This document shows, in pieces, positions 1 to 64,000 of a stretch of DNA of 64,000 bases. Within the stretch, counting starts at the first letter, position 1. Each line of letters begins with the position of its first letter. Origin of the DNA: Ruminococcus sp. UBA4240 (GTDB lineage Bacteria > Bacillota > Clostridia > Oscillospirales > Ruminococcaceae). Below the pieces are notes generated by a model. That model was not told the origin of the DNA. It saw nothing but the letters and a program-made list of their open reading frames with translations, and did not search any database. The DNA lies in contig DGXE01000024.1 of assembly GCA_002395525.1 (NCBI GenBank), forward strand, positions 18,692 to 82,691, read 5' to 3'. The translations under genes were made by a program, and so were the position numbers.

Positions 1-1006
1 CCCTTATCTTCAGCATATCATCGGTGCGCCCGGAGAAGTTCTCCATGCGGCAGGTGGTGCGCCCGCACTTGCAGGGCTCGTAGTAAAGGCGGGTTATGTC
101 ACGGGTGCGGTATCTGATGAGGGGCAGCGCCTCCTTGGTAAGGCAGGTGACCACCAGCTCGCCCTTTTCACCCTCGGGGAGGACTTCACCCGTTGCAGGG
201 TCAATTACCTCACATATGAAGTGATCTTCGTTTACGTGCATACCGTTCAGCTCTTGGCACTCGCCGGATACGCCGGGACCCATAAGCTCACTCATGCCGT
301 AGTTGGAGGTGACCATCAGCTCTTCGCCGAAGAGCTTTTTGAGCTGTTCCCTCATTACGTCTGTCAGCAGCTCCGACCCTACAAGGGCGGTCTTTAAATG
401 CAGGTCAGTCTTGGGATTTAGCCCCATCTGCATTGCCACCTCACCTATGCGCAGCGCATAGGAGGGGGTGGCTACCAGCAGCGTGGTTCCATAGTCCTTC
501 ATGTACATTATCTGCTTTTCCGTATTGCCGGTGGAGGAGGGGATGATGCAGCAGCCCATGTGCTCAAGCCCCTTGTGCAGACCCAGGGCACCGGTGAACA
601 TACCGTAGCCGAAGCATATCTGGCACATATCCTCGGGAACGGCGCCCCCTGCTGCGGCTATCCTTGCCACGCACTCAGCCCATGTTTCCAGATCGTTCTT
701 TGTATAGCCCACAACAGTGGGCTTGCCTGTGGTGCCCGATGATGCGTGTATGCGCAGCAGCTTTGACTTGTCCACTGCGAAAAGACCGTAGGGATAATTG
801 TCCCTGAAATCCTGCTTTGTGGTGAAGGGCAGCTTTTTAAGGTCGGAAAGCCCCTTTATGTCCTCCGGCTTTATGCCTGCCTCGTCCATCTTCTTCCTGT
901 ATGGCTCTACATTGTTATACACGTAGGGAACCAGCTTCAGAAGCCTTTCCGTCTGGATCCTTTCGATCTCGCTGCGGGGCAATGTTTCTTCCTTTGCCCA
1001 GATCAT
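1..1006 (-). CDS. phenylacetate-CoA ligase family (PaaK-like adenylate-forming enzyme); C-terminal end runs off the window
   Basis: My own reverse translation from the ATG at 1006-1004 gives [22 protein letters not shown]...[14 protein letters not shown]...[38 protein letters not shown]. It is clearly paralogous to the ORF at 1357-2652. It is absent from the ORF track because no stop lies inside the window. Confidence 0.8.
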
Positions 1007-1231
1007 TCCTATCAACTCCTATATGGTGGCACATCTGCACAGCAGATATCCCATTTGAAAACATCATTCCTATATTATCACAACTGATTTCCTTTGTCAA
1101 TAAAGAAAATACAATTTTGACGTTTTAACGCTTTTATGCATTAAAATTATTGCGTTTTGAACAAAAACCGCCCCCAACTCTCCTTGCACCCGGCTTTCAG
1201 TCTCCAAAGCTAAAATATTCAAAAAATAGTA

Positions 1232-1260
1232 TTGATTTCTGCAAAACACTATGATATAAT
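1232..1260 (+). promoter_or_regulatory. sigma-A type promoter for the 1357 ligase gene
   Basis: TTGATT (1232-1237), 17-nt spacer, TATAAT (1255-1260) with a TGn extended -10. Confidence 0.6.
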
Positions 1261-1356
1261 AAAAGCTGTTTTATTCTGTTTTATCCCTTTAAAATCACAT
1301 AGCATTAAAACTACAAAGCTACACAGCAAGAGTGTATCATAGCGGAGGTTTTTTTC

Positions 1357-2652
1357 TTGGCTTACTGGAACGAAGAAATCGAGTGCATGGATCGTGAAAA
1401 AATGCGTGAACTCCAGAGCGAAAGACTTGTTAAGAAGGTAAAGGACGTATACGACAACGTGCCCTATTACCGTGACCTTATGGATAAAAAGGGCGTAAAG
1501 CCCGAGGATATCAAGGGCGTTGACGACCTTCACAAGCTGCCCTTCCTGTCAAAGGCGGATCTGCGTGAGGCTTATCCCTACGGCCTGCTTGCCCGCCCCC
1601 TGTCGGACTGCGTTCGCATCCACTCCACAAGCGGCACCACAGGCAAGCGTGTAGTGGCATTCTATACCCAGAACGACATAGATATGTGGGAGGACTGCTG
1701 CGCAAGAGCGATCACTGCCGCAGGGGGCACCAAGGACGACGTGTGCCAGGTGTGCTACGGCTACGGCCTGTTTACGGGAGGTTCCGGGCTCAACGGCGGT
1801 TCTCACAAGGTGGGCTGTCTTACACTGCCCATGTCCTCCGGCAACACCTCACGCCAGATACAGTTTATGCGTGACCTCAACGCCACCATACTCTGCTGTA
1901 CTCCCTCCTATGCGGCATACATTGGTGAGACTCTCCATGATATGGGCTATACTCCGGATGATATACAGCTTAAGGCGGGCATATTCGGTGCGGAGCCCTG
2001 GACGGAGGAAATGCGCCGCTCCATTGAAAAGTCACTGGGTATAAAGGCATATGACATCTACGGCCTTACGGAGACCAGCGGCCCGGGCGTTGCCTTTGAG
2101 TGCTGCGAACAGCACGGTATGCACATCAACGAGGATAATTTCATCCCCGAGATAATAGACCCCGACACCGGTGAGGTGCTCCCCGAGGGCACAAAGGGCG
2201 AGCTTGTGTTCACAAGCATCACCAAGGAGGCATTCCCCCTGCTCCGGTACCGCACCCGTGACATATGCGTGCTCACCCGTGAGAAATGCGCCTGCGGACG
2301 CACCCTCATCAGAATGGCAAAGCCCATGGGCAGAAGTGACGATATGCTCATAATCAGGGGCGTGAACGTATTCCCCTCACAGATAGAGACCGTTCTCATC
2401 GAGCAGGGCTATACACCCAACTACATGATAGAGGTGGACAGGGTGAACAACTCCGACACCCTTGACATCAACGTTGAAGTGCCCGAGGGCGCATCCGAGA
2501 TCGACACCCCCCACAGGGAAAAGCAGCTTGCATCCGCTATAAAGACTATACTGGGCATAAGCCCCAAGGTACACCTTGTGCCTACAAAGTCCATCACCCG
2601 CAGCGAGGGCAAGGCTGTGCGTGTGATAGACAGAAGAAAGCTGCATGACTGA
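1357..2652 (+). CDS. phenylacetate-CoA ligase family protein (PaaK-like)
   Basis: 431 aa with a TTG start 8 nt after GGAGG. Contains the SSGTTGK AMP-binding P-loop (IHSTSGTTGKRV), YGLTE, and RYRTRD...CACGR...GRSDDMLIIRGVNVFP, which is typical of PaaK. Confidence 0.85.
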   Translation: MAYWNEEIECMDREKMRELQSERLVKKVKDVYDNVPYYRDLMDKKGVKPEDIKGVDDLHKLPFLSKADLREAYPYGLLARPLSDCVRIHSTSGTTGKRVVAFYTQNDIDMWEDCCARAITAAGGTKDDVCQVCYGYGLFTGGSGLNGGSHKVGCLTLPMSSGNTSRQIQFMRDLNATILCCTPSYAAYIGETLHDMGYTPDDIQLKAGIFGAEPWTEEMRRSIEKSLGIKAYDIYGLTETSGPGVAFECCEQHGMHINEDNFIPEIIDPDTGEVLPEGTKGELVFTSITKEAFPLLRYRTRDICVLTREKCACGRTLIRMAKPMGRSDDMLIIRGVNVFPSQIETVLIEQGYTPNYMIEVDRVNNSDTLDINVEVPEGASEIDTPHREKQLASAIKTILGISPKVHLVPTKSITRSEGKAVRVIDRRKLHD

Positions 2653-2686
2653 CAGCTTCTCTGAGCCGTTTTGAAGAATGTGTAAT

Positions 2687-2727
2687 GAAGAATGAAGATA
2701 CGTAAGGTGCTTCATTCTTCGTTTTTT
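2687..2727 (+). terminator. rho-independent terminator
   Basis: GAAGAATGAAG / CTTCATTCTTC 11-bp stem followed by GTTTTTT. Confidence 0.7.
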
Positions 2728-2754
2728 AGGTCACAGGTGTGACCTTTCCGTGCG

Positions 2755-4134
2755 GTGGTAAAAATGAGTGAACGAAAATACAATGTGAACATGACAGAGG
2801 GCAGAATACTCCCTGCCATGCTGTCCTTTGCCGTGCCTCTGATGTTCTCAAGCGTTTTGCAGCTGCTGTTCAATGCGGCTGATGTGGTGGTGGTGGGCCG
2901 CTTCTCCGGGGAGAATTCCCTTGCGGCGGTAGGCTCCACCGCCACCCTTATAAACCTGCTGACAAATCTGTTCTTAGGGCTTTCTGTGGGGGCAAACGTG
3001 ACAGTGGCACGCTTTCACGGTGCAAGGCTTGAAGCTGACCTGTCAAAGGCAGTCCACACCACTATGACCCTGAGTGTCATCAGCGGAGTGATAATGACCT
3101 TTGTGGGGTTTTTCGGGGCGCACTGGATGCTCTCCCTCATGCAGACCCCTCCCGAGGTCATCGACCTTGCCACGGATTACCTGCAGATATACTTTCTGGG
3201 CGTGACCGCAATGATGGTCTACAACTTCGGTGCTGCCATACTCCGTGCTGTGGGGGATACCAAAAGACCCCTGTACTACCTGCTGGTGTCCGGGGTGCTC
3301 AATGTCATACTCAATCTTGTATTTGTCATAGGCTTCAAAATGGATGTGTCCGGTGTCGCCCTTGCCACGGTAATGTCAGAGGTGCTTTCCGCAGTGCTGG
3401 TGGTAATGTGCCTCATGCGTGAGGGGGGCGGCATAAGGCTTGACCTGAAAAAGCTGGGGCTTGACAAGGCAAAGCTCATATCCATCATCAGCATAGGCCT
3501 GCCCGCCGGCTTCCAGGGGGTGCTGTTCTCCCTCTCCAATGTGGTGATACAGTCCTCTGTCAACGGCTTCGGCAACATCGTGGTGGCGGGGAACTCCGCC
3601 GCCCAGAATATAGAGGGCTTTGTCTACGTGGCAATGAACTCCTTCCATCAGGCAGCCATCAGCTTCACCGGTCAGAACTACGGCGCAGGCAGGTACGACC
3701 GCATCAGCAAGGTTGCAGGCTGTGCCCTTGGCTGTGTGACCGTAACGGGAGTGGTTCTGGGCTGGGGGGCATTCTTCCTGGCAACCCCCTTGCTGTCCAT
3801 ATATTCAAACAACCCGGACGTTATTGCGGCAGGTACCATACGCCTTTCGCTGGTATCCGCCACCTATGCCCTGTGCGGCTTTATGGATGTGCTGGTGGGA
3901 GTGCTGCGGGGTATAGGGCGCTCCATACTGCCCATGGCAATATCCCTGGTGTGCATATGCGGCTTCCGGCTTTTGTGGCTGGGAACGGTGTTCCAGCAGC
4001 CTGAGTTCCATGTGATAAGAATGGTGTATATGTCCTATCCCGTGTCCTGGATACTCGCCATAGCCGCAATGCTCATCTGCTATTTCATCGAGAAGAGAAA
4101 GCTTGACCGCATGGCTTTACAGGCAGAGGGCTGA
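2755..4134 (+). CDS. MATE family efflux transporter
   Basis: 459 aa, about 12 hydrophobic segments, MATE-like N-terminus (EGRILPAMLSFAVPLMFSSVLQLLFNAADVVVVGRF). The true start may be the ATG at 2764. Confidence 0.8.
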   Translation: MVKMSERKYNVNMTEGRILPAMLSFAVPLMFSSVLQLLFNAADVVVVGRFSGENSLAAVGSTATLINLLTNLFLGLSVGANVTVARFHGARLEADLSKAVHTTMTLSVISGVIMTFVGFFGAHWMLSLMQTPPEVIDLATDYLQIYFLGVTAMMVYNFGAAILRAVGDTKRPLYYLLVSGVLNVILNLVFVIGFKMDVSGVALATVMSEVLSAVLVVMCLMREGGGIRLDLKKLGLDKAKLISIISIGLPAGFQGVLFSLSNVVIQSSVNGFGNIVVAGNSAAQNIEGFVYVAMNSFHQAAISFTGQNYGAGRYDRISKVAGCALGCVTVTGVVLGWGAFFLATPLLSIYSNNPDVIAAGTIRLSLVSATYALCGFMDVLVGVLRGIGRSILPMAISLVCICGFRLLWLGTVFQQPEFHVIRMVYMSYPVSWILAIAAMLICYFIEKRKLDRMALQAEG

Positions 4135-4151
4135 ATAAGTGCATCGTGCAG

Positions 4152-4194
4152 AAGCTCCGGGAGTGCTTAAAAAGAGCGCTCCCGGAGCTTTTTG
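4152..4194 (+). terminator. rho-independent terminator
   Basis: AAGCTCCGGGAG ... CTCCCGGAGCTT stem followed by TTTT. Confidence 0.7.
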
Positions 4195-4376
4195 ACAGTG
4201 GTGCTGCATTGTCAGCCCGGAGACATACTCTGAGGATGAGGAAGCAACATGAGGAGCCCTACTGTCCATGTATGCTTTCACCAAAACAGATATGTGATTT
4301 TTGACATTTCTGACAGTTGTAATTTGCGCTTTAAAATGGTATATTTAACGTAACTACCTAAAAGGAGGACTAAACA

Positions 4377-6068
4377 ATGACCATGACCAAGAGAGCGTCA
4401 GCCCTCATAATATCCCTGCTCATGCTGCTGGGGATATGCGGGGCATTCCCCGCACGGGCTGCGGCGGCAGATGCTGCATCCATTAAATTCTCATACAGTG
4501 CGGTAACAGTGCCTGTGGGGAAGACCATTACCTTAAAGCCTGTCATAACAGGCCTGCGGGGTCCCCGCCTCAACTGGACCACCACCGACCGCTCCGTTGC
4601 CACAGTGACCGATTCCGGCAAGGTAAAGGGCATAAAGGAAGGCAAGACCACCATCAGTGCGAAGATAAGCAACACCGCCCTTTCCGCATATGTGACCGTG
4701 TATGTGGGCAAGAGGGTCAAGTCTGTCAAGGCTACCCCTGCCGAGATCACCCTTGAACCGGGTAAGACAAAGAAGCTGAAGGTCACTCTTTCCCCCTCAG
4801 ATGCGGCATACAAGGGTCTTATCTACACATCCTCGGATGAAAGCGTTGCAACCGTGAAGAAGGGCACTGTCACCGCTGTGAAGGCAGGCAGCGCTGTCAT
4901 CACCGTGACCGCTGCGGACGGCTCAAAGAAGGCGGCTCAGGTAAAGGTCACCGTAAAGGGCAGTTCCGCCGCTGCCTCAAAAACAGCCTCCACTCAGAAG
5001 ACCACCACAACAACCACCACAAAGAAGATCACCGCCACTGCTACCAACGGCTTTGACACAAAGCTTTCCGCCTTTGACCTTACAAAGAAGATGACCGTGG
5101 GCTGGAACCTGGGCAACGGCCTTGACTCCATCGGTGCATCGGAGACTGCTTGGGGCAACCCCGTCACCACAGAGGCCATGATAAAGGATGTCAAGGCTAT
5201 GGGCTTCAATTCCATACGCATCCCCGTCACCTACCACAAGCACGCCGACAGCAACGGCAACATCGACAGCAAGTGGCTTGACCGTGTGCAGGAGGTAGTT
5301 GACTACGCCTATAAGAACGGTATGTACGTAGTCCTTGACGACCACCACGACAACAGCTTCTACGACATAGGGGGCTGTGTAAAGAATGAGGCGACACTGA
5401 AAGCAAGCCGCAAGAAGATGCAGAACCTGTGGAAGCAGATAGCAAACCGTTTCAAGAGCTACGATCACAAGCTGCTGTTTGAAGTGATGAACGAACCCCG
5501 CACCGAAGGCTCCGCAAAGGAATGGTCAGGGGGCACCAAGGAAGAGCGTGACGTGCTTGCGGTGCTCACTCAGGACTGCGTAGATGCCATAAGGGCAACA
5601 GGGGGCAACAATGCATACCGCTTTGTGGTATGCCCCGCATATGCGGCTACCTCCAACACATCTATACTCAAGGGCACAAAGTTCCCCGATGATGACAGAG
5701 TTATAGTTGACATACACACCTATGCGCCCTACAACTTCGCCATGAACGGCAAGGGTCCCTCGACCTTCACTGACAGCGACAAGAGCGAGATCGACCGTTT
5801 CTACTCCACCATCAACGACATATTCATCTCCAAGGGACGGGCTGTAATAATCGGTGAGAACGGCGCTGTCAACAAGAACAACGAGGATGAGCGCTGCGCA
5901 TGGGCAGAGTACACCATCAAGGCCGCCAAGAAGTACGGCATACCCAACTTCATCTGGGACAACAACTCAAACGGCACAGGTGATGAGGCATTCGGCCTTT
6001 ACGACCGTGCAAACGGCAAATGGTACTGGGAAAAGCTTGCAAAGGCTTACACCTCTGCCGTAAAGTAG
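4377..6068 (+). CDS. secreted glycoside hydrolase family 5 (endoglucanase-like) with two N-terminal Big_2 Ig-like domains and a Thr-rich linker; no dockerin
   Basis: Signal peptide MTMTKRASALIISLLMLLGICGAFPARAAAA. Two units of about 80 aa fit the Big_2 pattern (VTVTDSGKVKGIKEGKTTISA / ATVKKGTVTAVKAGSAVITVTA). TTTTTTKK linker. GH5 hallmarks are GWNLGN, NSIRIPV, FEVMNEPR (acid/base Glu), HTYAPY and IIGENGA (nucleophile Glu). Confidence 0.85.
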   Translation: MTMTKRASALIISLLMLLGICGAFPARAAAADAASIKFSYSAVTVPVGKTITLKPVITGLRGPRLNWTTTDRSVATVTDSGKVKGIKEGKTTISAKISNTALSAYVTVYVGKRVKSVKATPAEITLEPGKTKKLKVTLSPSDAAYKGLIYTSSDESVATVKKGTVTAVKAGSAVITVTAADGSKKAAQVKVTVKGSSAAASKTASTQKTTTTTTTKKITATATNGFDTKLSAFDLTKKMTVGWNLGNGLDSIGASETAWGNPVTTEAMIKDVKAMGFNSIRIPVTYHKHADSNGNIDSKWLDRVQEVVDYAYKNGMYVVLDDHHDNSFYDIGGCVKNEATLKASRKKMQNLWKQIANRFKSYDHKLLFEVMNEPRTEGSAKEWSGGTKEERDVLAVLTQDCVDAIRATGGNNAYRFVVCPAYAATSNTSILKGTKFPDDDRVIVDIHTYAPYNFAMNGKGPSTFTDSDKSEIDRFYSTINDIFISKGRAVIIGENGAVNKNNEDERCAWAEYTIKAAKKYGIPNFIWDNNSNGTGDEAFGLYDRANGKWYWEKLAKAYTSAVK

Positions 6069-6083
6069 CTGAACATACAAACA

Positions 6084-6117
6084 AGCCCCCGGAAACTGCT
6101 CCGGGGGCTGATTTTTG
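6084..6117. terminator. bidirectional rho-independent terminator between convergent genes
   Basis: AGCCCCCGGA / TCCGGGGGCT stem, T-run on the plus strand (GATTTTTG) and T-rich sequence on the minus strand. It sits between the stops at 6068 (+) and 6123 (-). Confidence 0.7.
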
Positions 6118-6122
6118 CCAGC

Positions 6123-7301
6123 TTATGAATTCATCTTTGCCTTGTAGTCTTCCTTCAGCTTTGCAAGGCGCTTGGAATCCTCCGTGCGCTTTGCCCTTGC
6201 CTCCTCCTGTATCTTCTTTGTCTCCTCTATGCCGGATACGATGGTAGCCCATGTCTTTTCAAGGGTCTCCACCTGGATGGAGTTGCCGTTGGCGAGCCTT
6301 GTGGTGAGCTTGGTCTGTTCCACGGTGTTTGTGGCGTTCTTGAGCAGCAGCTCATTGGTCTTGTCATCAAGTGTCTTCATAGCCTCAGCCTGTATCCTCT
6401 GGCGCTTTAACATGACAGCCTGTGCAAGGGACTGCTTGAACACGGGCATGGTTATGATGAATGCGGAATTTATCTTGCGCATAAGATTTACGTTGGAGAA
6501 TTCCATGGATTTGAGCATGGGTACGGTCTGCATCGCCACATTCTCTGCGATCTTCAGATCCATTACACGCTGCTCCAGTATGGAGCGGGACTGTTCAAGA
6601 GCCTGCAGATCCATAGCGGCTGTGCCGGGATCCTCGCCTGCATCCACCTTTGCACGGTACTCCGCAATGTAGGTGTCAAGCTCGGTGCACGCCTGCTCCC
6701 CTGCCATGATGTAGCGCAGGAGCTGCTTGTAGTAGTCGATGTTGGCGTTGTACATGATCTCCAGCTTCTGGTTGGACTGGCCTATCTCGTTCTCGTACTT
6801 TTTCAGCTGGATGTATATCTTGTCCACATGGTCGCCCATGGTGTTGTACTTTGCAAGTATCTTGTCAAGGGACTTGCGTATGCTTGCAAGAAAGCCCCTC
6901 TTTTCCTCGGTGGAGAGCTCCTTTGCATCAAACTGAGCCATTATGGTGCCCAGCTCCTGCAGCAGCACGCTTGAATCGTCGATCTGTGTCATATCCATGG
7001 ATTTGAGCACCTGATCGGAGGCCTTGGATATCTCCTCTGCCACCTCGTTGCCGAAGGTAACGATGGTGTTGGGGTCGTTTACATTGATGGTGGAAACCAG
7101 CTTGTTCACCTCATCGGATGTGATAAGTTCGTTCTCCAGCTTCTGCTTCGTGGCAGTCATGGAGAAGGTGTTGGGGTCTCCTACATTGATGTTATAGGTC
7201 ATAGGTGCGGGGGCAGCTGCTGCCTGTACTTCAACAGGCTCTGCGGTGTTTGTCTCCTGCATTTGCTCTGCGGGTGTGAACTGAATGGGCATTGCTATCA
7301 T
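6123..7301 (-). CDS. telA: TelA-family toxic anion resistance protein
   Basis: 392 aa, largely helical or coiled. The segment KYNTMGDHVDKIYIQLKKYENEIGQSNQKLEIMYNANIDYYKQLLRYIMAGEQ matches the conserved TelA/KlaA core as I recall it (YI.AGE). It is paired with a YceG-like gene as in B. subtilis yceG-yceH. Confidence 0.7.
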   Translation of the reverse strand: MIAMPIQFTPAEQMQETNTAEPVEVQAAAAPAPMTYNINVGDPNTFSMTATKQKLENELITSDEVNKLVSTINVNDPNTIVTFGNEVAEEISKASDQVLKSMDMTQIDDSSVLLQELGTIMAQFDAKELSTEEKRGFLASIRKSLDKILAKYNTMGDHVDKIYIQLKKYENEIGQSNQKLEIMYNANIDYYKQLLRYIMAGEQACTELDTYIAEYRAKVDAGEDPGTAAMDLQALEQSRSILEQRVMDLKIAENVAMQTVPMLKSMEFSNVNLMRKINSAFIITMPVFKQSLAQAVMLKRQRIQAEAMKTLDDKTNELLLKNATNTVEQTKLTTRLANGNSIQVETLEKTWATIVSGIEETKKIQEEARAKRTEDSKRLAKLKEDYKAKMNS

Positions 7302-7321
7302 CCTTTCCTTTTTTCCGTTTT

Positions 7322-8890
7322 TCAGAATAGCTTCTTGAAGAGAAAGCTCTTTTTATGGGAGCGGGGTTTCGTGGGTATCTTCATTCTGGGTACGCTGCGT
7401 ATGGGTGCGCCGAACACAGGCTCCCCGATGGTGTGTGTCTCAAACGCCTTTTCGGAGATGTGCGTTTCAAGATCCCGGTAGCAGGTGGGGCAGAAGACCA
7501 GTATGTCAAAGCCCAGGTAGGACAGCATAAGGGTCTGTGTACACTGCAGCTTTGAGAATGGGTCCTCTATGGGGTCGGCGATGATGACCTTGGGTATTGT
7601 CTTGGTGAAGTCGTAGCTCTGCAGCAGCTGCAATATCTCACGGTTGAGGTTGAGGGCTACATACATGGTAAAGTCCACCAGCTCCTGTTCGCTGTCCATA
7701 AGGAGCATACCGTCATTTATCATGGCCTGCGCCTTTTCAAATATGAGCCTCTGCAAATGACCGGGGAGGAAGTTGTATCGGTTTAAGGGGGATCTCATCA
7801 GCTCGTCTATGAGCAGCTGCTTGCCCCTGTGGAAGCGGGCATATATCCTTGACTGGCTGATATACAGGTTTTTGAGGGATACCGCCTTTACCTGGAAATA
7901 GGTCTCCGGGGTCAGCATCCTCTTCACAAGCTCCCAGTAGGCCTTTATATCTCCCCCGGGGACACCCTCCACCTTGGCGAATATGACAGGCACCGTCACC
8001 ACGTCGTCCTTTACGGCAAAGCCCGTGCGGTACTTTGCCTCCTCGTCCCACAGCAGGTCTATCTCCTCGTAGGTGGTGGCAAGGACGGCGGCGTTCATGC
8101 GCTCGAACTGATTGGAGCGGAACATTGTGTCGCTGCCGGTGTACAGCATCTCATCAAGCTCTTTCTGGGCATTGTAGGCGATGGTGTTTATCTTCGCCTT
8201 GACGGGTGCCTTCGGGAAGGGCCTTACAGCAGCCGTCTTCCCCAGGCTCTCCTTCTGGAGCTTGTCGGAGAAGGGGCATTTCTCAAACATATCAAGGGCT
8301 GTGTCATCCGGGGATATACACAGCACGTCAAAGCCGCAGCGGGCAGCATAGCACAGAAAGAGGGTGTCCTCGCTGTTGGGTATGCCGTAGTACATGATGA
8401 GGGGTATCTTGTCGGTTATGGTGCCTACTGCTGCGGAGATGAAATTCATCCTCTCCACCAGGGACAGCCCCACATTCAGCTTGTCCGTGGGGACAGCCGT
8501 CAGCATTTCCCCAAGGGCAGTCTGGGCTATGAAGCGGCGCTCCTCATTGTCTATCTCGATGCGCCCGCACAGCCCGGATATAATGGCGGCATCTCCCTCC
8601 ACCCCGGAAAAGATGGGGTCAAGGTCGAACCTCCCGGGGACAGCTATGGGCAGGTCGATAAAGGCAAAGGGCTTCCCCGACTTGGTTATGTCGCTTTTGA
8701 GCTCATAGAGGAAATTGTCGTATCTGTCGGGATTCTCCAGTGTGCCTGTGAGCAGCAGGAAATATACGGGGATAAGCTCCCTTTTTGTGAAATGTCCGCC
8801 TCTGGCATAGAGCCTGACGGAATGCTCCTGGCAGATGTCCTGCCCGAGGTGCGTTATATCAGCATTTATCTGTTCAACTAAACGAGCCAT
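7322..8890 (-). CDS. YceG-like protein (partner of TelA)
   Basis: 522 aa, immediately upstream of and co-oriented with telA. Size and position match B. subtilis YceG. No catalytic motif was recognised by eye. Confidence 0.5.
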   Translation of the reverse strand: MARLVEQINADITHLGQDICQEHSVRLYARGGHFTKRELIPVYFLLLTGTLENPDRYDNFLYELKSDITKSGKPFAFIDLPIAVPGRFDLDPIFSGVEGDAAIISGLCGRIEIDNEERRFIAQTALGEMLTAVPTDKLNVGLSLVERMNFISAAVGTITDKIPLIMYYGIPNSEDTLFLCYAARCGFDVLCISPDDTALDMFEKCPFSDKLQKESLGKTAAVRPFPKAPVKAKINTIAYNAQKELDEMLYTGSDTMFRSNQFERMNAAVLATTYEEIDLLWDEEAKYRTGFAVKDDVVTVPVIFAKVEGVPGGDIKAYWELVKRMLTPETYFQVKAVSLKNLYISQSRIYARFHRGKQLLIDELMRSPLNRYNFLPGHLQRLIFEKAQAMINDGMLLMDSEQELVDFTMYVALNLNREILQLLQSYDFTKTIPKVIIADPIEDPFSKLQCTQTLMLSYLGFDILVFCPTCYRDLETHISEKAFETHTIGEPVFGAPIRSVPRMKIPTKPRSHKKSFLFKKLF

Positions 8891-8982
8891 AATAAGATAA
8901 TATGTGTAAGGTGTGGTCGATGCATGGCGGGATGACAGCTCTGCGGTTTTGGTAAGGGAAGGCAGAACTGTACCCGCATTTT

Positions 8983-9011
8983 ATTATACATAATTTATGG
9001 GCATATGTCAA
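8983..9011 (-). promoter_or_regulatory. sigma-A type promoter for yceG-telA
   Basis: The minus strand reads TTGACA (9011-9006), 17-nt spacer, TATAAT (8988-8983). Confidence 0.6.
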
Positions 9012-9072
9012 GTGTTTTAACAATGAAAAGCCGGAAGGGCGGCGAGTGTGCAGCGATGCATACCGTTCAAGC

Positions 9073-9687
9073 TCAGCGCCTTTCGTGACCGGTCATTCCA
9101 TCAGTGACTTGTGCATTGTCATAACTTTCGGTCATTATAATATTGCAGCACCAATCCGGGATGTTTTCACATTTATCTGTACAGGTGCCGTTTTCAAATG
9201 CGGCAATAAACCTGAAAGACACCGTGTTATCATATATTTTTACATGATCGCACAATGGCAGGACATTTTTCAGATTTTCCAAAGACTGGATGTAACGATG
9301 TCGGATATCCTTTTCGTCTATCCCATGACCGCCCTTGGCTACTCTTTGACGTACTCTTTCTACCGCAAGATCAGCACTGGAAAGCCCTACATAGTACAAA
9401 TGGATCTCATATCCTGTTTCCTTAGCTTTATTAATGTTCCTGATGATACTTTTGCCGCAGAGAGTAGTTTCCTGATCAAAAGATATGCCTTGTGCCATAT
9501 AACTGTGTATAAGATTTATTGCTATCCTTCCGGATCTGATAACATCCGTGCTGTTCTTCCATGAGCCGAGAGTGCGGACGATCTCATCAAGATTTACCCG
9601 CGGTAAAGTGAGCATTTCCTTATAGGTCTGATAAAGTGTGGTTTTTCCCGCACCGTTCACACCTGCGAATATGATATACTTTTTCAT
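9073..9687 (-). CDS. zeta-toxin-like P-loop kinase (AAA/zeta toxin family)
   Basis: 204 aa. Walker A is at the N-terminus (IIFAGVNGAGKTT). Size and layout resemble the zeta/COG4185 family. The start overlaps the stop of the upstream 61-aa ORF (TGATG). Lies in the low-GC region. Confidence 0.6.
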   Translation of the reverse strand: MKKYIIFAGVNGAGKTTLYQTYKEMLTLPRVNLDEIVRTLGSWKNSTDVIRSGRIAINLIHSYMAQGISFDQETTLCGKSIIRNINKAKETGYEIHLYYVGLSSADLAVERVRQRVAKGGHGIDEKDIRHRYIQSLENLKNVLPLCDHVKIYDNTVSFRFIAAFENGTCTDKCENIPDWCCNIIMTESYDNAQVTDGMTGHERR

Positions 9688-9872
9688 CAGAATCTGTTCT
9701 CCGCTATGACTTTTTTCTGTTTCTGCTGTAAAATATAGTCGGTCATGCTGCGGATAAAGTTTTTTTCTTCATCGCTTTTTGCATTCATTATCAGCTGATA
9801 TGCTTCATCAAGGTCTATATCCCTGCATTTGTCAAACGCTTCATGAAGTACTTCCGATTTGGTATTATCCAT
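9687..9872 (-). CDS. small acidic protein, putative cognate antitoxin of the zeta-like kinase
   Basis: 61 aa, AAGGAG RBS, 1-nt overlap with the kinase gene start. There is no recognisable DNA-binding motif, so the call is positional. Confidence 0.4.
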   Translation of the reverse strand: MDNTKSEVLHEAFDKCRDIDLDEAYQLIMNAKSDEEKNFIRSMTDYILQQKQKKVIAENRF

Positions 9873-9911
9873 ATAGTTCTCCTTTCGTGGACTGTTCCTG
9901 TTCAGGGGGGG

Positions 9912-10004
9912 TTATGTCAGCTTCTGATACATCTTCATAAGCTCCGCTACTATCTCGCTTTCGGTCATGTCGGGCTTGAAGCCGTATTGGCTGTTTATGC
10001 TCAT
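9912..10004 (-). CDS. 30-aa ORF translationally coupled to the S-subunit gene (MSINSQYGFKPDMTESEIVAELMKMYQKLT)
   Basis: The ATG overlaps the TGA of the specificity gene (ATGA). Found by manual translation because it is too short for the ORF track. It could be a gene remnant. Confidence 0.25.
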   Translation of the reverse strand: MSINSQYGFKPDMTESEIVAELMKMYQKLT

Positions 10005-11176
10005 TCACCCGCTACTTTTTTCATAGTCTCGATCACTTTATCTTTATATCTTACTACATCTGCAATAACAACCTTTTCCATAGCACGGATATATCGTTCC
10101 ATATAATCAAAATCAGGTGTTCCGTCTGATTTGATGGGAATAGTAATAAAACATTCTTTGATTCTGTCCCATGTCGCCTTCTTTTCATACGAAAAACGCT
10201 CTTTTGTTAATTTTTCAATACAACGTGCAAGATATAAAAGACTATGTTCAGTAACATCATCAAATGTAGGTTGTATAAGATAAGCATCCCATAAAACTGC
10301 GGTTGCTTGGGGTTGAACATATACTTTGCCCGTTGCAACTGCTCCGTTCTGAATAACATCTATACACATACTCTGAGTGTTCCAATCTTCTTTTCTACCA
10401 TAGAACATGATTCCATTATCGCCTAATTTTGCGTTTATCAGAGGAATACAAAACTCGTCTGTAGGTATTGAAGAAGTATCTTTTCGCTTATCAAAATCTG
10501 CTTTTTTACACTTTGCTTCTACTTTATCAAACAGTTCACTTATCAATATATCTGTAAACTCGACCTTTTCAGATAATACTTTCTTATCATCTTCGGTCAT
10601 TTCATAATCATTCAGACCTGTAGCCTGTAAATACGCATCCAACTCTGTGATACGGTCATGCTCCAACTCTGTGATACGGTCATGCTCCAACTCTGTGATG
10701 CGGTCACGCATATACTGCCAATCAATATCATCGACTGTGTATTCGTGGTCAGGATTAGGGTTTTCAATGACAGGAAGTTCGATTATAGTATTATTCACTC
10801 TTGGCACGAATTCTCTAACAAGATAACTCTGATAATACGCACTATGCTTATTCAATACGCTGATAAAAAATAATGCAAGAGTTTCATCAAAATTGACAAA
10901 TTTAGGAATAAGAGTCTTTGTGAACTGACCCGCATAAAAATCGTGAGTCATATAGTGAAATTTCATACTAATCATTCCAACAGCAAGACTATTACCTGTT
11001 ATCTTGTGGTCTTCATCTAAATATTCAACATATCCGAGAATTCCATTATTATTTTCTGTTCTTGTAAAATACGGATATTGAGCATCTTTGGAAAATGTAA
11101 AATTCTCCTTATCTAACTGAGGATTGTTAATTACATCGAACAAATCGCTTATGTAAAATGTTTTATTCATCAGCAC
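10001..11176 (-). CDS. HsdS-like DNA specificity subunit with two target-recognition domains (BcgI-B-like)
   Basis: 391 aa. The two-TRD architecture has a central helical spacer containing the DRITELEH x3 repeat. Overlaps the upstream methylase gene by 14 nt. Confidence 0.7.
   Translation of the reverse strand: MLMNKTFYISDLFDVINNPQLDKENFTFSKDAQYPYFTRTENNNGILGYVEYLDEDHKITGNSLAVGMISMKFHYMTHDFYAGQFTKTLIPKFVNFDETLALFFISVLNKHSAYYQSYLVREFVPRVNNTIIELPVIENPNPDHEYTVDDIDWQYMRDRITELEHDRITELEHDRITELDAYLQATGLNDYEMTEDDKKVLSEKVEFTDILISELFDKVEAKCKKADFDKRKDTSSIPTDEFCIPLINAKLGDNGIMFYGRKEDWNTQSMCIDVIQNGAVATGKVYVQPQATAVLWDAYLIQPTFDDVTEHSLLYLARCIEKLTKERFSYEKKATWDRIKECFITIPIKSDGTPDFDYMERYIRAMEKVVIADVVRYKDKVIETMKKVAGE
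10638..10709. repeat. 24-bp tandem repeat x3 inside the specificity gene
   Basis: TCCAACTCTGTGATACGGTCATGC occurs at 10638-10661 and 10662-10685 as perfect copies. The third copy at 10686-10709 has 2 mismatches. It encodes (H/R)DRITELE x3. Confidence 0.95.
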
Positions 11177-13181
11177 TCACCTGACCATTCAGAATAGCAG
11201 ACACTTTCCATGCCAGATAATCAGCAACGGTTTTCTTGAAATCCTCTTCAGTCGGTGTAGTATCAATCTTCTTATGCTGATTGAATGTCCAGTCATCACC
11301 ATTCAGAGTGATAGTGTCCTTGATAACCTTACCATTGGACTCAGTATAGTAATCCGTCTTCGGCTTCTTACCAAGGCAGATAGCAACTACTTCGTCATAA
11401 CGCTCTAATGCGTGGTCTGTATTACGCAGATTTACTTCCTGTGTGGACTTCTTACGATTCTGTCTTGAATACCCGTCTTCCGAGAAATCAATGAATGTTA
11501 CCACATCATCTTCTTCGTGTGGGCGGTTTACTTTAAACAGATATATGGCAGTCTGTACAGATGACTTACCGCTGAACAGATCAGCAGGCATACGTATACT
11601 TGCAAGCAGGGTGTTTCTTTTTAACAGTCTTTGTGAGTATACATCGCCCTGACCGCTGCCGGCATTTTCCTGTATCAGAACCGCACCATATCCTTTTTCC
11701 ATTCTTGATAATGCCTCATCAACGAAGATAAGACCTTTGCCCTGTGCTGAATAAGGCGGGTTCAAAAGGAATACATTTGCAGGAAATTCCTGCTTATCAA
11801 TCTCTTTATGAGAGTCACCACAGATAACCTGTGAAGAACCATCACCCATCAGTATCATATTAAGGACGGCAAGGATATAGATATTACCGAGGATCTCGAT
11901 GCCGAGAAGCTGCTTTGATTTAATATTATCAATCTTTTCAGCAAGAGCATCTTTATCCTTGATTTTCGACTTTGCATCGGCGATCATCAGATCCATACCT
12001 GATACAAGGAATCCTGATGAACCCATACAGGTATCCCATACGAATGAATCCATATCTGTTCTACAGATACGAGCCATCAGATTTGTGACGAAACGAGGAG
12101 TGAGGACTACATCATTAAGTCGGTCATTATCAATAGCTACCCAGTCGTTGAGGGAATTGAGTATCTTGCCTGTAAAGTCAAGATGAATATTGCTTTCAAG
12201 AAGCGGCAGTATCTCATTCTTAATCTGCTTATAAACAGATTTGATGATACTTTCGCCTTTGTTCGGTTTCCAAAGATTACGCTTATCAAAAACAGGTTTC
12301 AGATAATCTACAACCATTTTGATTTTATCATCGGAACATTTCTTTTTACGAAGAAATGATTTAGTACGAGCAATAATCTTTGTACCATCATTATCATCAG
12401 TATCATCATTACTGTCAAAATCATCAACTTCCAAAGGCTTAACGCCTTCAGTAGTAAGACCTGCCATGATAAGACCGCAGAAAAAATACAGTTTATCATT
12501 TGTGGAAAGCAGATTTTTAATTTCATTATCATCGTAGATACGCTGATGAATATCTTTTATGCTCTTTTCAAGAAGTTCCTCTTTGCTGCGCTTTAACTTT
12601 TCAAGTTCAGCATCCGTAAGATTAAGAGTATCGAGCATAGCGAAGAAATCATCAATATTCCTGTCTGCCATCATTACAAAATCGAAATCTTTGATTTCCT
12701 TCGGAATACCATTATTCTTCTGTGATACATAATAAGCCTTGATCTCGGGATCAGATATGATTCCATTTTCACCGACAGTTGTTCCGTTGATACCAACAAT
12801 AATGACTTCTTTATATGTACCTTCTGCAAGAATAGCATTGCCATAATGCAAAGCGCCATTGACTGCAAAATTTACAACGGCACTATATGGATTCTTGCCG
12901 CCTGATACAAGTTCAATGTCACCATTCTTTGTCAGTTTCTCCAGTTTTCCTTTAGAGCCTTTTGCTTCGGTCATAACAGGAATATCCCTGCGTGTTTTGT
13001 TCTGCAAAAGTATCTTTATATCGGGATAGTTGTTTCCACCATTTCCTGATTTTGAGTCAGCATTTTTAAGAGCATAGTCAATAGAACGATTGATGGATTC
13101 GGTCTTTCCGTAATGTCTGATTTTCAGGTTGTCAAGTTCTGCCTTGTAATATTCCTCAACTTTTTCTTCAACACTTGCCAT
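11163..13181 (-). CDS. fused PD-(D/E)xK nuclease-like domain plus gamma-class N6-adenine DNA methyltransferase (BcgI-A-like Type IIB RM subunit)
   Basis: 672 aa. Motif I is FVWDTCMGSSGFLV and motif IV is LLNPPYSAQG. The N-terminal 180 aa or so carry P53-D54...E72-A-K74 (YPDIKILL...VMTEAKG). No HsdR is present in the window. Confidence 0.6.
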   Translation of the reverse strand: MASVEEKVEEYYKAELDNLKIRHYGKTESINRSIDYALKNADSKSGNGGNNYPDIKILLQNKTRRDIPVMTEAKGSKGKLEKLTKNGDIELVSGGKNPYSAVVNFAVNGALHYGNAILAEGTYKEVIIVGINGTTVGENGIISDPEIKAYYVSQKNNGIPKEIKDFDFVMMADRNIDDFFAMLDTLNLTDAELEKLKRSKEELLEKSIKDIHQRIYDDNEIKNLLSTNDKLYFFCGLIMAGLTTEGVKPLEVDDFDSNDDTDDNDGTKIIARTKSFLRKKKCSDDKIKMVVDYLKPVFDKRNLWKPNKGESIIKSVYKQIKNEILPLLESNIHLDFTGKILNSLNDWVAIDNDRLNDVVLTPRFVTNLMARICRTDMDSFVWDTCMGSSGFLVSGMDLMIADAKSKIKDKDALAEKIDNIKSKQLLGIEILGNIYILAVLNMILMGDGSSQVICGDSHKEIDKQEFPANVFLLNPPYSAQGKGLIFVDEALSRMEKGYGAVLIQENAGSGQGDVYSQRLLKRNTLLASIRMPADLFSGKSSVQTAIYLFKVNRPHEEDDVVTFIDFSEDGYSRQNRKKSTQEVNLRNTDHALERYDEVVAICLGKKPKTDYYTESNGKVIKDTITLNGDDWTFNQHKKIDTTPTEEDFKKTVADYLAWKVSAILNGQVSADE

Positions 13182-13224
13182 AATATCGATCCCTTTCGCT
13201 AAAGTGGAGAAACCTCCTTATTAC

Positions 13225-13253
13225 ATTATAGCACATAATTGTGGGAATTTCAA
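13225..13253 (-). promoter_or_regulatory. sigma-A type promoter for the R-M operon
   Basis: The minus strand reads TTGAAA (13253-13248), 17-nt spacer, TATAAT (13230-13225). An AAGGAGG RBS lies downstream. Confidence 0.6.
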
Positions 13254-13265
13254 CTGATTAATAGT

Positions 13266-13296
13266 GAAAAGAAAACCGCCTGCATTTGCAGGCGGT
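13266..13296 (-). terminator. rho-independent terminator after nadB
   Basis: ACCGCCTGCA / TGCAGGCGGT stem, followed on the minus strand by TTTTCTTTTC. Confidence 0.7.
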
Positions 13297-13310
13297 ACAG
13301 CTTGTATTTA

Positions 13311-14762
13311 TTATAATGTTTCCTTCAGCACGATGTATGCCACCGTAGCAAGGGACTTTGCCTCCACATAGTCACGGTCGATGATGTAGTTCCCCTTTTC
13401 AAGGGTGTTCTTTATCTCGCAGACCTGTTCAAAGCCCTCCACAGCCGCCTGCTTGTCGGGAATGACAAAGTAGGCTCTCTGCATGATGTGGCGTATCCTT
13501 GTGCGCAGTCCTGTGGGGATGTGCTCCGCATTTTCCGGCTGTGTGAAGGTGTATTCCGGCACGGTCACATCAGGGTCATATTTCTCTGCAATGTCCTCTG
13601 CGGCACGTCTGCCGAATACAAGCGCCTCCAGCAGGGAATTGGATGCAAGGCGGTTATTGCCGTGAACTCCCGTGCAGGAGCATTCGCCTACCGCATAGAG
13701 CCCCTCAATGTCAGTGCGGGCATAGGTGTCAACGGCTATGCCCCCCATGAGGTAGTGCTGGCAGGGGTATATGGGGATAAGGTCATGCCCCATGTTGATG
13801 CCCTGTGTCAACAGGAACTCGAATATCATGGGGAAGCGCTGATGCAGGAACTCCTCTCCCATGTAGCGTATGTCAAGGAAGAATTCATCGCTGCCTGTGC
13901 GCTTGCTTTCAAGCATGATGGAGCGGGACACCACATCACGGGGAGCAAGCTCCAGGCGGTCATCGTACCTGTCCATGAACCGCTCTTTGTTGCAGTTGAG
14001 CAGATACGCACCCTCGCCTCTCACGCTCTCGGAGATAAGGAAGCATTCCCTTGAATGTTTGTCCGCATAGGCGGTGGGGTGGAACTGTATGTAGGACAGA
14101 TCCTTTATCGTCGCCCCCAGTGCATAGGCGGCGGTGATGCCGTCACCTGTGGCAATGGCGGAGTTGGTGGTGTAGTCGTATACACGGCCTATGCCGCCTG
14201 TGGCAAGCACCATGAAGCGGGAGGTGAAGGTGATATGCTCCCCGTCTTTCAGCACATCCACAGCAAAGCCGCTGCCGTTCCTCTCCAGACGGCACATAAG
14301 GGCAAAGTCCAGCATAGTCACATTGGGGAGCTGCTCCACAGTCTCCCTGAGCACCTTTGTTATCCGTGCCCCGGTGGAATCCCTGTAATGGAATATCCTG
14401 CGCTTTGTGTGGCCGCCCTCCAGGGTGCGGTCAAGCTCCCCTGTCTTGTCACGGTCAAAGTCAACTCCCAGCTGCAGCAGATGCTCTATCTCCTCTGCTG
14501 CACGGGTGACCAGCACCTGTACTGCGGCAGGGTCGTTCTTGAAGCCCCCCGCAACAAAGGTGTCGTTGGTGTGTATGGCGGTGGTGTCATCGTCAACGGG
14601 CTTGTAGACAGCCGCAATGCCCCCCTGTGCCAGGTGGGAGTTGCAAAGCTCCTTTTCCCGTTTGCATATGAGCAGCACTTTAAGGTGTGAGGGCAGGGAA
14701 AGGGCGGTGTAAAGACCCGCTGCACCTGCCCCTGCGATTATGACGTCGTAATTTGTATCCAT
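13311..14762 (-). CDS. nadB: L-aspartate oxidase
   Basis: FAD-binding N-terminus DVIIAGAGAAGLYTAL, succinate dehydrogenase/fumarate reductase-type flavoprotein fold, about 480 aa. The start at 14762 is preferred (GAAGGA RBS). The ORF track start is 14780. Confidence 0.8.
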   Translation of the reverse strand: MDTNYDVIIAGAGAAGLYTALSLPSHLKVLLICKREKELCNSHLAQGGIAAVYKPVDDDTTAIHTNDTFVAGGFKNDPAAVQVLVTRAAEEIEHLLQLGVDFDRDKTGELDRTLEGGHTKRRIFHYRDSTGARITKVLRETVEQLPNVTMLDFALMCRLERNGSGFAVDVLKDGEHITFTSRFMVLATGGIGRVYDYTTNSAIATGDGITAAYALGATIKDLSYIQFHPTAYADKHSRECFLISESVRGEGAYLLNCNKERFMDRYDDRLELAPRDVVSRSIMLESKRTGSDEFFLDIRYMGEEFLHQRFPMIFEFLLTQGINMGHDLIPIYPCQHYLMGGIAVDTYARTDIEGLYAVGECSCTGVHGNNRLASNSLLEALVFGRRAAEDIAEKYDPDVTVPEYTFTQPENAEHIPTGLRTRIRHIMQRAYFVIPDKQAAVEGFEQVCEIKNTLEKGNYIIDRDYVEAKSLATVAYIVLKETL

Positions 14763-14804
14763 TTCCAATCCTTCTATCATATCCGGAGGAGAGCCCTGTC
14801 AGGC

Positions 14805-15965
14805 TCATTCATCCCCCAGAGGAAATACCTCATCATGGGCTATCTCTGCAATGTGTTCGGTAGCGCCCTTTGCATCGTCTATGCTGCCGCAGCCGTCAAC
14901 CCCGTTGGACGTCCACATACAAAGCCCGTTCCAGCCGTTGTTGTAGGCGTTTTCGTAGTCCTCATAGCAGGTGCGCCCGCTTTCACTTAGCACCGCAAAT
15001 TCACCGATGACAGCGGGCTTTGTGTGTGTAAGCCCGAACTCTGCGGGGGTAGTCTCAAAGGGGTACCCCATGTAGGAATACTGCCAGTAGTAGTAGTGGG
15101 GGCAGTCATAGTCAAGGTAGGCGCTTTCCCCCGCAAGGGAGCCCAAGTACTCATCGGAGAAGTAGTTTCCGTCGTACTTGTCGGAGGTGTACTTTATCAT
15201 GCCCAGCCCCACGGTCACAAGCTCATCGGAGTTGTCGTGTATGGCTGCGGCGCACCTTGCAAAGAAGGTGCAGAGCACATCCCAGTCTATCTGGCCGCAC
15301 TCGGCGTTTTCCTTTATCCAGTCGGGCTCGTTGCACAGGTCTATGCTCCACAGGTAGGGGTTTTTGCCGTATCTCTCGGTAAAGGGCAGCACATAGCCGT
15401 CTATGTAGGACTGTGTGCCCTCCTCGCTGCTGACCATAGTGCGGAAGTTCTCGTAGCCCACGTTGCTGTCCTTGAAGTGGTCAAAGGACAAAAGGGTCGC
15501 CATGATGTAGATGTGGTGCTTTTCCGCCAGCTCAAAGAGCTTGTCCAGATCCTTCCAGTGCTTGCCGGAAACGGACTGGAGGATCCCGTCCTTGTCCACC
15601 TTCAGAGTGGATGTGCCGGAACAGTTTATCCATATGCGGGAGGCGTTCACGCCGCTTTCGTGCAGCTTTGCGAAGTGCTCGTCCCAGAAGGTCTCGTTGA
15701 ATGCGCCCCCGAAGTCGTTCCATTTGTCCCAGGGGGTGTTGACCCCGTTTATGAAAAGGGTCTTGCCGTCCACGGTGAAGCGGTTTCCGTCAACTCTGAT
15801 GACAGTTTTGTCATAGTCGGCGGAGGAGGCGGCTGTCTCGGCAGTCCCGGCGGCGGAGGTGCTTGTCTCCTGTACGTCCGCAGGAGCAGTATTGCAGCCT
15901 GCCATGCCTGTCACAGTGACAACGGCGCATACAGCCGCAGCCGCTCTTTTAATTGTGGACTTCAT
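14805..15965 (-). CDS. lipoprotein glycoside hydrolase, clan GH-A (GH5-like, possibly beta-mannanase)
   Basis: Lipobox VTGMAGC. FINGVNTPWDKWNDFG, DLCNEPDW (acid/base Glu) and AVIGEFA (nucleophile Glu). Confidence 0.65.
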   Translation of the reverse strand: MKSTIKRAAAAVCAVVTVTGMAGCNTAPADVQETSTSAAGTAETAASSADYDKTVIRVDGNRFTVDGKTLFINGVNTPWDKWNDFGGAFNETFWDEHFAKLHESGVNASRIWINCSGTSTLKVDKDGILQSVSGKHWKDLDKLFELAEKHHIYIMATLLSFDHFKDSNVGYENFRTMVSSEEGTQSYIDGYVLPFTERYGKNPYLWSIDLCNEPDWIKENAECGQIDWDVLCTFFARCAAAIHDNSDELVTVGLGMIKYTSDKYDGNYFSDEYLGSLAGESAYLDYDCPHYYYWQYSYMGYPFETTPAEFGLTHTKPAVIGEFAVLSESGRTCYEDYENAYNNGWNGLCMWTSNGVDGCGSIDDAKGATEHIAEIAHDEVFPLGDE

Positions 15966-15996
15966 ATGTCGCTCCTTTGTGCCATAAAGGTGGCTG

Positions 15997-16170
15997 TTAG
16001 TCTATTCTATCGCCAAGGTTTAATTCCAAAAGCTCCGGGACAGCATATCTTACACGTTCTATCAAAGCATCAAGTGAGCCGGATTCAAGAACAAGCCCGG
16101 GAACATCCCTGCTTGTAGCGACCCAGACGGCAGCTTCGCTGTCCCACAGCATATCTATTCTGTAATTCAT
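15997..16170 (-). CDS. DUF1902-like small protein (HicB-N-terminal-like fold)
   Basis: Manual translation gives a 57-aa product, MNYRIDMLWDSEAAVWVATSRDVPGLVLESGSLDALIERVRYAVPELLELNLGDRID. A GAGGGA RBS precedes it. It is too short for the ORF track. Confidence 0.5.
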   Translation of the reverse strand: MNYRIDMLWDSEAAVWVATSRDVPGLVLESGSLDALIERVRYAVPELLELNLGDRID

Positions 16171-16309
16171 TGTCTATCCCTCGATTTTAAATACTTGTGC
16201 TCCTGTGCTGTCTATTCTGCTTACGCATTTTCAATATCTCTCCCCGGTTCGTCACCGCTCAGATTGAAAATGGATTTCGTTCTCCGAAAGGAAACGGATG
16301 AGATTCCTC

Positions 16310-17269
16310 TCAGAAATACTTGTGTCCCCTTGTAAGCCTCAGCAGAAGCTCCAATCGCACGCTGTCACGGTATTCCGGGCGCACCATGTAGTAGACGTAG
16401 GTCTCCAGTATGTTTATATCCGGGACACTGCGCCCCTCTATCTTGAAATTGCGGTACCCCATGGGAACATATCTTTCGTATATGGCACCGGGGGAGATGT
16501 GCAGCGGGGAATCCGTGGTCTGATAAAGGCTTTTCAGCATACAGTCGCACATGAAGGGCTCCGGGTCGCACATCTGATGATGCTCTTTCAGGTAGTCCGC
16601 ACACTTTATCTGGGAGCGGCCTATGGAGCGGTAGTGCTCCCCTCTGCGGCGGCAGTGAGGGGTGCAGCAGGGGTTTATGAGCAGCTCGCACTTCTCCTTG
16701 TGGGGGAGATCTTCGAGCAGGTCAAAGTCATTGTTGAAATTGTAGTCCAGCACCACAAGGGAGTAGTTCCGCTCCAGCTCTTTTATAAGGTCTTCACGGC
16801 TCTCTATCTGCTTGCAGGTGGAAGAGGTTATCTTCATGCCGGGGAAGTTTCTGCGGATGTGCTCCTCCAAATAGGGGAGAAAGACAATGGCTTCGTTAAG
16901 CCCGTTGTCCGCCGCCTTCATGACTGCATTGCAGAAGGGGTCATTCAGGTGCTTTCTTTCAAGGACAGGGTTTGTGAGGGTAAAGCGGCAGGGTATGCCA
17001 CGGTCATTGAACTGTTTGAGCATCTCCCGCATGACACGTCCTTCCATAGGTCCCTGTATAAAGCGCCCCCCGTTCCAGATCATGTTGGGGAACGCCCCGT
17101 ATACCGAGCCTATGGAGATGTTGTCATAAAACTCCTCCGGATGCTTTGCGAGATAGTCCGCAAGGATGATATTCAGCTTGAAATGCCGTACAAAGTCCGG
17201 CAGATGGAAATATATCTTATCCATATCCTGTCCACTAAAACTATCACGGCGCTGCGGATGACAGCTCAT
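16310..17269 (-). CDS. conserved hypothetical Cys-rich protein directly downstream of atpC
   Basis: 319 aa (304 aa if the start is MDKIYF at 17224). Contains a CCTPHCRRRGEHY...C...CDPEPFMCDC cluster. No family was recognised. Confidence 0.5.
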   Translation of the reverse strand: MSCHPQRRDSFSGQDMDKIYFHLPDFVRHFKLNIILADYLAKHPEEFYDNISIGSVYGAFPNMIWNGGRFIQGPMEGRVMREMLKQFNDRGIPCRFTLTNPVLERKHLNDPFCNAVMKAADNGLNEAIVFLPYLEEHIRRNFPGMKITSSTCKQIESREDLIKELERNYSLVVLDYNFNNDFDLLEDLPHKEKCELLINPCCTPHCRRRGEHYRSIGRSQIKCADYLKEHHQMCDPEPFMCDCMLKSLYQTTDSPLHISPGAIYERYVPMGYRNFKIEGRSVPDINILETYVYYMVRPEYRDSVRLELLLRLTRGHKYF

Positions 17270-17679
17270 CCGTTATTGCCGTTGTTTTTAACGCTCAGCC
17301 TGTTGAGGGCACGTTTCAGCTTCATCTCCGCAAGGTCGATGTCATGCTGATTTGCCTTTTCTTCAAGTCGTCTGCGGGCATCCTCCTCGGAGCGGCGTGC
17401 CCAGTTCTCGTCGATCTCATCAGCCCATTCAGCCGCATCCACGAATATGCGCACACGGTTGTAGCCCACCTTGACTATGCCGCCGGAAACTGCCGCAACA
17501 CGCAGCTCTCCCTCTCCCTGACGCACCTTCAGCGCCCCGGGAGGAAGTGCGGCAACAAGGGCTATGTGTCCCGCAAGTATGCCGATGTCGCCCTCGGTGG
17601 AGCGCACTATGACCTCTGTCGCCTCATCATCGAAAAACACCTTTTCCGGGGTGAGCACAGTCAGCTTGAAAGGGGTCAT
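17266..17679 (-). CDS. atpC: F1 ATP synthase epsilon subunit
   Basis: 137 aa, LTVLTPEKVFFDDEATEVIVRSTEGDIGILAGH pattern, last gene of the atp cluster. Confidence 0.9.
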   Translation of the reverse strand: MTPFKLTVLTPEKVFFDDEATEVIVRSTEGDIGILAGHIALVAALPPGALKVRQGEGELRVAAVSGGIVKVGYNRVRIFVDAAEWADEIDENWARRSEEDARRRLEEKANQHDIDLAEMKLKRALNRLSVKNNGNNG

Positions 17680-17680
17680 A

Positions 17681-19105
<1,425 letters not shown>

Positions 19106-19555
19106 CTATTTCAACGATTTGTTATAATCCTCGAACCAGTCTTCAACAGTGACACATTTAACATCCGTAAACTGCTTAAGCTGCTTGTCATTGGTCAGAA
19201 ACAAGTCACATCCATACACAACAGCAACAGCTAATTGTAACGAATCCATGGGTTTAAAGCTACTGTAAGTTGCTCTTATCTTTGCAGCCATTTCTGCAAT
19301 GTCGGTGTCAATCTTGATGAGATCTACACCATAATCTTCGATGAATTCAAAAAACACATCCACCTTAGCAAGATTACCGGTACGATAAGGATGCACAAGA
19401 TACTCCATGCAAGTTACAGCAGAGGTCAGGACTTCTTTTTCAGATACATAGACCTCTTTGAAAACTGCCTTGGTGAGTTCTCCATATTGTTCATTATCAT
19501 CAAGGAAGTAAATCAACGGAGTTGTATCAAGAAAAATACGTTTAAACTCTGTCAT
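19106..19555 (-). CDS. PIN-domain ribonuclease toxin (VapC-like)
   Basis: 149 aa with the N-terminal FLDTTPLIYFLD acidic motif and a later TNDKQL motif. It overlaps the upstream antitoxin gene by 14 nt. It is visibly AT-richer than the flanking atp genes. Confidence 0.75.
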   Translation of the reverse strand: MTEFKRIFLDTTPLIYFLDDNEQYGELTKAVFKEVYVSEKEVLTSAVTCMEYLVHPYRTGNLAKVDVFFEFIEDYGVDLIKIDTDIAEMAAKIRATYSSFKPMDSLQLAVAVVYGCDLFLTNDKQLKQFTDVKCVTVEDWFEDYNKSLK

Positions 19556-19766
19556 TCGAGCGCAGCTCCTCTATATATCGGTCTATATCCTCGGCTGTAT
19601 CGAACATCTTTTTCCCTCTCCCCATGTATTTGTCGAGGTCGATGTCCCTTTTCTTCTCATGGGTGCTGTCAAGTATGGTTATGATAACCTTTTGACCGGC
19701 AGAGAGAGAAACCTTTTCATCCATTACAATACGTTCGCCGTTGTAATAACCATTTACAGAAAGCAT
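19542..19766 (-). CDS. AF2212/DUF104-like antitoxin (VapB-type partner of PIN)
   Basis: MLSVNGYYNGERIVMDEKVSLSAGQKVIITILD fits the DUF104 pattern. An AAGGAGGA RBS precedes the ATG at 19766. The ORF track start at 19808 is probably too early. Confidence 0.6.
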   Translation of the reverse strand: MLSVNGYYNGERIVMDEKVSLSAGQKVIITILDSTHEKKRDIDLDKYMGRGKKMFDTAEDIDRYIEELRSNDRV

Positions 19767-19849
19767 ACTCTCCTCCTTTTCTCCGCTTAAAACGAATCTC
19801 TGCCGCATACAAAGCCGCAGAAGCTGACCGGCCGGCGCAGGCTCCCTTT

Positions 19850-20707
19850 CTACTGTCTCCCTGCCACGATCTCGGTTATCTCCTGAGTGATGGCTGCCTG
19901 ACGGGCACGGTTGTAGTCGAGGGAGAGGGTGTTTATCATTTCCTGTGCATTGTCGGAGGCATTCTCCATGGAATTGCGCCTTGCCGCCTGCTCGGAGGCA
20001 AAGGACTCCAGCACCGCACAGAACACCATCCCCGTAAGGTAGTGTACCACGATGTTGTCAAACACCACCCCTGCGGAGGGCTCGTATATGGGGATGTTCT
20101 TTGAGGGCAGCTCATTGTCTTTGGGTATATTCACAGGCAGCAGCCCCATAGTGGTGGCTGTCTGTGTCAGGGGAGACACGAACTGGGTGTAGAAAAGCTC
20201 CACACTGCGGTACTGCCCTCTTGTATAGGCAGTAACTATGTCCTCTGCGATGAACTGGGCGTGATGCACCCCCAAAGTGTCGCCGATGCCTGCGTATTCG
20301 GACTTCATGGTGCAGCCCCTGCGGTTGAAGTGCTCCACAGCCTTGCGGCCGAATGCCATTATCTCCACATTCTCCATGCCGCCGCATTCCTCGGCTCTTG
20401 CATGGACCAGCTTGAATACAGAGTTGTTGAAGCCCCCTGCAAGCCCTCTGTCCCCTGCTATTACCACGAACAGGTATTTACCATCATCCTTTGCTTTGGT
20501 AAAGGGGGAGAGAAAGCCGGGATTTTCCGCCTGTATCTCGCACATGGTGAGGTACAGCTCGGTGAAATAGGGCTGGGCGTTGTCCGCCCTTTCCTTTGCC
20601 CGCCGCAGCTTGGAGGATGCCACAAGCTCCATGGCCTTTGTTATCTGCATTGTGGATTCGACGCTCTTTATCCTGCGCCGTATGTCCTTCATATTGCCCG
20701 ATGCCAT
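19850..20707 (-). CDS. atpG: F1 ATP synthase gamma subunit
   Basis: 285 aa, MKDIRRRIKSVESTMQITKAMELVASSKLRRA and C-terminal ITQEITEIVAG. Confidence 0.95.
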   Translation of the reverse strand: MASGNMKDIRRRIKSVESTMQITKAMELVASSKLRRAKERADNAQPYFTELYLTMCEIQAENPGFLSPFTKAKDDGKYLFVVIAGDRGLAGGFNNSVFKLVHARAEECGGMENVEIMAFGRKAVEHFNRRGCTMKSEYAGIGDTLGVHHAQFIAEDIVTAYTRGQYRSVELFYTQFVSPLTQTATTMGLLPVNIPKDNELPSKNIPIYEPSAGVVFDNIVVHYLTGMVFCAVLESFASEQAARRNSMENASDNAQEMINTLSLDYNRARQAAITQEITEIVAGRQ

Positions 20708-20748
20708 TACTGCTCCTTATGGGTCGTCATCCCTGCTATGGTACAGGG

Positions 20749-22257
20749 TCACTTTATAAAGCTCTCGGTGTACTCGTCTATTGCGCCTGACAGCGCCTTG
20801 TCCGTCTCCTCCGAGAGGGGCTTGCCGGTGCGTATCTCGGCGAGTATGTCCGAGTGGTTGTTGTCAAGATATGCATACAGCCCTGTCTCGTACTCACGCA
20901 CCCTGTCCACGGGCACGTTTTTCAGCCGTCCGTGTGTGACCGCATAGATGATAGCCACCTGATGGGCAACATCAACAGGGGAGTTCTTGTCCTGCTTTAA
21001 TACCTCCACAACACGCTCACCTAAGGCAAGCCTGTCCTTGGTGTCCTTGTCGAGGTCGGAGCCGAACTGTGAAAAGCTCTGCAGCTCCCTGTACTGGGAG
21101 TAGGTGAGCTTTAATGTGCCCGATACCTTCTTCATGGGCTTTATCTGGGCAGAGCCGCCCACACGGGAAACGGATATGCCCGGGTTTACGGCAGGGCGCA
21201 CACCGGAGTTGAACAGATCCGTTTCAAGGAAGATCTGCCCGTCGGTGATGGATATTACATTTGTGGGAATGTATGCGGATACATCTCCCGCCTGTGTCTC
21301 TATGATGGGCAAAGCGGTTATGGAGCCGCCGCCGTACTCCTCGCTGAGGGAGCAGGCTCTTTCAAGCAGCCTTGAATGGAGATAGAACACATCTCCGGGA
21401 TATGCCTCTCTTCCGGGCGGCCTTTTGAGCAGCAAAGAAAGTGTGCGGTATGCCACAGCGTGCTTGGACAGGTCGTCGTATACGCACAGCACATCCTTCC
21501 CCTGATGGAGGAAGTACTCAGCCATTGCCACGCCTGTGTAGGGGGCTATGTACTGGAGGGGTGCCAGCTCCGATGCGGATGCGGATACGACTATGGTGTA
21601 GTGCAGGGCATCGTTCTTTGCAAGGGTGTCCACCACGTTTGCCACGGTAGAACGCTTCTGCCCTATGGCTACATATACGCAGATGACATTTTCCTTTTTC
21701 TGGTTGATGATGGTATCAAGGGCGATGGTGGTCTTTCCCGTCTGCCTGTCGCCGATGATGAGCTCACGCTGACCTCTGCCCACGGGTATCATGGAGTCTA
21801 TGGCCTTGATACCTGTCTGTAAGGGGCGTGATACGGATTTCCTTGCGATTATGCCATAGGCGGGCTGCTCTATGGGCAGCTTTTCGGTGGTGTCTATGGG
21901 GCCTTTGCCGTCGATGGGCTGACCCAGGGGGTTCACAACTCTCCCCAGGAGAGCCTCTCCCACAGGGACAGACACAACGCTGCCTGTGCGGCGCACGGTG
22001 TCCCCCTCCTTGACAGCTGCGTCAGAGCCTAACATAACAGCCCCCACGGTGTCCTCGTCAAGGTTCATTGCCATGGCGGACACACCGTTGTCAAGCTGCA
22101 GAAGCTCTCCCGACATACAGTTGTCAAGGCCGTATATGGTGCATATGCCGTCTCCCACAGTGATGACTGTGCCGGTGTCGTGGTGCTCTATACCGCTGCG
22201 GAAGGAGCGTATCTGGTTTTTGATTATTCCGGTTATCTCATCCGGACGAAGTTCCAT
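20749..22257 (-). CDS. atpA: F1 ATP synthase alpha subunit
   Basis: 502 aa, Walker [16 protein letters not shown], typical alpha N-terminus. Confidence 0.97.
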
Positions 22258-22304
22258 TTGATCATCCCTTTACTAAGATGTTGGACAGCTGATAAACGGC
22301 TGAC

Positions 22305-22505
22305 TTAATCAGTGTATCTTTCAAGGTGTTCCCAGTCTATGTCGTCTGCATCGTAATACTCGCCGCTCATGGCTTTTTCAAGCTCCTTGGATTCTGCGGG
22401 TGTGAGCTTGGTGTAGTCAGGATCCCACGCAAGCACTATACGCCGGAGCATTTCGGATGTCGCAGCTTTCTGCGTGCTGCCTTTTTGCATACCTGGTCGT
22501 TTCAC
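22305..22505 (-). CDS. 66-aa hypothetical protein embedded between atpH and atpA
   Basis: The ORF overlaps the atpH stop by 4 nt. It has a basic N-terminus and a very acidic C-terminus (YYDADDIDWEHLERYTD). No family was recognised. Confidence 0.4.
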   Translation of the reverse strand: MKRPGMQKGSTQKAATSEMLRRIVLAWDPDYTKLTPAESKELEKAMSGEYYDADDIDWEHLERYTD

Positions 22506-23044
22506 ACTATTATCCTGTCCTCTATCTGCTGCTTCATTGATGCAAGGCGTGTCCTTACAGAGCCGTCAAGGAGCTCGTCCCCGATCTTGACGACAACACC
22601 GCCTATTATGGCAGGGTCTACCTTCTCGGTGATGATGAGCCGCTTGCTGTACTTTTTTTCCAACTTTTCCTTCAGGGCGGCACGTTCCTTTGCCCCAAGG
22701 GGCACGGCAGTGGTGACCGCCGCCTCGGCTATGCCCGCCCTTTCGTAGTAGCCCTTGCGGTATTCACGGGCAATGGGGGCAAATCTGCCTATCCTGCCCT
22801 TTACCGCCAGCAGGCACATAAAGTCAAGCACCGTGTCTGTCACACGTCCCCCGAACACGCTCGAAAGCAGTCCGGTCTTCTCTGTGTCTGCCACGTCCGG
22901 GGCGCAGAGTATGTCCATAAATTCCGGGTTATCCCCTAATATGGCGGCTATCTGGGAAAGCTCCCCGTCTATCTCGGGGGCATTGCCGTCTTCATATGCT
23001 ATCTCAAGGAGTGCGGCTGCATAGGTCTTTTCTACTGCTCCCAT
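22502..23044 (-). CDS. atpH: F1 ATP synthase delta (OSCP) subunit
   Basis: 180 aa, YAAALLEIA N-terminus and C-terminal IIGGVVVKIGDELLDGSVRTRL. Confidence 0.9.
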   Translation of the reverse strand: MGAVEKTYAAALLEIAYEDGNAPEIDGELSQIAAILGDNPEFMDILCAPDVADTEKTGLLSSVFGGRVTDTVLDFMCLLAVKGRIGRFAPIAREYRKGYYERAGIAEAAVTTAVPLGAKERAALKEKLEKKYSKRLIITEKVDPAIIGGVVVKIGDELLDGSVRTRLASMKQQIEDRIIV

Positions 23045-23055
23045 AGGGCGCCTCC

Positions 23056-23568
23056 TTAATTGCTGCTGTCATCAAGCTCATTCAGAAAGTCGTGTATGAG
23101 CCTTTCCTGCTCGGTGTCGCTGCTTACCTGGTGACCTATTACCTTGCCTGCGATGTCAAGCGCAAGGTCGGAGATCTCGTCCTTGACGGAGTTGACAGCC
23201 CGCACACGCTCCCGCTCGATGTCCTCATCGGCTCTCTGGCGAATCAAAGCAGCCTGCTGCCTTGCCTCGGTGATTATCTCGTCGGAGCGGGCGGATGCCT
23301 TGCGGGAAGCCTCGGCGATCATGGCGGCGGATTCTTCCTTTGCGCCTGCTATGCGCTGGGAATACTCCTCCCGCATCTCCTTGGCCTCGGACAGAGCCTT
23401 GTCCGCATCAAGATAGGTCTGGGTGACGGATCTTTTTCTCTCGTCAAGTATTTTGTTCACAGGTTCAAAAAGGAATTTCTTAAACAGCAGCACGAGTATG
23501 AGGGTATTGCACAGAACACCGATTATGGTGGTGGGCTCTATGCTGAAAAATTCAAAATTCATATCCAT
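23056..23568 (-). CDS. atpF: Fo ATP synthase b subunit
   Basis: 170 aa, a single N-terminal TM segment followed by a long charged helix, canonical operon position. Confidence 0.85.
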   Translation of the reverse strand: MDMNFEFFSIEPTTIIGVLCNTLILVLLFKKFLFEPVNKILDERKRSVTQTYLDADKALSEAKEMREEYSQRIAGAKEESAAMIAEASRKASARSDEIITEARQQAALIRQRADEDIERERVRAVNSVKDEISDLALDIAGKVIGHQVSSDTEQERLIHDFLNELDDSSN

Positions 23569-23584
23569 GCGGTCTTACTTCCTA

Positions 23585-23926
<342 letters not shown>

Positions 23927-24694
23927 TTATTCCTTTCCCGCTGCCTGCCCTATGTAGGTCATGGAGAGCATGATGAAAACATATGACTGTATGACAGAGG
24001 AGAAAAGATCAAAGTAAATGGAGAGGGCTGCGGGAATGCCTATCTGGAACACCTTGAAGTAGTCCGTAATGACCGATGATGTGCCGATAAGGTTGTACAC
24101 CGCATTGGATGCCACCGTCAGCGCCGCATATACCATGGATGTGATTATCATGCCGCTGGATATGTTGCCGAAGATACGTATGCCCATGGCTGCGGGAGTG
24201 GCTACCTCACTGAGTACGTTTATTGGGGTGATGACGGGTGTAGGCTCGGCATAGCTTTTCAGATAGCCGAAGAACCCGTTGGTGCGTATCTTGTAGAATG
24301 TGATGAGAAACAGTGTCATAGCCGCCCATGTGCCCGTGCAGGAGATGTCCGCAGTCATGCTGCGAAGCCCCGTCATGCTTATAAGGGAGCCGAAGAGGGC
24401 AAAGGCGAATATGGCGCATATGTAGGGGGCAAAGCCCAGCATGGTAGTGCCCATGTTCTCCGCCACAAGGTTGTTGAAGAACTCCACTATCCACTCCGCA
24501 ATGACCTGCCGCTTGGATTCGGGCTTCAGCTTCAGGTTGTGGGTGAGCACCTTCATGGCGATGAACAGGAGTATTATGACCAGCCACCCTGTCACCACCG
24601 TCTCGGATATGGAAAACAGCACCTCTCCCCCGGAGAGGAAGCTTATCATCCGACGTGGTCCCTCCACATTGATCTGTATTTCGGTATTGTACAT
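23927..24694 (-). CDS. atpB: Fo ATP synthase a subunit
   Basis: 255 aa polytopic protein with the conserved Arg region (MGIRIFGNISSG). Confidence 0.9.
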   Translation of the reverse strand: MYNTEIQINVEGPRRMISFLSGGEVLFSISETVVTGWLVIILLFIAMKVLTHNLKLKPESKRQVIAEWIVEFFNNLVAENMGTTMLGFAPYICAIFAFALFGSLISMTGLRSMTADISCTGTWAAMTLFLITFYKIRTNGFFGYLKSYAEPTPVITPINVLSEVATPAAMGIRIFGNISSGMIITSMVYAALTVASNAVYNLIGTSSVITDYFKVFQIGIPAALSIYFDLFSSVIQSYVFIMLSMTYIGQAAGKE

Positions 24695-24712
24695 AGTAAT
24701 CCTCTTTGCTGT

Positions 24713-25111
24713 CTACTTTTTCATCCTGTGCCCAAACTCGTCCCTTATGCCCAGAAGGGTGTAGCCCGCCTTCGGGAAAAGCAGGGGGATAAAGGTACAG
24801 GGGAAGTTTATAAAGCTGACATTATAGCCTATCCACAGCACGCCCCCCATAATGAGGAGCCGCAGAAGATAGAACATGAGCATATAGCGCCTGCCGCCCT
24901 TTTCGCCCTTGTCCACGGCGTGAACGGTCGCCCATCCCAGAAGGAGCATATTCACAAGGCTCCCCAGTATCCCAAGGGCAAGCCCCAGGGGGACTTCGGG
25001 GGTAAAGCCGTAAAAGGGCAGTGTAAGCAGGAATGTGATGACAGCACCTGCCAGAGTGCATTTCAGCAGGAATGGGAGCTGTTCGCCCATAAGTCTTTTG
25101 AACTGCTCCAT
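24713..25111 (-). CDS. atpI: AtpI-like small membrane protein
   Basis: Four hydrophobic segments, first gene of the atp cluster. The start at 25111 (MEQFKRL, GGAGAGAG RBS) is preferred because the promoter -10 box lies only 7 nt upstream of the track start at 25150. Confidence 0.55.
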   Translation of the reverse strand: MEQFKRLMGEQLPFLLKCTLAGAVITFLLTLPFYGFTPEVPLGLALGILGSLVNMLLLGWATVHAVDKGEKGGRRYMLMFYLLRLLIMGGVLWIGYNVSFINFPCTFIPLLFPKAGYTLLGIRDEFGHRMKK

Positions 25112-25156
25112 ATCTCTCTCCGATCTGCCGTCTGGTTTTCGCTGTATCAAATAATC

Positions 25157-25185
25157 ATTATAACAAATCCAACCTTAAATTTCAA
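25157..25185 (-). promoter_or_regulatory. sigma-A type promoter of the atp operon
   Basis: The minus strand reads TTGAAA (25185-25180), 17-nt spacer, TATAAT (25162-25157). Confidence 0.6.
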
Positions 25186-25241
25186 TAGGTTTATTAAATT
25201 TTAATATAAACACTCTGTAAACAAGCGGGTCACAGGCTGCA

Positions 25242-25907
25242 TCATCTGACCACGATCACGGTGGTCAGGTAGTCTCCCTCATCCGGGAGATCCTCCGCAC
25301 GGGTGTATACCTCCTCCTCGTCGGCAGAGCAGCGGGATACTGCCATGAACTTCCTCCCACGCAGCAGGTTTTTCACACGCTTCATATCGTGTATCTTCAT
25401 GATGACACTGGTGTCGCACATGGAGTACAGCTCATCAAAGTGAGGGGTGTCCTCCGGCAGCAGCACAGCCGCCCCGTTCCCCTTTGCCAGGGCACGGCGC
25501 TCCTCGGCAGCCACTGCTGATATGCTTGATACCCCCGGTATCCAGATGCAGTTGTAGCCCGCATCTATAAGCAGCTCTGTGAGCACTGCGGCAGGGGAGT
25601 ACAGTGCCGCATCCCCCAGGACGGGCATCGCCGCATTTCTCCCCTCGTCAAGTATATCCATGACAGCGGCGGCGGCTCTGGTTGCCCGCACGCTGTCAGT
25701 GCTGTCGTCAGAGGATATGTCCGCCCTGATGATGCTCTTTCCCGAGAGCCTTGCCCCCGCAAGGGCGGTGTCAAGGGCGGCAGTCTTTCCCTCACGGTTT
25801 ACCGCACCTATTATGGCATCAGCCCCCTCAAGGGTATTTACAGCCTTTACGGTCATAAGCTCCGGATCTCCCGGCCCTACGCTTACACAATAGAATATAC
25901 CTTTCAT
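25242..25907 (-). CDS. tetrapyrrole (precorrin-2 C20 / cobalt-factor II) methyltransferase family, CbiL/CobI-like
   Basis: MKGIFYCVSVGPGDPELMTVKAVNTLEGADAI is the TP_methylase N-terminal signature. There is an alternative upstream start at 25976. Confidence 0.65.
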   Translation of the reverse strand: MKGIFYCVSVGPGDPELMTVKAVNTLEGADAIIGAVNREGKTAALDTALAGARLSGKSIIRADISSDDSTDSVRATRAAAAVMDILDEGRNAAMPVLGDAALYSPAAVLTELLIDAGYNCIWIPGVSSISAVAAEERRALAKGNGAAVLLPEDTPHFDELYSMCDTSVIMKIHDMKRVKNLLRGRKFMAVSRCSADEEEVYTRAEDLPDEGDYLTTVIVVR

Positions 25908-26052
25908 ATCAAACACCCCTTTAGTAGTTATCAGATGTCGGAAAGAGTCACGGTCAACGCTTTTATACATAGTCATAACCTAAAAAAGATCAACAAAACT
26001 ACTTGACAATCGGTAATATGTTGTGCTTTCGGGTGAAACAGGAGGTGCTACA

Positions 26053-26195
26053 ATGGCTTACACGAAATCTGGCGAGTTTATGCGCAAATTGAGGGTAAAA
26101 CATAACGAGGTGATGGGCGATGCCGCCAAGCTGCTCAGTGTTTCCACACCATTTCTTTCTGCTGTTGAGAACGGAAAAAAGGACGTTTGCGTAAG
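26053..26195 (+). pseudogene. XRE-type HTH gene, apparently truncated or fused into the antisense of ispE
   Basis: A strong AGGAGG RBS precedes MAYTKSGEFMRKLRVKHNEVMGDAAKLLSVSTPFLSAVENGKK, which is a clear HTH. After that the frame runs without a stop to 26520, across the 3' end of ispE, in sequence that looks non-protein-like. Confidence 0.3.
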
Positions 26196-26237
26196 ACAGT
26201 TTACGAAAGGCGGGGTGATTCCCATGGACAATACCTG

Positions 26238-27044
26238 TCAATCACTTCTCAGCCTGCACTCGCTCACAAAGTACCCCTTTTCCTCCAGAGCCTTTGCTGC
26301 GGCGGACATCAGGGCGGTGTCTTCGTATATGCCGAAGACGGCAGAGCCGCTGCCCGTCATCATGGCGTGGTCTGCTCCGCTCCGGAGCATGAACTCACGG
26401 AGAAAGCCCACATCCGGCACATTTACCACCCTTTCAAAGACGTTGTACAGGGCAATGCCGTGGAACAGCTTCCCCTCCGTGCCACGGCTACGGGGCGGGA
26501 GAGCGTCGATAAGGGCATAGGCTCTTGCTGTGGAGATGCCCGCCGCTCCCTTTGCCACAAGGATATGCTCATCAAAGGCGGGCATAGGCTCTATTATCTC
26601 ACCGATGCCACGGCACACCGCACAGCCTCCGTAAATGCAGAAGGGTATGTCTGCTCCTATGTGCGCCCCTATATCCGCCAGCCCTGCCTTCCCCAGACCG
26701 GTGCCGTAAAGGGAGTCAAGGGCACAAAGCACGGCGGCGCCGTCGGTGCTGCCGCCTCCCAACCCCGCCTCCATGGGGATGTGCTTTTCTATATGGATAT
26801 GACAACCGCCTGCTGTGCCTGTTTTTTCAAAGAAGGCACGGGCGCATTTTATGCATATGTTGCGCCCGTCACGGGGCACATTTTCATTGTCGCAGGAAAG
26901 GGTGATGTCATGGGCTTTCTCCACCGTGACCACATCACACAGGCTGATGCTGTGCATTATGGTCTCAAGCTCGTGGTAGCCGTCAGCCCTCTTCCCTGTC
27001 ACGTCAAGGGTGAGATTTACCTTTGCATAGGCGTTTACGGTCAT
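26238..27044 (-). CDS. ispE: 4-diphosphocytidyl-2-C-methyl-D-erythritol kinase
   Basis: VNAYAKVNLTLDV, GYHELETIM and the GHMP motif PMEAGLGGGSTDGAAVL. The start at 27044 has an AGGAGG RBS. Confidence 0.9.
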   Translation of the reverse strand: MTVNAYAKVNLTLDVTGKRADGYHELETIMHSISLCDVVTVEKAHDITLSCDNENVPRDGRNICIKCARAFFEKTGTAGGCHIHIEKHIPMEAGLGGGSTDGAAVLCALDSLYGTGLGKAGLADIGAHIGADIPFCIYGGCAVCRGIGEIIEPMPAFDEHILVAKGAAGISTARAYALIDALPPRSRGTEGKLFHGIALYNVFERVVNVPDVGFLREFMLRSGADHAMMTGSGSAVFGIYEDTALMSAAAKALEEKGYFVSECRLRSD

Positions 27045-27054
27045 TTGCACCCTC

Positions 27055-27651
27055 CTAATTGATGTAGAACCCCGCAACGAAGCGGCTTTCAGGGCAAAGC
27101 TCCGCCAGCTCCCTTATGCGGTAGGTACGGCGGGCATTGTTGTACAGGTTGCACACGGTATAGCCGCCGTCCCTGTACTGCACTGCCACGTAGTGCATGG
27201 GGGATATGGGAAAGTCCTTTATGCGGTAGCACAGGATACACGCCCCCACCGCCCTTGATACGTTTTCAAAGTCCTTATAGTCCCTTGCCCTCATGCAGGG
27301 TATGCGCATTTTGTCAAGGCATTTCTCCAGCTTGTAGGGGTTCACGCCGAAGAGCCCTCCAAGCCACAGCCCGTACATCCGAAGCCCTAAGACTATGGCC
27401 TGCATATCGGGCTTGTGGCCTAAGAGGGTCATGGCATTGTATACAGCAATGGCCGCACAGCCATTGTTTGCCATGCGGCACAGACCCATTCTGTATGTGG
27501 ACACAGCACAGCGACCCTGTCCGTTGATAAGCACTCCCGGCTCAATGGGCAGAGCCTTTTCTATGGAAAGATTTCTCTCATGCTGCCTTCTTGCTAAGGG
27601 CGATGCCTTTTGCAGCAGCTCATCCCGTGTTATCATAGGATCAGCCCACAA
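27055..27651 (-). CDS. hypothetical protein, possibly a papain-fold (C39/BtrH-like) cysteine peptidase
   Basis: 198 aa. The candidate catalytic Cys lies in ANNGCAAIAVYNAM and a downstream His in SPMHYVAV. This assignment is weak. Confidence 0.35.
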   Translation of the reverse strand: MWADPMITRDELLQKASPLARRQHERNLSIEKALPIEPGVLINGQGRCAVSTYRMGLCRMANNGCAAIAVYNAMTLLGHKPDMQAIVLGLRMYGLWLGGLFGVNPYKLEKCLDKMRIPCMRARDYKDFENVSRAVGACILCYRIKDFPISPMHYVAVQYRDGGYTVCNLYNNARRTYRIRELAELCPESRFVAGFYIN

Positions 27652-28801
27652 ATTCCTTTATTCGCTGTACCGCTGTTTTGATATGGGCTATGGAGTATGC
27701 GTAGGAAATGCGGATATAGCCCTCTCCGCATTCGCCGAAGGCATTCCCGGGCACCACCGCAACGCTGTGCTCGTACAGAAGCTTTTCGCAGAACTCCTCG
27801 CTTGACAGCCCCGTTGACTTTATGGAGGGGAACACGTAGAATGCCCCCTGGGGCTCAAAGCAGTCAAGCCCTATGGAATTAAGGGCGTTCACAAGATAGC
27901 GCCTGCGCTGATCGTACTCACGGCGCATCTTCTCCACGTCCGCATCGCACTCTTCAAGTGCCTCGATGGCGGCATACTGGGATATAGTGGGGGAGGACAT
28001 TATGCCGTACTGGTGTATTTTCAGCATCTGCTTCACAAGGGGCTGGGGAGCACAGATATACCCAAGTCTCCACCCCGTCATGGAATATGCCTTTGAAAAG
28101 CCGTTTACATATATGGTGCGCTCCCTCATGCCGGGCAGCTGTATTATGGAGAAGTGCTTTATGCCGTAGGTAAGGGCGGAGTATATCTCATCAGTGAGGA
28201 CAAGTATATCCGTGCCACGGAGCACCTCTGCAACTGCTTCAAGGTCTTCCCTTTCCATAACAGCCCCTGTGGGATTGTTGGGGAAGGGGAGGATCAGCAC
28301 CTTTGTCTTGGGTGTGATGGCGGCTTTAAGCTGCTCTGCCGTGAGCCTGAACCTGTCCTGGGCCCTTGTGGTTATGGGCACGGGCACGCCGCCGCACAGG
28401 GATACTATTGGTGAATAGCATACAAAGCAGGGCTCCACCACAAGCACCTCGTCACCCGGGTCGATAAGGGATCTTATGGCAATGTCTATGCCCTCGGAGC
28501 CCCCTACGGTGACGATTATCTCGCTGTCCGGGTCATAGTGGACACCGGTGTCCCGTTCGGTCTTGGCGGAGATGGCTCGGCGAAGCTCTGAAAGTCCCGA
28601 ATTTGCGGTGTACTTGGTCTTTCCCTTTTCAAGGGCGGTAATGGCGGCATGGCGCACATTCCAAGGGGTCTGGAAATCAGGCTCCCCCACACCCAGAGAG
28701 ATGACCCCCTCCATTGCGTTGGCAAGGTCAAAGAACTTGCGTATGCCGGAGGGCTTCATTTCACGGCATTTTTTCGCTATCAGCTTATCATAGTCTATCA
28801 T
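27641..28801 (-). CDS. class I/II PLP-dependent aminotransferase
   Basis: 386 aa, PFPNNPTG, PLP-lysine motif SKAYSMTGWRLGY, RISY near the C-terminus. Confidence 0.85.
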   Translation of the reverse strand: MIDYDKLIAKKCREMKPSGIRKFFDLANAMEGVISLGVGEPDFQTPWNVRHAAITALEKGKTKYTANSGLSELRRAISAKTERDTGVHYDPDSEIIVTVGGSEGIDIAIRSLIDPGDEVLVVEPCFVCYSPIVSLCGGVPVPITTRAQDRFRLTAEQLKAAITPKTKVLILPFPNNPTGAVMEREDLEAVAEVLRGTDILVLTDEIYSALTYGIKHFSIIQLPGMRERTIYVNGFSKAYSMTGWRLGYICAPQPLVKQMLKIHQYGIMSSPTISQYAAIEALEECDADVEKMRREYDQRRRYLVNALNSIGLDCFEPQGAFYVFPSIKSTGLSSEEFCEKLLYEHSVAVVPGNAFGECGEGYIRISYAYSIAHIKTAVQRIKEFVG

Positions 28802-29277
28802 GGGGAGACCATACCCCTTTCATCTGCGGATTCATCCTCCATAAACAGCCCCGACTCCTTGAAGCGCTTGAGCACAAAGTGTGTCTTGGTGGCGACCACG
28901 CCTTCCAGTGTGGACAGACGCCTTGCCACGAACAGGGCTATCTCCTTGTAGTCCGAGCCGGAAAGGGTCACGGCAAGGTCAAAGGAGCCTGACATGAGGG
29001 TCACGCTGTCCACCTCATCAAAGCGCATGATGGTGCGGGCGATGTCATCAAAGCCGAAGTCGGCCTTGGGGGTGACATTCACCTCGATAAATGCGGTGAC
29101 TGCGTTCTTGTCGGCAAGCTCGTCGTTTATAACGGCGGTGTAGCCCTTGATTATCCCCGCCTTTTCGTAGGCGGCGATCTTGTCGGCTACCTCCTTGCCG
29201 GTCATGCCGGTCATTACGCCCAGTTCCTCGTTGGAAAGGCGGGCGTTTGATTTTAAAAGCTCCAGTAATGCATCCAT
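28798..29277 (-). CDS. Lrp/AsnC family transcriptional regulator
   Basis: 159 aa with an N-terminal HTH (LLELLKSNARLSNEELGVMTGMT) and an AsnC-type ligand domain. Overlaps the aminotransferase gene by 4 nt. Confidence 0.8.
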   Translation of the reverse strand: MDALLELLKSNARLSNEELGVMTGMTGKEVADKIAAYEKAGIIKGYTAVINDELADKNAVTAFIEVNVTPKADFGFDDIARTIMRFDEVDSVTLMSGSFDLAVTLSGSDYKEIALFVARRLSTLEGVVATKTHFVLKRFKESGLFMEDESADERGMVSP

Positions 29278-29294
29278 AATATACCTTCTTTCGA

Positions 29295-29468
29295 TTAGAG
29301 GTTAGAGATTAGAGGTTAGAAAATAGAGAATGTAAAATAGATTTGTTTGCTCAATTCCTCTTTGCTTTTTGTTGCACATAGGCTTCGCTTTTGCGGATAG
29401 AGAGGCTATAAAGCTATATGTTCATCGTAAGCTCATCTTGCATCTTGCTTCTTGCATCTTGCTTCTAT
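29295..29468. repeat. intergenic element 1 bounded by inverted heptamer arrays
   Basis: The left array is TTAGAGG TTAGAGA TTAGAGG TTAGAAA ATAGAGA (29295-29329). The right array is CATCTTG CATCTTG CTTCTTG CATCTTG CTTCTAT (29434-29468). Confidence 0.85.
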
Positions 29469-30781
29469 CCTATTACTTCTTCCTCAAGCACATATTCTGC
29501 GGTCACGTATATCTTCGGTGTGGCAACGCCCTCGTCGCCTGTGAACCATACCCTGTCGTAGGAGGAGATGATGAAGTCCACCGCCATCTTGTGATCCCCC
29601 TCCTGCATATCGAAGTCGATAAGGTCTATCTGGGCGGTTATGTCCTCTCCCGTAAGCTCGCTGAGCTGTGTGGAATCTCCCACAAGGAAGAGGGTCAGCC
29701 CCGAGGCGACAGGGGTGAACTCGAACTGAGCGGGCTTGTTTATGAACTGTATATCCTTGCCCTTGATGGACAGGGGCTTTTTGGCTATGCCCTCCGACGG
29801 GCAGGTGACAGTGATTGTATCCACATTGGACAGATTTTCGTAGTCTGCGGGGAGGAAATTCTCTGCGGAGAATGTGAACACTGACCCTGCATCCACCTCA
29901 CGCATATTTATGGTGCCTATGTTAAGGCGCTCTATGTCCTTCACACGGCTGCCGGGGGCAGCAAGGTCAAGCTCCTCTGCGGAGAATACCAGCTGCGAGC
30001 GGAACCAGCTCAGATCAAGGTTTGCGGGGGCATTGATGATATTCACATCCAGGGGCAGAGTCTGGCGCACAAGGACGGGTATCTGCACCGCAAAGCTGGT
30101 CTTGTCGAAGTAGAGGCTCGAGGTGTCGGAGATGAGGGTGCTGTCCTTGTAGAGCAGCAGCTCTGCGGCGGAGGTCTCAAAGGTGGAGGAAAGGTTCTCC
30201 GGAGGATTTACTCCGGCGCATACCTTCGTTATGGAGTTGATGGTGTCCTGGGGGCCTGTTATGGTGACACTGGCGGGGGATACCACAGGATCTCCGGAGA
30301 TGTAGCCGGAGGCCAGCCGCAGATCCTTTACCTCAGGCTCTATGGTAAATTCCTTGGATACTATTTTGTCAAACGCCACTGTTACCGAGGAGGGGGTTAT
30401 GGTCTTCACCTCAAATTCAGTGCCGCTCAGGGACTGGACATCAAGGCGCAGATCGTATTCCCTTGCCATCATCACGTTGGTGACACTGACATTCGCCACC
30501 AGGTCCTCAGCCTTGATGGAGCCTATCTTTGCACGCTCCCCGGATATCTGTACAGTGACAGTCTCATCAGACAGCTCTATGACCTCAAGATTCTGGGACT
30601 GGGCGTAGGTGCCGTCCAGGTCTATCTTGACAGGCACGTTGTAGATGGTCTTGTCCGTGGTGGGGTATACGGTTATGGATACCACTATCCATATGACTAT
30701 GGCTATGAGCAGGGAAATGACCATAAGGGAGCGGTCCCTCATGAGCGCCTGCTTCAGGTTCTCGAATAGTTTCTTGAACAT
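29465..30781 (-). CDS. cdaR: YbbR-domain protein, CdaA regulator
   Basis: 438 aa, N-terminal TM segment, repeated YbbR-like beta domains, 1-nt overlap with cdaA. Confidence 0.8.
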   Translation of the reverse strand: MFKKLFENLKQALMRDRSLMVISLLIAIVIWIVVSITVYPTTDKTIYNVPVKIDLDGTYAQSQNLEVIELSDETVTVQISGERAKIGSIKAEDLVANVSVTNVMMAREYDLRLDVQSLSGTEFEVKTITPSSVTVAFDKIVSKEFTIEPEVKDLRLASGYISGDPVVSPASVTITGPQDTINSITKVCAGVNPPENLSSTFETSAAELLLYKDSTLISDTSSLYFDKTSFAVQIPVLVRQTLPLDVNIINAPANLDLSWFRSQLVFSAEELDLAAPGSRVKDIERLNIGTINMREVDAGSVFTFSAENFLPADYENLSNVDTITVTCPSEGIAKKPLSIKGKDIQFINKPAQFEFTPVASGLTLFLVGDSTQLSELTGEDITAQIDLIDFDMQEGDHKMAVDFIISSYDRVWFTGDEGVATPKIYVTAEYVLEEEVIG

Positions 30782-31632
30782 TATGCCTTATCCTCCTTTT
30801 TCCTGCGGGCGGAGGAGGCGGGGGAGGACTCCGGGATGAGCTTGCGGGAAAGGGTCTGCCGCAGGGAATCCTTTGAGAAGCCTCTTTGCAGATCACCGTT
30901 TTCCGCTATGGATATGGCGCCTGTCTCCTCGGATACCACTATGACGATGGCATCGGAGTTCTCGCTCATGCCTATGGCGGCACGGTGGCGGGAGCCTAAC
31001 TGCTTGTTGATGGCATCCTCGTTGACGGGCTTTGGCAGGAACACCCCCGCCGCATATATCTTGCCGTCACGCATTATCACCGCCCCGTCGTGCAGAGGGC
31101 ATTTGGGGTAGAATATGGTGCCGAAAAGCTCCTTGGAGGGCACCGCATTGACTATGGTGCCGTTGGAGACCAGATCCCCCAGCTTTGTCTCCCTTTCTAT
31201 TACGATAAGGGCGCCTGTGGTGGTGGAGGAGAGATCCTCGCAGGCCTCGCATATGGCTGTTATCTCCTCGGAGACCGGGGTGACTTCGCTGTCCGTGCCT
31301 GTCAGCTTGTCAAGCATGGGGAAGCGGGCGTGCCCCACACGCTCTATGGTGCGGCGCAGCTCCGGCTGGAAGAGTATCAGCACCGCTATGATACCGATGT
31401 TGAATATCCTCTGGAATATCCACTGCACCGCCTTCATCTGCCCCACATAGGCAAGAAAGTAGAACAGCACCAGAATGAGTATGCCCTTGATAAGGCCTTC
31501 GGCGCGGGTATCACGGATAAACTGTATCAGCTTGTATATCAGATAGGTGAGCACCGCAATATCCAGCACATCCCAGAAGGAGGGGGGCCATATGGTGTTA
31601 AAGGAGTTTATCAGTTCGTCTAAAAGTTCCAT
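30781..31632 (-). CDS. cdaA: diadenylate cyclase (c-di-AMP synthase)
   Basis: 283 aa, three N-terminal TM segments, DAC domain motifs GALIVIERETKLGD, DGAVIM, HRAAIGMSE, GAISIAENG. Confidence 0.9.
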   Translation of the reverse strand: MELLDELINSFNTIWPPSFWDVLDIAVLTYLIYKLIQFIRDTRAEGLIKGILILVLFYFLAYVGQMKAVQWIFQRIFNIGIIAVLILFQPELRRTIERVGHARFPMLDKLTGTDSEVTPVSEEITAICEACEDLSSTTTGALIVIERETKLGDLVSNGTIVNAVPSKELFGTIFYPKCPLHDGAVIMRDGKIYAAGVFLPKPVNEDAINKQLGSRHRAAIGMSENSDAIVIVVSEETGAISIAENGDLQRGFSKDSLRQTLSRKLIPESSPASSARRKKEDKA

Positions 31633-31687
31633 GTGATAGGATCCTCTGCTGCTTGTTGTGTAGAAAGGATTTCAGGCGCTGCAGGGG

Positions 31688-32980
31688 CTAAGCCTCTTTT
31701 GCTGCTTCTGCCGCTTCTGCTGCCCTTTTCTCCGCCATCTGCTGTCTTGCTGTGGATAGCATGAGCTTGATGCGGTTTTCCTGATTTACCTGTGTGGCGC
31801 CCGGGTCGTAGTCGATGGGAGCGATGTTGGCTTCGGGGTACATCTCACGGAGCTTTCGTATCATGCCCTTGCCGATGATGTGGTTGGGCAGGCAGCCGAA
31901 GGGCTGTGCGCACACGATGTTCCCGTAGCCCATGTGGATCATGTCCACCATTTCTGCGGTAAGGAGCCACCCCTCACCCATCTTGTTGGCAGGGGAGATG
32001 TATGCCTCCACCTCCTTCTTGGCCTCCTCAAAGGGGGTAGGGCCGAAGAAGCGGGTCTTTTTCACAGCTCTGATTATCTTGTTCTGCATCATCTTGAAAA
32101 AGCCCTTGATGCCGAGAGAGCCGAAGTATTTCTTGTATTTGATGTGGTAGAGCTCTGTCTCCACCACATGGTGATCTCCCATGAAGATAAGGAAGTCTAT
32201 GAGCCCGGGGCAGTAGACCTCGCACCCCTCGGATTCAAGGAATTTCTGGAGCTCGTTGTTGCCCAGGGGGGAGTATTTGATGAATATCTCGCCTACTATG
32301 CCCACCTTGACCACATCCGGGTCATCCTTGTAGGGGATGGCTTCAAAGTCCTTTATTATGCGGGCGGTCACCCTGTCAAAGGCGGTGTAGCTGAATTTCA
32401 GGTTGGCAAGCTCCTGCTCCCACTTTGCTATAAGGGCATCCGTGTCCCCCTTGTTTATTTCGTAGGGGCGCACCTGATTGCCCAGCAGCATGAGCACATC
32501 CGCATAGCATACAGCGGTGATGAGCTGTGCCAGCAGGGGAGCTGTCATGGAAAAGCCGGGGTTTTTCTCTATGGCGGGCATTGCCAGTGATATTACAGGC
32601 ACCTGCTCCATGCCGCACTTGATGAGGGCCTTGCGGATAAGGTGTATGTAGTTGGAGGCACGGCAGCCGCCGCCTGTCTGCACCATCATAAGGGCAGTCT
32701 TGTCAGGGTCGAACTCGCCGCTTTTGAGGGCGTCTATGAACTGACCTATTACCAGCAGAGCCGGGTAGCAGGTGTCATTGTGGGTGTAGCGCAGCCCCTC
32801 GTTTATTATCCTCCTGCCTGTGGTGGTAAGGAGTTTCATTTTGTATCCGTGGTTGTTGAACACCTTTTCCAGCAGGCGAAAGTGTATGGGAAGCATATTG
32901 GGGATGAGTATGGTGTACTCCTTGCGCATCTCCTCTGTAAAGAGGAGCCGCCCTGTCTCGTCATATATAAGTTCTGCCAT
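31688..32980 (-). CDS. 2-hydroxyacyl-CoA dehydratase family / CoA-activase-associated (DUF2229-like) protein
   Basis: 430 aa. EYTILIPNMLPIHFRLL...HNDTCYPALLVIGQ...GGGCRASNY resembles the dehydratase-like modules of BcrAD/HgdC-associated proteins. No activase ATPase is adjacent. Confidence 0.5.
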   Translation of the reverse strand: MAELIYDETGRLLFTEEMRKEYTILIPNMLPIHFRLLEKVFNNHGYKMKLLTTTGRRIINEGLRYTHNDTCYPALLVIGQFIDALKSGEFDPDKTALMMVQTGGGCRASNYIHLIRKALIKCGMEQVPVISLAMPAIEKNPGFSMTAPLLAQLITAVCYADVLMLLGNQVRPYEINKGDTDALIAKWEQELANLKFSYTAFDRVTARIIKDFEAIPYKDDPDVVKVGIVGEIFIKYSPLGNNELQKFLESEGCEVYCPGLIDFLIFMGDHHVVETELYHIKYKKYFGSLGIKGFFKMMQNKIIRAVKKTRFFGPTPFEEAKKEVEAYISPANKMGEGWLLTAEMVDMIHMGYGNIVCAQPFGCLPNHIIGKGMIRKLREMYPEANIAPIDYDPGATQVNQENRIKLMLSTARQQMAEKRAAEAAEAAKEA

Positions 32981-33085
32981 GTTATCGCTCCTATCAAGAC
33001 TATTGCATCACTGTCCGCAGACTGTATCAAATCGATCAATACATTATACCACATGATTATTAACATTTCAAGTATTTTTGCAAAA

Positions 33086-33315
33086 CTGGAAGCAAGAAGT
33101 TAGAAGCAAGAGGCAAGATGAAGTAACGATGAACATATAGCTTTTTGCCTCTGTTACTGCAAAGTATTACTTTTTCGCAAAAAAAGGAAAGAGCCGGCAT
33201 CCCTGCCGGCTCATGACTTCTGATATCTGATTTCTAATGCGGCAGAGCAGAGGCAGAACACTCGCAATTCGTTGTCTGCTTATCTTGCCTCTTGCTTCTT
33301 GCCTCTTGCTTCTGC
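33086..33315. repeat. intergenic element 2 bounded by inverted heptamer arrays
   Basis: The left array is CTGGAAG CAAGAAG TTAGAAG CAAGAGG CAAGATG (33086-33120). The right array is TATCTTG CCTCTTG CTTCTTG CCTCTTG CTTCTGC (33281-33315). The core shares ACGATGAACATATAGCTTT with element 1, in inverted orientation. Confidence 0.85.
33176..33212 (-). terminator. rho-independent terminator downstream of the AIM24-like gene, located inside element 2
   Basis: GAGCCGGCA / TGCCGGCTC stem, followed on the minus strand by TTTCCTTTTTTTGC. Confidence 0.65.
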
Positions 33316-33318
33316 CAA

Positions 33319-34023
33319 TCAGTTGCTCTTGGGGAGATAGGGGATGATAGCGCCTGCAAGTGCGCTTGCGGGCATAGTCTGGAGCCAGATGCGCCCCGGG
33401 CCTGTAACACGGGTGTTGAAAAGGCCTTCGCCGCCCAGCAGAGCGTTGCCTACGCCGGCAACTGTCTCTATGTCAACAGAGCAGGTGGCATCCATTGCTG
33501 CAAGATAGCCTGTGTCTATGAGCATGGACTGACCGGGGGCAAGGTCGTAGTTGTATACGCCGCCGTTTATCTCAAGGAATACCATGCCGGTGCCGGTGAA
33601 CTTCTGCATGATGAAGCCTTCGCCGCCGAAGAAGCCTGCACCCACCTTCTTCTGGAAGAAAAGCTCCATGTTCACGCCCTGTGAGTTTGCAAGGTATGCC
33701 TGCTTCTGAGCTACGATGGAATTGCCGCCGTTTAGCTGTATGCACAGGATGTCACCGGGGAATGTGGATGCGAATGCTATCTCACCGGGGCCTCCCTGTG
33801 AGGTGTAGGTGTTCCTGAACATGGACTCGCCTGTCAGGGCAGATTTTGCCAGACCGCCCAGTGCGCCCAGCAGACCACCCTTGCCGCCGCCTGAGAGGCC
33901 TGTCTGCATCTGCATATTGGGGGTCATCCAGGACATGGCGCCTTTCTGGCACTCTATGCTCTCGCCTGCATCAAGCTTGCAAACCAGAGCGCAAAGGGGC
34001 TTGTTGATAACTTCGTATTGCAT
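33319..34023 (-). CDS. AIM24/TIGR00266 (DUF124) family protein
   Basis: 234 aa. MQYEVINKPLCALVCKLDAGESIECQKGAMSWM and Gly-rich beta repeats are typical of the family. Confidence 0.7.
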   Translation of the reverse strand: MQYEVINKPLCALVCKLDAGESIECQKGAMSWMTPNMQMQTGLSGGGKGGLLGALGGLAKSALTGESMFRNTYTSQGGPGEIAFASTFPGDILCIQLNGGNSIVAQKQAYLANSQGVNMELFFQKKVGAGFFGGEGFIMQKFTGTGMVFLEINGGVYNYDLAPGQSMLIDTGYLAAMDATCSVDIETVAGVGNALLGGEGLFNTRVTGPGRIWLQTMPASALAGAIIPYLPKSN

Positions 34024-34252
34024 GATTATTCCTCCGTTTCTGCGAATGTTTTCGCTGTATTGATATTATCATATTATGGCGCCGATGTCAATATTTTTTT
34101 GCACTTTTGTTATGAAAATGTTTTTTTGCCTGTTCCCGGGCACTATCTCCGGAAAAGCAAGGAATGTGGGGGCATTGTGCATAATGCAGTAAAATACATT
34201 CCGGAGGCTGTCATATTTTTCGTTGCAGTTCGGTTACAATTTGGTACAGGAC

Positions 34253-34281
34253 TTGAAATATTTGCAATTTGCGTTTATAAT
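34253..34281 (+). promoter_or_regulatory. sigma-A type promoter of the 34467-39555 operon
   Basis: TTGAAA (34253-34258), 17-nt spacer, TATAAT (34276-34281). This leaves a leader of about 180 nt. Confidence 0.55.
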
Positions 34282-34466
34282 AGATGTGTATATTCGGTAA
34301 GTGTCGGCTGATGTCGGCAAAGCACCGGCTTATGCCGGTACAGACTCCAAATCACTTTACAGTGAATGTCAATTTATTTTGACGTTCACCAGCAGACCTC
34401 ACAAGCGCACAGGCTTTCAGCCCGCCTCGGCGGCTGATATGCTCTGCGCCCCAAGGTGGTGTATAG

Positions 34467-35513
34467 ATGTTCAAAAAGAAAGAAAAGCTCCCTGTGACCG
34501 GGGCTAAGGCGGAAGACAAGGGAGCCGTTAAGGTAGGCTTAAAGCCTGCCCCCCTACAGCCCGGTGCGAAGGGCGCTGACAAGGCTCTCTCAGAGCAGGA
34601 GGGCAAAAAGAAAAGCAAGCCCCGGGAGAAATTCCGGGAAAAGCGAAGCGTGGCAGACCCCAACACACCCTTTGCAAGGGCGCTGCTCATACCCAGCATT
34701 TTAGGTGTCATCACCTTTTTTGTAGCACCCTTCCTCATAGTTATCTACTACTCCTTCCTTGACAACCCCATTGCCAAGGAATTCGTGGGATTTTCCAACT
34801 ACGGTGCGGTGCTCGGCAACAGCGCCTTCCAGACAGCCGCCAAGAATACCCTGATACTCTCTGCGGTTTCCGTGCCCGCTGCGGTGGTGTTCTCACTGCT
34901 GCTGGCTCTGCTTCTGGATGCGAAGATACCCATGAAGAGTATGTTCCGCACCTTCTTCCTGTCTCCCATGATGGTGCCTGTTGCCTCCATCGTGCTCATA
35001 TGGCAGGTAATATTCCACTACAACGGCTCCCTCAACTATATGCTGGCACAGCTCTTCGATTTGGCGCCCATTGACTGGATGAAGTCCGACAAGAGCCTTA
35101 TGGTGGTAAGTGTGCTGTTTCTGTGGAAAAACCTGGGGTACAACATGATACTGTTCATGACAGCCCTCTCAAACATCCCCAAGGATCTCATCGAAGTGGC
35201 AAGGCTGGAGGGCGCAGGGGGCATATGGGTGCTCACTCACCTGAAGCTCAGGTACATTTCCCCCACGGTGGTGTTTGTCACCATACTCTCTCTCATAAAC
35301 TCCTTCAAGCTGTTCAGAGAGGTGTATCTGCTGACGGGGGACTATCCCTATCAGAGCCTGTATCTGCTGCAGCACTTCATGAACAACACATTCCGTTCCC
35401 TTGACTATCAGAAGTTGTCCTCCGCCGCCCTTATCATGGCGCTGGTGATGATATTCATCATCGGACTGCTGGTGCTGACGGAGAACGTATTCGGGGAGGA
35501 TATTGAGGAATGA
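34467..35513 (+). CDS. carbohydrate-type ABC transporter permease (MalF/BPD_transp_1) with a Lys/Glu-rich N-terminal extension of about 75 aa
   Basis: 348 aa, 6 TM segments, EAA-loop region (EVARLEGAGGIWVLTHLKL). Confidence 0.8.
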   Translation: MFKKKEKLPVTGAKAEDKGAVKVGLKPAPLQPGAKGADKALSEQEGKKKSKPREKFREKRSVADPNTPFARALLIPSILGVITFFVAPFLIVIYYSFLDNPIAKEFVGFSNYGAVLGNSAFQTAAKNTLILSAVSVPAAVVFSLLLALLLDAKIPMKSMFRTFFLSPMMVPVASIVLIWQVIFHYNGSLNYMLAQLFDLAPIDWMKSDKSLMVVSVLFLWKNLGYNMILFMTALSNIPKDLIEVARLEGAGGIWVLTHLKLRYISPTVVFVTILSLINSFKLFREVYLLTGDYPYQSLYLLQHFMNNTFRSLDYQKLSSAALIMALVMIFIIGLLVLTENVFGEDIEE

Positions 35514-36421
35514 CAAAAAAGAAAAAGAAGCGTTTCTCCCTGTCAAAGACCTGGTCGAATATCCTGCTCGGCATAGTCACCGTGTTCACAGCCATATCAG
35601 CGGTGATATTCCTGCTCCCCACGGTGCTGACCATAACCAACTCATTCATGGCGCAGTCGGAGATAAACGCCAACTACGGCATGATCTTCAACACCGTCAC
35701 CGGGAACAAGACCTTCATAGCAGAGAAGGTAAACCTTAAATTCATCCCCGATATGGTGTCCTTCGGCCAGTACGGCACCTTCCTGCTGAAAAGCCCGGAC
35801 TACCTGCTGAAATTCTGGAATTCCGTCATCTACACCGTGCCCATCGTCATATTCCAGATACTTGTGGCACTGGGGGCATCCTATTCCTTTGCACGGCTCA
35901 CGGGAAAGATAAAGGAGATCATATTCTTCATCTACATCGTGGTAATGCTCATGCCCTACCAGGTAACGCTGGTGCCCAACTACCTTGTGGCTGACAAGCT
36001 GGGGATACTGGGCACACGCCTTTCCATCATACTGCCGGGCATATTCTCCCCCTTTGCGGTGTACCTGCTGACAAAGGCCATGAAGCGCATACCCAAAGCC
36101 TTTTCAGAGGCGGCTAAGCTGGACGGGGCAAGCGAATTCAGGATATTCACCGATATATATATGCCTATGGTAAGGGGCTCCATATTCTCGGTAATGATCC
36201 TCATCTTCATCGACTACTGGAACATGGTGGAGCAGCCCATGGTGCTGCTTTCCGACGAGGGGATGTACCCCCTGAGCGTATTCCTGTCAAAGATCAATTC
36301 CGGAGATACAGGCCTTGCCTTTGCGGCGGCGGTGGTGTACATGATACCCTCCATGCTGCTCTTCCTCTACGGGGAGGATGCCCTTGTGGAAGGCATCTCC
36401 GGCTCGGCAACGCTGAAATAG
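35510..36421 (+). CDS. carbohydrate-type ABC transporter permease (MalG-like)
   Basis: 303 aa, EAA loop EAAKLDGASEFRIFTDIYMP, ATGA overlap with the upstream permease gene. Confidence 0.8.
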   Translation: MTKKKKKRFSLSKTWSNILLGIVTVFTAISAVIFLLPTVLTITNSFMAQSEINANYGMIFNTVTGNKTFIAEKVNLKFIPDMVSFGQYGTFLLKSPDYLLKFWNSVIYTVPIVIFQILVALGASYSFARLTGKIKEIIFFIYIVVMLMPYQVTLVPNYLVADKLGILGTRLSIILPGIFSPFAVYLLTKAMKRIPKAFSEAAKLDGASEFRIFTDIYMPMVRGSIFSVMILIFIDYWNMVEQPMVLLSDEGMYPLSVFLSKINSGDTGLAFAAAVVYMIPSMLLFLYGEDALVEGISGSATLK

Positions 36422-36478
36422 CCGCTTAAAGGACACGGGGCACGACCCCCTTCAACTGATTCTAACGGAGGTATTGCA

Positions 36479-38395
36479 ATGGAACAGGAACAGGCCAACC
36501 GCAGAAAAGATATTATAAAGAATATTCTTATAATATTCCTTATCATAATGCTGCTGCTGACATTCTTCTCAAATACCATACTCAACTACTCCCTGCCCCA
36601 GGTCTCGGCGGTGTATGCCACCCAGGCCACCATTTCCGAGCAGATAAGGGGCAGCGGGAGCGTGCAGCCTGCACAGACCTATGAGGTGAAGATAAACGAG
36701 GATCGTGAGGTCAAGAGCGTGCTCGTGCGTGTGGGAGACACCATCAAGGCGGGAGATACCATCGCCATACTTGAGGATGTGGACAATTCCACCGCCGTAC
36801 AGGAGGCAAGGGACAAGCTGGCAGACCTGGAGCTTGACTACCGCAAGGCGCTGCTGGACTCAAACTCCACCTCCTACAGCTCAGACATCCTTGCCATAGA
36901 GCGGGCGGAGCAGGAGCTGGAAAAGCTGAAGAAGCAGCGTGAGGAGGCTGTCAAGTATGAGGCCGAATCCAAGGAGGCAGCCACCGATGTGCGCACAGCC
37001 ACTGCTGATGTGGACAAGCTGAAGGCTGAAAAGGAAAAGTACAACACTATGCTCTCCTCCGCAAGCACAGAGGATATGCTGGATCTCACCGATGCCCACT
37101 ACAAGAAGATACAGGCGGCAAAGCAGGCTGTTACCGATGCGGAGAAGGCATTTGCCGATGCCCAGGCCGCATACAAGAAATTCTCATCAGGCATAGACAC
37201 CACTGATATAGACAGCACTCTCATCGCAAAGCGCAACGAGGCTGACAAGCTGCGCACGGAGAACAACAACCTGTACACCAAGATAGCCAATGCGGAGGCG
37301 GGCGCAGATACATCGAGCTATTCGGAGACCATTGCCAACAATATCACCACCATCAACAACCTGAACCGTGAGATCTCAAACCTTATGCACAAGCAGTCCC
37401 TGACTGCCGGCGACAAGAAAAAGCTCGAAGACCTTGAAAAGGCACAGGAAAAGGCTGAGAAGGCCGTCACCGATGCCAAGGATGCCCAGGCTCAGGCTAT
37501 AAGAGAGGTAAAGCTGGAGATAAAGGGCTGGATAGACGACGTGGACAGAAGGCTTGAAGCCGCTAATGGAAAGCTCACCGACGTTACCAACCGCAAGGAC
37601 GACATCGCAGGCCAGGGCATATCCAAGGTGTCCGATATAGACAGCAAGATAGAGAGCCAGGAAGCCTCAATACAGAAGCTCAAGGATGACCTTCACAACA
37701 AGCAGATCACGGATTCCACCGCTGCATCAAAGACACAGCTTGACCTGGAATCAAAGAAGAATGCGGTGGACAGGCAGCAGAGAGCCCTTGACAAGCTCCT
37801 TGCCGGCACCGATAAGGAGATAGTCTCCAAGTCCGGCGGCGTGGTGGCAAGCATAAACATATCCGCAGGCAGCAAGGCTGAGGCGGGCAAGGTAGTAGCC
37901 ACCGTGAATGTAACGGATCTGGGGTACCTCATTGAGATGCCCGTAAAGGCGGAGCAGGCCAAGAAGATCCGTGTGGGGGACATTGCAGAAGTAGTGTCCT
38001 GGTACGGCTCCAACATCTCCGCTACCGTCAAGGAGATCAAGGCGGACAGCAACAACCCCCAGTCACAGAAGATACTCGTGTTTGAGATAACCGGCGATGA
38101 CATAACCGTTGGACAGAACCTTACCCTGCAAATGGGCAGCAAGGGTCAGCAGTACTCCGTTACCGTGCCCAACAACGCCATCAGGGAGGACTCAAACGGC
38201 AAATACGTGCTGGTGATGGAATCAAAGTCCTCACCCCTTGGCAACAGGTACAAGGCAGCCCGCTACCCTGTTGAGGTGCTGGCAAAGGATGAGAAGAACT
38301 CCGCAGTATCGGGTCTTTCCGGCAATGAGTTCGTCATCACCACCTCCACAAAGCCCATAAACGCAGGTGCTCAGGTAAGACCTGCGGAGGACTGA
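36479..38395 (+). CDS. HlyD/membrane-fusion-protein-like adaptor with an exceptionally long coiled coil
   Basis: 638 aa. N-terminal TM segment, lipoyl-like half motif (VLVRVGDTIKAGDTIAILED), about 330 aa of heptad-rich charged helix, then the second lipoyl half and a beta-barrel (GGVVASINISAGSKAEAGKVVATV...). Confidence 0.65.
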   Translation: MEQEQANRRKDIIKNILIIFLIIMLLLTFFSNTILNYSLPQVSAVYATQATISEQIRGSGSVQPAQTYEVKINEDREVKSVLVRVGDTIKAGDTIAILEDVDNSTAVQEARDKLADLELDYRKALLDSNSTSYSSDILAIERAEQELEKLKKQREEAVKYEAESKEAATDVRTATADVDKLKAEKEKYNTMLSSASTEDMLDLTDAHYKKIQAAKQAVTDAEKAFADAQAAYKKFSSGIDTTDIDSTLIAKRNEADKLRTENNNLYTKIANAEAGADTSSYSETIANNITTINNLNREISNLMHKQSLTAGDKKKLEDLEKAQEKAEKAVTDAKDAQAQAIREVKLEIKGWIDDVDRRLEAANGKLTDVTNRKDDIAGQGISKVSDIDSKIESQEASIQKLKDDLHNKQITDSTAASKTQLDLESKKNAVDRQQRALDKLLAGTDKEIVSKSGGVVASINISAGSKAEAGKVVATVNVTDLGYLIEMPVKAEQAKKIRVGDIAEVVSWYGSNISATVKEIKADSNNPQSQKILVFEITGDDITVGQNLTLQMGSKGQQYSVTVPNNAIREDSNGKYVLVMESKSSPLGNRYKAARYPVEVLAKDEKNSAVSGLSGNEFVITTSTKPINAGAQVRPAED

Positions 38396-38429
38396 TAAGA
38401 GCGATACCACTCCGTAAGACTGATGGCAG

Positions 38430-38450
38430 TCTCTAACTTCTAACCTTTCT
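38430..38450. repeat. solo heptamer array
   Basis: TCTCTAA CTTCTAA CCTTTCT. This is the same heptamer family as elements 1-4 but on one side only. Confidence 0.5.
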
Positions 38451-38460
38451 GGTGTTTTCT

Positions 38461-39555
38461 ATGTCAAAGAAAGCTAACAAACTGACAAAACTTGATATTG
38501 TGTGCATAGTCATAGATGTGATCGCAGCAATTGCAGTGGGGATCATCCTTGGGGCTATAAACAGCATCAAGGGCAGCACCGGCGCAGACAGCGCCGCAAG
38601 TGCCTGGGGCAACGGCGAGAGCCGCTATGCACAGGCGGCAGTCTATTTCACCTATCTGTCGGGCTTTGATATAAACGGTGCCCATTCCATGCACAGCGCC
38701 GTGGAGCAGTACCTTGCCTCACAGGTGGATCTGAAAAAGGCGGAGCACCGTGTCTGGGTAGACTGCGGGTACGGTGAATCCTCAGGCAGCGCCCAGGGCA
38801 CTTTGGGCAGCACGGATGCAGTGCTGTGCGGCACATGGGGGGATTACTTCCTCTTTCACCCGGGGGATTTCATCTCAGGCAGCATTTATGAGGACAACGA
38901 TATGAACCTTGATGTGTGCGTGCTTGACAACACAGCCTCCTGGATACTGTTCGGCGGCCTTGACACGGCGGGTATGACTGTCACCATAAATGACAGGGCT
39001 TACCTGGTGGTGGGGGTCATTGACCAGGGGATGAAGACAAATTCCGACTTTGCCGCCTACGGCAGCAAGCCCCGCATATATATGCCCTATCAGTCCCTGA
39101 AAAACCTGAAGGAAGCCGCTTCCATGACCTCCTACGAGATATGCATCCCCTATGTGCTGGACGGCTATGCACTGGAAGCCATCAAGAAGGGCGTTTCCGC
39201 AGATGAGAGCACCTACATGGCAGTGGATGAATCGGGGCGGTTCGACCTGGTAAAGCTGGTGAGGAGCTTCCCCGGCATATTCAACAACGTTATGGTGGCA
39301 GGGGGCATAGTCTACCCCTGGTATGAAAACGTCCTGCGGGCAGCGGAGATAAAGTGTGTCATACTGGCATTCATGGGAGCTGTGATACTGATAATCGGCA
39401 TCATCGTGTTCGTGTACCTGTTCTTCCGCTTCACCAAGGCATTCGCTGCCTTCGTCAAGTGGATAAAGAGCAAGTTTGACGCATCCTATCAGCGGCGCAT
39501 ATCCAAGAAATACTACAAGACCCACCCCCGCCCGAAGGAGAACCCACAGACCTGA
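38461..39555 (+). CDS. bitopic membrane protein with a MacB-type periplasmic core domain but no FtsX TM bundle
   Basis: N-terminal TM segment, an extracytoplasmic domain of about 270 aa (VLDNTASWILFGGLDTAGMTVTINDRAYLVVGVIDQG is MacB_PCD-like), one C-terminal TM segment and a basic tail. The ORF track gives a GTG start at 38452. Confidence 0.5.
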   Translation: MSKKANKLTKLDIVCIVIDVIAAIAVGIILGAINSIKGSTGADSAASAWGNGESRYAQAAVYFTYLSGFDINGAHSMHSAVEQYLASQVDLKKAEHRVWVDCGYGESSGSAQGTLGSTDAVLCGTWGDYFLFHPGDFISGSIYEDNDMNLDVCVLDNTASWILFGGLDTAGMTVTINDRAYLVVGVIDQGMKTNSDFAAYGSKPRIYMPYQSLKNLKEAASMTSYEICIPYVLDGYALEAIKKGVSADESTYMAVDESGRFDLVKLVRSFPGIFNNVMVAGGIVYPWYENVLRAAEIKCVILAFMGAVILIIGIIVFVYLFFRFTKAFAAFVKWIKSKFDASYQRRISKKYYKTHPRPKENPQT

Positions 39556-39578
39556 GGCGGGAAGCAAGGGCAGAAAAC

Positions 39579-39617
39579 AGCCATCTCATCCATATGGTGA
39601 GATGGCTTGATTTTTTG
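39579..39617 (+). terminator. rho-independent terminator
   Basis: AGCCATCTCA / TGAGATGGCT stem followed by TGATTTTTTG. Confidence 0.75.
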
Positions 39618-39820
39618 TGCGGTTTAAGATTGGTTTAAGGTTCGTGTGCTATTCTCATAGTCAAAGGGTGACCCCCCACCCTTTGATAGTGATATCATCT
39701 TTTTCCTTTTTTCCTTTTTTCCTTTTTCTCCCCCATGAAGCGGCCGGGCATCACAGGATGCTGCGGCTGCTTTATTTTTGCAGACTCAAGGCAGAAAGAG
39801 GAGAAAAAGTATGCTTGCAA

Positions 39821-40625
39821 TTGCGGAAATAAAGCAGGAAAGAGGTGGCAAACCAATATCAAATACCAGGTGTAGAGGCTTATTTTACCCAAAGCTATCA
39901 AAAACTGCCAATTTCACGGACGATAGAGAACATTACTCATTAAGCCCAAGGAAAATGGTGCGTATACAAGCCATTCATAGTGTTCCCGTGAAATTGGGGG
40001 CATTCGCGAAAACAAAGCAAGCAAAGAGGAAATAAAGCTATATCGAATGCATTTGCGGAAATAAAGCAAGCAAAGAGGAAGCAAAGCAATATCGAACGCC
40101 TTTGCGAAAATAAAACAGGAAAAGAGGGAGTAAAGCAACGTCGAATGCATTTGCGGAAATAAAGCAGGAAAGAGGTGGCAAACCAATATCAAATACCAAG
40201 TGTAGAAGTTTATTTTACCCAAAGCCATCAAAAACTGCCAATTTCACGGAGTAGGAGGATTATACTTGCCATAGACTAATAAGAAAATGGGGAGAAATTA
40301 AACAATCAATACTTCACCAGCAGTGAAATTGGGGGCATTCGCAAAAACAAAGCAAGCAAAGAGGTGGCAAATCAATATCAAATACCAGGTGTAGAAGTTT
40401 ATTTTACCCAAAGCCATCAAAAACTGCCAATTTCACGGACGATAGAGAACATTATTCTCATTAAGCCCAAGGAAATTGGTGCGTATATTCAAGCCATTCA
40501 TAATGTTCCCGTGAAATTGGGGGCATTCGCGGAAATAAAGCAAGCAAAGAGAAAACAAAGCTATATCGAATGCATTTGCGGAAATAAAGCAAGCAAAGAG
40601 GAAACAAAGCAATATCGAACGCCAT
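39821..40625. repeat. nested noncoding repeat array (100-bp unit A x3, 88-bp unit B x2, degenerate tandem units of about 49 bp, three conserved long-loop hairpins)
   Basis: Unit A lies at 39821-39920, 40151-40250 and (partial) 40361-40439. Unit B lies at 39921-40008 and 40440-40531. CCAATTTCACGG / CCGTGAAATTGG inverted pairs lie at 39908/39986, 40238/40323 and 40427/40509. Confidence 0.9.
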
Positions 40626-40662
40626 TGTAACCAAATATTGGCAAAAAAATGCCCGTAAACAC

Positions 40663-40691
40663 TTGAAATGCCCCTGCTTGTGTGCTATAAT
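40663..40691 (+). promoter_or_regulatory. sigma-A type promoter of the 40742 gene
   Basis: TTGAAA (40663-40668), 17-nt spacer, TATAAT (40686-40691). Confidence 0.6.
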
Positions 40692-40741
40692 CAAAATAAG
40701 GATGATACCACCTCGCAAAAAGGAAAAAGGAGTGATTTTGA

Positions 40742-42721
40742 ATGAAAAACGCAACAGCAAAAAGAGCGGCAGCCGCTCTTGCAGCTCTGCTCATGACTGT
40801 GTCCGCAGGTACGGGGGTACTTGCCACAGAGTACTATTATGAGCCTACACACCTGGCGGGCTACTACTACAACAGCAAAACAGGCTTCTGGTACGATGAC
40901 TACAACCAGGCAGTAGCTGCGGCTATGGATCTGGGGGGCACGGATGCCGATGTGCATTACATAAAGCCGGCAGTTGATTCAAGCTCGGTGTGCAATGCCA
41001 CATATCAGTGGTACAACGGCAACACCAAAAAGTATTACCGCACCGAGACGGATGCCTGGAACGCAGATATACAGGCTGAGACCTACAATGCATGGGAGCG
41101 CCTCAATGTTGATTCTTCCACTAAGGTGAGTGCAAACTATCCCTGGTACAATTCCAAGACTAACAGATACTACAGATCCCAGTCCGATGCGGCAAAGGCC
41201 TCCGGAGGGGACTATTCCGGCGTTGTCTATGCCTTTGACGACACCACCTACAATACCACCTGCACTGCGGATTTCCCCTGGTACAACACCTATACCAACA
41301 GGTACTACAAGACCCAGTCCGCCGCAGCTCAGGCTGATACAAGGGGCACTGTCTACAATGCGTGGACCAACAGCGACTATTCCGCCAATGTAAGCTCCAC
41401 CTACCCCTGGTACAATACTGCCACAGGCAGATACTACCGCACGGAGCAGGCCGCAAGATCCGCATCTGCCGGAGGCACTGTCACCTATGCGTACAGCGCT
41501 GCCACCTCCAACAGGGCAAGCGCCACATATCCCTGGTACAGTGCGCTGACAAAGCTCTACTACAAGACCTATCAGGCAGCCCTTGCCGCATCCGGCAACA
41601 ACGATGCCTATGTATCACAGCAGTACACTGCCACATCAAAGAGTGCAAGCTCCACCTATCCCTGGTACAGCTCCTACACCAACCTGTACTACAAGACCAA
41701 GGAAGATGCCGTGGCTGCATCCCTTTACAGCGAGGGCTACGTATCCTACGCCTATTACCAGAGCTCAAAGAGCGCCAGCGCTACCTATCCCTGGTACAGC
41801 AACATGACAGGGCTGTACTACAAGTCCTATTCGGATGCCCTCAACGCCTCCGGCGGCAGGGAATCCGCAGTTTCACAGAAGTATTTTGCCACATCCAATT
41901 CCGTGAGCCAGACCTATCCCTGGTACTCATCCTACACGAAGAAGTACTACAAGACCCAGAACGATGCCATCAACGCTTCAAACGGCAACGCAGGCTATGT
42001 TTCCTACGCATACAGCAATGTGGCATACTCCAACAGTGTAAGCAAGACCTATCCCTGGTACAGCAGCGTTACAAGGCGCTACTACAAGACCTATGATGAT
42101 GCCCTTTCCGTATCCAACGGCAATCCTTCCTATGTAAGCATGGCATACAGCTCAGGCACATCCTCAACGACCACACGCACAACCACCTCCGTATCCTCCG
42201 GCACGCCCTATATCAACGGCCTCAAGAGCTACAACGGCTGGACAAAGGTAGCATCCTACCTGAGAGGACATACGGGCACCATATATGTGCGCATGAACGG
42301 GGCAACATCCGTTCCCTCCAGTGTATTCTCCGCAATGAAGGGACGCAACATCACCGCCGTGTTCATACTTTCAAACGGCATAAGATGGACAGTAAACGGC
42401 AGGAATGTTGGCACAGCAAGGACTGTTGACGTTTACTCCGCCTCCACAAAGGCCATACCTTCGAGCGCTGTACGCAAGGTATCCTACGGCTCGGTGGGCA
42501 CAGCACAGGTGCTTGCAGGCAGCCCTGATACATCCTTTGGCTTTACGGGCAAGATAACCGTAAAGCTGAACAAGTCCCGTGCAGGCAGGAGAGTAGTAGT
42601 TTACCGCTACAGCACCGTAACACGCAAGCTGTACAGCAACTCCACCACATCTGTTTCCTCCACAGGTCATGTGACCTTCTCCGCATCAAAGGGCGGCTAT
42701 TATCTCATAGTCATAAAGTAA
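40742..42721 (+). CDS. secreted protein with 9-10 YPWY(N/S)xxTxxYY(K/R)T repeats and a C-terminal beta-rich domain
   Basis: 659 aa. Signal peptide MKNATAKRAAAALAALLMTVSAGTGVLA. Repeats have a period of about 42 aa from about aa 85 to 470. A Ser/Thr linker follows, then a domain of about 170 aa of unknown type. Confidence 0.8.
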   Translation: MKNATAKRAAAALAALLMTVSAGTGVLATEYYYEPTHLAGYYYNSKTGFWYDDYNQAVAAAMDLGGTDADVHYIKPAVDSSSVCNATYQWYNGNTKKYYRTETDAWNADIQAETYNAWERLNVDSSTKVSANYPWYNSKTNRYYRSQSDAAKASGGDYSGVVYAFDDTTYNTTCTADFPWYNTYTNRYYKTQSAAAQADTRGTVYNAWTNSDYSANVSSTYPWYNTATGRYYRTEQAARSASAGGTVTYAYSAATSNRASATYPWYSALTKLYYKTYQAALAASGNNDAYVSQQYTATSKSASSTYPWYSSYTNLYYKTKEDAVAASLYSEGYVSYAYYQSSKSASATYPWYSNMTGLYYKSYSDALNASGGRESAVSQKYFATSNSVSQTYPWYSSYTKKYYKTQNDAINASNGNAGYVSYAYSNVAYSNSVSKTYPWYSSVTRRYYKTYDDALSVSNGNPSYVSMAYSSGTSSTTTRTTTSVSSGTPYINGLKSYNGWTKVASYLRGHTGTIYVRMNGATSVPSSVFSAMKGRNITAVFILSNGIRWTVNGRNVGTARTVDVYSASTKAIPSSAVRKVSYGSVGTAQVLAGSPDTSFGFTGKITVKLNKSRAGRRVVVYRYSTVTRKLYSNSTTSVSSTGHVTFSASKGGYYLIVIK

Positions 42722-42732
42722 TTCACTGCTTT

Positions 42733-42767
42733 CCGCCTTCCCCCACGGGGAGGGCGGATTTGTTTAT
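42733..42767 (+). terminator. rho-independent terminator
   Basis: CCGCCTTCCCC / GGGGAGGGCGG stem (one G-T pair) followed by ATTTGTTTATT. Confidence 0.65.
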
Positions 42768-42923
42768 TGTGCACAAACGAAGGGGAACACCTGCAATTTG
42801 TGCACCTTTTTCTCAACGGAAAGGGAACAGGGAAAACGGCGCTGTATAACGCTTTACAAGGTGAAAGTACACTGGTGGAAAGCTCCGGCTGTCTGCAAAA
42901 CAGACAAAAGTGCAAGAAATGAC

Positions 42924-42952
42924 TTGCAAATAGCAAATATGGGTGATATAAT
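42924..42952 (+). promoter_or_regulatory. sigma-A type promoter of the 43012 gene
   Basis: TTGCAA (42924-42929), 17-nt spacer, TATAAT (42947-42952), TGn extended -10. Confidence 0.6.
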
Positions 42953-43011
42953 ATTCATACAAAGATAGGGCTCTTGTGTCATAAGGGCTTATATTCAAGG
43001 AGGTTATCACA

Positions 43012-43737
43012 ATGAAATTCGATAAGTTTGCAGGACTGGCTGCAGCCGCTCTGGCCGTATCACTTCTTACCACCGGCGTAAGCGCTCAGGGCAACAGCAA
43101 GTACATTGAAGAGAGGACCGCCGGCAAGGACTACTTCATGACCGTAAACAGCTCAGATGATTCCATCGCCGCATGGTGCAAGGATTCCGGCGTTGATGTT
43201 ACCGAGGTTTACGGCTGCAGATTCTATATCACCGTAAATGATCCTTCACAGGGCTACGGCGGCGCTATCGGCATCAATGCCACCGCCAACAACTGGGAGG
43301 CTCACGAGTGGGGCAATGACGGTGCAGGCAAGGCTATCACCTCTGACGGCTCTACCATTGAGTTCATGTCAGATTCCCCTGCATTCAAGGCTGACGATGA
43401 GTACGCCAACTTCTTCCTCCAGAACTGGTGGGGCGATTTCAGCGTTGATGACTGCGACCTGCTTGACAAGGACGGCAACGTTCTCGAGGCTGTAGGCGCT
43501 GCTGCTGAGGAGGCTCCCGCTGAGGAGGCTGTTGAGGAAGTTGTTGAGGAAGAGGTAGTTGAAGAGGCTGCTCCCGCTGAGGAAGCTGTTGTTGAAGAGG
43601 CTCCTGCCGCTGAGGAAGCTGCTCCCGCCGCTGTTGCAGATACCACAGCTCCCAAGACCGGCAATGCATCCGCTGCTGCCGTTGCAGTTGTTATGATAGC
43701 TGCTGCAGGCGCTATGGCTCTTTCCAAGAGAAAGTAA
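43012..43737 (+). CDS. cell-wall-anchored surface protein with an xPKTG sorting signal
   Basis: 241 aa. Signal peptide, a globular domain of about 130 aa, an acidic (E/A/V/P) linker, then TAPKTGN plus a hydrophobic stretch plus KRK. Confidence 0.7.
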   Translation: MKFDKFAGLAAAALAVSLLTTGVSAQGNSKYIEERTAGKDYFMTVNSSDDSIAAWCKDSGVDVTEVYGCRFYITVNDPSQGYGGAIGINATANNWEAHEWGNDGAGKAITSDGSTIEFMSDSPAFKADDEYANFFLQNWWGDFSVDDCDLLDKDGNVLEAVGAAAEEAPAEEAVEEVVEEEVVEEAAPAEEAVVEEAPAAEEAAPAAVADTTAPKTGNASAAAVAVVMIAAAGAMALSKRK

Positions 43738-43756
43738 GCTGAACACATGACTATCT

Positions 43757-43789
43757 GCCCCCATCACATGATGGGGGCTTTTGTCGTTT
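43757..43789 (+). terminator. rho-independent terminator
   Basis: GCCCCCATC ACAT GATGGGGGC perfect 9-bp stem followed by TTTTGTCGTTT. Confidence 0.8.
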
Positions 43790-43811
43790 AGCCCAAAAAT
43801 TCCCGAAGCTA

Positions 43812-43840
43812 TTGACTATTTGCTTATTTAATGGTATAAT
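43812..43840 (+). promoter_or_regulatory. sigma-A type promoter of thrC
   Basis: TTGACT (43812-43817), 17-nt spacer, TATAAT (43835-43840). Confidence 0.6.
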
Positions 43841-43907
43841 TAGACACGCTGTCCGTGAACGGCAGCTTTACCGGGGCGGACAGCCAAAGATGTTATGAGG
43901 TGGTAAA

Positions 43908-45389
43908 ATGTATTATACAAGCACAAGGGACAGCTCCCTCAGAATAGACTCAGCACAGGCCATAGTCAAGGGCATCTCCGACGAGGGCGGGCTTTTTGTC
44001 CCTGTTGAGATACCCTCCCTTTCCATGGATGAGATAGTATCCTATGCGGATATGACCTATCCTGAAAGGGCTGCCGCCATATTCTCCAAATATCTCACCG
44101 ACTTTACCGCAGCAGAGCTGCGCTACTGCACTGAGAGCGCCTACAACGACAAGGCCTTTGCGACTGCGTCCATAACGGAGATATCCCATCTCTTTGACGG
44201 CACATATGTTCTGGAGCTGTGGCACGGTCCTACCTGCGCATTCAAGGATATGGCGCTGCAGATACTCCCCTATCTGCTCACCACATCCCTTAAAAAGATA
44301 AATGTTGACAAGAAGGTTGTCATACTCGTTGCCACCTCCGGTGACACGGGCAAGGCGGCGCTTGAGGGCTTTGCCGATGTGGAGGGCACTTCCATCATGG
44401 TGTTCTACCCCGAGGACGGCGTATCTGCCATGCAGAAGAAGCAGATGACCACACAGGACGGTGACAATGTGTGCGTATGTGCGGTAAAGGGCAACTTTGA
44501 CGACTGCCAGAACGGTGTAAAGGCCATATTCACCGACGAGGACATCAAGGCGCAGCTTGCGGAGAGGGGAATGATGTTCTCCTCCGCCAACTCCATCAAC
44601 TGGGGCAGACTTGCTCCCCAGATAATCTACTACATCTCCTGCTACTCCGAGCTGGTAAAGAACGGTGAGATAAAGGCAGGGGAGCCTATAAACATCACCG
44701 TGCCCACAGGCAACTTCGGCAATATCCTTGCGGCATACTATGCAAAGCGCATGGGTCTGCCTGTAAACAAGCTCATATGCGCCTCAAATGCCAACAACGT
44801 GCTGACAGATTTCCTCACCACAGGCGTATATGACCGCAACAGGACATTTGTCACCACTATCTCCCCTTCCATGGACATACTCATCTCCTCCAACCTGGAA
44901 AGACTGCTATATATAATGACCGGAGATGATGCGAAGATCCGTGAGTGGTTCGGCAAACTGTCAAAGGAAGGCAGATACGAGGTTGACGAGGCTGTAAAGG
45001 CACAACTTTCGGCAGACTTTGCCGCCGGCTGCTGTGACGATGAGCGCACAAAAGCCACCATCAAGGAGATATACGACAAGTATTCCTACACCCTCGACAC
45101 CCACACCGCCGTTGCTGTGGCTGTGTATGAGGATTACAGGAAGGCCACCGGGGACAAGACACGCACTGTCATTGCCTCCACTGCCTCTCCCTACAAGTTC
45201 GGCACAGCAGTCCTTGAAGCCCTTGAGGGCAAGGCACCGGAGGACGAGTTTGAGAAGGTGGATCGCATAAACGCCCTTTCAGGCTATGAGATACCCGCAT
45301 CCCTTGCGGCGCTCAGAACCAAGAAGATACGCTTTACAGGCGCGATCGACAGGGCTGATATGAAGGAATTCGTGCTGAAGGAAGTATAA
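43908..45389 (+). CDS. thrC: threonine synthase (long form)
   Basis: 493 aa, YYTSTRD N-terminus, LELWHGPTCAFKDMALQ (PLP lysine), ATSGDTGKAA. Confidence 0.9.
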   Translation: MYYTSTRDSSLRIDSAQAIVKGISDEGGLFVPVEIPSLSMDEIVSYADMTYPERAAAIFSKYLTDFTAAELRYCTESAYNDKAFATASITEISHLFDGTYVLELWHGPTCAFKDMALQILPYLLTTSLKKINVDKKVVILVATSGDTGKAALEGFADVEGTSIMVFYPEDGVSAMQKKQMTTQDGDNVCVCAVKGNFDDCQNGVKAIFTDEDIKAQLAERGMMFSSANSINWGRLAPQIIYYISCYSELVKNGEIKAGEPINITVPTGNFGNILAAYYAKRMGLPVNKLICASNANNVLTDFLTTGVYDRNRTFVTTISPSMDILISSNLERLLYIMTGDDAKIREWFGKLSKEGRYEVDEAVKAQLSADFAAGCCDDERTKATIKEIYDKYSYTLDTHTAVAVAVYEDYRKATGDKTRTVIASTASPYKFGTAVLEALEGKAPEDEFEKVDRINALSGYEIPASLAALRTKKIRFTGAIDRADMKEFVLKEV

Positions 45390-45421
45390 TCATAGGCGAC
45401 AGCCGCATAAAGGAGCAGGAT

Positions 45422-46156
45422 ATGTCCCTTTGGGTCATGGCGGATACGCATTTATCACTGTCTGTGGACAAGTCCATGGAAAAATTCCCCGGGTGGGAAA
45501 ACTACGTTGAGCGCATAAGAACCAACTGGCTTGATGTGGTAAAGCCGGAGGATACCATAGTTCTCCCCGGGGACATCTCCTGGGGCATGAGCTTTGAGGA
45601 GGCAAAGGCTGACCTTGCCTTCCTCCACGCCCTCCCCGGGCGGAAGATAATCTCAAAGGGCAACCACGACTACTGGTGGAACACCCTTGCGAAGATGGAG
45701 CGCTTTATAGACGAATGCGGCTTTGACAGCCTGCACATACTCCACAACAACTGCTATGAGTATGAGGGGATCGGGATATGCGGCACAAGGGGCTGGATAA
45801 ATGACAGCTCGGAGCCTGCGGATGCAAAGATAATAGCCCGTGAGGCGGGCCGCCTTGAAATGTCTGTAAAGGCGGCTCTGGAAAAGGGGCTTTACCCGGT
45901 GGTATTTCTCCACTACCCCCCCTACTATGCACAGGAGAGAAACGACAGCATAATAGAGGTGCTAAAGCGCTATCAGATAAAGGATGTGTACTACGGGCAC
46001 CTTCACGGGAAAATGACCCACAACCGTGCGGTCATCGGGGAAAAGGAGGGCATGAACCTGCACCTTATCTCCGCAGACTACCTGAGATTCCATCCGTATC
46101 CTGTGAATGTACAATGCATAATGCAATGCATAATGAAACGTTCCGACGGGGCTTGA
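45422..46156 (+). CDS. metallophosphoesterase family protein
   Basis: 244 aa, MADTHLS, LPGDISW, KGNHDYWW, YGHLHG motifs. Confidence 0.8.
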   Translation: MSLWVMADTHLSLSVDKSMEKFPGWENYVERIRTNWLDVVKPEDTIVLPGDISWGMSFEEAKADLAFLHALPGRKIISKGNHDYWWNTLAKMERFIDECGFDSLHILHNNCYEYEGIGICGTRGWINDSSEPADAKIIAREAGRLEMSVKAALEKGLYPVVFLHYPPYYAQERNDSIIEVLKRYQIKDVYYGHLHGKMTHNRAVIGEKEGMNLHLISADYLRFHPYPVNVQCIMQCIMKRSDGA

Positions 46157-46256
46157 CTTCCTCTTTGGGTGGTGTAGTGTACAACAGCCGCCAAACGCAA
46201 AAACAGGCAACCCATTCTACATTCTGCCTTATACTTCATTATAAGGGGGGTTTTGT

Positions 46257-47165
46257 ATGACCGATATCATTATTATTGGAGCAGGAACGGCGGGTATGAC
46301 CGCCGCCATATATGCCCGCAGAGCCGCAAAGACTGTGATCGTGTTTGAGGGCATGAGCTACGGCGGACAGATAATCAATACCCCGGAGATAGAGAACTAT
46401 CCCGCAATTGCGGGGATATCGGGCTTTGACTATGCCACAAAGCTCTTTGAGCAGTGCTCGGCCTTAGGTGCCGAGATACGCTTTGAAAAGGTCACCGCCC
46501 TTGAAGATAAAGGCGCTGTGAAGGCCGTCACCACCCCTAACGGCACATACGAGGCAAAGGCGGTCATCATCGCCACCGGGTCGGAAAACAGAAAGCTGGG
46601 CGTAGAGCGGGAGGATGCCCTTGTGGGAAAGGGCATATCCTATTGTGCCACCTGCGACGGCGGCTTTTACAGGGGCAAGAGGGTAGCCGTGGTAGGCGGC
46701 GGCAACACAGCCCTTGAAGATGCCCTTTACCTTGCGGATATTGCAAGCGATGTGTACCTTATCCACCGCAGGGATACCTTCAGAGGGGAGCAGGCCACGG
46801 TCGACAGCCTTTCTGCCCGTGAGAACGTGCATTTCGTGCTGTGCAGCAGGGTGACGGCTCTTGTGGGAGACCCCCGCCTTGAAGGCATCGAGGTCACCGA
46901 CAATGAGGGCAATGTGCAGGTGATACAGGTAAGCGGCCTGTTCGTGGCTGTGGGCAGGATACCCAACAACAGGGAATTTGCACAGCTCATCCCCCTTGAC
47001 GAGGGCGGATATGTGGCAGCCGGAGAGGACTGCACCACCCCCGTGCCCGGCATATTTGCCGCCGGGGACAACCGCAGCAAGGCGGTAAGACAGCTTGTCA
47101 CCGCTGCCGCCGACGGGGCGGTGGCTGCAACACAGGCTATATCCTATATCAATCTGGGCAGCTGA
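46257..47165 (+). CDS. trxB: thioredoxin-disulfide reductase
   Basis: 302 aa, IIIIGAGTAGMTAAIYA, redox-active CATCDG, VVGGGNTALEDALYL. Confidence 0.92.
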   Translation: MTDIIIIGAGTAGMTAAIYARRAAKTVIVFEGMSYGGQIINTPEIENYPAIAGISGFDYATKLFEQCSALGAEIRFEKVTALEDKGAVKAVTTPNGTYEAKAVIIATGSENRKLGVEREDALVGKGISYCATCDGGFYRGKRVAVVGGGNTALEDALYLADIASDVYLIHRRDTFRGEQATVDSLSARENVHFVLCSRVTALVGDPRLEGIEVTDNEGNVQVIQVSGLFVAVGRIPNNREFAQLIPLDEGGYVAAGEDCTTPVPGIFAAGDNRSKAVRQLVTAAADGAVAATQAISYINLGS

Positions 47166-47187
47166 GGAAAGGCAGACAGGTCTTGCA

Positions 47188-47826
47188 ATGAAAAAGGATA
47201 TTATGGACCCTTCCGGGTTTGTGCTGCTGTCGGACTATGTGCCCGGCATGATACAGGAGATACGCTACTTCTCCACCTACAACTTCGTGGGGGACAGGAT
47301 AAACGGCTATGAGGAGCCGGTTGCCCTTATGACCGCACAGGGGGCGAGGGCTCTGCGCAGGGCGGCGGATGAGCTGAATGTGAAGGGCTACCGCATCAAG
47401 GTGTTTGATGCCTACCGCCCCGCAAGGGCTGTGGAGCACTTTGTCATGTGGGGCATCGAGGATATGGATCTGCGGATGAAACCCTATTTCTACCCCGGGC
47501 TTGAAAAGCAGGAGCTTTTTGCAAAGGGGTACATCGCAGGCAAGTCCTCCCACAGCAGGGGCAGCACGGTGGATCTCACCTTGCTTGACATGGCAAGCGG
47601 CAGAGAGGTGGATATGGGCGCACCCTTTGACTATTTCGGGGAGATTTCACACCCGGATTTCAAAGGCATTACCGAGGAGCAGTACGAAAACCGCCTTATC
47701 CTCAGGAATGCCATGCTGAGAAACGGCTTTCTCCCCATAGACTGCGAGTGGTGGCACTTCACCCTGGCAGATGAGCCCTATCCCGATACCTATTTTGATT
47801 TTCCCATAACATCGAAGATGATCTGA
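47188..47826 (+). CDS. D-alanyl-D-alanine dipeptidase (VanX/DdpX, peptidase M15D)
   Basis: The start at MKKDIMDPSG is preferred. SSHSRGSTVDLTL and EWWHFTL are the zinc/catalytic motifs. The ORF track start at 47095 lies inside trxB. Confidence 0.85.
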   Translation: MKKDIMDPSGFVLLSDYVPGMIQEIRYFSTYNFVGDRINGYEEPVALMTAQGARALRRAADELNVKGYRIKVFDAYRPARAVEHFVMWGIEDMDLRMKPYFYPGLEKQELFAKGYIAGKSSHSRGSTVDLTLLDMASGREVDMGAPFDYFGEISHPDFKGITEEQYENRLILRNAMLRNGFLPIDCEWWHFTLADEPYPDTYFDFPITSKMI

Positions 47827-48309
47827 ATGAAAAAAGAAGAAAAGACCAATGTAATGCGTATCTTAGACGCAAAGAAGATAAGCTACACCCCCCACAGCTA
47901 CACCGCCGATCCCACCCTTACCGGGGAGGATATTGCGGCTATACTGGGGGAGGCTCCGGAGCAGGTGTTCAAGACCCTTGTTACAAGGGGGAAGACAGGG
48001 GCATACTATGTGTTCGCTGTCCCCGTGAACGCAGGGCTTGACCTTAAAAAAGCCGCCAGAGCCGCCGGGGAGAAGTCCGTAGAGATGATAAAGCAGAAGG
48101 AGCTGCTGCCCCTTACAGGCTATGTCCACGGGGGCTGCTCCCCCATAGGCATGAAAAAAGCCTTCAGGACATTTATCCACGAGACTGCCATTCTGTATGA
48201 CACTATATGTGTAAGCGCAGGGAAGGTGGGCTGCCAGATAGAGCTGTCCCCCGCAGATCTTATAGATGCGGCATCCCTCACCACAGCAGATGTGGCAGGA
48301 GAGGCATAG
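47827..48309 (+). CDS. ybaK: Cys-tRNA(Pro)/Cys-tRNA(Cys) deacylase
   Basis: 160 aa, FKTLV...YVFAVPV...TGYVHGGCSPIGMKK is typical of YbaK. Confidence 0.85.
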   Translation: MKKEEKTNVMRILDAKKISYTPHSYTADPTLTGEDIAAILGEAPEQVFKTLVTRGKTGAYYVFAVPVNAGLDLKKAARAAGEKSVEMIKQKELLPLTGYVHGGCSPIGMKKAFRTFIHETAILYDTICVSAGKVGCQIELSPADLIDAASLTTADVAGEA

Positions 48310-48330
48310 AAACACTTAGATATAACAGAA

Positions 48331-48365
48331 ATGCAGATCCTTTCAAAGGGTCTGCATTTTTTTTG
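48331..48365 (+). terminator. rho-independent terminator
   Basis: ATGCAGATCC / GGGTCTGCAT stem followed by TTTTTTTT. Confidence 0.8.
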
Positions 48366-48449
48366 CCCCGGATGAAAAAAAGCCCCTCTTTTTGTTAGTA
48401 TCTTGTTATAGTGGATGTGGTATACTCATAATCAAAGGGGGCAACAAAC

Positions 48450-49160
48450 ATGAAATTCGATGCATTTACAAAGGTTATTATAGGTGTGGTTTTAGGAGCG
48501 GTAGTAATTACCGTTATCCTTTCCAATATGGGGCTCATCGGGATAAAGCATGAGACGGCAGTCCTCCGTGAAAAGCCCGTGAAGGCAGAGATCGTCGTAT
48601 TTACCGATGATATAGATACATCCGATTCCCTTTCCGCCGCATACAGGTTTTACTGCGCCAATACGGACAGCTACTATACCTGCCCGGAGGATGCCCTTGC
48701 AGATGCAGGGGATGAGAACGCCGCCGTGTGCGATGCCTGGGTCATGGCAAATACAGACTGCGCCTATGAACCCTCCTCCGCATATCCCTGGTTCTGCGAA
48801 AGGGTGGGCAAGTACTTCACCTGTGAGGAGGATGCCATTGCCGCAGCCGAGGCTGCGGGAGGCAGCAGGGACGATGTAAGCCTTGCCGGTGTACAGGTGA
48901 CCACCTCCTCCGGGGCAAGCGTTGTCTACCCCTGGAAGAACCTTTCCACAGGCCGCTTCTACATGACAAAGGCGGATGCCGCTGCCGCCTCCGGCGGTGA
49001 TGAGGGCATGGTGACCCTTGCCTATGAGAACTACTGCACCGACAGTGCCGACGAAGCTCACCCCTGGTTCAACACCGCCTCCGGGAAGTATTACGCTACC
49101 GAAGCTGCTGCCAATGCAGCAGGGGACGGCGTGACCTTCCTGTGCGGCGAGAGCTTCTGA
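48450..49160 (+). CDS. membrane-anchored protein with 4 YPW(F/Y)-type repeats (paralog family of 40742)
   Basis: 236 aa with an N-terminal TM anchor. The repeats are YRFYCANTDSYYTCPEDA, YPWFCERVGKYFTCEEDA, YPWKNLSTGRFYMTKADA and HPWFNTASGKYYATEAAA. Confidence 0.75.
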   Translation: MKFDAFTKVIIGVVLGAVVITVILSNMGLIGIKHETAVLREKPVKAEIVVFTDDIDTSDSLSAAYRFYCANTDSYYTCPEDALADAGDENAAVCDAWVMANTDCAYEPSSAYPWFCERVGKYFTCEEDAIAAAEAAGGSRDDVSLAGVQVTTSSGASVVYPWKNLSTGRFYMTKADAAAASGGDEGMVTLAYENYCTDSADEAHPWFNTASGKYYATEAAANAAGDGVTFLCGESF

Positions 49161-49267
49161 AAAAATTTTTGAAAACCCTGAGTTTTTGTTAGGGTGTTGT
49201 TATGGTCGGTATGATATAATTGATACATCAAAGAGAGAAAAACCTTTGAATTGAAAGGAGCAGATAT

Positions 49268-49750
49268 ATGACAAAGATGAAATTAAGAGCAATGACAGTA
49301 GCTTTAATGATAATGTCCCTGTGCGGTGCAGGCGTTATGGCGGCAAGTGATGCCCCTGCCTGTGAGAAGGAGCTGCCCACCCTTTCCTCCATGCACCAGA
49401 CAGCAGCTGAGACAGCCGTAAAGCCCCCGATAAAGAGTCCCGAAAAGCCCCCGATAAAGAGTTCCGACAGACTTACGGGAGTCTACTGCTGGTACTGTGA
49501 GCATACAGGAAGATATTACATTGACGAGGAAGATGCCTACAACGACCAGCCCTATGCCGAGGCAGAGATATACAACGCATGGGAGCTGATGAACCAAGAT
49601 ACCACATACGTTCCCGACGAGAACCACAGATGGTGCAGCACAAGGACCGGCCTTTGCTACGCCTCCAAGGGAGCAGCCCTTGACATCACCATGGCAATGG
49701 GCGGCACTGCCAGCGAAGTAATAGACGTATCTGAGTACATCAAGAAGTAG
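49268..49750 (+). CDS. secreted small protein with 2 divergent repeats of the same family
   Basis: 160 aa with a signal peptide. Carries a tandem PPIKSPEK/PPIKSSDR motif, then YCWYCEHTGRYYIDEEDA and HRWCSTRTGLCYASKGAA. Confidence 0.7.
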   Translation: MTKMKLRAMTVALMIMSLCGAGVMAASDAPACEKELPTLSSMHQTAAETAVKPPIKSPEKPPIKSSDRLTGVYCWYCEHTGRYYIDEEDAYNDQPYAEAEIYNAWELMNQDTTYVPDENHRWCSTRTGLCYASKGAALDITMAMGGTASEVIDVSEYIKK

Positions 49751-49819
49751 TATAAACAAACACGCTTGTGTCTCTTTACAGAGTTTTCATACACTTTCTC
49801 CTTCCCCCCTATACAGCAG

Positions 49820-49858
49820 CCCCCCTGACCGGATCTTCGGCAGGGGGGGTGTTGTATT
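49820..49858 (+). terminator. probable rho-independent terminator
   Basis: CCCCCCTG...CAGGGGGG stem followed by TGTTGTATT, which is a weak T tract. Confidence 0.5.
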
Positions 49859-50074
49859 AGAAGCAAGAAACAAGATGCAAGAAGCAAGATCATGTGATGA
49901 TGACCATGCGGCTTGCACCCTCTTTCCACACAAAAGCGCAGCGTTTAAGGGCAGCCATATGGTCATCGTCACATCATCGCAAAAGCAGCGCTTTTGCGAA
50001 ACACAGCAGAGGGCAGCAGCAAGCCATTCCCCGTCACTCTTTCTTGCCTCTTGCCTCTAACCTCTAACTTCTAT
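49857..50074. repeat. intergenic element 3 bounded by inverted heptamer arrays, with a highly structured core
   Basis: The left array is TTAGAAG CAAGAAA CAAGATG CAAGAAG CAAGATC (49857-49891). The right array is TTTCTTG CCTCTTG CCTCTAA CCTCTAA CTTCTAT (50040-50074). The core holds an imperfect stem of about 25 bp (49888-49912 / 49954-49978) and a perfect hairpin GCAAAAGC-AGC-GCTTTTGC (49979-49997). Confidence 0.85.
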
Positions 50075-50472
50075 CCGGGCAGACAACTCTTGTCCTCACA
50101 TTCCCTGCATTTTTCGATGTGGCGCTTGAGCTTGTTGAAGGATTCGGAGCTGATGTCGTGCTCCAGCTTGCAGGCATCCTCTGCGGCAAGGTCGCCGTCC
50201 ACGCCCAGGTTTTTCAGCCAGTCGGTCAGCACAACGTGCTTTTCGTATATGCTCTCTGCCACTATGCGCCCCGCCTGTGTAAGGGTGATGTAGCCGGAAT
50301 CGTCGATGTTGATGAAGCCGCCCTCCTTAAGCAGACCCACGGCACGGCTCACACTGGGCTTTGATACCTGCATCTCACGGGAAATGTCGATGGAGCGCAC
50401 TTCCCCGCTCCTGTTGTGTATGATAAGTATGCTTTCAAGGTAGTCCTCGCCGGATCTTCTCAGTTCGTGCAT
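50071..50472 (-). CDS. DtxR/MntR family metal-dependent transcriptional regulator
   Basis: 133 aa, GEDYLESILII...ISREMQVSKPSVSRAV (wHTH), a DtxR dimerisation region, and a Cys-rich tail CRECEDKSC. Confidence 0.8.
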   Translation of the reverse strand: MHELRRSGEDYLESILIIHNRSGEVRSIDISREMQVSKPSVSRAVGLLKEGGFINIDDSGYITLTQAGRIVAESIYEKHVVLTDWLKNLGVDGDLAAEDACKLEHDISSESFNKLKRHIEKCRECEDKSCLPG

Positions 50473-50693
50473 AATGACCCTCCCTTATGATTTGTCACCA
50501 TTATTTTAATATATTAAAGCGTTTTTGTCAAGGGGGGAGGAGGATAACCACAAAATCAAATTTTACAAAATCAATCACGGCAGCTCACCGGGGAGCGGTA
50601 TGCAAAGCCCCGGATGATGACAACCATAAACGGCATGAGCCGAGGGTCAGCCTGCTGCTTCGGGGGTGTGCGGAAAAAACTCTTTTTCACCCC

Positions 50694-50722
50694 TTGCATT
50701 TATAATCGTGATGTGGTATAAT
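50694..50722 (+). promoter_or_regulatory. sigma-A type promoter of pyrG
   Basis: TTGCAT (50694-50699), 17-nt spacer, TATAAT (50717-50722). The leader is about 93 nt. Confidence 0.6.
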
Positions 50723-50803
50723 ATTCTAAATGTGTTTATTTGCCATGTACGCCGTCGGGAACATAGTGCCGCAAGTGCCTGTTCCGGGGGTACAGCGAAC
50801 TAA

Positions 50804-52429
<1,626 letters not shown>

Positions 52430-52447
52430 GCCGCAGTGGAGATAAAG

Positions 52448-54682
52448 ATGAAGAGTAACCATAGATTTTTTGCCTTTGCTGCCGCTGTGATGATGCTCTC
52501 CGGGATCAGTATGCCCGTATCCGCCGAGGAGCGCACCTTCACCGTGGGCTTTGATGCAGAGTTCCCCCCCTACGGCTATCAGGACGAAAGCGGGGAGTAC
52601 GTGGGCTTTGACCTTGACCTGGCACAAGAGGTGTGCAAGAGAAACGGCTGGGAGCTGGTAAAGCAGCCCATAGACTGGGACTCCAAGGATATGGAGCTTT
52701 CCACAGGGGCGATCGACTGCATCTGGAACGGCTTTACCATAGACGGCAGAGAGGATGCCTACACCTGGTCGGTGCCCTATATCGACAACTCACAGGTAAT
52801 AGTAGTGAAGGAGGATTCGGGAATATCCGAAGCCTTGGACCTTGCAGGGAAGACTGTCTGCGTACAGGCGGATTCCTCAGCCCTTGCCGCCCTTACGGGG
52901 GAGGATGCAACGGATGAGAACAAGGCGCTGTGTGCCTCCTTTGCGGAGCTTTCCCAGGTGGGGGACTACAACAGCGCATTCTTAAACCTTGATACAGGCG
53001 CTGTGGATGCGGTCATACTGGACTACGGCGTGGCAAACTACGAGGTGGCCAGCCGCAGCGGCTTTATCATTCTCGAAGAGCCTATATCCTCGGAGAAATA
53101 CGGCGTGGGCTTTCTCAAAGGCAACACCGCCCTTCGTGATACAGTGCAGAACACCCTCTTTGACATGGCTGATGACGGCACCTTCGGGACAATAGCCGAA
53201 AAATGGGACTTGTCCGACAGCGTGTGCATATCCCAGTACTACCGTGCCCAGTCATTTGTTGATATGGACACCTTCACCGTGGGCTTTGATGCAGAGTTTC
53301 CCCCCTACGGCTATCAGGACGAAAGCGGGGAGTATGTGGGCTTTGACCTTGATCTGGCACAAGAGGTGTGCAAGAGAAACGGCTGGGAGCTGGTAAAGCA
53401 GCCCATAGACTGGGACTCCAAGGACATGGAGCTTTCCACAGGGGCGATCGACTGTATCTGGAACGGCTTCACCATAGACGGCAGAGAGGATGCCTACACC
53501 TGGTCGGTGCCCTATATAGACAACTCACAGGTAATAGTGGTGAAGGAGGATTCGGGAATATCCGAAGCCTTGGACCTTGCAGGGAAGACTGTCTGCGTGC
53601 AGGCGGATTCCTCAGCCCTTGCCGCCCTTACGGGGGAGGATGCAACGGATGAGAACAAGGCGCTGTGCGCCTCCTTTGCGGAGCTTTCCCAGGTGGGAGA
53701 CTACAACAGCGCATTCTTAAACCTTGACACAGGTGCTGTGGATGCGGTCATACTGGACTACGGCGTGGCAAACTACGAGGTGGAGAGCCGGGATGGCTTT
53801 ATCATTCTCGAAGAGCCTATATCCTCCGAGAAATACGGCGTGGGCTTTCTCAAAGGCAACACCGCCCTGCGTGACACAGTGCAGAACACCCTCTTTGACA
53901 TGGCTGATGACGGCACCTTCGGGACAATAGCCGAAAAATGGGGCCTGACCGACAGCGTGTGCATCGAGAGAGCAGCCGCCGGCACAGAAGCAGCCCCCGC
54001 TCCGGAAAAGAGCGGCAGCAAGTATTCCCTGTCAAACCTTGGGTTCATAGCATCACAGCTTTTAAAGGGGCTGCTGGCTTCCTGCAGCATATTCTTCCTC
54101 ACGCTTGTATTTTCCCTCCCCTTAGGGCTTATCATCGCCTTCGGGAGAATGTCGAGGATACGCCCCCTGCGGTGGCTGATAAAGCTGTACATCTCGGTAG
54201 TGAGGGGTACTCCTCTCATGCTGCAGCTGCTGGTGGTGTTCTTCGGCCCCTACTATATCTTCGGCATAAAGACGCCCTCATCCTATCGCTTTATAGCGGT
54301 GATAATCGGCTTCTCCCTCAACTATGCCGCCTACTTTGCAGAGATATACCGTGCAGGCATACAGGCAGTAAGCCCGGGACAGCATGAGGCTGCACAGATA
54401 CTGGGCTACACAAAGACACAGACCTTCTTCCGCATAATCTTCCCCCAGATGGTCAAAAACATCCTTCCTGCCGCCACAAACGAGATAATCACCCTTGTAA
54501 AGGATACATCCCTTGCCTTTGCGGTGTCCTATACCGAGATGTTCAACGCCGCAAAGCGGGTGGCAGCGGCACAGACCACTATCATGCCCCTTTTTGTGGC
54601 AGGCCTGTTCTACTACATCTTCAATGCCCTTGTGGCACTGGTGATGTCCAGGATAGAAAAGAGAATGAACTACTTCAAATAA
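52448..54682 (+). CDS. amino-acid ABC transporter fusion of two tandem substrate-binding domains plus a permease (GlnP-like)
   Basis: Signal peptide, two SBP_bac_3 domains of about 245 aa, then a His/Glu/Gln/Arg/opine-type permease (RGTPLMLQLLVVFF, EAA-like region HEAAQILGYTKTQTFFRIIFPQ). Confidence 0.85.
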   Translation: MKSNHRFFAFAAAVMMLSGISMPVSAEERTFTVGFDAEFPPYGYQDESGEYVGFDLDLAQEVCKRNGWELVKQPIDWDSKDMELSTGAIDCIWNGFTIDGREDAYTWSVPYIDNSQVIVVKEDSGISEALDLAGKTVCVQADSSALAALTGEDATDENKALCASFAELSQVGDYNSAFLNLDTGAVDAVILDYGVANYEVASRSGFIILEEPISSEKYGVGFLKGNTALRDTVQNTLFDMADDGTFGTIAEKWDLSDSVCISQYYRAQSFVDMDTFTVGFDAEFPPYGYQDESGEYVGFDLDLAQEVCKRNGWELVKQPIDWDSKDMELSTGAIDCIWNGFTIDGREDAYTWSVPYIDNSQVIVVKEDSGISEALDLAGKTVCVQADSSALAALTGEDATDENKALCASFAELSQVGDYNSAFLNLDTGAVDAVILDYGVANYEVESRDGFIILEEPISSEKYGVGFLKGNTALRDTVQNTLFDMADDGTFGTIAEKWGLTDSVCIERAAAGTEAAPAPEKSGSKYSLSNLGFIASQLLKGLLASCSIFFLTLVFSLPLGLIIAFGRMSRIRPLRWLIKLYISVVRGTPLMLQLLVVFFGPYYIFGIKTPSSYRFIAVIIGFSLNYAAYFAEIYRAGIQAVSPGQHEAAQILGYTKTQTFFRIIFPQMVKNILPAATNEIITLVKDTSLAFAVSYTEMFNAAKRVAAAQTTIMPLFVAGLFYYIFNALVALVMSRIEKRMNYFK
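52534..53965. repeat. 735-bp-period tandem duplication (two near-identical SBD-coding copies)
   Basis: Copy 1 is 52534-53230 and copy 2 is 53269-53965. Only scattered mismatches are visible, so identity is well above 95% by eye. Confidence 0.9.
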
Positions 54683-54724
54683 GGTGCTGACAGTCCCGTC
54701 GGGGACGATCTGAAAGGGAACATA

Positions 54725-55501
54725 ATGATCTTACTTGAAACCAGAAACATAAAAAAATCCTTCGGTGATGTGCAGATACTCAAGGATGTGAGCATGAACG
54801 TGGAAAAGGGGGAGGTCATCTCCATCCTAGGTCCCTCCGGCTCCGGGAAGACCACCTTCCTGCGGTGCCTTGCCATGCTTGAGACCATAGACAGCGGAGA
54901 GATATCCTACCTTGGGGAAAAGGCAGCCACGACCCACACCGACCCCTCAGGCACAGCAAGAGCCGTCTACGCAAAGGGCAAAGAGCTTAAAAAGATAAAG
55001 AGCTATTTCGGTCTGGTGTTCCAGAACTTCAACCTTTTCCCCCATTACACGGTGATGCAGAACCTGACGGATGCCCCAATACACGTACAGGGGGTATCCC
55101 GTGAGGAGGCGGTGAAAAGGGCGGAGCACCTGCTTGAAAGGATCGGCATGACCGACCGTGCGGGGCACTATCCATCGCAGCTCTCCGGAGGGCAGCAGCA
55201 GCGTGTTGCCATAGCCCGTGCTTTGTGCATGGAGCCTCAGATACTCTTCTTTGACGAGCCCACCTCCGCACTTGACCCGGAGCTTACCGCAGAGATACTG
55301 AAGCTCCTTAAAGGCCTTGCCGCAGAGAAGATGACTATGGTGATAGTCACCCATGAGATAGACTTTGCCCGTGCAGTGTCTGACAGGGTCATATTCATGG
55401 ACGGGGGCGTTATCGTGGAGCAGGGGGCACCAAAGGATGTCATAGACAACCCCTCCAACGAACGCACAAGGGCATTCCTTAAAAAGATGCAGGAGATCTG
55501 A
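54725..55501 (+). CDS. amino-acid ABC transporter ATP-binding protein (GlnQ-like)
   Basis: 258 aa, Walker [10 protein letters not shown], signature [15 protein letters not shown], Walker [13 protein letters not shown]. Confidence 0.92.
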
Positions 55502-55502
55502 T

Positions 55503-55982
55503 ATGGATATTAGAGTAGGCCACGGTTATGACGTGCATAAGCTGATAGCAGGCAGACCCCTTATCCTGGGGGGGAAGGAGATACCCTTCCCCTTCGGGCT
55601 TTTCGGCCATTCCGATGCGGATGTGCTGACCCATGCCATAATGGATGCCCTTCTTGGGGCGTGCGCCCTTGGGGACATAGGTCAGCACTTCCCCGACAGC
55701 GACGAAAAATACAAGGGTGCGGACAGCATCGACCTTCTGGAAAAGGTACGGGAGATAATAGGGGAAAAGGGCTATGCCATCGGCAACATAGATGCCACCA
55801 TCGTATGCCAGAAGCCCAAGCTTGCCCCCTTTATCCACGGTATGCGTGAAAACATTGCCGCCGCCTGCAGGATAGACATTGACAGGGTGAGCATCAAAGC
55901 CACCACCGAGGAGGGTCTTGGCTTTACCGGCAGAAGTGACGGCATAGCCGCCCATGCAGTGGCGCTTGTGACAAAGAACTGA
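55503..55982 (+). CDS. ispF: 2-C-methyl-D-erythritol 2,4-cyclodiphosphate synthase
   Basis: 159 aa, [37 protein letters not shown]. Confidence 0.95.
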
Positions 55983-56003
55983 TATATAAAGGGCAGTGAT
56001 GAT

Positions 56004-56660
56004 ATGGCTTTCTCCCCCGAGGGACTTGATTTTCTGACGGAAAATATGCTCAACAACAGCAGAGACTGGTTCCGGGAGAACAAGGGCAGATATGAGGAGC
56101 TGGTGGACAAGCCCATGAAGGCGCTTTCCGCAAAGCTCTGCGAATATGTGATGCAGATAGACAGCCGCCTTGAAGTGGTGCATATCTCCCGCATCTACCG
56201 TGATGCCCGCTTTGCCGCACACAAGGGGATATTCCGGGAGAATATGTGGGTATCCTTCAGTGCGGTAAAGGATCTGTACAAGTCTCTCCCCGCCTTTTAT
56301 TTTGACATCTCACCGGCAGGCGTGGAATACGGCTGCGGTTTTTATGTACCCCCGGACGGGGCTATGGAAAAGCTCAGGGGCATGGTAAAGGCGGGCTCGC
56401 CTTTGTACAATGCCGCCCAGGAGTGCATCGACACACATCCGGAGATCATCCTGTACGGGGACAAATACAAGCGGGACCGTTTCCCCGAAGCCTCCGAAAA
56501 GCAGAAGGAATGGCTTAACCGCAGGACCTGCGGCGCAAATGTTTATGTGACCGACCCTGCTGTGATGTTCTCCGAGGAGCTGGCGGATATTGTGGGCAGC
56601 TGCTTTATTGACATGGCGCCTGTGTACCGCCTGTGCCTTGCAGCAGCAGAGCAGGCGTGA
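56004..56660 (+). CDS. DUF2461 (TIGR02453) family protein
   Basis: 218 aa. FSPEGLDFLTENMLNNSRDWFRENKGRYEELV and IYRDARF are typical of the family. Confidence 0.7.
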   Translation: MAFSPEGLDFLTENMLNNSRDWFRENKGRYEELVDKPMKALSAKLCEYVMQIDSRLEVVHISRIYRDARFAAHKGIFRENMWVSFSAVKDLYKSLPAFYFDISPAGVEYGCGFYVPPDGAMEKLRGMVKAGSPLYNAAQECIDTHPEIILYGDKYKRDRFPEASEKQKEWLNRRTCGANVYVTDPAVMFSEELADIVGSCFIDMAPVYRLCLAAAEQA

Positions 56661-56663
56661 CAG

Positions 56664-56938
56664 ATAGAGGTTAGAGGTCAGCGATTAGAGGTCAGAGGGC
56701 GTGACAAAGATTGGTTTGCCTTGGTTTCTCTTTGCTGCCCCTCCTGTGGAACCCGCAGAGTGGATGAGGGAGCCTGCTATAGCGGCTGCTTTTGCAGGGA
56801 AAGAGTACGATAAGTGAGCAAGTCATCGTCACAGTATAGCCCCTCTCCGCATAGATCCTTACCTAACAGTTGAGGAGGGCAAGATGTCTGTGAGTTGTCA
56901 GCTTATCTTGCTTCTTGCTTCTATTATCTTGCATCTAT
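56664..56938. repeat. intergenic element 4 bounded by inverted heptamer arrays
   Basis: The left array is ATAGAGG TTAGAGG TCAGCGA TTAGAGG TCAGAGG (56664-56698). The right array is TATCTTG CTTCTTG CTTCTAT TATCTTG CATCTAT (56904-56938). Confidence 0.85.
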
Positions 56939-56956
56939 AAGGAAAGGAATGATGAT

Positions 56957-57646
56957 ATGGAACAGGCAAAGAAGATACTCATAGTAGATGATGAAAAGAA
57001 TATCCGCAATGTTATCAATGAATACGCCCGCTTTGAGGGGTACGAGACCGCCGAGGCCGAGGACGGTATGCAGGCGGTGGAGATGTGCCGCAAGGAGGAC
57101 TTTGACCTTATCATCATGGATATCATGATGCCAAAGCTTGACGGCTTTTCAGCGGTGAAGGAGATACACAAGGCAAAGCAGATACCCGTTATCATGCTGT
57201 CTGCCCGCAGCGAGGAATACGACAAGCTCTTCGGCTTTGAGCTGGGAGTGGAGGACTACGTGACCAAGCCCTTCTCCCCCAAGGAGCTGCTGGCAAGGGT
57301 GCGTGTGGTGCTAAAGCGCTCGCAGCCTGCCGAGGCGGCAGGTGCCAAGGAGGTCATGACCTTTGAGGGGCTTGAGATCAACATGAGCGGCAGGGAGGTC
57401 TATGTGGACGGCACAGCCGCACAGCTCACCCCCAAGGAATACGATCTGCTCTTCTACATGGTTCGCAACAAGGGCATTGCCCTTTCAAGGGAAAAGCTCC
57501 TTGAAGAGGTGTGGGGCTATGACTTCTTCGGGGATGACCGCACTGTGGACACCCACATAAAAATGCTGCGCAACTCCCTGGGGGAATACCGCAAGTTCAT
57601 AGTCACCCTGAGAGGCATGGGCTACAAGTTCGATGCAGGTAAATAG
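56957..57646 (+). CDS. OmpR-family response regulator
   Basis: The start at MEQAKKILIVDDE is preferred. Receiver Asp in DLIIMDIMMPKLDG. C-terminal winged helix (TVDTHIKMLRNSLG...RGMGYKF). Confidence 0.9.
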   Translation: MEQAKKILIVDDEKNIRNVINEYARFEGYETAEAEDGMQAVEMCRKEDFDLIIMDIMMPKLDGFSAVKEIHKAKQIPVIMLSARSEEYDKLFGFELGVEDYVTKPFSPKELLARVRVVLKRSQPAEAAGAKEVMTFEGLEINMSGREVYVDGTAAQLTPKEYDLLFYMVRNKGIALSREKLLEEVWGYDFFGDDRTVDTHIKMLRNSLGEYRKFIVTLRGMGYKFDAGK

Positions 57647-57648
57647 GC

Positions 57649-59103
57649 ATGAAGAAAAGGGCTGAAAAGCAGGCGGGCTTGCAGAATATAAAAAAGAGCC
57701 TGCGCAGTGTCCGCTTTACGGTGTGGATATACTTTGCCATATTCATAGTTGCCATACTGGTGCTCATATGGATAACCTTTACTGCCACCTTTACCGCCAA
57801 CTACCGCACCCAGAAGGAGAACACCGTGCGCTCGGTGGGGGAGCACATCGTGACGGCGCTCTACGGAGGCGGCCTTTCGGGGCGCACCATTGACGCTCTC
57901 GGGCGGGATAACGACCTGTGCATAATACTCCAGGACTCCTACGGAATAACCCTGTATTCCTATGATGCGCTCGGGGGCAACTGCTATATCCACGGCAGTG
58001 GTGCCTCGGAGCTGGCAGGGTACCGCACCCTTGCGGACAGCGCAGCAGACGGGCAGTATTACACCGAGATGAAGAATGAGACCATAGATCAGGATACCAT
58101 ACTGCTTGTCCGCAAGGTGGGGGACGTGGAATATCCCATGTATGTGTTCATAAACACCACGGTGGAGCCTGTGGCAGCCACCGTGTCCCTTATCCGCTCC
58201 CAGATGATGCAGATAAGTGCCGCCATGCTCATACTGGGCTTCGGCATATCCATATTCCTCTCCAACCTTATCAGCCGCCCCATAGTGCGCATAACACGCT
58301 CCGCCAGAAAGCTGGGGCAGGGGGACTACAACGTGGAGTTCAACGGCAGCGGCTATACCGAAACGGAGCAGCTTGCAGACACTCTGAACTTTGCCTCCCA
58401 CGAGATAAGCAAGGTGGACGGTATGCGCCGGGATCTTATGGCAAACATATCCCACGACCTGCGCACCCCCCTTACCATGGTGAAGGCATATGCGGAGATG
58501 ATACGGGATCTCTCCGGGGACGACCCGGTGAAGCGGGCGCAGCACCTTGATGTCATAATCGACGAATCCGACCGCCTTGCGGCTCTGGTAAACGACATTC
58601 TCGACCTTACCAAGCTGGAGAACGGCACAGGGGAGTTAAATCTCGGGGTCATAGACCTCCACGGATGCATAGAGTCCATCATGACCCGCTACACCATCCT
58701 TGCTGAGCAGAAAGGGTATACCTTTATTGTGAGCGTGCCGGAGGGTATGTACATAAGGGCGGATGAGATAAAGCTGGAGCAGGTGCTTTACAACCTTATC
58801 AACAACGCAGTCAACTACTCCGGGGAGGAAAAGACCATATATGTGACCGCTGTGAGACAGGGCGGGGACATAGAGGTAGCTGTCACGGACACGGGGGAGG
58901 GCATAAGCAAGGAGCTGATGCCCCTCATCTTCGACCGCTACTACCGTGCGGAAAAGTCCAAGCGGGAGGTCATAGGCACAGGCCTGGGCCTTTCCATAGT
59001 AAAGCAGATACTCATACTCCACGGCTTTGAGTTCGGGGTGCGCTCCGAGGTCGGCACAGGCAGCACCTTCTGGTTCAGGACACAGAGCGTTGAGGGCTCT
59101 TAG
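57649..59103 (+). CDS. sensor histidine kinase (TM-sensor-TM-HAMP-HisKA-HATPase)
   Basis: 484 aa, H-box MANISHDLRTPLT, N box LYNLINNAVNY, G boxes DTGEGI and GTGLGLSIV. Confidence 0.9.
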   Translation: MKKRAEKQAGLQNIKKSLRSVRFTVWIYFAIFIVAILVLIWITFTATFTANYRTQKENTVRSVGEHIVTALYGGGLSGRTIDALGRDNDLCIILQDSYGITLYSYDALGGNCYIHGSGASELAGYRTLADSAADGQYYTEMKNETIDQDTILLVRKVGDVEYPMYVFINTTVEPVAATVSLIRSQMMQISAAMLILGFGISIFLSNLISRPIVRITRSARKLGQGDYNVEFNGSGYTETEQLADTLNFASHEISKVDGMRRDLMANISHDLRTPLTMVKAYAEMIRDLSGDDPVKRAQHLDVIIDESDRLAALVNDILDLTKLENGTGELNLGVIDLHGCIESIMTRYTILAEQKGYTFIVSVPEGMYIRADEIKLEQVLYNLINNAVNYSGEEKTIYVTAVRQGGDIEVAVTDTGEGISKELMPLIFDRYYRAEKSKREVIGTGLGLSIVKQILILHGFEFGVRSEVGTGSTFWFRTQSVEGS

Positions 59104-59123
59104 TTGTATAATCAGATCATGAG

Positions 59124-59156
59124 GGATGGGGAGAATACGCTCCTCATCCTTTTTTC
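59124..59156 (+). terminator. rho-independent terminator
   Basis: GGATGGGGA / TCCTCATCC stem (one mismatch) followed by TTTTTTC. Confidence 0.65.
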
Positions 59157-59241
59157 TGACTTCTGATGGGCGAAAGGCAACAAGACTGGCTGTACAAATT
59201 AGTAAATCTGCCAAATTTTCCCGAAGTAAATTTACAATGCA

Positions 59242-59270
59242 TTGACAAATCTGTAAAAAAATGATAGAAT
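59242..59270 (+). promoter_or_regulatory. sigma-A type promoter of the GGDEF-EAL gene
   Basis: TTGACA (59242-59247), 17-nt spacer, TAGAAT (59265-59270), TGn extended -10. Confidence 0.6.
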
Positions 59271-59340
59271 GTAAAGTAACAATGGGTAATTGTCTTTTGT
59301 GACGATCGGTTTCAACATTTAAGGAAAGGCGGTGGCAGAT

Positions 59341-61662
59341 ATGAAAAATAACAAGAACAAAGAGTCTGACTCTTTTCTGCTGCTGTCTGCGGCGCTGCTG
59401 GCAGCTCATATCGCCGTCATAGCCCTTGCCTGCGTATTTTTCGCCCTTATCTCCCTGATAGAGAACACCACTCTGCGCACTATCTATTTTGCGGCGCTCA
59501 TGGCTCTGACCATGGTGGTCACCATAGTCATGGATGCCTTCTACACACGCATGGTGCGGCGCAATAATGCAGCGATCAAGATACAGTCCATAGTCAGCCG
59601 TGTAAACACACTTGCCATACTGTGGGATACCTCATACAGGGTGATCATGGTAAATGATGCCTTTGAAAACTCCACCCACTATTCCAAGGACGACATCAGC
59701 GACATGGAGACCCTGAAAAAGATACTTCCCGAACGGGCATTTACCATGGATCTCAACGACCCTGCAAAGCTGGAGGAGTTCATCCGCTGCGACTTTGAGC
59801 CTGTCACCATACAGGGGCGCACAGGGGGCTCCGTCAAGACGGTGTGGAGCCACCTGGTCATCACCGATGTGGGCATATTCAGCGGCAGTGAGGCAGTGAT
59901 ACTCTCCCTTGGGGCTAACATCTCCGAGGAGGACAGGATGCGGGAGGAGCTCCAGAGCTACTCCACAAAGGCTACGGACAACGAAAAGCTGTACCATATG
60001 TCCGTGGAGCTTTCCGAGATAGGCATGGTCATAGGCTCTGACAAGCAGAGCGGCTTCTATGTCACAGACAGCTTCCGCCGTATGCTGGGCTTCCCCGAGG
60101 ACGAGGAATATGTGGAGAACAAGGACATTGTGGAAAGGATCCACCCTGATGACAAGGAAGCTCTGGCACGGGTGCTTATGAGCGCTGTGTCGAGCCCTCA
60201 GATGGGTCAGTCCGCAAGGGCGCAGTTCAGAGCATCCGACGGCAAGGGAAACTATCACTGGTACGAAATGCGCTTCAAGCACTCAAAGGATGACAAGGGG
60301 GGCTACCTCAGCTGCGGTGCCCTTATCAACATCGACGAGAGCAAGAGCCGTGACGAGCTTATAGAGCGCATGGCATACTTTGACGAGCTGACACAGGTCT
60401 ACAACAGACAGCGCTTGATGATGCTGGGCAACGAGATCTTCAAAAGTGCCTCTGATGAAAAGAATTACTGGGTAGTGGCACTTGATGTGGATGATTTCCA
60501 CATAATAAACGATACCTGCGGCTACGGCACAGGAGATATGCTCCTGAAACAGGTGGCGCTCATCCTCATGCGGCAGGCTCCCAATAATTCCGTCATCGCA
60601 AGGATCGGCGGGGACAACTTTGCCATGATAGTCCCCATGGGACAGGGCGTGGAGAACATCGCCGTGCTCATAGCAGCCATACAGGAGGAGGTGGCAAAGG
60701 TCACGGAGCTGGGGCTTGACAACATGAACATCACCTGCTCGGCGGGCTACTGTGTCATGCACTCCGACCAGAACAGCGACTTCACCCGTGCCCTTGAACA
60801 CGCTGAATTCGCCCTTACTCTGGCAGGCAGCACCAAATCGGGCATACGCCGCTTTGACAGCAGGCTCAATCAGGCAGCGATCACACGTTCAAACATCGAA
60901 AAGGATCTTATAGCCGCCCTTGACAACAACGAATTCACCCTCTACTATCAGCCCAAGATAGACCTTGGAACAGGGGATATCATTGGCATGGAGGCACTGA
61001 TCCGCTGGATAAAGCCGGATGGCACCATAGTACCCCCCATGGAGTTTATACCCATTGCGGAGGGCTCCATGTTCATAACCAAGCTGTCACGCTTTGTGCT
61101 TCACGAGGCGTGCAGACAGAACAAGGAGTGGCAGGACAAGGGCTTCCCCCGCATGACCGTATCCGTGAACCTGACAGCGGTTGATTTCTACCAGTCCGAC
61201 ATCACAGCCACCATAACAGGGGTGCTGGAGGAGACAGGCCTTGATGCCAAATACCTTGACATCGAGCTTACGGAGTCCATGGCGCTAAAGGATATAAATG
61301 TCGCCATAAGCCAGATGAATGAGATGCGAAAGCTTGGGATAAAGATATCCATGGACGACTTCGGCACGGGTTACTCATCGCTTAGCTATATCCAGCAGCT
61401 GCCCATCACGTTGCTGAAACTTGACCGCTCCTTTATCATGTATTTGGAGGACGACAAGGTGTCCCGTGAGATAGTCTCTGCCGTTATCAGGATAGCAAAA
61501 TCCAAGAACATAGAGACCATAGCCGAGGGCGTGGAGTCCGCCGGTCAGGTGGGCATACTGCGGGATTCGGGCTGCGATCAGGGTCAGGGCTATTTCTTCG
61601 GCAAGCCCATGACAGCACAGGATTTTGAGCAGTTCATGCTTATGAAGAAAAACGCAAGATAG
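59341..61662 (+). CDS. membrane-anchored PAS / degenerate GGDEF / EAL protein (probable c-di-GMP phosphodiesterase)
   Basis: N-terminal TM segments and PAS-like regions. The GGDEF site reads IGGDNFA. The EAL domain is intact (MEALIRW, NLTA, ELTES, DDFGTGYSSL, KLDRSF, EGVES, QGYFFGKP). Confidence 0.85.
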   Translation: MKNNKNKESDSFLLLSAALLAAHIAVIALACVFFALISLIENTTLRTIYFAALMALTMVVTIVMDAFYTRMVRRNNAAIKIQSIVSRVNTLAILWDTSYRVIMVNDAFENSTHYSKDDISDMETLKKILPERAFTMDLNDPAKLEEFIRCDFEPVTIQGRTGGSVKTVWSHLVITDVGIFSGSEAVILSLGANISEEDRMREELQSYSTKATDNEKLYHMSVELSEIGMVIGSDKQSGFYVTDSFRRMLGFPEDEEYVENKDIVERIHPDDKEALARVLMSAVSSPQMGQSARAQFRASDGKGNYHWYEMRFKHSKDDKGGYLSCGALINIDESKSRDELIERMAYFDELTQVYNRQRLMMLGNEIFKSASDEKNYWVVALDVDDFHIINDTCGYGTGDMLLKQVALILMRQAPNNSVIARIGGDNFAMIVPMGQGVENIAVLIAAIQEEVAKVTELGLDNMNITCSAGYCVMHSDQNSDFTRALEHAEFALTLAGSTKSGIRRFDSRLNQAAITRSNIEKDLIAALDNNEFTLYYQPKIDLGTGDIIGMEALIRWIKPDGTIVPPMEFIPIAEGSMFITKLSRFVLHEACRQNKEWQDKGFPRMTVSVNLTAVDFYQSDITATITGVLEETGLDAKYLDIELTESMALKDINVAISQMNEMRKLGIKISMDDFGTGYSSLSYIQQLPITLLKLDRSFIMYLEDDKVSREIVSAVIRIAKSKNIETIAEGVESAGQVGILRDSGCDQGQGYFFGKPMTAQDFEQFMLMKKNAR

Positions 61663-61724
61663 CTGTACTTCACCGGCAGGCGGGAGCCTTCCGGACATAC
61701 AGCACACAAAAAGGATGGTGCAAT

Positions 61725-62807
61725 ATGTCAAAGAAAAGAATAGGTATCCTTACATCAGGGGGCGACTGCCCTGGACTCAACGCCACTATCAGAGGCGTTG
61801 CAAGGGCGTGCTACAACCAATTCGGGGACGATGTGAAGATCATCGGCATACAGAACGGCTATTACGGGCTTATCAACAACATCGCCCGTGAGATGCAGCC
61901 CTCGGAGTTTTCGGGGATACTCACCCAGGGGGGCACTATCCTCGGCACAAAGCGCCAGCCCTTCAAGATGATCTCCTCCATCGGGGAGGACAACATCGAC
62001 AGGGTAAAGCAGATGAAGGACACCTACAAGGACTTGAAGCTTGACTGCCTGCTGACCCTGGGGGGCAACGGCACCCACAAGACGGCAAATCTGCTGTCCC
62101 AGGAGGGGCTCAATGTCATAGGCCTCCCCAAGACCATAGACAATGACATCTACGGCACGGATGTCACCTTTGGCTTCCACACCGCAGTTGACACTGCCAC
62201 GGACGTTATCGACAGGCTGCACACCACAGCCGCCTCCCACAGCCGCATACTCATGGTGGAGATAATGGGCAACAAGGCGGGCTGGCTCACCCTCTATTCC
62301 GGTATTGCAGGGGGCGCAGATGCCATTGTTATCCCTGAGATACCCTATGACATCGACAAGATAATACAGTGCCTGCAGGAGCGCTCTGACAGAGGCCACC
62401 GCTTCTCCATAGTGGCAGTGGCAGAGGGCGCATACAGCAAGGAGGAGGCCAAGCTCAAAAAGAAGGAGCGGGCAAAGCGCCGCCTTGATGCGGGAATAAC
62501 CACCATTACAGCCACTATGGCAGGGGAGATACAGAAGGCAACAGGCATGGAAACAAGGGTATGCGTGCCCGGGCATATGCTCAGGGGCGGCTCTCCCTCA
62601 GCCTATGACCGCATACTTGCAACACGCTTCGGCGTAAAGGCGGCAGAGCTTATCGCAGACGGCAAGTACGGCGTATCCGTTGCCATGATAAAGTCGGAGA
62701 TAGGCACAAATCCCCTTGAGGAAGTGGCAGGCAAGACGAAGTTCGTAGATCCTGAGGGGGGCTATGTAAAGAGTGCAAAGGATCTGGGCATCTCCTTCGG
62801 AGACTGA
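61725..62807 (+). CDS. 6-phosphofructokinase (phosphoryl donor uncertain)
   Basis: 360 aa, IGILTSGGDCPGLNATIRGV, LGGNGTHKTA, GLPKTIDNDI, MGNKAGW, PGHMLRGG. Confidence 0.9.
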   Translation: MSKKRIGILTSGGDCPGLNATIRGVARACYNQFGDDVKIIGIQNGYYGLINNIAREMQPSEFSGILTQGGTILGTKRQPFKMISSIGEDNIDRVKQMKDTYKDLKLDCLLTLGGNGTHKTANLLSQEGLNVIGLPKTIDNDIYGTDVTFGFHTAVDTATDVIDRLHTTAASHSRILMVEIMGNKAGWLTLYSGIAGGADAIVIPEIPYDIDKIIQCLQERSDRGHRFSIVAVAEGAYSKEEAKLKKKERAKRRLDAGITTITATMAGEIQKATGMETRVCVPGHMLRGGSPSAYDRILATRFGVKAAELIADGKYGVSVAMIKSEIGTNPLEEVAGKTKFVDPEGGYVKSAKDLGISFGD

Positions 62808-62831
62808 TCCTGCCGCTGAAAGGAGAAAACA

Positions 62832-63704
62832 ATGATCCCGGTGGTTTTATCTGCTGTCATGCTGGCGGCTGCACCTATGGACAATGCTATGATGATAAAC
62901 GGTGCAAGCGCCATTGTGGGTCTTGCAAACCCCTGGACTGAATACGCATCCCCGGAGGAAGCGGGGCAGGCGGCAGGCTTCGGGTTTGAGCTTCCCGACA
63001 GCATTGAGGGCTATGACTTTGACACCGCAAGGGTAATGAACAGGGAGATAATTCAGGCGGACTTTGCCGACGGTGACAGCACCCTCACTCTGAGAAAGGG
63101 CACGGTCGAAGGGGACATCTCCGGGGACTACAATACCTATAAGAACAGGTACAGGGGCACTATCGGGGGCGTTACGGTGCATATCCGTGCCAATGGGGAG
63201 GAATTCTCCACCGCCGTATGGGAAAGGGACGGATACAAGTACTCATGCAGCTTTTCCCCGGCTGTTCCCAAAAGGACTATGGCAAAGGCTCTGAAAGCTG
63301 TCATCAGTAGTCTTGCAAACCCTTGGACTGAGTATTCATCCATGGAGGAAGCGGAACAGGCGGCAGGCTTTGGGTTTGAGCTCCCAGACAGCCTTGACGG
63401 CTACGAGTTTGACACCGCAAGGGTAATGAACAAGGAGATGATCCAGGCGGACTTTGCCGACGGTGACAGCACCCTCACCCTGAGGAAGGGCACGGTCGAA
63501 GGGGACATCTCCGGGGACAACAATACCTACAAAAACAGGTACAGGGGCACTATCGGGGGCGTTACGGTGCATATCCGTGCCAATGGGGAGGAATTCTCCA
63601 CCGCCGTATGGGAAAGGGACGGGTACAAGTATTCATGCAGCTTTTCCCCGGCTGTTCCCAAAAAGACGATGGCCGCCATTTTAAAGCAGCTATGCGCTGA
63701 TTAG
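62832..63704 (+). CDS. exported hypothetical protein made of two domains of about 130 aa (recent internal duplication)
   Basis: 290 aa with a hydrophobic N-terminus. LANPWTEY(A/S)S(P/M)EEA(G/E)QAAGFGFELPDS...GVTVHIRANGEEFSTAVWERDGYKYSCSFSPAVPK occurs twice with a 390-nt period (62922 vs 63312). Confidence 0.7.
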   Translation: MIPVVLSAVMLAAAPMDNAMMINGASAIVGLANPWTEYASPEEAGQAAGFGFELPDSIEGYDFDTARVMNREIIQADFADGDSTLTLRKGTVEGDISGDYNTYKNRYRGTIGGVTVHIRANGEEFSTAVWERDGYKYSCSFSPAVPKRTMAKALKAVISSLANPWTEYSSMEEAEQAAGFGFELPDSLDGYEFDTARVMNKEMIQADFADGDSTLTLRKGTVEGDISGDNNTYKNRYRGTIGGVTVHIRANGEEFSTAVWERDGYKYSCSFSPAVPKKTMAAILKQLCAD

Positions 63705-63710
63705 CAAAGC

Positions 63711-63744
63711 AGGAGGCAGGGAGCGATCCCTGTCTCCTTTTTCC
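63711..63744 (+). terminator. rho-independent terminator
   Basis: AGGAGGCAGGGA / TCCCTGTCTCCT stem (one mismatch) followed by TTTTCC. Confidence 0.65.
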
Positions 63745-63835
63745 TCCCGTATAGGGGCTGATATGTCAAAATCGTCAATAAAATATTAAAACATATGTTC
63801 ATAACGGATAAAGCGGGGAAAATTGTTATTCGCAC

Positions 63836-63864
63836 TTGACACGGAAAAATCAATGTGATATAAT
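63836..63864 (+). promoter_or_regulatory. sigma-A type promoter of the last gene
   Basis: TTGACA (63836-63841), 17-nt spacer, TATAAT (63859-63864), TGn extended -10. Confidence 0.6.
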
Positions 63865-63921
63865 CAAGTATACGGGAAGATGTCTGTACAGGCATCTGTA
63901 TGACAGATAGGAGACGGTAGT

Positions 63922-64000
63922 ATGAAGATAAAACCCAGGTATATAGTTATCTGCGCACTGCTCTGCGTGGCAGCGCTGGCTATCTCCATAGGTATGTTCT
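63922..64000 (+). CDS. 5' end of a gene for a membrane or secreted protein (partial)
   Basis: ATG after a GGAGA RBS. MKIKPRYIVICALLCVAALAISIGMF is hydrophobic. The gene runs off the window. Confidence 0.4.
   Translation, partial: MKIKPRYIVICALLCVAALAISIGMF

Follow-up and report, generated by a model that had tools for sequence, protein, structure and literature searches.

How a toxin-antitoxin (TA) pair came to lie inside an F1Fo ATP synthase operon, between the genes for the gamma and beta subunits, and whether it serves that operon or only rides in it, are the questions raised by this locus of Ruminococcus sp. UBA4240. The window, by which we mean the whole stretch of DNA analysed, spans 64,000 nucleotides and belongs to a MAG of 2.27 Mb in 83 contigs. 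On its minus strand the genes follow the order atpIBEFHAG, antitoxin, PIN toxin, atpD and atpC, and the features of the region are these:

25157-25185, minus strand: candidate atp promoter TTGAAA-17-TATAAT with TG, upstream of atpI (consensus match 11/12)
24713-25150, minus strand: atpI (Pfam)
23927-24694, minus strand: atpB (Pfam)
23585-23881, minus strand: atpE (Pfam)
23056-23568, minus strand: atpF (Pfam)
22502-23044, minus strand: atpH (Pfam)
22305-22505, minus strand: extra ORF of 66 aa between atpH and atpA (no family match)
20749-22257, minus strand: atpA (Pfam)
19850-20707, minus strand: atpG, F1 gamma subunit (PF00231, E=8.8e-90), with its stop at 19850
19767-19849, minus strand: spacer of 83 nt that separates atpG from the antitoxin and carries the RBS AAGGAGGAG
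19542-19766, minus strand: antitoxin of 74 aa, from a family without library annotation
19106-19555, minus strand: VapC-type PIN-domain toxin of 149 aa (PF01850, E=4.6e-16)
19082-19105, minus strand: spacer of 24 nt between the PIN gene and atpD, with GGAAAGG, the Shine-Dalgarno sequence of atpD, 7 nt ahead of its ATG
17681-19081, minus strand: atpD (Pfam), with its ATG at 19081
17266-17679, minus strand: atpC (Pfam)

According to Pfam, all nine atp genes (I, a, c, b, delta, alpha, gamma, beta and epsilon) are co-oriented and stand in canonical order. The positions given in the first-pass annotation for the atpG stop, the antitoxin, the PIN gene, their 14-nt overlap, the 24-nt gap and the atpD start are all right to the base, and GGAAAGG is indeed present in the gap where it had placed the RBS of atpD. 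Its description of the operon as otherwise canonical has to be given up, since it also has a 66-aa ORF in the interval from atpH to atpA and another, of 319 aa, that overlaps the stop of atpC. The nine-gene operon has thereby received additions at 22305-22505 and at 16310-17269, with the TA pair as the third.

The 66-aa ORF is variable among strains; it is seen in lineage A, to which the window and contig L043 belong, and is missing from lineage B, where the gap between atpH and atpA measures only 137 nt (L042:1178-1316). Pfam and NCBIfam scans of this ORF gave no match, and it looks like a second small insertion into the atp operon. The 319-aa ORF is rich in Cys, is encoded on the minus strand and is kept in all strain lineages; it was likewise without match in Pfam and NCBIfam scans. 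Its divergence between lineages A and B (pN 0.008 against pS 0.15) indicates purifying selection. Elsewhere in the same genome (C68:42319-43587), a 678-aa ORF matches subunit I of V-type ATPases (PF01496, 65.8 bits). The organism may accordingly possess a second rotary ATPase besides the F-type, and this match therefore makes uncertain the premise that the pair sits in an essential operon; the atp operon may not be strictly essential.

The gene immediately upstream of atpD had been called a PIN-domain toxin, and this is borne out by its match to PF01850, by the VapC fold of its model and by four invariant acidic residues. The match reaches 60 bits against a cut-off of 23.6. An alignment of 22 family members shows D10, E51, D104 and D123 to be invariant, and these four are assigned to the metal site from where they fall in the PIN profile. 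The AF2 model has a pLDDT of 86, and its top Foldseek matches are VapC toxins (5ecw, 3tnd, 6ifc and 4xgq; TM 0.7-0.8), with only 13-23% identity to solved VapCs and profile E values that are no better than 0.02 and thus marginal. The toxin is predicted to be a PIN-domain endoribonuclease with RNase activity. About 800 homologues were found in metagenomes, the nearest one other than the protein itself being 63% identical, and this search of metagenome homologues revealed no close donor of the cassette.

For the antitoxin, the start is the ATG at 19766, preceded by AAGGAGGAG. A longer ORF that reaches up to 19808 is not in use, because the homologues are 72-79 aa long and all begin with ML(T/S)AV. 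The protein is a member of a conserved family of about 73 aa that is unannotated in the libraries searched. Across 53 homologues the invariant columns of its N-terminus read GYYNG..IV..E...L..GQ.VIIT, and the C-terminus carries the pattern DL.KYMGRGKKMF...Y..ELR.NDR. Scans against Pfam, NCBIfam and PDB profiles returned no match, including none to AbrB, RHH, Phd/YefM or HTH; the AF2 model, with a pLDDT of only 69 and two short N-terminal strands, has no Foldseek match; and PADLOC gave nothing usable for this protein. The first-pass annotation had labelled it AF2212/DUF104-like. This label finds no backing in the DUF104 HMM (PF01954), which leaves the protein of the window unmatched at E up to 0.1 and, with E allowed up to 10, matches not one of 24 members of the family. 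By eye, the N-terminal G-Y-x-N-G...L..G..V.I does resemble what we take to be the DUF104 motif, and AF2212/DUF104 antitoxins have a PIN partner, as the antitoxin has here; however, its C-terminal half, with KYMGRGKKMF...ELR.NDR, is no part of DUF104.

That the two genes form one module is indicated most strongly by their conserved pairing. An antitoxin partner lies upstream of the PIN gene in 66 of the 80 family loci inspected, and in 61 of these 66 the two genes overlap by exactly 14 nt. The view of the locus as a VapBC-type pair, made up of a PIN toxin and a small co-oriented upstream gene, is upheld by this conservation. The two genes would be translationally coupled via the overlap, and the conserved C-terminal segment of the antitoxin presumably covers the active site of the toxin, which the antitoxin is predicted to neutralise.

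The pair differs from its surroundings in composition. Its GC content is 0.399 against a mean of 0.53 for the ORFs of the genome, and among genome windows of 661 nt it ranks in the lowest 2.4%; GC3 of the PIN gene is 0.387 (1.6th percentile) and its codon usage falls on the 2nd percentile, the values of the atp flanks being ordinary or higher than average. The AT-richness relative to the flanks that had been noticed on reading the sequence is therefore also seen on calculation, in windowed GC, GC3 and codon usage alike.

The location is unusual too. No homologue was detected in 29 congeneric species and 31 further relatives. The context between atpG and atpD was readable in 29 relatives (listed as 24 congeneric species and four species of other genera in the family), and there the spacer is 25-380 nt long and free of genes, the longer spacers containing palindromic repeats only. 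For 129 other atpG-atpD pairs of Clostridia, from 125 genomes, the gap, measured from alignment to alignment, has a median of 44 nt, and the largest, at 309 nt, is non-coding, so that the host gap of 771 nt is the sole outlier of this evenly drawn class-level sample. The four longest of these other spacers consist of tandem or palindromic repeats and hold no TA remnants. The comparison with the atp operons of relatives, which the first-pass annotation had proposed, thus marks the insert as lineage-specific, absent from 60 relatives and from 129 Clostridia junctions. The TA family itself is not rare: 522 loci were found in GTDB contigs sampled at one genome per species, and it occurs commonly in Lachnospiraceae, Oscillospiraceae, Selenomonadaceae, Synergistales and further taxa of the gut and rumen. 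Among the 80 loci inspected none has atp genes near the cassette, and their contexts are unrelated. Foreign composition together with absence from relatives thus points to a horizontally acquired cassette at a very unusual address.

Repeats of several kinds are found in the corresponding spacers of other species. Palindromic GC-rich modules occupy the spacers of two congeners (L022 and L030, both of about 375 nt), and the spacer of L013 is also repeat-bearing. In the L154-L157 set, the spacer of L156 has three tandem copies of a unit of about 46 nt, and that of L157 has repeated GATAGAACTTCCATATGA units. At the locus itself, direct repeats or copied ends of atpG or atpD were considered as traces of the insertion; only one 11-nt repeat (10/11 identical, 19059-19069 and 19088-19098) was seen around the insert, and it was dismissed, since by our estimate chance alone would give about three such pairs in 861 nt.

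The first-pass annotation had noted neither promoter nor terminator between the module and atpD, and our consensus scan agrees: from 19081 to 19850 it found no intrinsic terminator and no sigma-70-like promoter, and there is no stable hairpin. Moreover, a stretch of 116 nt that covers the 3' end of atpG, the spacer and the start of the antitoxin folds no better than shuffled sequences (z=+2.0). In the 150 nt that precede the antitoxin the scan detected no sigma-70-like site of at least 9/12. Of 66 family copies, 36 do have one of at least 10/12, which ends 27-103 nt before the antitoxin, where shuffling expects 2.4. In two independent family copies that were inspected the promoters are TTGCCA-17-TAAAAT and TTGCAA-17-TATAAT. 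On the minus strand between 16 and 26 kb, the only strong promoter match is the site upstream of atpI (25157-25185), which would drive the whole polycistron including the TA pair. Because the pair is devoid of a recognisable promoter and terminator of its own while more than half of the family copies (36/66) possess a strong promoter, co-transcription with the atp genes is what we infer as the best explanation, and the pair is most likely transcribed within an atpIBEFHAG-TA-DC polycistron. A Logan contig of SRR873595 that runs across the locus was considered as transcript evidence and set aside, its source being a metagenome DNA library and not a metatranscriptome (PMC4158751).

We therefore regard as the probable history of the locus that a VapBC-like cassette was horizontally acquired once, came without a promoter, is transcribed by the atp operon, and persists as a tolerated passenger that is now decaying within the species. 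The single acquisition would have taken place in the ancestor or an early population of a rumen Oscillospiraceae species, and the landing site would have been the atpG-atpD spacer, which in relatives is a variable non-coding stretch that accepts repeat insertions. Two ORFs with their 5'-UTR and RBS would have arrived, the promoter typical of the family being left behind and a terminator being absent, so that atpD and atpC would be expressed by read-through, with the RBS in the 24-nt gap. On this reading the module would be no part of the ATP synthase but a selfish or accessory passenger, which this genome and many strains have kept intact and which others are losing, toxin first.

Most type II TA systems are autoregulated, and the pair might likewise be autonomous, with a weak or non-consensus promoter of its own, placed either in the 83-nt spacer or at the 3' end of atpG, an operator bound by the N-terminus of the antitoxin, and read-through from atp as an incidental matter. 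The N-terminal motif is invariant across the family, as expected of a DNA-binding or dimerisation domain, and the last 47 nt or so of the spacer are conserved between lineages, both of which fit such a system. However, the missing site of 9/12 or better within 150 nt upstream, set against the sites of at least 10/12 in 36 of 66 family copies, speaks against such a promoter, and the spacer (19767-19849), GC-rich on its atpG side, contains no inverted-repeat operator. We consider autonomous control rather unlikely, although an internal promoter that is non-consensus or not of sigma-70 type may be present. Even with a promoter of its own the pair would be on the atp transcript, since terminators are absent both upstream and downstream of it.

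To return to the passenger cassette, its insertion junctions are identical in at least five strain lineages, among which 1.6-3.1% of the nucleotides of atpD differ. Lineage A (that of the window) and lineage B both have an intact pair; their atp genes show 2.3-2.6% nucleotide difference but the TA pair only 4 differences in 661 nt. The three differences in the PIN gene are all synonymous, and the one in the antitoxin is the conservative change E38D. In synonymous terms, 3 of 137 sites differ in the TA pair against 89 of 999 in atpA, atpG, atpD and atpC together (Fisher p=0.004), a divergence about four times lower in the pair. The block of low divergence runs from about 19817 to 18927 and therefore extends some 155 nt into atpD. 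The last 47 nt or so of the spacer, including the RBS AAGGAGGAG, are almost invariant, and the TA block from 19817 onward is likewise. Neither AtpG of the two lineages nor AtpD, used as exact-protein queries, recovered a contig of the same species that is without the insert. Directly after the stop of atpG, some 30 nt of the spacer (19818-19849) form a divergence hotspot, with a 17-nt indel CGGCCGGTCAGCTTCTG and several substitutions; variation between strain lineages covers roughly the first 50 nt.

The low synonymous divergence of the pair is not explained by a simple history of ancestral insertion followed by vertical descent. Either the pair spread between diverged lineages by homologous recombination, or it mutates more slowly. 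A bolder proposal is that promoterless TA cassettes find in atp operons, with their strong and constitutive transcription, a preferred safe harbour, the atpG-atpD spacer being a recurrent landing site in unrelated phyla, and that the conserved atp flanks let the present cassette pass between diverged lineages by homologous recombination. Such recombinational spread would explain the fourfold lower synonymous divergence, and yet we hold this proposal as a whole to be distinctly speculative and unlikely to be correct.

The decay of the passenger cassette is documented by an allele survey in which an exact search with the AtpD protein recovered 23 contigs. These fall into the following types:

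Intact lineage B, about 8 contigs: unchanged
Intact lineage A, about 4 contigs: unchanged
L145 type, about 3 contigs: 2-nt deletion near 19496-19497, by which PIN stops after 20 aa; antitoxin intact
L146/L148 type (including MAG GCA_017459085.1), about 6 contigs: frameshift of the L145 type, antitoxin Tyr8 changed to stop (19743 C>A) and, within PIN codon 144, a palindromic element of 124 nt
L147, 1 contig: 402-nt deletion (19107-19508) that leaves a PIN stub of 15 codons; antitoxin intact
1 contig too short to call

About 10 of the 23 contigs are thus without a functional toxin, and the toxin has been inactivated at least twice independently. The 124-nt element is GC-rich and sits at about 2352-2477 of L146, a contig of another strain lineage, where it has entered the PIN gene near its 3' end, apparently with a TT duplication. 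At least three full copies that are 98-100% identical exist in the genome of the window itself (C25:1818-1941, C21:30290-30413 and C14:41395-41518), besides partial copies on C69, C32, C57, C64, C17 and C56, and these copies mark the element as a resident MITE-like repeat. In all alleles, whether intact, frameshifted, deleted or hit by the MITE, the 24 nt before atpD are unchanged and the AtpD protein is identical. The module is therefore dispensable, and its removal does not break the operon.

A second TA pair, located just downstream of the atp operon, is decaying as well (window 15997-16170, minus strand; L042:7386-7797). In lineage B the DUF1902 (HicB-like) gene is complete, at 74 aa, and is accompanied by a 64-aa HicA toxin; the window has a truncated DUF1902 ORF of 57 aa and no HicA.

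Many chromosomal type II TA systems act in phage defence, and where the pair is kept, it might be kept for abortive infection, in which case its genomic address would be irrelevant. A patchwork of strains that retain the pair and strains in which it decays is typical of defence genes, and the neighbouring HicAB pair is variable among strains too. However, PADLOC gives only weak matches for the pair (E=0.004, to a candidate model), and the context is not that of a defence island; we find retention for defence improbable.

Much less credible is a domesticated role within the operon. The pair could be thought to act as an energy-coupled switch, in which a drop in atp expression would free the toxin and arrest growth, or as a stabiliser whose loss would disturb atpD and atpC. 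Its promoterless state inside the operon would suit either role, as would the intact state of the module in two lineages with only synonymous changes in PIN. Against this, about 10 of the 23 contigs with identical AtpD have an inactivated toxin, among them one with a clean 402-nt deletion that spares the RBS of atpD; none of the 29 congeners and none of 129 other Clostridia operons carries the pair; and the genome also matches a V-type ATPase subunit I. We judge domestication very unlikely. The related suggestion of the first-pass annotation, that the risk of polar effects stabilises the module, finds no support in the alleles with the 402-nt deletion, the 2-nt frameshift and the MITE insertion, all of which keep an identical AtpD.

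Finally, that a foreign AT-rich fragment was joined into the atp operon by faulty assembly or binning might be suspected of a compositionally foreign insert in an 83-contig MAG, but the chance of this is vanishingly small, as an identical PIN protein is encoded between atpG and atpD on 22 contigs from several rumen studies, the same junctions occur on at least 22 contigs from independent samples, studies and assemblers, some of them longer than 200 kb, and allelic variants share these junctions, so that misassembly is ruled out.

The tolerated-passenger reading makes this locus a well-sampled natural case of a selfish two-gene module inside the operon of a core enzyme. The population series follows the usual fate of chromosomal TA systems, in which the toxin is lost, then the antitoxin, and then comes the MITE hit, the host operon remaining unharmed throughout. 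Decay without harm to the operon means that such a placement implies, by itself, neither function nor domestication. Brought to notice as well is the unannotated family of the antitoxin, which is present in hundreds of gut and rumen genomes.

Among known systems the pair is closest to VapBC. With VapC of Shigella and Salmonella (PDB 5ecw, 3tnd and 6ifc) and VapBC30 of M. tuberculosis (4xgq/4xgr) it shares a PIN toxin of about 130-150 aa and the four acidic residues, and as in VapBC a small upstream antitoxin gene overlaps the start of the toxin. By toxin criteria, as judged from its sequence, the pair is a member of the VapBC class. However, VapBC antitoxins carry recognised DNA-binding domains (AbrB, RHH, Phd/YefM or HTH), and in profile scans the antitoxin here matches none of these; in addition, a classical autoregulated VapBC is defined by its own promoter and operator, which this copy is without according to the consensus scan.

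In the literature library that was searched, no paper describes a TA system inside an atp operon. The nearest arrangement described is that of Staphylococcus aureus, in which mazEF is transcriptionally linked to the sigB operon (PMC3920265). There too a type II TA system, directly upstream of a polycistronic operon, is co-transcribed with it and is not classically autoregulated. However, mazEF of S. aureus stands at the 5' end of the operon, with its own promoter and read-through at a weak terminator, whereas the pair here is promoterless and lies in mid-operon between subunit genes; the toxin families also differ, being MazF there and PIN here. In Caldalkalibacillus thermarum TA2.A1, mazEF is located just downstream of the ndh1 and F1Fo-ATP synthase operons, a position called intriguing by its authors (PMC7561548). 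That mazEF adjoins the atp operon from outside, whereas the present pair interrupts the series of subunit genes between gamma and beta. Nothing points to a new mechanism; the placement of this VapBC-like pair is rare and the series of alleles instructive.

Follow-up and report, generated by a model that had tools for sequence, protein, structure and literature searches.

The four intergenic elements described here (E1 to E4) are best read as members of a modular, non-coding family of repeats, confined to one species and forming a Gram-positive, AG-rich counterpart to the heptamer repeats of Xanthomonas and Nostoc. They belong to the stop-codon-anchored heptanucleotide repeats (the STRR/LSSR class) and lie outside its G-quadruplex subclass. 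Heptanucleotide repeats have been recognized in bacteria since 1990 and, among long simple repeats, are the most over-represented kind in many genomes; the only detailed study of their placement that we are aware of accounted for them by G-quadruplexes. Stop-anchored heptanucleotide repeats as such are already known; what is new is a G-tract-free, modular array-plus-core form in Firmicutes. In the literature, we found no description of such repeats in Firmicutes, nor of a modular array-plus-core family.

The elements lie within a stretch of 64,000 nucleotides, all of which was analyzed and which we call the window. It is 100% identical to an ENA rumen scaffold and represents an ordinary chromosomal region, with genes for ATP synthase, cdaA-cdaR, pyrG and two-component systems; the host PyrG shares 81% identity with the Ruminococcus flavefaciens protein. 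A sequence-only reading had placed the four elements at 29295-29468, 33086-33315, 49857-50074 and 56664-56938 (E1 to E4, respectively), and all of these coordinates hold on re-reading of the sequence. Its description of each element, as having about five YWAGARG heptads at its left end and the reverse-complementary heptads at its right end, was borne out by direct reading, and the one-sided array that it noted at 38430-38450 is real (units TCTCTAA CTTCTAA CCTTTCT). The features are as follows:

29295 to 29329: E1 left arm, five A-type heptads, purine-rich on the + strand
29330 to 29433: E1 core, with the block AGATTTGTTTGC..CTCTTTGC, a small CGC-TTTT-GCG hairpin and motif M at 29410-29428 (AAAGCTATATGTTCATCGT)
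29434 to 29468: E1 right arm, five B-type heptads (CATCTTG/CTTCTTG, the reverse complement of CAAGATG/CAAGAAG)
33086 to 33120: E2 left arm, five B-type heptads
33121 to 33282: E2 core, with motif M at 33126-33144, a hairpin and the AIM24 intrinsic terminator
33283 to 33315: E2 right arm, five B-type heptads
38430 to 38450: solo array, three pyrimidine units, directly 5' of the start of a MacB-like gene
49857 to 49891: E3 left arm, five B-type heptads
49892 to 50039: E3 core, with inverted motif M copies at 49887-49912 and 49952-49978 and a perfect hairpin at 49979-49997
50040 to 50074: E3 right arm, mixed B'/A' heptads (CTTGCCT CTTGCCT CTAACCT CTAACTT CTAT)
56664 to 56698: E4 left arm, five A-type heptads
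56699 to 56903: E4 core, with the E1-like block AGATTGGTTTGC..CTCTTTGC and an M-like sequence GTCATCGTCAC at about 56822-56841
56904 to 56938: E4 right arm, five B-type heptads

Two unit types occur in the window, A (TTAGAGG-like) and B (CAAGA(A/G/T)G-like), and the outermost heptad of an arm is usually (A/T)TAGA(A/G)G. The left arm of E1, for example, reads TTAGAGG TTAGAGA TTAGAGG TTAGAAA ATAGAGA, and its right arm CATCTTG CATCTTG CTTCTTG CATCTTG CTTCTAT. Both arms of E2 and E3 are B-type (mixed B'/A' on the right of E3). Inverted arrays do bound all four elements, as first described, with the refinement that the arms of E1 and E4 are of different heptad types (TTAGAGG- vs. CAAGAAG-type) and are unpaired. 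Tandem Repeats Finder delimited period-7 arrays on the left and right, respectively, at 29295-29320 and 29434-29466 in E1, 33089-33118 and 33283-33313 in E2, 49859-49889 and 50042-50073 in E3, and 56665-56698 and 56906-56922 in E4. A scan for at least three tandem YWAGARG units, allowing at most one mismatch per unit, found 6 arrays in the window vs. 0-1 in each of 30 dinucleotide-preserving shuffles. The heptamer arrays are thus above chance by the very test, shuffling against low-complexity AG-rich sequence, that had been proposed for them.

The arrays are tightly placed with respect to the neighboring genes, and the elements, thought from the start to be intergenic, were strictly so in the data examined. 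E1 separates the stop codon of CdaR/YbbR from the start of an AsnC/Lrp gene (identified by a Pfam match). The CdaR/YbbR TAG (29465-29467, - strand) lies within the terminal right unit, CTTCTAT, and the left arm, which is the pyrimidine arm on the - strand, ends 18 nt short of the AsnC/Lrp start codon (29277). E2 occupies the interval from the AIM24 stop to a DUF2229-gene promoter: its right arm begins about 3-4 nt past the AIM24 TGA (33319-33321, - strand), and the promoter (TTGAAA-17-TGnTATAAT, 33071-33043, - strand) is just outside its left arm. The AIM24 terminator, said to be contained in this element, was located at 33212-33191 on the - strand. E3 sits between two convergent genes, one encoding DtxR, the TAG stop of which (50071-50073, - strand) is within the terminal unit of the right arm, and the other a 160-aa gene whose stop is 106 nt from the array. 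The overlap that had been pointed out between the right arrays of E1 and E3 and the cdaR and DtxR stops is therefore exact, both TAGs being inside the terminal unit GGATAGAAG. E4, lastly, is found between the stop of a DUF2461 gene and the Shine-Dalgarno sequence of an OmpR-type response-regulator gene (ATG at 56957), with its left arm beginning about 3-4 nt past the DUF2461 TGA (56658-56660) and its right arm stopping just short of the Shine-Dalgarno sequence. For the gene reading into E1, E2, E3 and E4, the distance from stop to purine arm is -4, +3, -4 and +3 nt, respectively, and the purine arm is followed by the pyrimidine arm in all four elements.

The cores, initially described as diverged yet sharing blocks, were significantly similar to one another (E1-E2, z = 15.6; E1-E3, z = 5.9; E1-E4, z = 4.9), and the E3 core of the window resembled the E2 core of a sister lineage (z = 9.8). 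When aligned, E1 to E4 showed about 50% mean column identity, with the cores being mosaic, and homologous blocks have been dispersed together with the arrays. A motif common to the cores, motif M, reads GCYATATGKTCATCRT; its reverse complement, (A/G)YGATGA(A/C)YAT(A/G)Y(A/G)GC, adjoins B-type arms. The block that E1 and E2 had been said to share in inverted orientation proved to be an exact inverted match of 19 nt (AAAGCTATATGTTCATCGT), and the block AGATTTGTTTGC..CTCTTTGC of the E1 core is common to E4. Outside the host species, motif M was absent among more than 290 other loci compared, and E1 to E4 matched these loci through their arrays alone, with no core match. When metagenomes were scanned for the point where the B array meets motif M (GCAAGATNANNTNANGATGANCAT), 40 matches were obtained, all due to chance and with no arrays nearby, and a search of the whole window against Rfam gave no match at gathering thresholds and none at E <= 1. 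By these sequence comparisons, the cores are species-specific.

Folding predicted the stem of about 25 bp and the perfect hairpin (49979-49997) that had been proposed for the E3 core, the stem corresponding to the inverted pair of motif M copies. Both E2 and E3 are long imperfect palindromes (fold z = -7.9 and -11.9 on the two strands of E2, and -6.0 and -7.3 on those of E3), with arms that are predicted to pair. The arms of E1 and E4 were unpaired in the predictions and folded no better than shuffles (z = +1.5 and -1.3, respectively), indicating that hairpin formation is not universal in the family. Translational coupling through arm pairing was rejected for E1 and E4 for this reason. We also considered selection for sense-strand RNA, as judged by G-U bias, and rejected it because the bias was inconsistent: E2 folds better antisense and E3 on the DtxR sense strand. 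With no consistent folding advantage for the sense strand, the symmetry of E2 and E3 is inherent in the DNA. Only the inner hairpin of E2 has the signature of an intrinsic terminator, namely a stem rich in GC that leads into a U-tract. The idea that the array hairpins themselves are canonical intrinsic terminators was discarded, since no U-tract follows the window arrays or the pairs checked in other phyla.

To see how the elements vary, we compared three lineages that are about 96% identical: W (the window), S (a sister) and T (a third). All three differ at the structural level, and each of E1 to E4 is variable between W and S; over 39 kb, every indel of at least 14 bp between these two fell either in E1 to E4 or in one unrelated 49-bp satellite. 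At the E1 site, the W allele is [B]-core1-[A'], the S allele [C]-core'-[B]-core1-[A'], i.e. with an extra module on the stop-codon side, and the T allele [C]-core'-[pyrimidine arm], where C is a third heptad type, TAGGnnn, found at this site in S and T. The right arm of E2 is 2 units (14 bp) shorter in S than in W and a block of about 65 bp has been swapped; the motif copy in the S block matches the window E3 (27 nt, 96%) and that of the window E2 matches E1 (19/19). In T, the E2 site contains a different terminator and a C-type family member between identical boundaries. The E3 core in S lacks 49 bp (49929-49977), including one copy of motif M, and a 2-bp indel causes DtxR to read 5 codons into the array (137 aa vs. 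133 aa). The whole of E4 is replaced in S by an array-free spacer of 62-77 bp, with an alignment score to E4 equal to the shuffle mean. The solo array at 38430-38450 was unchanged between lineages.

E1 to E4 are thus hot spots of structural change: heptad units slip, blocks are exchanged between copies, modules stack or disappear, and whole elements are replaced at fixed boundaries. The filled/empty and structural polymorphism between strains anticipated by the sequence-only reading is present (E4 is absent from S and E1 shows the module difference). The target-site duplications that it envisaged are not: by direct reading, the flanks of E1 to E4 share no direct repeat. The differences between lineages are not clean insertions or excisions. 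Three haplotypes are available, and the alleles give neither a recombination intermediate nor a direction of change. Outgroup synteny through PyrG and CdaR homologues was tried as a means of identifying ancestral empty sites; gene order is not conserved and no ancestral states were obtained.

A wider scan with three B-type units, using one genome per species, yielded at least 119 loci, and the placement rules given below were drawn from about 300 loci in many phyla. Among the matches listed, array loci were found in Cyanobacteria, Bacteroidota, Chloroflexota, Acidobacteriota, Verrucomicrobiota, Clostridia and others, with heptamer arrays recovered in Nostoc, Anabaena, Microcystis, Moorena and many other taxa. 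Both A and B units are present in IMG/VR contigs, and in an uncultured Clostridia genome from rabbit gut the same A and B heptads form a dense mosaic, there combined with cores quite unlike those of E1 to E4. In about 77 kb of the nearest other species to the host, there are no period-7 arrays, showing that the distribution is patchy.

Many unrelated heptamers follow the same placement rules across genomes. Among the matches listed, inverted pairs were purine-first in 25 of 27 cases, the two exceptions being without clear purine bias; by composition class, this polarity was 26:0, and it was 9:0 for NNAGADG arrays. The genes flanking these 27 pairs, again among the matches listed, were in tandem in 21 cases, convergent in 6 and never divergent. 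A stop codon lay within -5 to +6 nt of the array start for 32/77 arrays in the purine orientation vs. 2/66 in the pyrimidine orientation, and solitary arrays behaved similarly (23/48 vs. 1/39 stop-anchored, respectively, all among the matches listed). Heptads and stop codon frequently share one register, as in TGAGGCA AGAGGCA, and the commonest array length elsewhere is 3-5 units among the matches listed. The orientation rule, a purine arm on the sense strand beginning at the stop codon, is real. Pairs whose arrays are 0.6-5 kb apart showed both polarities (9 vs. 14 among the matches listed). Such distant purine-to-pyrimidine pairs were inspected for an autonomous partner, and this possibility was rejected, the genes that they enclose being ordinary (SecD, Tgt, ATP synthase, ABC transporters).

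The cyanobacterial STRR heptanucleotide repeats were reportedly described by Mazel in 1990, and Elhai and colleagues are said to have found, in 2008, small mobile repeats nested in Nostoc heptamer arrays. Mrazek et al. 2007 reportedly ranked heptamers as the most abundant long simple repeats and suggested polymerase slippage as their origin. These STRR and LSSR repeats share with E1 to E4 the dispersed tandem heptamers, the over-representation in particular lineages and the occurrence of several types per genome; they have been described as plain tandem arrays, however, whereas E1 to E4 are composite, with shared cores. The closest match comes from Rehm et al. 2015 (PMC4692102), who studied GGGAATC repeats in Xanthomonas and GGGGA(C/T)T repeats in Nostoc. 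Each Xanthomonas genome has 70-75 convergent heptamer pairs, with one array per strand; the G-rich strand is coding within 50 bp of a stop codon or overlapping it, and non-coding within 50 bp upstream of the next ORF (PMC4692102). The Xanthomonas and Nostoc heptamers are scarce between divergent ORFs and have a modal length of four units; most are transcribed, their length and sequence vary among close relatives, no function was found and G-quadruplexes were proposed for the G-rich units (PMC4692102).

E1 to E4 share with these repeats the period of 7, the 4-5 units, the intergenic location, the convergent pairs, the anchoring to stop codons, the depletion between divergent ORFs and the variation from relative to relative. 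In the elements themselves we found period 7 with at least 3-4 units, a stop-proximal purine strand in the sense orientation and convergent pairs, while the depletion between divergent ORFs is seen across the 27 classified pairs, the window alone having too few elements. They differ in that their units (TTAGAGG, CAAGAAG, TAGGnnn) have no G-tracts (GG at most, and usually a single G, in TTAGAGG and CAAGAAG units), which removes the G-quadruplex/i-motif rationale, in that their host is a Gram-positive Oscillospiraceae species of the rumen, and in that their arms enclose homologous, modular cores of 105-205 bp with a conserved motif. Since AG-rich units lacking G-tracts obey the same placement rules, G-quadruplexes cannot be the common cause. 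TAACTGA direct repeats, known from Beggiatoaceae, Cyanobacteria and Bacteroidetes (MacGregor 2015; PMC4679880), are similar in having 2-6 heptamer units, a position a few nt from gene boundaries and a patchy spread across phyla, but they consist of a different heptamer, are mostly found immediately 5' of start codons and hardly ever form inverted pairs (PMC4679880).

The sequence-only reading had recognized no named repeat family in these elements, but the class has been documented for Xanthomonas and Nostoc (PMC4692102). Like REP, BIME and REPIN sequences, E1 to E4 are extragenic, lie at gene 3' ends and between operon genes, include inverted copies that can form hairpins and have mosaic motif types; both are recombination-prone and strain-variable, and REPs have mRNA-stabilizing or terminator-like roles. 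A REP, however, consists of one imperfect palindrome (20-40 bp) headed by GTAG or CGTC and is linked to RAYT genes. No such headed palindrome is present in E1 to E4, whose arms are tandem heptads, and no RAYT (Y1 HUH) gene was found in the 64 kb window and homologous stretches. CRISPR arrays and iterons (direct repeats of 17-47 bp) were dismissed on the grounds that the units are 7 bp long and arranged in inverted arrays, and that the regions annotated lack cas and rep genes.

How is such a family maintained? The account that we favor, and to which we give about an even chance, is that slippage and ectopic recombination preserve and rearrange it, that the 35-bp arrays provide portable homology, and that the transcripts form REP/BIME-like hairpins at gene ends. 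A module would consist of about five purine-rich heptads followed by a core, and one or more modules would be closed by an inverted, pyrimidine-rich array, giving a palindrome-like unit that would fill the spacer from the stop codon to the expression signals of the next gene. Slipped-strand mispairing, together with ectopic recombination or gene conversion of the RecA type, would maintain and reshuffle the copies, with the arrays providing the homology and no dedicated transposase being involved. Where the arms can pair once transcribed, as predicted for E2 and E3, they would form long hairpins in the 3'-UTR or between cistrons, and these may act on mRNA 3'-end stability or read-through in the manner of REP/BIME elements. 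This account has a gap: slippage and recombination leave the 7-nt period, the arm of about five units, the purine-first polarity and the start at the stop codon unaccounted for.

An alternative is that the elements are MITEs, the 35-bp heptad arrays being terminal inverted repeats in which the binding sites of a transposase, itself encoded at another genomic location, are reiterated. Like small, non-coding elements with inverted ends, such as Correia, RUP and Nezha, these are intergenic and present in several copies: inverted arrays surround a non-coding core (105-205 bp), E4 shows presence/absence polymorphism between lineages, S has an extra E1 module, and the taxonomic spread is patchy, with the 77 kb or so of the nearest other species being array-free. 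Yet target-site duplications are absent from all four copies, the cores are mosaic and only about 50% identical where MITEs have near-identical copies, and the modules stack in tandem. The arms, complementary in E2 and E3, do not pair and are of different heptad types in E1 and E4. Moreover, the 'empty' E4 site of S holds unrelated sequence (62-77 bp), solo arrays follow the same gene-end rules as paired ones, and array pairs 0.6-5 kb apart enclose no transposase in any locus examined. Neither the window nor the related loci examined contain a parent IS with the same ends or a gene for a transposase, RAYT, RT or integrase, and the co-occurring transposase or RAYT-like gene suggested initially was not found in the 64 kb window and homologous stretches. 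We consider a MITE origin unlikely. Of the first interpretation of these elements, the dispersed family, the related cores, the strictly intergenic location and the strain polymorphism stand, while the reading of the arrays as transposon ends or iterons is unsupported, there being no target-site duplication, no mobility gene, no clean excision site and only mosaic copies of about 50% identity.

The remaining explanations concern the arrays rather than the elements as a whole. The heptads could be reiterated 7-nt sites at which a host protein binds RNA or DNA and thereby controls termination, translational coupling or mRNA decay at gene ends, the cores being incidental; examples would be an oligomer of the HutP/TRAP type, S1, Csp, Rho or an RNase. 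HutP recognizes UAG at a 7-nt spacing, and the strict orientation and position of the arrays relative to stops and downstream starts, as well as the conservation of heptads, and not cores, between two Clostridia species, are consistent with such a role. The arm length points the same way, being held at about five units in the window and most commonly at 3-5 elsewhere among the matches listed (mode 4, PMC4692102). Many unrelated heptamers obey the same rules, however, which argues against one sequence-specific factor; close relatives are array-free in the 77 kb or so covered, the S lineage does without E4, and no candidate protein gene is linked to the elements, making this proposal distinctly unlikely in our view. 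Another possibility is that the arrays are scars of a directional, templated process of repeat addition or spreading, coupled to repair or transcription, such as the addition of repeats to 3' ends at breaks (compare head-to-head telomere fusions) or an expansion of purine RNA:DNA hybrids, driven by R-loops, that begins where ribosomes leave the mRNA. This would fit the purine-to-pyrimidine polarity seen across phyla (25/27 and 26:0 among the matches listed), the arrays that begin at a stop codon, often in register (TGAGGCA AGAGGCA), and the extra S module on the stop-codon side of E1. Against it, an enzyme or template is neither known nor found, and the cores have been copied along with the arrays; we regard it as very improbable. 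The notion that the arrays are chance low-complexity AG/CT-rich sequence or an assembly artefact accounts for their purine richness and nothing else. It is refuted by the shuffles (0-1 arrays vs. 6) and by the independent assembly of the loci in ENA, NCBI and Logan data, with lineage-specific variants, and its chance of being correct is practically nil. Neither slippage with ectopic recombination, our preferred account, nor any of its rivals covers the period, the arm length, the polarity and the stop anchoring all together.

We also raise, as a conjecture with a rather poor chance of being right, that arrays across phyla are written by a conserved directional process that is anchored where translation ends and grows outward from the center of the palindrome. 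The candidates may be transcription- or R-loop-coupled expansion, or repair-coupled templated addition, and not G-quadruplex biology, a transposase or selection of binding sites. If this were true, a G-tract-free family with three haplotypes, a module difference on the stop side and in-register stop codons would offer a natural test case for directional writing.

Globally, a G-tract-free, strain-variable example narrows the explanations for bacterial heptanucleotide repeats, and the same grammar without G-tracts in a Gram-positive gut anaerobe points to a link with the direction in which genes are expressed, or else to a DNA process that is itself directional. The data also illustrate that arrays can organize into stackable modules of array plus core, which are the main structural polymorphism between conspecific strains, and that these modules can add codons to neighboring proteins, as for DtxR (137 vs. 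133 aa). These properties are of relevance for strain typing, for the annotation of gene ends in MAGs and for the evolution of intergenic regions.

The genes upstream of AIM24, the gene that adjoins element E2, differ between the window (34100-36000), where they encode ABC-transporter permeases, and the third lineage (L309 1-2760), which carries other genes at this position, among them a PAF-AH-like gene and a LytTR gene. A synteny breakpoint therefore lies directly beside the element-bearing region. The window also contains repeats of other kinds, both non-coding and within genes, listed here with some of the genes around them:

39600-40740, non-coding repeat region of about 1.1 kb, 5′ of the gene for a 659-aa protein
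39700-39727, perfect octamer tract, (TTTTTCCT)x3.5
9073-9687, Zeta-toxin-like gene adjoining hsdS and hsdM
10001-13181, minus strand, the Type I restriction-modification genes hsdS and hsdM
10638-10706, tandem repeats of 24 bp (x2.9) in the centre of hsdS
62920-63673, tandem duplication of 390 bp (x1.9, 92% identity) within ORF 62832-63704

The non-coding region consists of 49-bp tandem units (GCATTTGCGGAAATAAAGCAAGCAAAGAGGAAG...), a length equal to 7x7, alongside dispersed repeats 105 and 142 nt long. Repeat copy number in this region varies among lineages, with indels of 49, 44 and 20 bp, and in the sister lineage the octamer tract is shorter by 8 bp. The region had no match in Rfam, and the 659-aa protein encoded downstream had none in Pfam. 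Within hsdS, the 24-bp repeats encode DRITELEH DRITELEH DRITEL; in HsdS, repeats of this kind determine how long the spacer in the recognition site is, and they can vary. The ORF that contains the 390-bp duplication gave weak DUF4367-like matches and nothing else.

Heptamer arrays reach great length in some genomes and IMG/VR contigs (L124 2755-3473, L275 and L197). In the Flavobacterium locus L124, the heptad tract extends over about 720 bp and passes from CAAGARG-type to CACGAAT-type units, while L275 gave 33 pattern matches. These very long arrays differ from the arms found at gene ends, which have 3-5 units. In an uncultured Clostridia bacterium from rabbit gut (L099 1-8000), a dense repeat mosaic fills the intergenic regions, with the window's A (TTAGAGG-like) and B (CAAGAAG-like) heptads in two arrangements, direct A-50 nt-B modules and nested inverted pairs. 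The mosaic has further repeated blocks, one of which bears a TTGACA -35-like box (AAAACTTTTAGTTTCTTGACAAGA), so that the repeat looks as though it carried a promoter.

At element E3, the C-terminus of the DtxR-family repressor is altered by a 2-bp indel at the array edge (window 50071-50472 vs. L129 9245-9658), giving proteins of 133 and 137 aa, respectively, in the window and the sister lineage. The tail of the 137-aa form, ...LPIEVRG*, is translated from the heptad array. Repeat arrays can thus write protein tails, and can mislead calls of gene ends.

Follow-up and report, generated by a model that had tools for sequence, protein, structure and literature searches.

A conserved four-gene cassette of gut and rumen Clostridia joins importer-type ABC permeases to MacAB-like extracytoplasmic parts

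Introduction

Textbooks treat MFPs and MacB periplasmic domains as components of exporters, and we know of no importer that uses either. Within the 64,000-nt stretch of DNA analyzed here (the window), from a presumed monoderm of the genus Huintestinicola (family Oscillospiraceae), an operon of four genes, G1 to G4, encodes two importer-type sugar permeases followed by an MFP-like adaptor and a protein with a MacB-type periplasmic core domain (PCD). Do these genes specify a single machine, and what would exporter parts do beside an importer? We found no published description of this transporter.

Operon layout and control signals

All 4 genes lie on the plus strand between one promoter (34253–34281) and one terminator (39579–39617). 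G1 (34467–35513) and G2 (35510–36421) overlap by 4 nt, and gaps of 57 and 56 nt separate G2 from G3 (36479–38395) and G3 from G4 (38452–39555), respectively. The initial annotation, made from the sequence alone, had described this tightly packed, co-oriented unit enclosed by a promoter and a terminator and preceded by about 440 nt of noncoding DNA, and each of these elements held up: the plus-strand promoter is of the sigma-70 type (TTGAAA-17-TATAAT) and matches the consensus at 11 of 12 positions, the intrinsic terminator on the same strand has a 12-bp stem with 6 GC pairs and a 5-nt loop (stem-loop proper at 39579–39607, followed by the T-run), and the noncoding DNA upstream measures 443 nt. 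An alignment of upstream regions from same-genus loci showed that the −10 hexamer is conserved and that a 14-nt motif just 5′ of the −35 hexamer, TACAATTTGGTACA (34235–34248, plus strand), is near-invariant; the motif, which has its sole exact copy in the genome here, is a candidate regulator site. The leader of approximately 185 nt between promoter and G1 (34282–34466, plus strand) is predicted to be structured (RNA fold z-score of −3.2; 0 of 200 shuffles fold as well), with the last stem overlapping part of the Shine-Dalgarno sequence. This leader has no Rfam match, is unique in the genome and is mostly missing in relatives, whose own leaders span approximately 40–60 nt.

G1 and G2 are importer-type permeases

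G1 (348 aa) is a MalF/UgpA/SugA-like permease, the transmembrane domain (TMD) of a type I ABC importer, and G2 (303 aa) is its MalG/UgpE/AlgM2-like counterpart. Both match BPD_transp_1 well above the Pfam cut-off of 26.4 bits (50.3 bits and 3e-13 for G1; 49.7 bits and 5e-13 for G2), and the EAA loops are legible in the sequence ("EVARLEGAG" in G1 and the canonical "EAAKLDGAS" in G2), confirming the initial reading of the pair as MalF/MalG-type. The best named relatives are UgpA/GlcT/MalF for G1 and GlcU/UgpE/MalG for G2, whereas the nearest solved structures are SugA, MalF, and AlgM1 for G1 and AlgM2, SugB, and MalG for G2. G1 retains 54% to 71% identity across 80 loci, and G2 shows the highest conservation within the cassette (55% to 74% identity; mean pairwise identity of 66%). 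The Lys/Glu-rich N-terminus of G1, singled out initially as an unusual extension, lies at a genuine ORF start that is preceded by a good Shine-Dalgarno sequence (AAGGTGG), but it is not conserved: relatives align to G1 only from residue 20–74 or so onward (mostly 30–70) and G1 lengths range from 266 to 435 aa, so that the extension is lineage-variable and no feature of the system.

G3 is a MacA/YknX-like adaptor with an exceptionally long insert

The 638-aa product of G3 is a membrane-anchored, MacA/YknX-like adaptor consisting of an N-terminal TM segment (residues 12–30 in the hydropathy scan), a lipoyl domain split by a helical insert of approximately 350 aa, a beta-barrel, and membrane-proximal domains. 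HlyD_3 and Biotin_lipoyl matches exceed their cut-offs, whereas RND_mfp, at 67 bits, stays under its cut-off of 94.9. These are the domains of MFPs and periplasmic adaptors (HlyD, MacA, YknX), with the helical hairpin within the lipoyl domain predicted from composition. The description of G3 as HlyD/MFP-like with an unusually long helical insert was thus borne out, approximately 350 residues being proline-free: proline is absent from residues 65 to 487, and 355 aa lie between the conserved anchors L98 and G454 that flank the split lipoyl halves. The best PDB relative, MacA (5nik_D), is matched in two pieces, and the MacA profile match splits likewise (G3 7–180 against MacA 2–178; G3 360–476 against MacA 96–214), which makes the insert about 3 times that of MacA. 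Insert length ranges from 165 to 491 aa among 31 family members. The TM and juxtamembrane residues are invariant across the family, suggesting contacts within the membrane. Several Gly/Ser-rich breaks interrupt the insert, which may therefore be segmented and span less than 25 nm. A sub-threshold Peptidase_M23 match (E of 0.05) at residues 78–105 was rejected, as it covers the same stretch as the lipoyl-domain match.

G4 retains the MacB core domain and no FtsX domain

G4 encodes a 367-aa protein; a start at the ATG at 38461 would instead fit a database protein that is 364 aa long and 99% identical. It matches MacB_PCD (3e-8; 34.6 bits against a cut-off of 27), while domain profile searches revealed no FtsX domain (PF02687). 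Only two TM segments, at approximately 16–34 and 303–321, emerged from the hydropathy scan. The AlphaFold2 model (pLDDT of 91.8) consists of a helix (13–43), a mixed alpha/beta domain (59–280), and one helix (290–357), after which the protein ends; that long final helix comprises the stalk, TM2, and a cytoplasmic tail. The best Foldseek matches were the MacB periplasmic domain (3ftj), MacB (5gko/5lil), Spr0695 (5xu1), and the ectodomain of YknZ (5f9q). Profiles, hydropathy, and model therefore agree with the original proposal of TM1, PCD, and a single further TM segment in place of the FtsX bundle. Measured against type VII ABC systems (MacB/FtsX/LolCE), G4 has the PCD between TM1 and TM2 but neither the four-helix FtsX TMD (TM3–TM4) with its coupling helices nor a dedicated MacB/FtsE-type ATPase, fused or adjacent.

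This composition is a family trait. Homologs share the length of G4 (mostly 330–400 aa), every locus copy examined stops after the second helix, and the frame is intact in almost all. Relatives of 330–480 aa with full-length matches form 613 clusters (50% identity) at E ≤ 1e-30.

The four-gene cassette is conserved between unrelated flanks

The order and strand of G1-G2-G3-G4 are the same in 18 of 18 loci of one set and in 67 of 67 related loci of a larger set, the latter comprising loci with at least 2 kb of upstream sequence. The cassette spans Oscillospiraceae and Lachnospiraceae, with flanking genes unrelated between loci, and in most loci G3 and G4 sit between the permeases and an SBP (substrate-binding protein) or ATPase gene. 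Such synteny supports the initial view that importer-type permeases are joined to MFP and MacB-PCD parts in one unit. Matrices of pairwise identity correlate among the four genes (r = 0.79–0.86). Mean pairwise identity is 31% for G4 and 37% for G3, compared to 62% to 66% for G1 and G2. Distribution is patchy: the cassette occurs in 21 of 399 Clostridia genomes, representing 6 of 219 genera, and the family is found only in Clostridia of the gut and rumen. The single-copy G4 gene occurs in 21 of the 24 same-genus genomes. Among 103 neighboring genes scanned, no glycoside hydrolase or sugar regulator recurred near the cassette.

A giant SBP and a MalK-type ATPase would complete the proposed importer in trans

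The operon contains no SBP gene and no ATPase gene; no SBP-like sequence lies downstream of G4, and the sole ABC_tran match on the contig is approximately 15 kb further on. The statement that both components are missing is correct for this operon only, since the genome encodes both kinds at other sites. The cassette adjoins a gene for a giant SBP lipoprotein of approximately 800 aa (750–870 aa; SBP_bac_1/8 domains) in 43 of 52 relatives, with that gene located downstream in 35, upstream in 11, and on both sides in 3. The ortholog in this genome resides on another contig (C11:15540-17960), and orthologs were found in 23 of 24 same-genus genomes and in 0 of 16 genomes from other families, a pattern identical to that of G4 save for one weak partial G4 match in a single genome (G034). 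The notion of a system without an SBP thus gave way to one with a dedicated giant SBP; the absence of the gene from the operon is a rearrangement found in most Huintestinicola genomes. In the AlphaFold2 model (pLDDT of 84.7), the lipoprotein is composed of an all-beta, beta-propeller-like N-terminal half and an SBP half, the latter structurally most similar to CbpC, Lmo0181, MBP, and YesO. Identity within the genus is approximately 36% to 39%, and several genomes carry at least 2 giant SBPs beside one translocator.

The idea of a shared MsmK-like ATPase was substantiated, with MalK-type proteins as the fifth gene in four relatives and two such genes in this genome. At one locus (L083), the gene directly after G4 encodes ABC_tran, OB_MalK, and TOBE_2 domains, and three other loci (L094, L096, L100) have MalK-like tblastn matches in the same position. 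The two MalK/MsmX-type genes of this genome are both at contig ends, and one can be rejoined across contigs C37 and C9.

Relationship to known systems

The core resembles CUT1 importers (E. coli MalFGK2-MalE, mycobacterial LpqY-SugABC, Sphingomonas AlgM1M2SS-AlgQ2, and the Firmicutes systems sharing MsmX/MsmK), which likewise combine two BPD_transp_1 permeases bearing EAA coupling loops, a sugar-type SBP lipoprotein, and a MalK-type ATPase with C-terminal OB/TOBE domains, often encoded in trans and common to several transporters. Sharing of MsmK has been documented for Clostridia (PMC12838199) and more generally (PMC7658222). In contrast to CUT1 importers, the G1–G4 operon adds two dedicated subunits, an MFP and a PCD-only protein, its SBP, which bears a beta-propeller-like N-terminal domain, is roughly double the usual size, and no CAZymes or sugar regulator are linked to the cassette.

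With the type VII exporters MacAB-TolC (Gram-negative) and YknXYZ or Spr0693-0694-0695 (Gram-positive), G3 shares the MacA/YknX domain plan and the G4 ectodomain, flanked by two stalk helices, shares the PCD fold of MacB/YknZ. However, G4 has no FtsX domain and no contacts to a motor, the sole ATPase linked to the system is MalK-type rather than MacB-type, and the partner TMDs have the importer fold. MFPs partner ABC, RND, or MFS exporters and, in most cases, an outer-membrane factor, whereas all 67 loci link G3 with importer-type transporter genes only. A PCD-fold-class extracytoplasmic domain next to a long coiled-coil protein is also reminiscent of FtsEX with its partners PcsB, EnvC, and CwlO, and transmission of force across the membrane is conceivable by the same comparison, but FtsE and FtsX are lacking here and G3 has no hydrolase domain.

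A possible wall-spanning accessory of a sugar importer

We moderately favor the reading that G1–G4 encode the membrane and wall core of one SBP-dependent, CUT1-type ABC importer equipped with two dedicated extracytoplasmic accessories. G1 and G2 would form a MalFG-type heterodimer energized by a MalK/MsmX-type ATPase encoded elsewhere in the genome, with the giant lipoprotein delivering substrate through its sugar-type binding domain. The machine is most likely an importer of a carbohydrate, with an oligosaccharide or glycan as the probable substrate. G3 and G4 may derive from a MacAB/YknXYZ-type system, of which G4 would have kept MacB's TM1-PCD-TM2 portion only and G3 would be the matching adaptor. 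By analogy with MacA6-MacB2, we infer that G3 oligomerizes on G4 ectodomains and that its hairpins extend as a tube or strut that enters or crosses the peptidoglycan. Within the cell wall, the pair would probably constitute a long tube or scaffold. With the insert as a single uninterrupted hairpin, such a tube would measure approximately 25 nm here; the range across the family would be approximately 12–37 nm. It might channel substrate toward the binding protein and permease or keep both in position. A wall-spanning scaffold that feeds or gates a sugar importer is our leading hypothesis. Several observations count against it. The role proposed for G3 and G4 is unprecedented among importers; oligosaccharides can normally cross peptidoglycan by diffusion and have no obvious need of a conduit; the lack of a recurring glycoside hydrolase or sugar regulator is unusual for a polysaccharide-utilization transporter; and the cassette is single-copy and patchy. 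More tentatively, the cassette could represent a distinct ABC machine of monoderm Clostridia, in which a MalFGK2-type core, a motor-less MacB fragment, and a hexameric adaptor form a peptidoglycan tube of 12–37 nm that threads long glycans to the permease once they have been captured outside the wall, perhaps by the propeller-SBP lipoproteins, or in which the importer core is re-used as an outward mechanotransmission motor.

Mechanotransmission or expulsion as the actual function is unlikely, though not without appeal. The MalFGK2-like unit would then be a motor rather than a pore, its ATP-driven movements passing via the TM1/TM2 stalk of G4 to the PCD and the G3 tube, either to expel a substrate through the wall from the membrane's outer face, as in MacAB, or to control an extracellular activity, as in FtsEX, with the propeller-SBP as substrate loader or sensor. 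To our knowledge, all MFP/PCD systems act outward; G4 retains exactly the mechanotransmission elements of MacB, residues where the PCD meets the stalk helix are conserved (P289, E292, N293, R296), and sugar-catabolic genes are not linked to the cassette. Yet every characterized system known to us in which BPD_transp_1 subunits work with an SBP and a MalK-type ATPase is an importer, the fold of the SBP half is a sugar-binding one, multiple SBPs per translocator are typical of importers, and G4 has no coupling helix and no known contact with G1/G2. Less probable again is that G3 and G4 act as a gate, shield, or assembly factor instead of a conduit, whether by fencing importer and lipoprotein in the wall, keeping a peptidoglycan cavity for the approximately 800-aa SBP, or restricting access of phages or bacteriocins to the transporter. 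The rapid evolution of G3, G4, and the SBP fits surface exposure, and the variable hairpin length is in keeping with this role, but fast evolution of exposed domains suits a conduit equally well. The least credible explanation, which we reject, is that two systems came to lie side by side by chance or that G4 is a frameshifted MacB remnant with a decayed ATPase. The window alone, devoid of SBP, ATPase, and FtsX domain at the operon, would invite it, but the synteny persists in 67 of 67 loci despite unrelated flanks, G3 and G4 mostly lie between permeases and SBP or ATPase gene, the G4 family is large, of uniform length, and almost always intact in frame, and neither an SBP-like sequence nor an ABC_tran match follows G4.

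Implications

G4-type proteins are now labeled "ABC transporter permease" despite having no permease domain, and "orphan" sugar permeases of the G1/G2 kind have their dedicated SBP elsewhere in the genome. An importer that always carries an MFP and a MacB PCD would, if confirmed, widen the known roles of these modules: as the first importer to depend on an MFP, it would give Gram-positive bacteria an inward-running counterpart of the tripartite envelope-spanning systems. The hypothesis is tractable, given that at least one host has been cultured (Huintestinicola butyrica) and that the family is large (613 clusters). If correct, it would also offer a handle on the passage of large nutrients through the thick wall of Gram-positive bacteria to membrane transporters, in gut and rumen Clostridia that matter for fiber and glycan turnover.

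Organization and conservation of the four-gene cassette

The operon comprises four co-oriented ORFs, G1 to G4, spanning positions 34467–39555 on the forward strand of the window. G1 (34467–35513, 348 aa) and G2 (35510–36421, 303 aa, sharing 4 nt with G1) encode MalF/MalG-type permeases, G3 (36479–38395, 638 aa) a MacA/YknX-like adaptor of the membrane fusion protein (MFP) type, and G4 (38452–39555, 367 aa) a protein with a MacB-type periplasmic core domain (PCD). An alternative ATG start of G4 at 38461 fits a 364-aa database protein that is 99% identical. Consensus scans place a promoter (TTGAAA-17-TATAAT) at 34253–34281 and a terminator with a 12-bp stem at 39579–39607, and good Shine-Dalgarno sequences precede G1 and G3.

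To our initial annotation, the assembly of importer-type permeases with an MFP and a PCD protein could have been a fortuitous juxtaposition, a possibility now ruled out by synteny. In tblastn comparisons with G1–G4, gene order was identical in all 18 fetched loci, and among 80 loci in named records, all 67 that extend 2 kb or more upstream of G3 retain the order G1-G2-G3-G4. These records include Huintestinicola (the genus of the window's organism, family Oscillospiraceae), other Oscillospiraceae and Lachnospiraceae (e.g., Acetatifactor, Roseburia, Lachnoclostridium, and Avilachnospira), and in three assemblies the cassette lies between unrelated flanks. Identity to the window decreases from G2 (55–74%) and G1 (54–71%) to G3 (29–51%, full-length matches) and G4 (23–41%), and matrices of pairwise identity correlate among the four genes (r = 0.79–0.86), as would be expected for a jointly inherited unit. 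In an even sample of the class Clostridia the distribution is patchy, with the cassette found in 21/399 genomes, 6/219 genera, and 4 families, always as one copy. Within Huintestinicola, 21 of 24 genomes carry one copy of G4, and the 3 that lack it are 80–86% complete.

When sequences upstream of the operon were aligned for nine Huintestinicola loci, the −10 hexamer proved nearly invariant, as did a 14-nt block, TACAATTTGGTACA (34235–34248), lying directly 5′ of the −35 hexamer; this conservation supports the operon promoter. TACAATTTGGTACA has a single exact occurrence in the window's genome and is a candidate binding site for an activator or a repressor. The leader of ~185 nt (34282–34466) is strongly folded (z = −3.2), with one stem covering part of the Shine-Dalgarno sequence. 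Leaders of the aligned relatives measure ~40–60 nt, so that ~130 nt of the window's leader is extra. An Rfam search of 33900–40800 at E ≤ 1 gave zero matches, leader included, and no second copy of the leader sequence was found in the window's genome. We therefore rejected a riboswitch or other known RNA and treat the leader mostly as a local insertion specific to this genome rather than a feature of the system, because most of it is missing from relatives and unique in the genome.

Permeases and accessory proteins

Both G1 and G2 contain the BPD_transp_1 permease domain and EAA loops (EVARLEGAG and EAAKLDGAS, respectively). Their best named relatives are UgpA/GlcT/MalF for G1 and GlcU/UgpE/MalG for G2, and the nearest solved structures are SugA/MalF/AlgM1 and AlgM2/SugB/MalG, respectively. 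The unusual Lys/Glu-rich N-terminus noticed earlier in G1 is present but not conserved: relatives, which range from 266 to 435 aa, align only from residue ~20–74 onward.

The sole domain match of G4 is MacB_PCD. Its AlphaFold2 model (36 input sequences, pLDDT 91.8) consists of a helix (residues 13–43), a mixed alpha/beta domain (59–280), and one continuous helix (290–357), after which the protein ends. Top Foldseek matches were 3ftj, the periplasmic domain of MacB (target TM-score 0.64), full-length MacB (5gko and 5lil), Spr0695 (5xu1), and the YknZ ectodomain (5f9q, 0.69). Together, the domain match, the model, and the structural matches indicate that G4 corresponds, as modeled, to TM1-PCD-TM2 of MacB and lacks TM3/TM4, the coupling helices, and the ATPase. 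Compared with MacB, G4 thus keeps the stalk and PCD elements that move, but has nothing for contacting an ATPase. We considered whether G4 might instead be a decayed remnant of a complete MacB permease. This is ruled out by the model and by relatives of similar length (350–404 aa) with a conserved C-terminal helix. It is also ruled out by the breadth of the family: when 1.84 billion representative proteins were searched with a profile, 613 G4-family clusters were retrieved at E ≤ 1e-30, nearly all of 330–480 aa and matching end to end. No ABC_tran match was found downstream of G4 on the window's contig. A single-protein G4 query against the genome contigs gave no confirmed relatives, whereas the profile query did recover relatives.

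G3 has one N-terminal TM segment (residues 12–30), and its domain matches are to HlyD_3, RND_mfp, and the two halves of a split lipoyl domain. With a profile of 31 family members, its best PDB relative is MacA (5nik_D), in a two-part match pairing query positions 7–180 and 360–476 with MacA positions 2–178 and 96–214. The protein is proline-free from residue 65 to 487. Between the anchor residues flanking the lipoyl halves, L98 and G454, lie 355 aa, and the same interval spans 165–491 aa across the family (median 359). Invariant residues of the TM and juxtamembrane region include F20, L27, T28, F30, S31, N32, T33, and N36.

Giant binding proteins and ATPases

The cassette had been described as having neither a substrate-binding protein (SBP) nor an ATPase, and downstream of G4 on the window's contig we indeed detected no SBP-like sequence and no ABC_tran match. 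Both components, however, are present elsewhere in the genome and adjoin the cassette in relatives. Outside Huintestinicola, most loci have an ORF of 750–870 aa, read in the same direction as the cassette, right after G4 or right before G1; 8 of 9 such ORFs scanned match SBP_bac_1 or SBP_bac_8 in the C-terminal half, 6 of them above the Pfam cut-off. This giant SBP gene adjoins the cassette in 43 of the 52 loci whose sequence extends 2.5 kb or more on each side (35 downstream and 11 upstream, including 3 with it on both sides), and the remaining 9 all belong to Huintestinicola. A signal peptide and a lipobox cysteine mark the giant SBPs as lipoproteins. In an AlphaFold2 model (pLDDT 84.7) the N-terminal half is all-beta, with ~27 strands, and yields only sub-threshold matches to the SGL, Kelch, and NHL propellers. 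The SBP half dominates a Foldseek search with the whole model and structurally best matches CbpC of C. thermocellum, Lmo0181, maltose-binding protein, and YesO.

In the window's own genome, an 806-aa ortholog is encoded on the minus strand of another contig (C11:15540–17960) and is 32–34% identical over its full length to cassette-adjacent copies in genomes of the same genus. Shared control through TACAATTTGGTACA was rejected, as the motif was not found upstream of the C11 gene. Across genomes, the presence of giant SBPs parallels that of G4: they occur in 23/24 Huintestinicola genomes and in 0/16 genomes of other families in the order, at 1–7 copies per genome versus a single-copy translocator. 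Divergent from the C11 gene is another (C11:18358–20130) with an opening sequence (…RAYYLSMEFL) typical of alpha-glucan (glycogen/maltodextrin) phosphorylases; if it encodes such an enzyme, it may hint at the substrate, or the proximity could be coincidence. Oversized SBP frames (979 and 1078 aa) are also found at two other CUT1 (carbohydrate uptake transporter 1) loci (C7:11908–12726 and C37:13451–14305), so enlarged binding proteins may be common in this organism. A stretch of ~85 aa at C9:23827–24096 resembles only the C-terminal end of giant SBPs (30–40% identity) and may represent a gene fragment or else a remote paralog.

A MalK-like gene directly follows G4 in four related loci (L083, L094, L096, and L100); in L083, the encoded protein has ABC_tran, OB_MalK, and TOBE_2 domains. 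The window's genome has two paralogous MalK/MsmX-type genes, each interrupted by a contig end within a conserved stretch that the two have in common. One can be rejoined from the reverse complement of the C37 start (ending in …YVTHDQTEAM) and the C9 start, which overlap by 15 nt with the frame continuing, and is then full length; the copy at the end of C67 lacks its N-terminus. MsmK/MsmX ATPases are commonly shared among Firmicutes sugar importers (PMC7658222, PMC12838199).

Genomic neighborhood

Pfam families were tallied for 103 proteins that flank the cassette at 34 diverse loci; SBP and ABC_tran were the sole recurrent families, and no CAZymes or regulators recurred. This absence, together with the single-copy, patchy spread, points against a classical role in polysaccharide utilization. 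Beyond the operon terminator of the window lies an ORF-poor 1.1-kb stretch (39560–40741) with three like-built promoter-like sites on the minus strand (TTGGCA-18-TAAAAT at 39911, 40241, and 40430), implying repeated units. It is followed by a gene (40742–42721) that has its own strong promoter (40663–40691, 11/12 matches, extended −10 TG); the product, a secreted protein of 659 aa, contains a YPWY(N/S)...YY(K/R)T unit repeated about ten times.

A proposed importer with MFP and PCD subunits

We propose that the full system consists of a MalF-like and a MalG-like permease, a MalK-type ATPase, one or more giant propeller-SBP lipoproteins, and the dedicated accessory proteins G3 and G4. The genes for the two accessories in most genomes separate those for the permeases from the SBP or ATPase gene, a placement which argues that the accessories are probably subunits of the same machine rather than chance neighbors. 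To our knowledge, every characterized system combining such transmembrane, binding, and nucleotide-binding components is an importer, and since the SBP fold is also of the sugar class, we read the system as a carbohydrate importer.

Roles for the accessory pair can be suggested by analogy. As in MacA6-MacB2 and Spr0693–0695, G3 oligomers would assemble on the G4 ectodomains, and their hairpins could project up to ~25 nm if the insert forms a single unbroken hairpin (355 residues / 2 × 0.15 nm). For family members in general, the projection would be ~12–37 nm, enough to cross a Gram-positive wall. As G4 has no ATPase contact, any movement in it would have to originate in G1/G2. The MacB elements retained in G4 are those that move, and a less likely rival reading is an outward-acting mechanotransmission machine with the importer core as its motor; the characterized counterparts of that core all import, and its binding protein has a sugar-class fold. 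Another less likely reading is that G3 and G4 serve as a gate or scaffold.

Full-text literature searches turned up no account of an importer that includes MFP and PCD subunits. Text matches to "MacB" in PMC12838199 proved to be strain names, and xloEFG of C. bescii (PMC8579813) is a different locus. We rate the system of Huintestinicola and its relatives as a CUT1 importer to which a new and conserved pair of accessories belongs, with a substantial chance that its architecture forms a class of its own that is new.

Follow-up and report, generated by a model that had tools for sequence, protein, structure and literature searches.

What kind of DNA separates an ABC/MacB-like operon from the gene for a 659-aa secreted protein at this locus? 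In the window (the whole 64,000-nt stretch that was analysed), positions 39811-40620 consist of nested direct and inverted repeats, for which the earlier note had considered tandem small RNA genes, a regulatory or recombination array, and a decayed mobile repeat. The array is best read as a local minisatellite, and not as an RNA gene, mobile element or DNA switch of a known kind; that it is, more precisely, a composite minisatellite, specific to its lineage and hypervariable between strains (a VNTR with higher-order structure), is a proposal to which we give about even chances. Coordinates are collected in Table 1.

Table 1. Features of the repeat array and of its flanks, under the preferred reading
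Feature	Position	Strand	Remarks
Intrinsic terminator of the upstream ABC/MacB-like operon	39579-39617	+	12-bp stem and T-run
Promoter-like extended -10 element GTGTGCTATTCTCA	39644-39657	+	resembles the -10 region of the downstream gene, GTGTGCTATAATCA
Perfect 10-bp hairpin	39661-39686	+	TCAAAGGGTG / CACCCTTTGA, 6-nt loop
(TTTTTTCC)n simple-sequence tract	39699-39730	+	predicted single-stranded
Second strong terminator-like hairpin	39735-39782	+	18 pairs, then TTTATTTTT
Composite minisatellite (best reading)	39811-40620	.	about 9 R-type 49-bp units and 3 embedded palindromic modules
A-type R unit with A-tail of about 43-44 nt, copy 1	39816-39907	+	
Promoter-like site TTGGCA-18-TAAAAT	39882-39911	-	inside A-tail and IR-L
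Palindromic module 1	39908-39997	.	IR-L CCAATTTCACGG, type-1 centre of 66 nt, IR-R CCGTGAAATTGG
Three plain R units	40000-40146 (starts 40000, 40049, 40098)	+	
A-type R units with A-tail, copies 2 and 3	40147-40237, 40335-40426	+	
Palindromic module 2	40238-40332	.	IR-L, type-2 centre of 71 nt, IR-R variant CAGTGAAATTGG
Palindromic module 3	40427-40520	.	IR-L, type-1 centre of 70 nt, IR-R
Two plain R units	40523-40620	+	
Promoter of the downstream gene	40663-40691	+	TTGAAA-17-TATAAT with TG-extended -10, 11/12 matches
Gene for 659-aa secreted protein	40742-42721	+	signal peptide, about 10 YPWY..T..YYKT repeats

The earlier note had distinguished three repeats: a unit A in three copies, a unit B following the first and third of these, and a tandem unit of about 49 bp at two places. 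All three were recovered and, like the other elements described there, lie where the note had placed them or a few bases away. Unit A occupies 39816-39920, 40146-40250 (95% identity) and 40335-40439 (80% identity); the two copies of unit B (39921-40008 and 40440-40531) are homologous with indels, with a 283-nt match at 93%; and TRF finds the 49-bp unit in 4.0 copies at 40000-40194 (79% matches) and in 2.0 copies at 40523-40619 (93%). What did not stand is the separation into families, since unit A starts with an R-type unit in its first 49 nt, and the whole is one continuous R minisatellite with embedded modules. The R unit is 49 bp long and purine-rich, with a conserved core AAAGCAAGCAAAGAGG found 5 times against 0.00 expected, and 22 R-type units across five alleles of the locus fit the 49-nt consensus. 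In some R units a palindromic module of about 100 bp takes the place of the last ~10 nt. Its parts follow the order 12-nt leader, IR-L CCAATTTCACGG, centre of 64-71 nt, IR-R C[C/A]GTGAAATTGG and GG; an insertion of about 44 nt, the A-tail, is found in some modules only. Variants that depend on position (GCATTCGC vs GCATTTGC) mark the R units that come directly after IR-R. Judged by eye, positions 40621-40655, after the last R units, look like a degenerate R-like remnant, and both edges of the array seem to decay into such sequence.

The 12-nt inverted repeats, described earlier as having a 10-nt core in the second copy, are far above chance. Two pairs (39908-39919/39986-39997 and 40427-40438/40509-40520) are perfect over 12 bp, and the third (40238-40249/40321-40332) has one mismatch that leaves a 10-bp perfect core. 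Allowing one mismatch at most, the 12-mer occurs six times in 64 kb, every time within the array, where 0.24 occurrences would be expected; none of 100 shuffles reached six.

Four other alleles were retrieved by translating a spurious minus-strand ORF of the array. With flanks that are 92-99% identical, the five represent one locus. Their modules number three in the window allele (centre types 1, 2, 1), three in L015 (1, C, 1), two in L016 (C, C), at least two in L014 (1, C) and one in L026 (type 1), exact copy numbers being uncertain as the four retrieved alleles are short-read metagenomic contigs (635-1566 bp long, one of them covered about 2.7x), in which modules could be spurious or hidden as a result of repeat collapse or chimeric paths. 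The number of R units also differs, between identical flanking genes. The make-up of the array is different, then, between strains of one uncultured Oscillospiraceae species, and the copy-number polymorphism that the earlier note had proposed looking for in relatives does exist. Samples that carry this species are ERZ1756110, ERZ27256925, ERZ27256935, ERZ12302853, JGI 3300031760, SRR873595 and SRR5322612. In practice, the array is also a hazard for assembly: in two further samples, independent assemblies of short reads stop exactly at its edges. L026 equals L015 minus the DNA between the two type-1 modules of the latter, which could be either a real deletion or an assembly shortcut.

Across alleles, three centre types (91-99% identical within a type, 51-65% between types) and two left-flank types appear in mosaic combinations. 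The long and the short left flank each pair with more than one centre type, and the IR-R variants likewise; type 2 is present only in the window allele, once, with a long flank. Such a mosaic is the signature of recombination and conversion among repeats. Synonymous divergence between the window allele and L026 is 0.034 upstream of the array and 0.17 downstream, a jump consistent with recombination at or near the array. A minisatellite of this kind would change by unequal homologous recombination, replication slippage and gene conversion between units, so that left flanks, centres and R blocks are reshuffled and strains come to carry one to three modules.

The array appears to yield neither a protein nor a recognisable structured RNA. 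That the region is non-coding yet organised, as had been claimed, was borne out: the 49-bp period breaks the reading frame, small ORFs are unequal between copies (plus strand: 32, 34 and 88 aa; minus strand: 68, 105 and 40 aa), and centre lengths between alleles (64, 66, 68 and 70 nt) differ by non-multiples of 3. With no stable ORF, coding potential was rejected. An array of non-coding RNA genes, or one long structured or sponge RNA, would read as a CU-rich RNA with CCUCUUU motifs if transcribed on the minus strand from the promoter-like sites in the A units, or as a purine-rich RNA with many AGAGG/GGA motifs if transcribed on the plus strand. We consider this very unlikely. The minus-strand site in Table 1 does recur in register with the A units (at 40212-40241 and 40401-40430), but the three sites are copies of one repeat, with a score of 10/12 and an 18-nt spacer, and the sequences indicate that they are missing from short-left-flank modules and from the whole of allele L026. 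Modules 1, 2 and 3 fold better than shuffles (z = -2.9, -3.5 and -3.9); set against this, the type-C module does not (z = -1.2), R units have no significant fold (z = +0.28), and the three centre types have no fold in common beyond the outer stem. For the whole array, z is -2.3 (plus strand) and +0.08 (minus strand). A search of Rfam 15 on both strands, with E up to 10, gave best matches at E >1, far below gathering scores. No terminators lie inside the array and its plus strand is shielded by two upstream terminators, although a candidate small RNA, CU-rich as well, does lie immediately upstream (see below). The tandem RNA genes suggested earlier find no Rfam match, no shared fold beyond the outer stem and no folded R unit behind them.

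The inverted-repeat arms are the most constrained part of the array. Only 1 of 24 arm columns is variable, compared to 19 of 52 columns in the flanks next to them (Fisher p = 0.002). The earlier note had suggested selection on the pairing or on two protein half-sites: the arms are indeed most conserved despite differing centres, whereas the covariation that it had proposed looking for in the stems was not observed. The sole arm variant, a C to A change, breaks a pair and is uncompensated, and no compensatory change was found among the five alleles, which are too close to each other for a strong test. Both 12-nt arms together probably form the functional or structural core, acting either as hairpin- or cruciform-extruding arms or as a protein recognition sequence; their invariance across centre types only ~55% identical hints at a specific function beyond the label "minisatellite". 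The arm sequence also bears a possible resemblance to parS/NBS half-sites (TTTCACG) and to the shufflon sfx core (TGCCAAT).

The absence of compensatory change in the arms fits sequence recognition rather than pairing, as would be the case in a cis-regulatory array in which the 12-mer (in both orientations) and/or the R core serve as operator-like sites for a regulator or nucleoid protein that sets expression of the secreted protein gene, with copy number tuning the response. The 12-mers being the most conserved columns speaks for such an array, and so do its AT-richness (38% vs 53% GC) and its location at -45 to -850 of a near-consensus promoter, which by itself would be constitutive. We nevertheless rate it as unlikely: the motif is found nowhere else in ~80 kb, no regulator gene adjoins the locus, and the single-module allele L026 exists. 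Moreover, in homologues of the secreted protein gene the upstream region is compact (170-240 bp) and contains no such array, and at least one of these homologues (P0002; L005-L007) carries a similar promoter, with a 28-nt stretch common to both. The array is thus not required for expression in this family.

Dispersal within the genome was examined over ~80 kb. Neither the 12-mer (one mismatch at most) nor the R core occurs outside the array in the 64-kb window, and a further 15.6 kb of contig do not contain the 10-nt core. The region had no BLASTN match in plasmids or phages, viral contigs gave 0 matches, and among ~15 billion predicted proteins only alleles of this same locus were recovered. 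A full HMMER search with the stop-free minus-strand translation against 1.84 billion representative proteins returned two same-locus ORFs and one marginal match (P0028, E = 2.8e-4), probably an unrelated tandem-repeat ORF. In species-representative genomes, the 20-mer AAAAACTGCCAATTTCACGG (AAAAACTG...) had 2 single matches, in unrelated phyla and at about the chance expectation; this negative is weak because the 20-mer is polymorphic, other alleles carrying AAAAACAG... Equally weak are those from JGI metagenomes, where the hairpin pattern had 0 matches and the R pattern 9 without real similarity to the array, since that collection missed the JGI contig L026. Two further identities were tried and rejected: a replication origin or iterons (no DnaA box with up to one mismatch in 39.6-40.7 kb, GC skew being uninformative), and a CRISPR array (the centres, as "spacers", recur within and between alleles and the "repeats" range from 93 to 240 bp). 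No cas domains were found among the genes scanned.

These searches bear on the mobile repeat suggested earlier, which has no match in plasmid, phage or viral DNA and no copy elsewhere in the ~80 kb examined. One form of it would be a cluster of BOX-like elements, with the 12-mers as termini, the R units as internal modules and the centres lying between insertions; in another, the ~100-bp palindromic module would itself be a MITE inserted in an R array. The succession of an end module, a variable number of ~45-50-bp internal modules and an end module with an inverted terminus, together with the strain length variation, matches the description of pneumococcal BOX (PMC3049150). Terminal inverted repeats are present (12 bp, perfect), and the positional variants of the R units after IR-R are what a distinct end module would show. 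However, the BOX-like parse leaves the outermost elements without outer termini in every allele and treats as inter-element DNA centres that are themselves repeated. There is no target-site duplication either: the flanks ..AAAAAC[T/A]G on the left and GGGCATTCGC.. on the right share no direct repeat, and the module replaces the end of an R unit and does not interrupt it. With dispersed copies lacking in the ~80 kb as well, a mobile origin of either form appears distinctly unlikely.

Alternating inverted 12-mers with invariant arms could also suggest an invertible switch or mini-shufflon, on which a site-specific recombinase would flip centres or R blocks and thereby switch the downstream gene. 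Repeats of 10-12 bp fall within the 10-40-nt range of invertons, and the array lies, as is typical of invertons, ahead of a gene for a surface or secreted protein (PMC11892184). Yet all 10 complete modules and all R blocks have the same orientation in the five alleles, so that the inversion envisaged in the earlier note is seen neither in a centre nor in an inter-module block. The centre types are not mutual reverse complements (287-367 of 500 shuffles score as well). Centres contain no promoter-like site and, at 64-71 bp, are very short for synapsis; the promoter of the gene lies 143 bp downstream of the last arm. A Pfam scan of genes picked from ~24 to 48 kb revealed transporter, biosynthetic, AsnC-type regulator and other genes, and no recombinase. 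We regard such a switch as extremely improbable.

Two terminators precede the array, and a near-consensus promoter follows it. The upstream terminator (39579-39607 and T-run) and the promoter had been predicted in the earlier note; both were confirmed, as were the 10-bp hairpin and the simple tract upstream of the array. The terminator is unchanged in 5 of 5 alleles, and the promoter is kept as well. The extended -10 element at 39644-39657, whose hexamer is TATTAT in the four other alleles, has no -35, for which reason a simple promoter scanner did not call it, and is a putative promoter element. The hairpin following it is kept in all alleles and may be the 5' stem-loop of a putative small RNA. 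The (TTTTTTCC)n tract has an 8-bp period (3.5 copies at 39700-39727) and differs in copy number between strains (3, 3, 2, 2 and 1 in the five alleles). The second hairpin, with a stem invariant in the five alleles, is a candidate for terminating this RNA and insulating the array from upstream transcription. Folding of 39658-39785 gives z = -5.6, and the three elements together are modelled as a candidate CU-rich small RNA, at 39662-39782 and separate from the array. Specific pairing of the CU-rich tract with the RBS of the downstream gene (13-nt complementarity) was rejected as not specific: that site ranks 641 of 25,588 windows (-17.1 kcal/mol), and an RBS-like site on the minus strand at 7296-7325 pairs far more strongly (-30.4).

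The 659-aa protein matched no Pfam or NCBIfam family. As a minisatellite, the array would fill the spacer between the terminator and the promoter of this repeat-protein gene, and its rearrangements would vary the length and content of AT-rich DNA just upstream of the promoter. The array may modulate that promoter. Variation of this sort could make a contingency-type locus for the secreted protein; neutrality is equally possible. We also entertain, as a long shot, a two-part contingency system for the secreted protein made up of the array and the adjacent CU-rich candidate small RNA. Its first part would take the invariant 12-mers as putative recombinase or regulator sites in a recombination-prone array allowing cassette-like exchange of the 64-71-nt centres; its second would be the candidate small RNA with its strain-variable (UUUUUUCC)n tract; jointly, they would give the YPWY-repeat protein an expression state that is heritable yet switchable. 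Hypervariable non-coding arrays beside genes for surface or secreted proteins are a classic source of strain-level phenotypic diversity, and to our knowledge there are hardly any descriptions of them from uncultured gut or rumen Oscillospiraceae. Should the array, or else the variable tract in the candidate small RNA next to it, alter expression, the region would be a tractable contingency locus; if neutral, it would be merely an unusually elaborate minisatellite. The array could double as a strain-typing marker for the species.

Several known systems resemble the array in part. Mycobacterial MIRU-type elements are tandem repeats of 40-100 bp, often co-transcribed between genes of an operon; in contrast, the array forms a single locus instead of a whole family, and sits between a terminator and a promoter. 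REPINs are dispersed, with tens to hundreds of copies per genome family, and need a RAYT transposase. With REPIN/BIME doublets the array shares two short inverted sequences ~70 nt apart, able to form a hairpin of perhaps ~100 nt, with arms more conserved than the centre; unlike REPINs, it shows no dispersal in ~80 kb and no RAYT gene is among those annotated. Invertons are similar in that inverted repeats of 10-40 nt precede a gene for a surface or secreted protein in a gut-type Firmicute (PMC11892184). The array differs from them in lacking orientation polymorphism (five alleles, contigs) and a nearby invertase gene, in flanked segments of only 64-71 bp, and in a promoter outside the flanked segment. 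BOX elements of Streptococcus pneumoniae and S. suis have the structure boxA-boxBn-boxC; they are scattered over many loci, are considered mobile, have IS-like termini, and are reported to affect expression when upstream of genes (PMC3049150). The array is likewise composite and modular, with a variable number of internal modules of ~45-50 bp, inverted termini able to form a stem-loop, a gene-upstream position and strain length variation that grows with module number (PMC3049150); it differs in occupying one locus only, in having no target duplication and in being without sequence similarity to anything outside its species. With VNTRs or minisatellites, finally, the array has in common head-to-tail, non-coding intergenic units of ~50 bp, strain differences in copy number and unit variants, and concerted evolution, and it differs from them in its nested palindromic modules and optional 44-nt insert.

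Reading of the segment 39300-41100, together with repeat finders, recovered all the elements listed in the earlier note, including a terminator before and a promoter after the array, the latter with 11/12 matches and a TG-extended -10. The array region is AT-rich (GC ~38%, vs ~53% in the flanks). Besides two copies of segment B, which follows unit A, it contains three inverted-repeat pairs, CCAATTTCACGG / CCGTGAAATTGG, with arms 66-71 nt apart and one mismatch in the middle pair. All six occurrences of the arm 12-mer in the 64-kb window are within the array (0.24 expected by chance), and the core of the 49-bp unit (R) is found five times (0.00 expected). The consensus of R is GCATTTGCGGAAATAAAGCAAGCAAAGAGGAAGCAAAGCAATATCGAAT. 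Because the opening 49 nt of unit A are a variant of R, the interval 39811-40620 is one continuous minisatellite of R units; its outer edges, judged by eye, look like degenerate R-like sequence. In some R units, a palindromic module takes the place of the last ~10 nt. The order is ..CAAAGC-[TGC/CAT]CAAAAAC[A/T]G, left arm (IR-L), a centre of 64-71 nt, right arm (IR-R) and GG; an insert of ~44 nt (A-tail) is present in some modules only.

Features of the locus and array architecture in five alleles (H, palindromic module with centre type 1, 2 or C; A or short, type of left flank)
Feature	Position	Strand	Description
Upstream genes			ABC permease, HlyD-like, MacB-like
Terminator	39579-39617
Self-contained unit	39644-39782	+	extended -10, 5' hairpin, tract, terminator
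Unit A	starts 39816, 40146, 40335		105 nt, three copies (repeat finders)
49-bp tandem unit	40000-40194		4.0 copies (repeat finders)
49-bp tandem unit	40523-40619		2.0 copies (repeat finders)
Promoter	40663-40691
659-aa secreted protein gene	40742-42721	+	signal peptide
Downstream genes			659-aa signal-peptide protein, sortase-substrate-like 241-aa protein, thrC, others
Window allele			A-H1, R R R, A-H2, A-H1, R R
L015 allele			short-H1, R, short-HC, A-H1, R R
L016 allele			short-HC, R R, A-HC, R
L026 allele			short-H1, R R (single module)
L014 allele			A-H1, R, short-HC... (truncated)

Direct DNA searches of plasmids, phages, viral contigs, species-representative genomes and JGI metagenomes gave nothing useful. 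The minus strand of the array is stop-free, so gene callers sometimes predict ORFs there. We queried 5.8 billion proteins first with the translated minus strand of 39914-40231 and next with a profile, and recovered four such spurious ORFs, whose metagenomic contigs (L014, L015, L016 and L026) carry the array locus of other strains. The end of the upstream gene, the terminators, the promoter and the start of the 659-aa gene are common to the window and all four contigs, at 92-99% identity; the architecture of the array differs. The copy-number polymorphism that the earlier note had proposed to look for in relatives is found, with three modules in the window and in L015, two in L016 and one in L026, numbers that may be collapsed in these short-read contigs. 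The junctions are trustworthy, several of them recurring in independent samples.

The centres fall into three types, 91-99% identical within and 51-65% between types. Likeness between types in forward orientation is marginal (12-35 of 500 shuffles score at least as high), and comparison as reverse complements gave no similarity. More than one centre type is found with each kind of left flank, long or short, and with each of the two IR-R variants; type 2 occurs once, with a long flank. In two further samples, the assemblies break off precisely at the edges of the array. Synonymous divergence of the window from L026 (39200-41400) is 0.034 in the upstream and 0.17 in the downstream gene, which points to a recombination breakpoint at the array or close to it.

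We regard a locus-specific composite minisatellite as the best-supported reading, and give it about an even chance. Unequal recombination, slippage and gene conversion among units would maintain and reshuffle it. Because conversion tracts end where homology does, heterologous centres would remain as distinct "cassettes", which would explain the sharp arm/centre boundaries without a dedicated enzyme.

IR-L is identical in 10/10 complete modules and one partial module, and the 10-nt core of IR-R in 10/10 complete modules. At one IR-R position, five modules have C and the other five A, the A being without compensation. Variable columns number 1/24 in the arms vs 19/52 in the flanks directly beside them (Fisher p = 0.002, with non-independence disregarded), making the arms the best-conserved part across old module subfamilies; type-1 centres (10/70 columns variable) do not differ significantly from the arms. 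The earlier note had suggested selection on the pairing or on two protein half-sites; selection on pairing and selection on sequence are not separable here. That these sites make up a protein-binding regulatory array is rather unlikely. Modulation of the adjacent strong promoter by the array is plausible.

Tandem structured-RNA genes had been another candidate role. The array region matched no Rfam family. Shuffles fold less well than modules with type-1 or type-2 centres (z = -2.9 to -3.9), an outcome that any inverted repeat must give; the type-C module (z = -1.2) and R units (z = +0.28) fold no better than shuffles, and the three centre types have no common architecture apart from the outer stem. 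For the array as a whole, z is -2.3 (plus strand) and +0.08 (minus strand). The plus strand is shielded by two terminators, and internal promoter-like sites are limited to three copies of a single 10/12 match, all on the minus strand within A units and absent in short-flank modules and L026. We consider RNA genes or a sponge RNA very doubtful. The array is non-coding, as had been claimed, its ORFs being unstable between copies and alleles. A replication origin was also considered and rejected, the array having no DnaA boxes.

We take the self-contained unit ahead of the array as a candidate small RNA of ~120 nt, CU-rich and with a simple-sequence tract that varies between strains. Its extended promoter-like -10 is TATTAT in four alleles, its 5' hairpin is a perfect 10-bp stem, the (UUUUUUCC)n tract is single-stranded in the predicted fold, and the closing terminator is strong. 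The unit folds with z = -5.6 and matches no Rfam family. Across the five alleles, the tract has 3, 3, 2, 2 and 1 copies, the rest of the unit being conserved in all. Specific pairing with the RBS of the downstream gene was rejected: the complementarity (13 nt) is not specific. The CU tract pairs broadly with RBS regions that are rich in purines, and its best non-self site in the window (7296-7325, minus strand, -30.4 kcal/mol) lies just upstream of a TelA-like gene (6123-7301).

The setting of the array is chromosomal. The 659-aa protein comprises about ten ~43-aa YPWY(N/S)..T..YY(K/R)T repeats and a ~170-aa C-terminal domain, with no Pfam or NCBIfam match. Its family yielded 23 matches in the protein search, two labelled as from Oscillospiraceae MAGs and none bearing a functional name; one paralogue (P0005) is in the same sample. 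The 241-aa protein (43012-43737, plus strand), also without Pfam or NCBIfam match, carries a signal peptide and an acidic linker rich in Glu, Ala and Val. Its APKTGN motif precedes a hydrophobic stretch and KRK, a C-terminus that looks like a sortase-type cell-wall sorting signal. Elsewhere, a low-GC island at 10000-14000 (38-43% vs about 53%), probably acquired horizontally, carries type I restriction-modification genes (HsdS-like, 10001-11176; HsdM-like, 11163-13181) adjoined by a zeta-toxin/AAA-like gene. Genes are mostly on the minus strand at 6-33 kb and on the plus strand at 34-64 kb, switching at about 33-34.5 kb. Just past the right end of the window, recR-ybaB-dnaX lie on the minus strand (12000-20900 in L027). 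GC skew gave no clear origin or terminus signal.

Neither the window nor 15.6 kb of additional contig contains a further copy of the array. With HMMER run without filters against 1.84 billion representative proteins, we obtained two same-locus ORFs and one marginal hit. The latter (P0028, E = 2.8e-4) is a spurious ORF of 234 aa that stems from another tandem repeat, has a period of 57 aa and is probably unrelated. In other genomes, homologues of the 659-aa gene lack the array upstream, as does the same-sample paralogue, and these upstream regions span 170-240 bp; the -10 region is common to the 659-aa gene and one homologue. By comparison of these upstream regions, the array is a recent, lineage-specific addition before an otherwise compact promoter.

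The genes scanned around the array include no recombinase, and the alleles compared show no inversion. An inverton or shufflon is highly improbable: the gene context is like that of invertons (PMC11892184), but three of their defining features fail in the array. BOX elements (PMC3049150) are its nearest architectural analogue, but the dispersal that defines them was not found for the array in the window and the additional contig, and a cluster of BOX-like or MITE elements is quite unlikely. The earlier description was a good one, and the array is more polymorphic than one sequence could reveal. Rather than a new system, it belongs to the hypervariable intergenic tandem or composite repeats.
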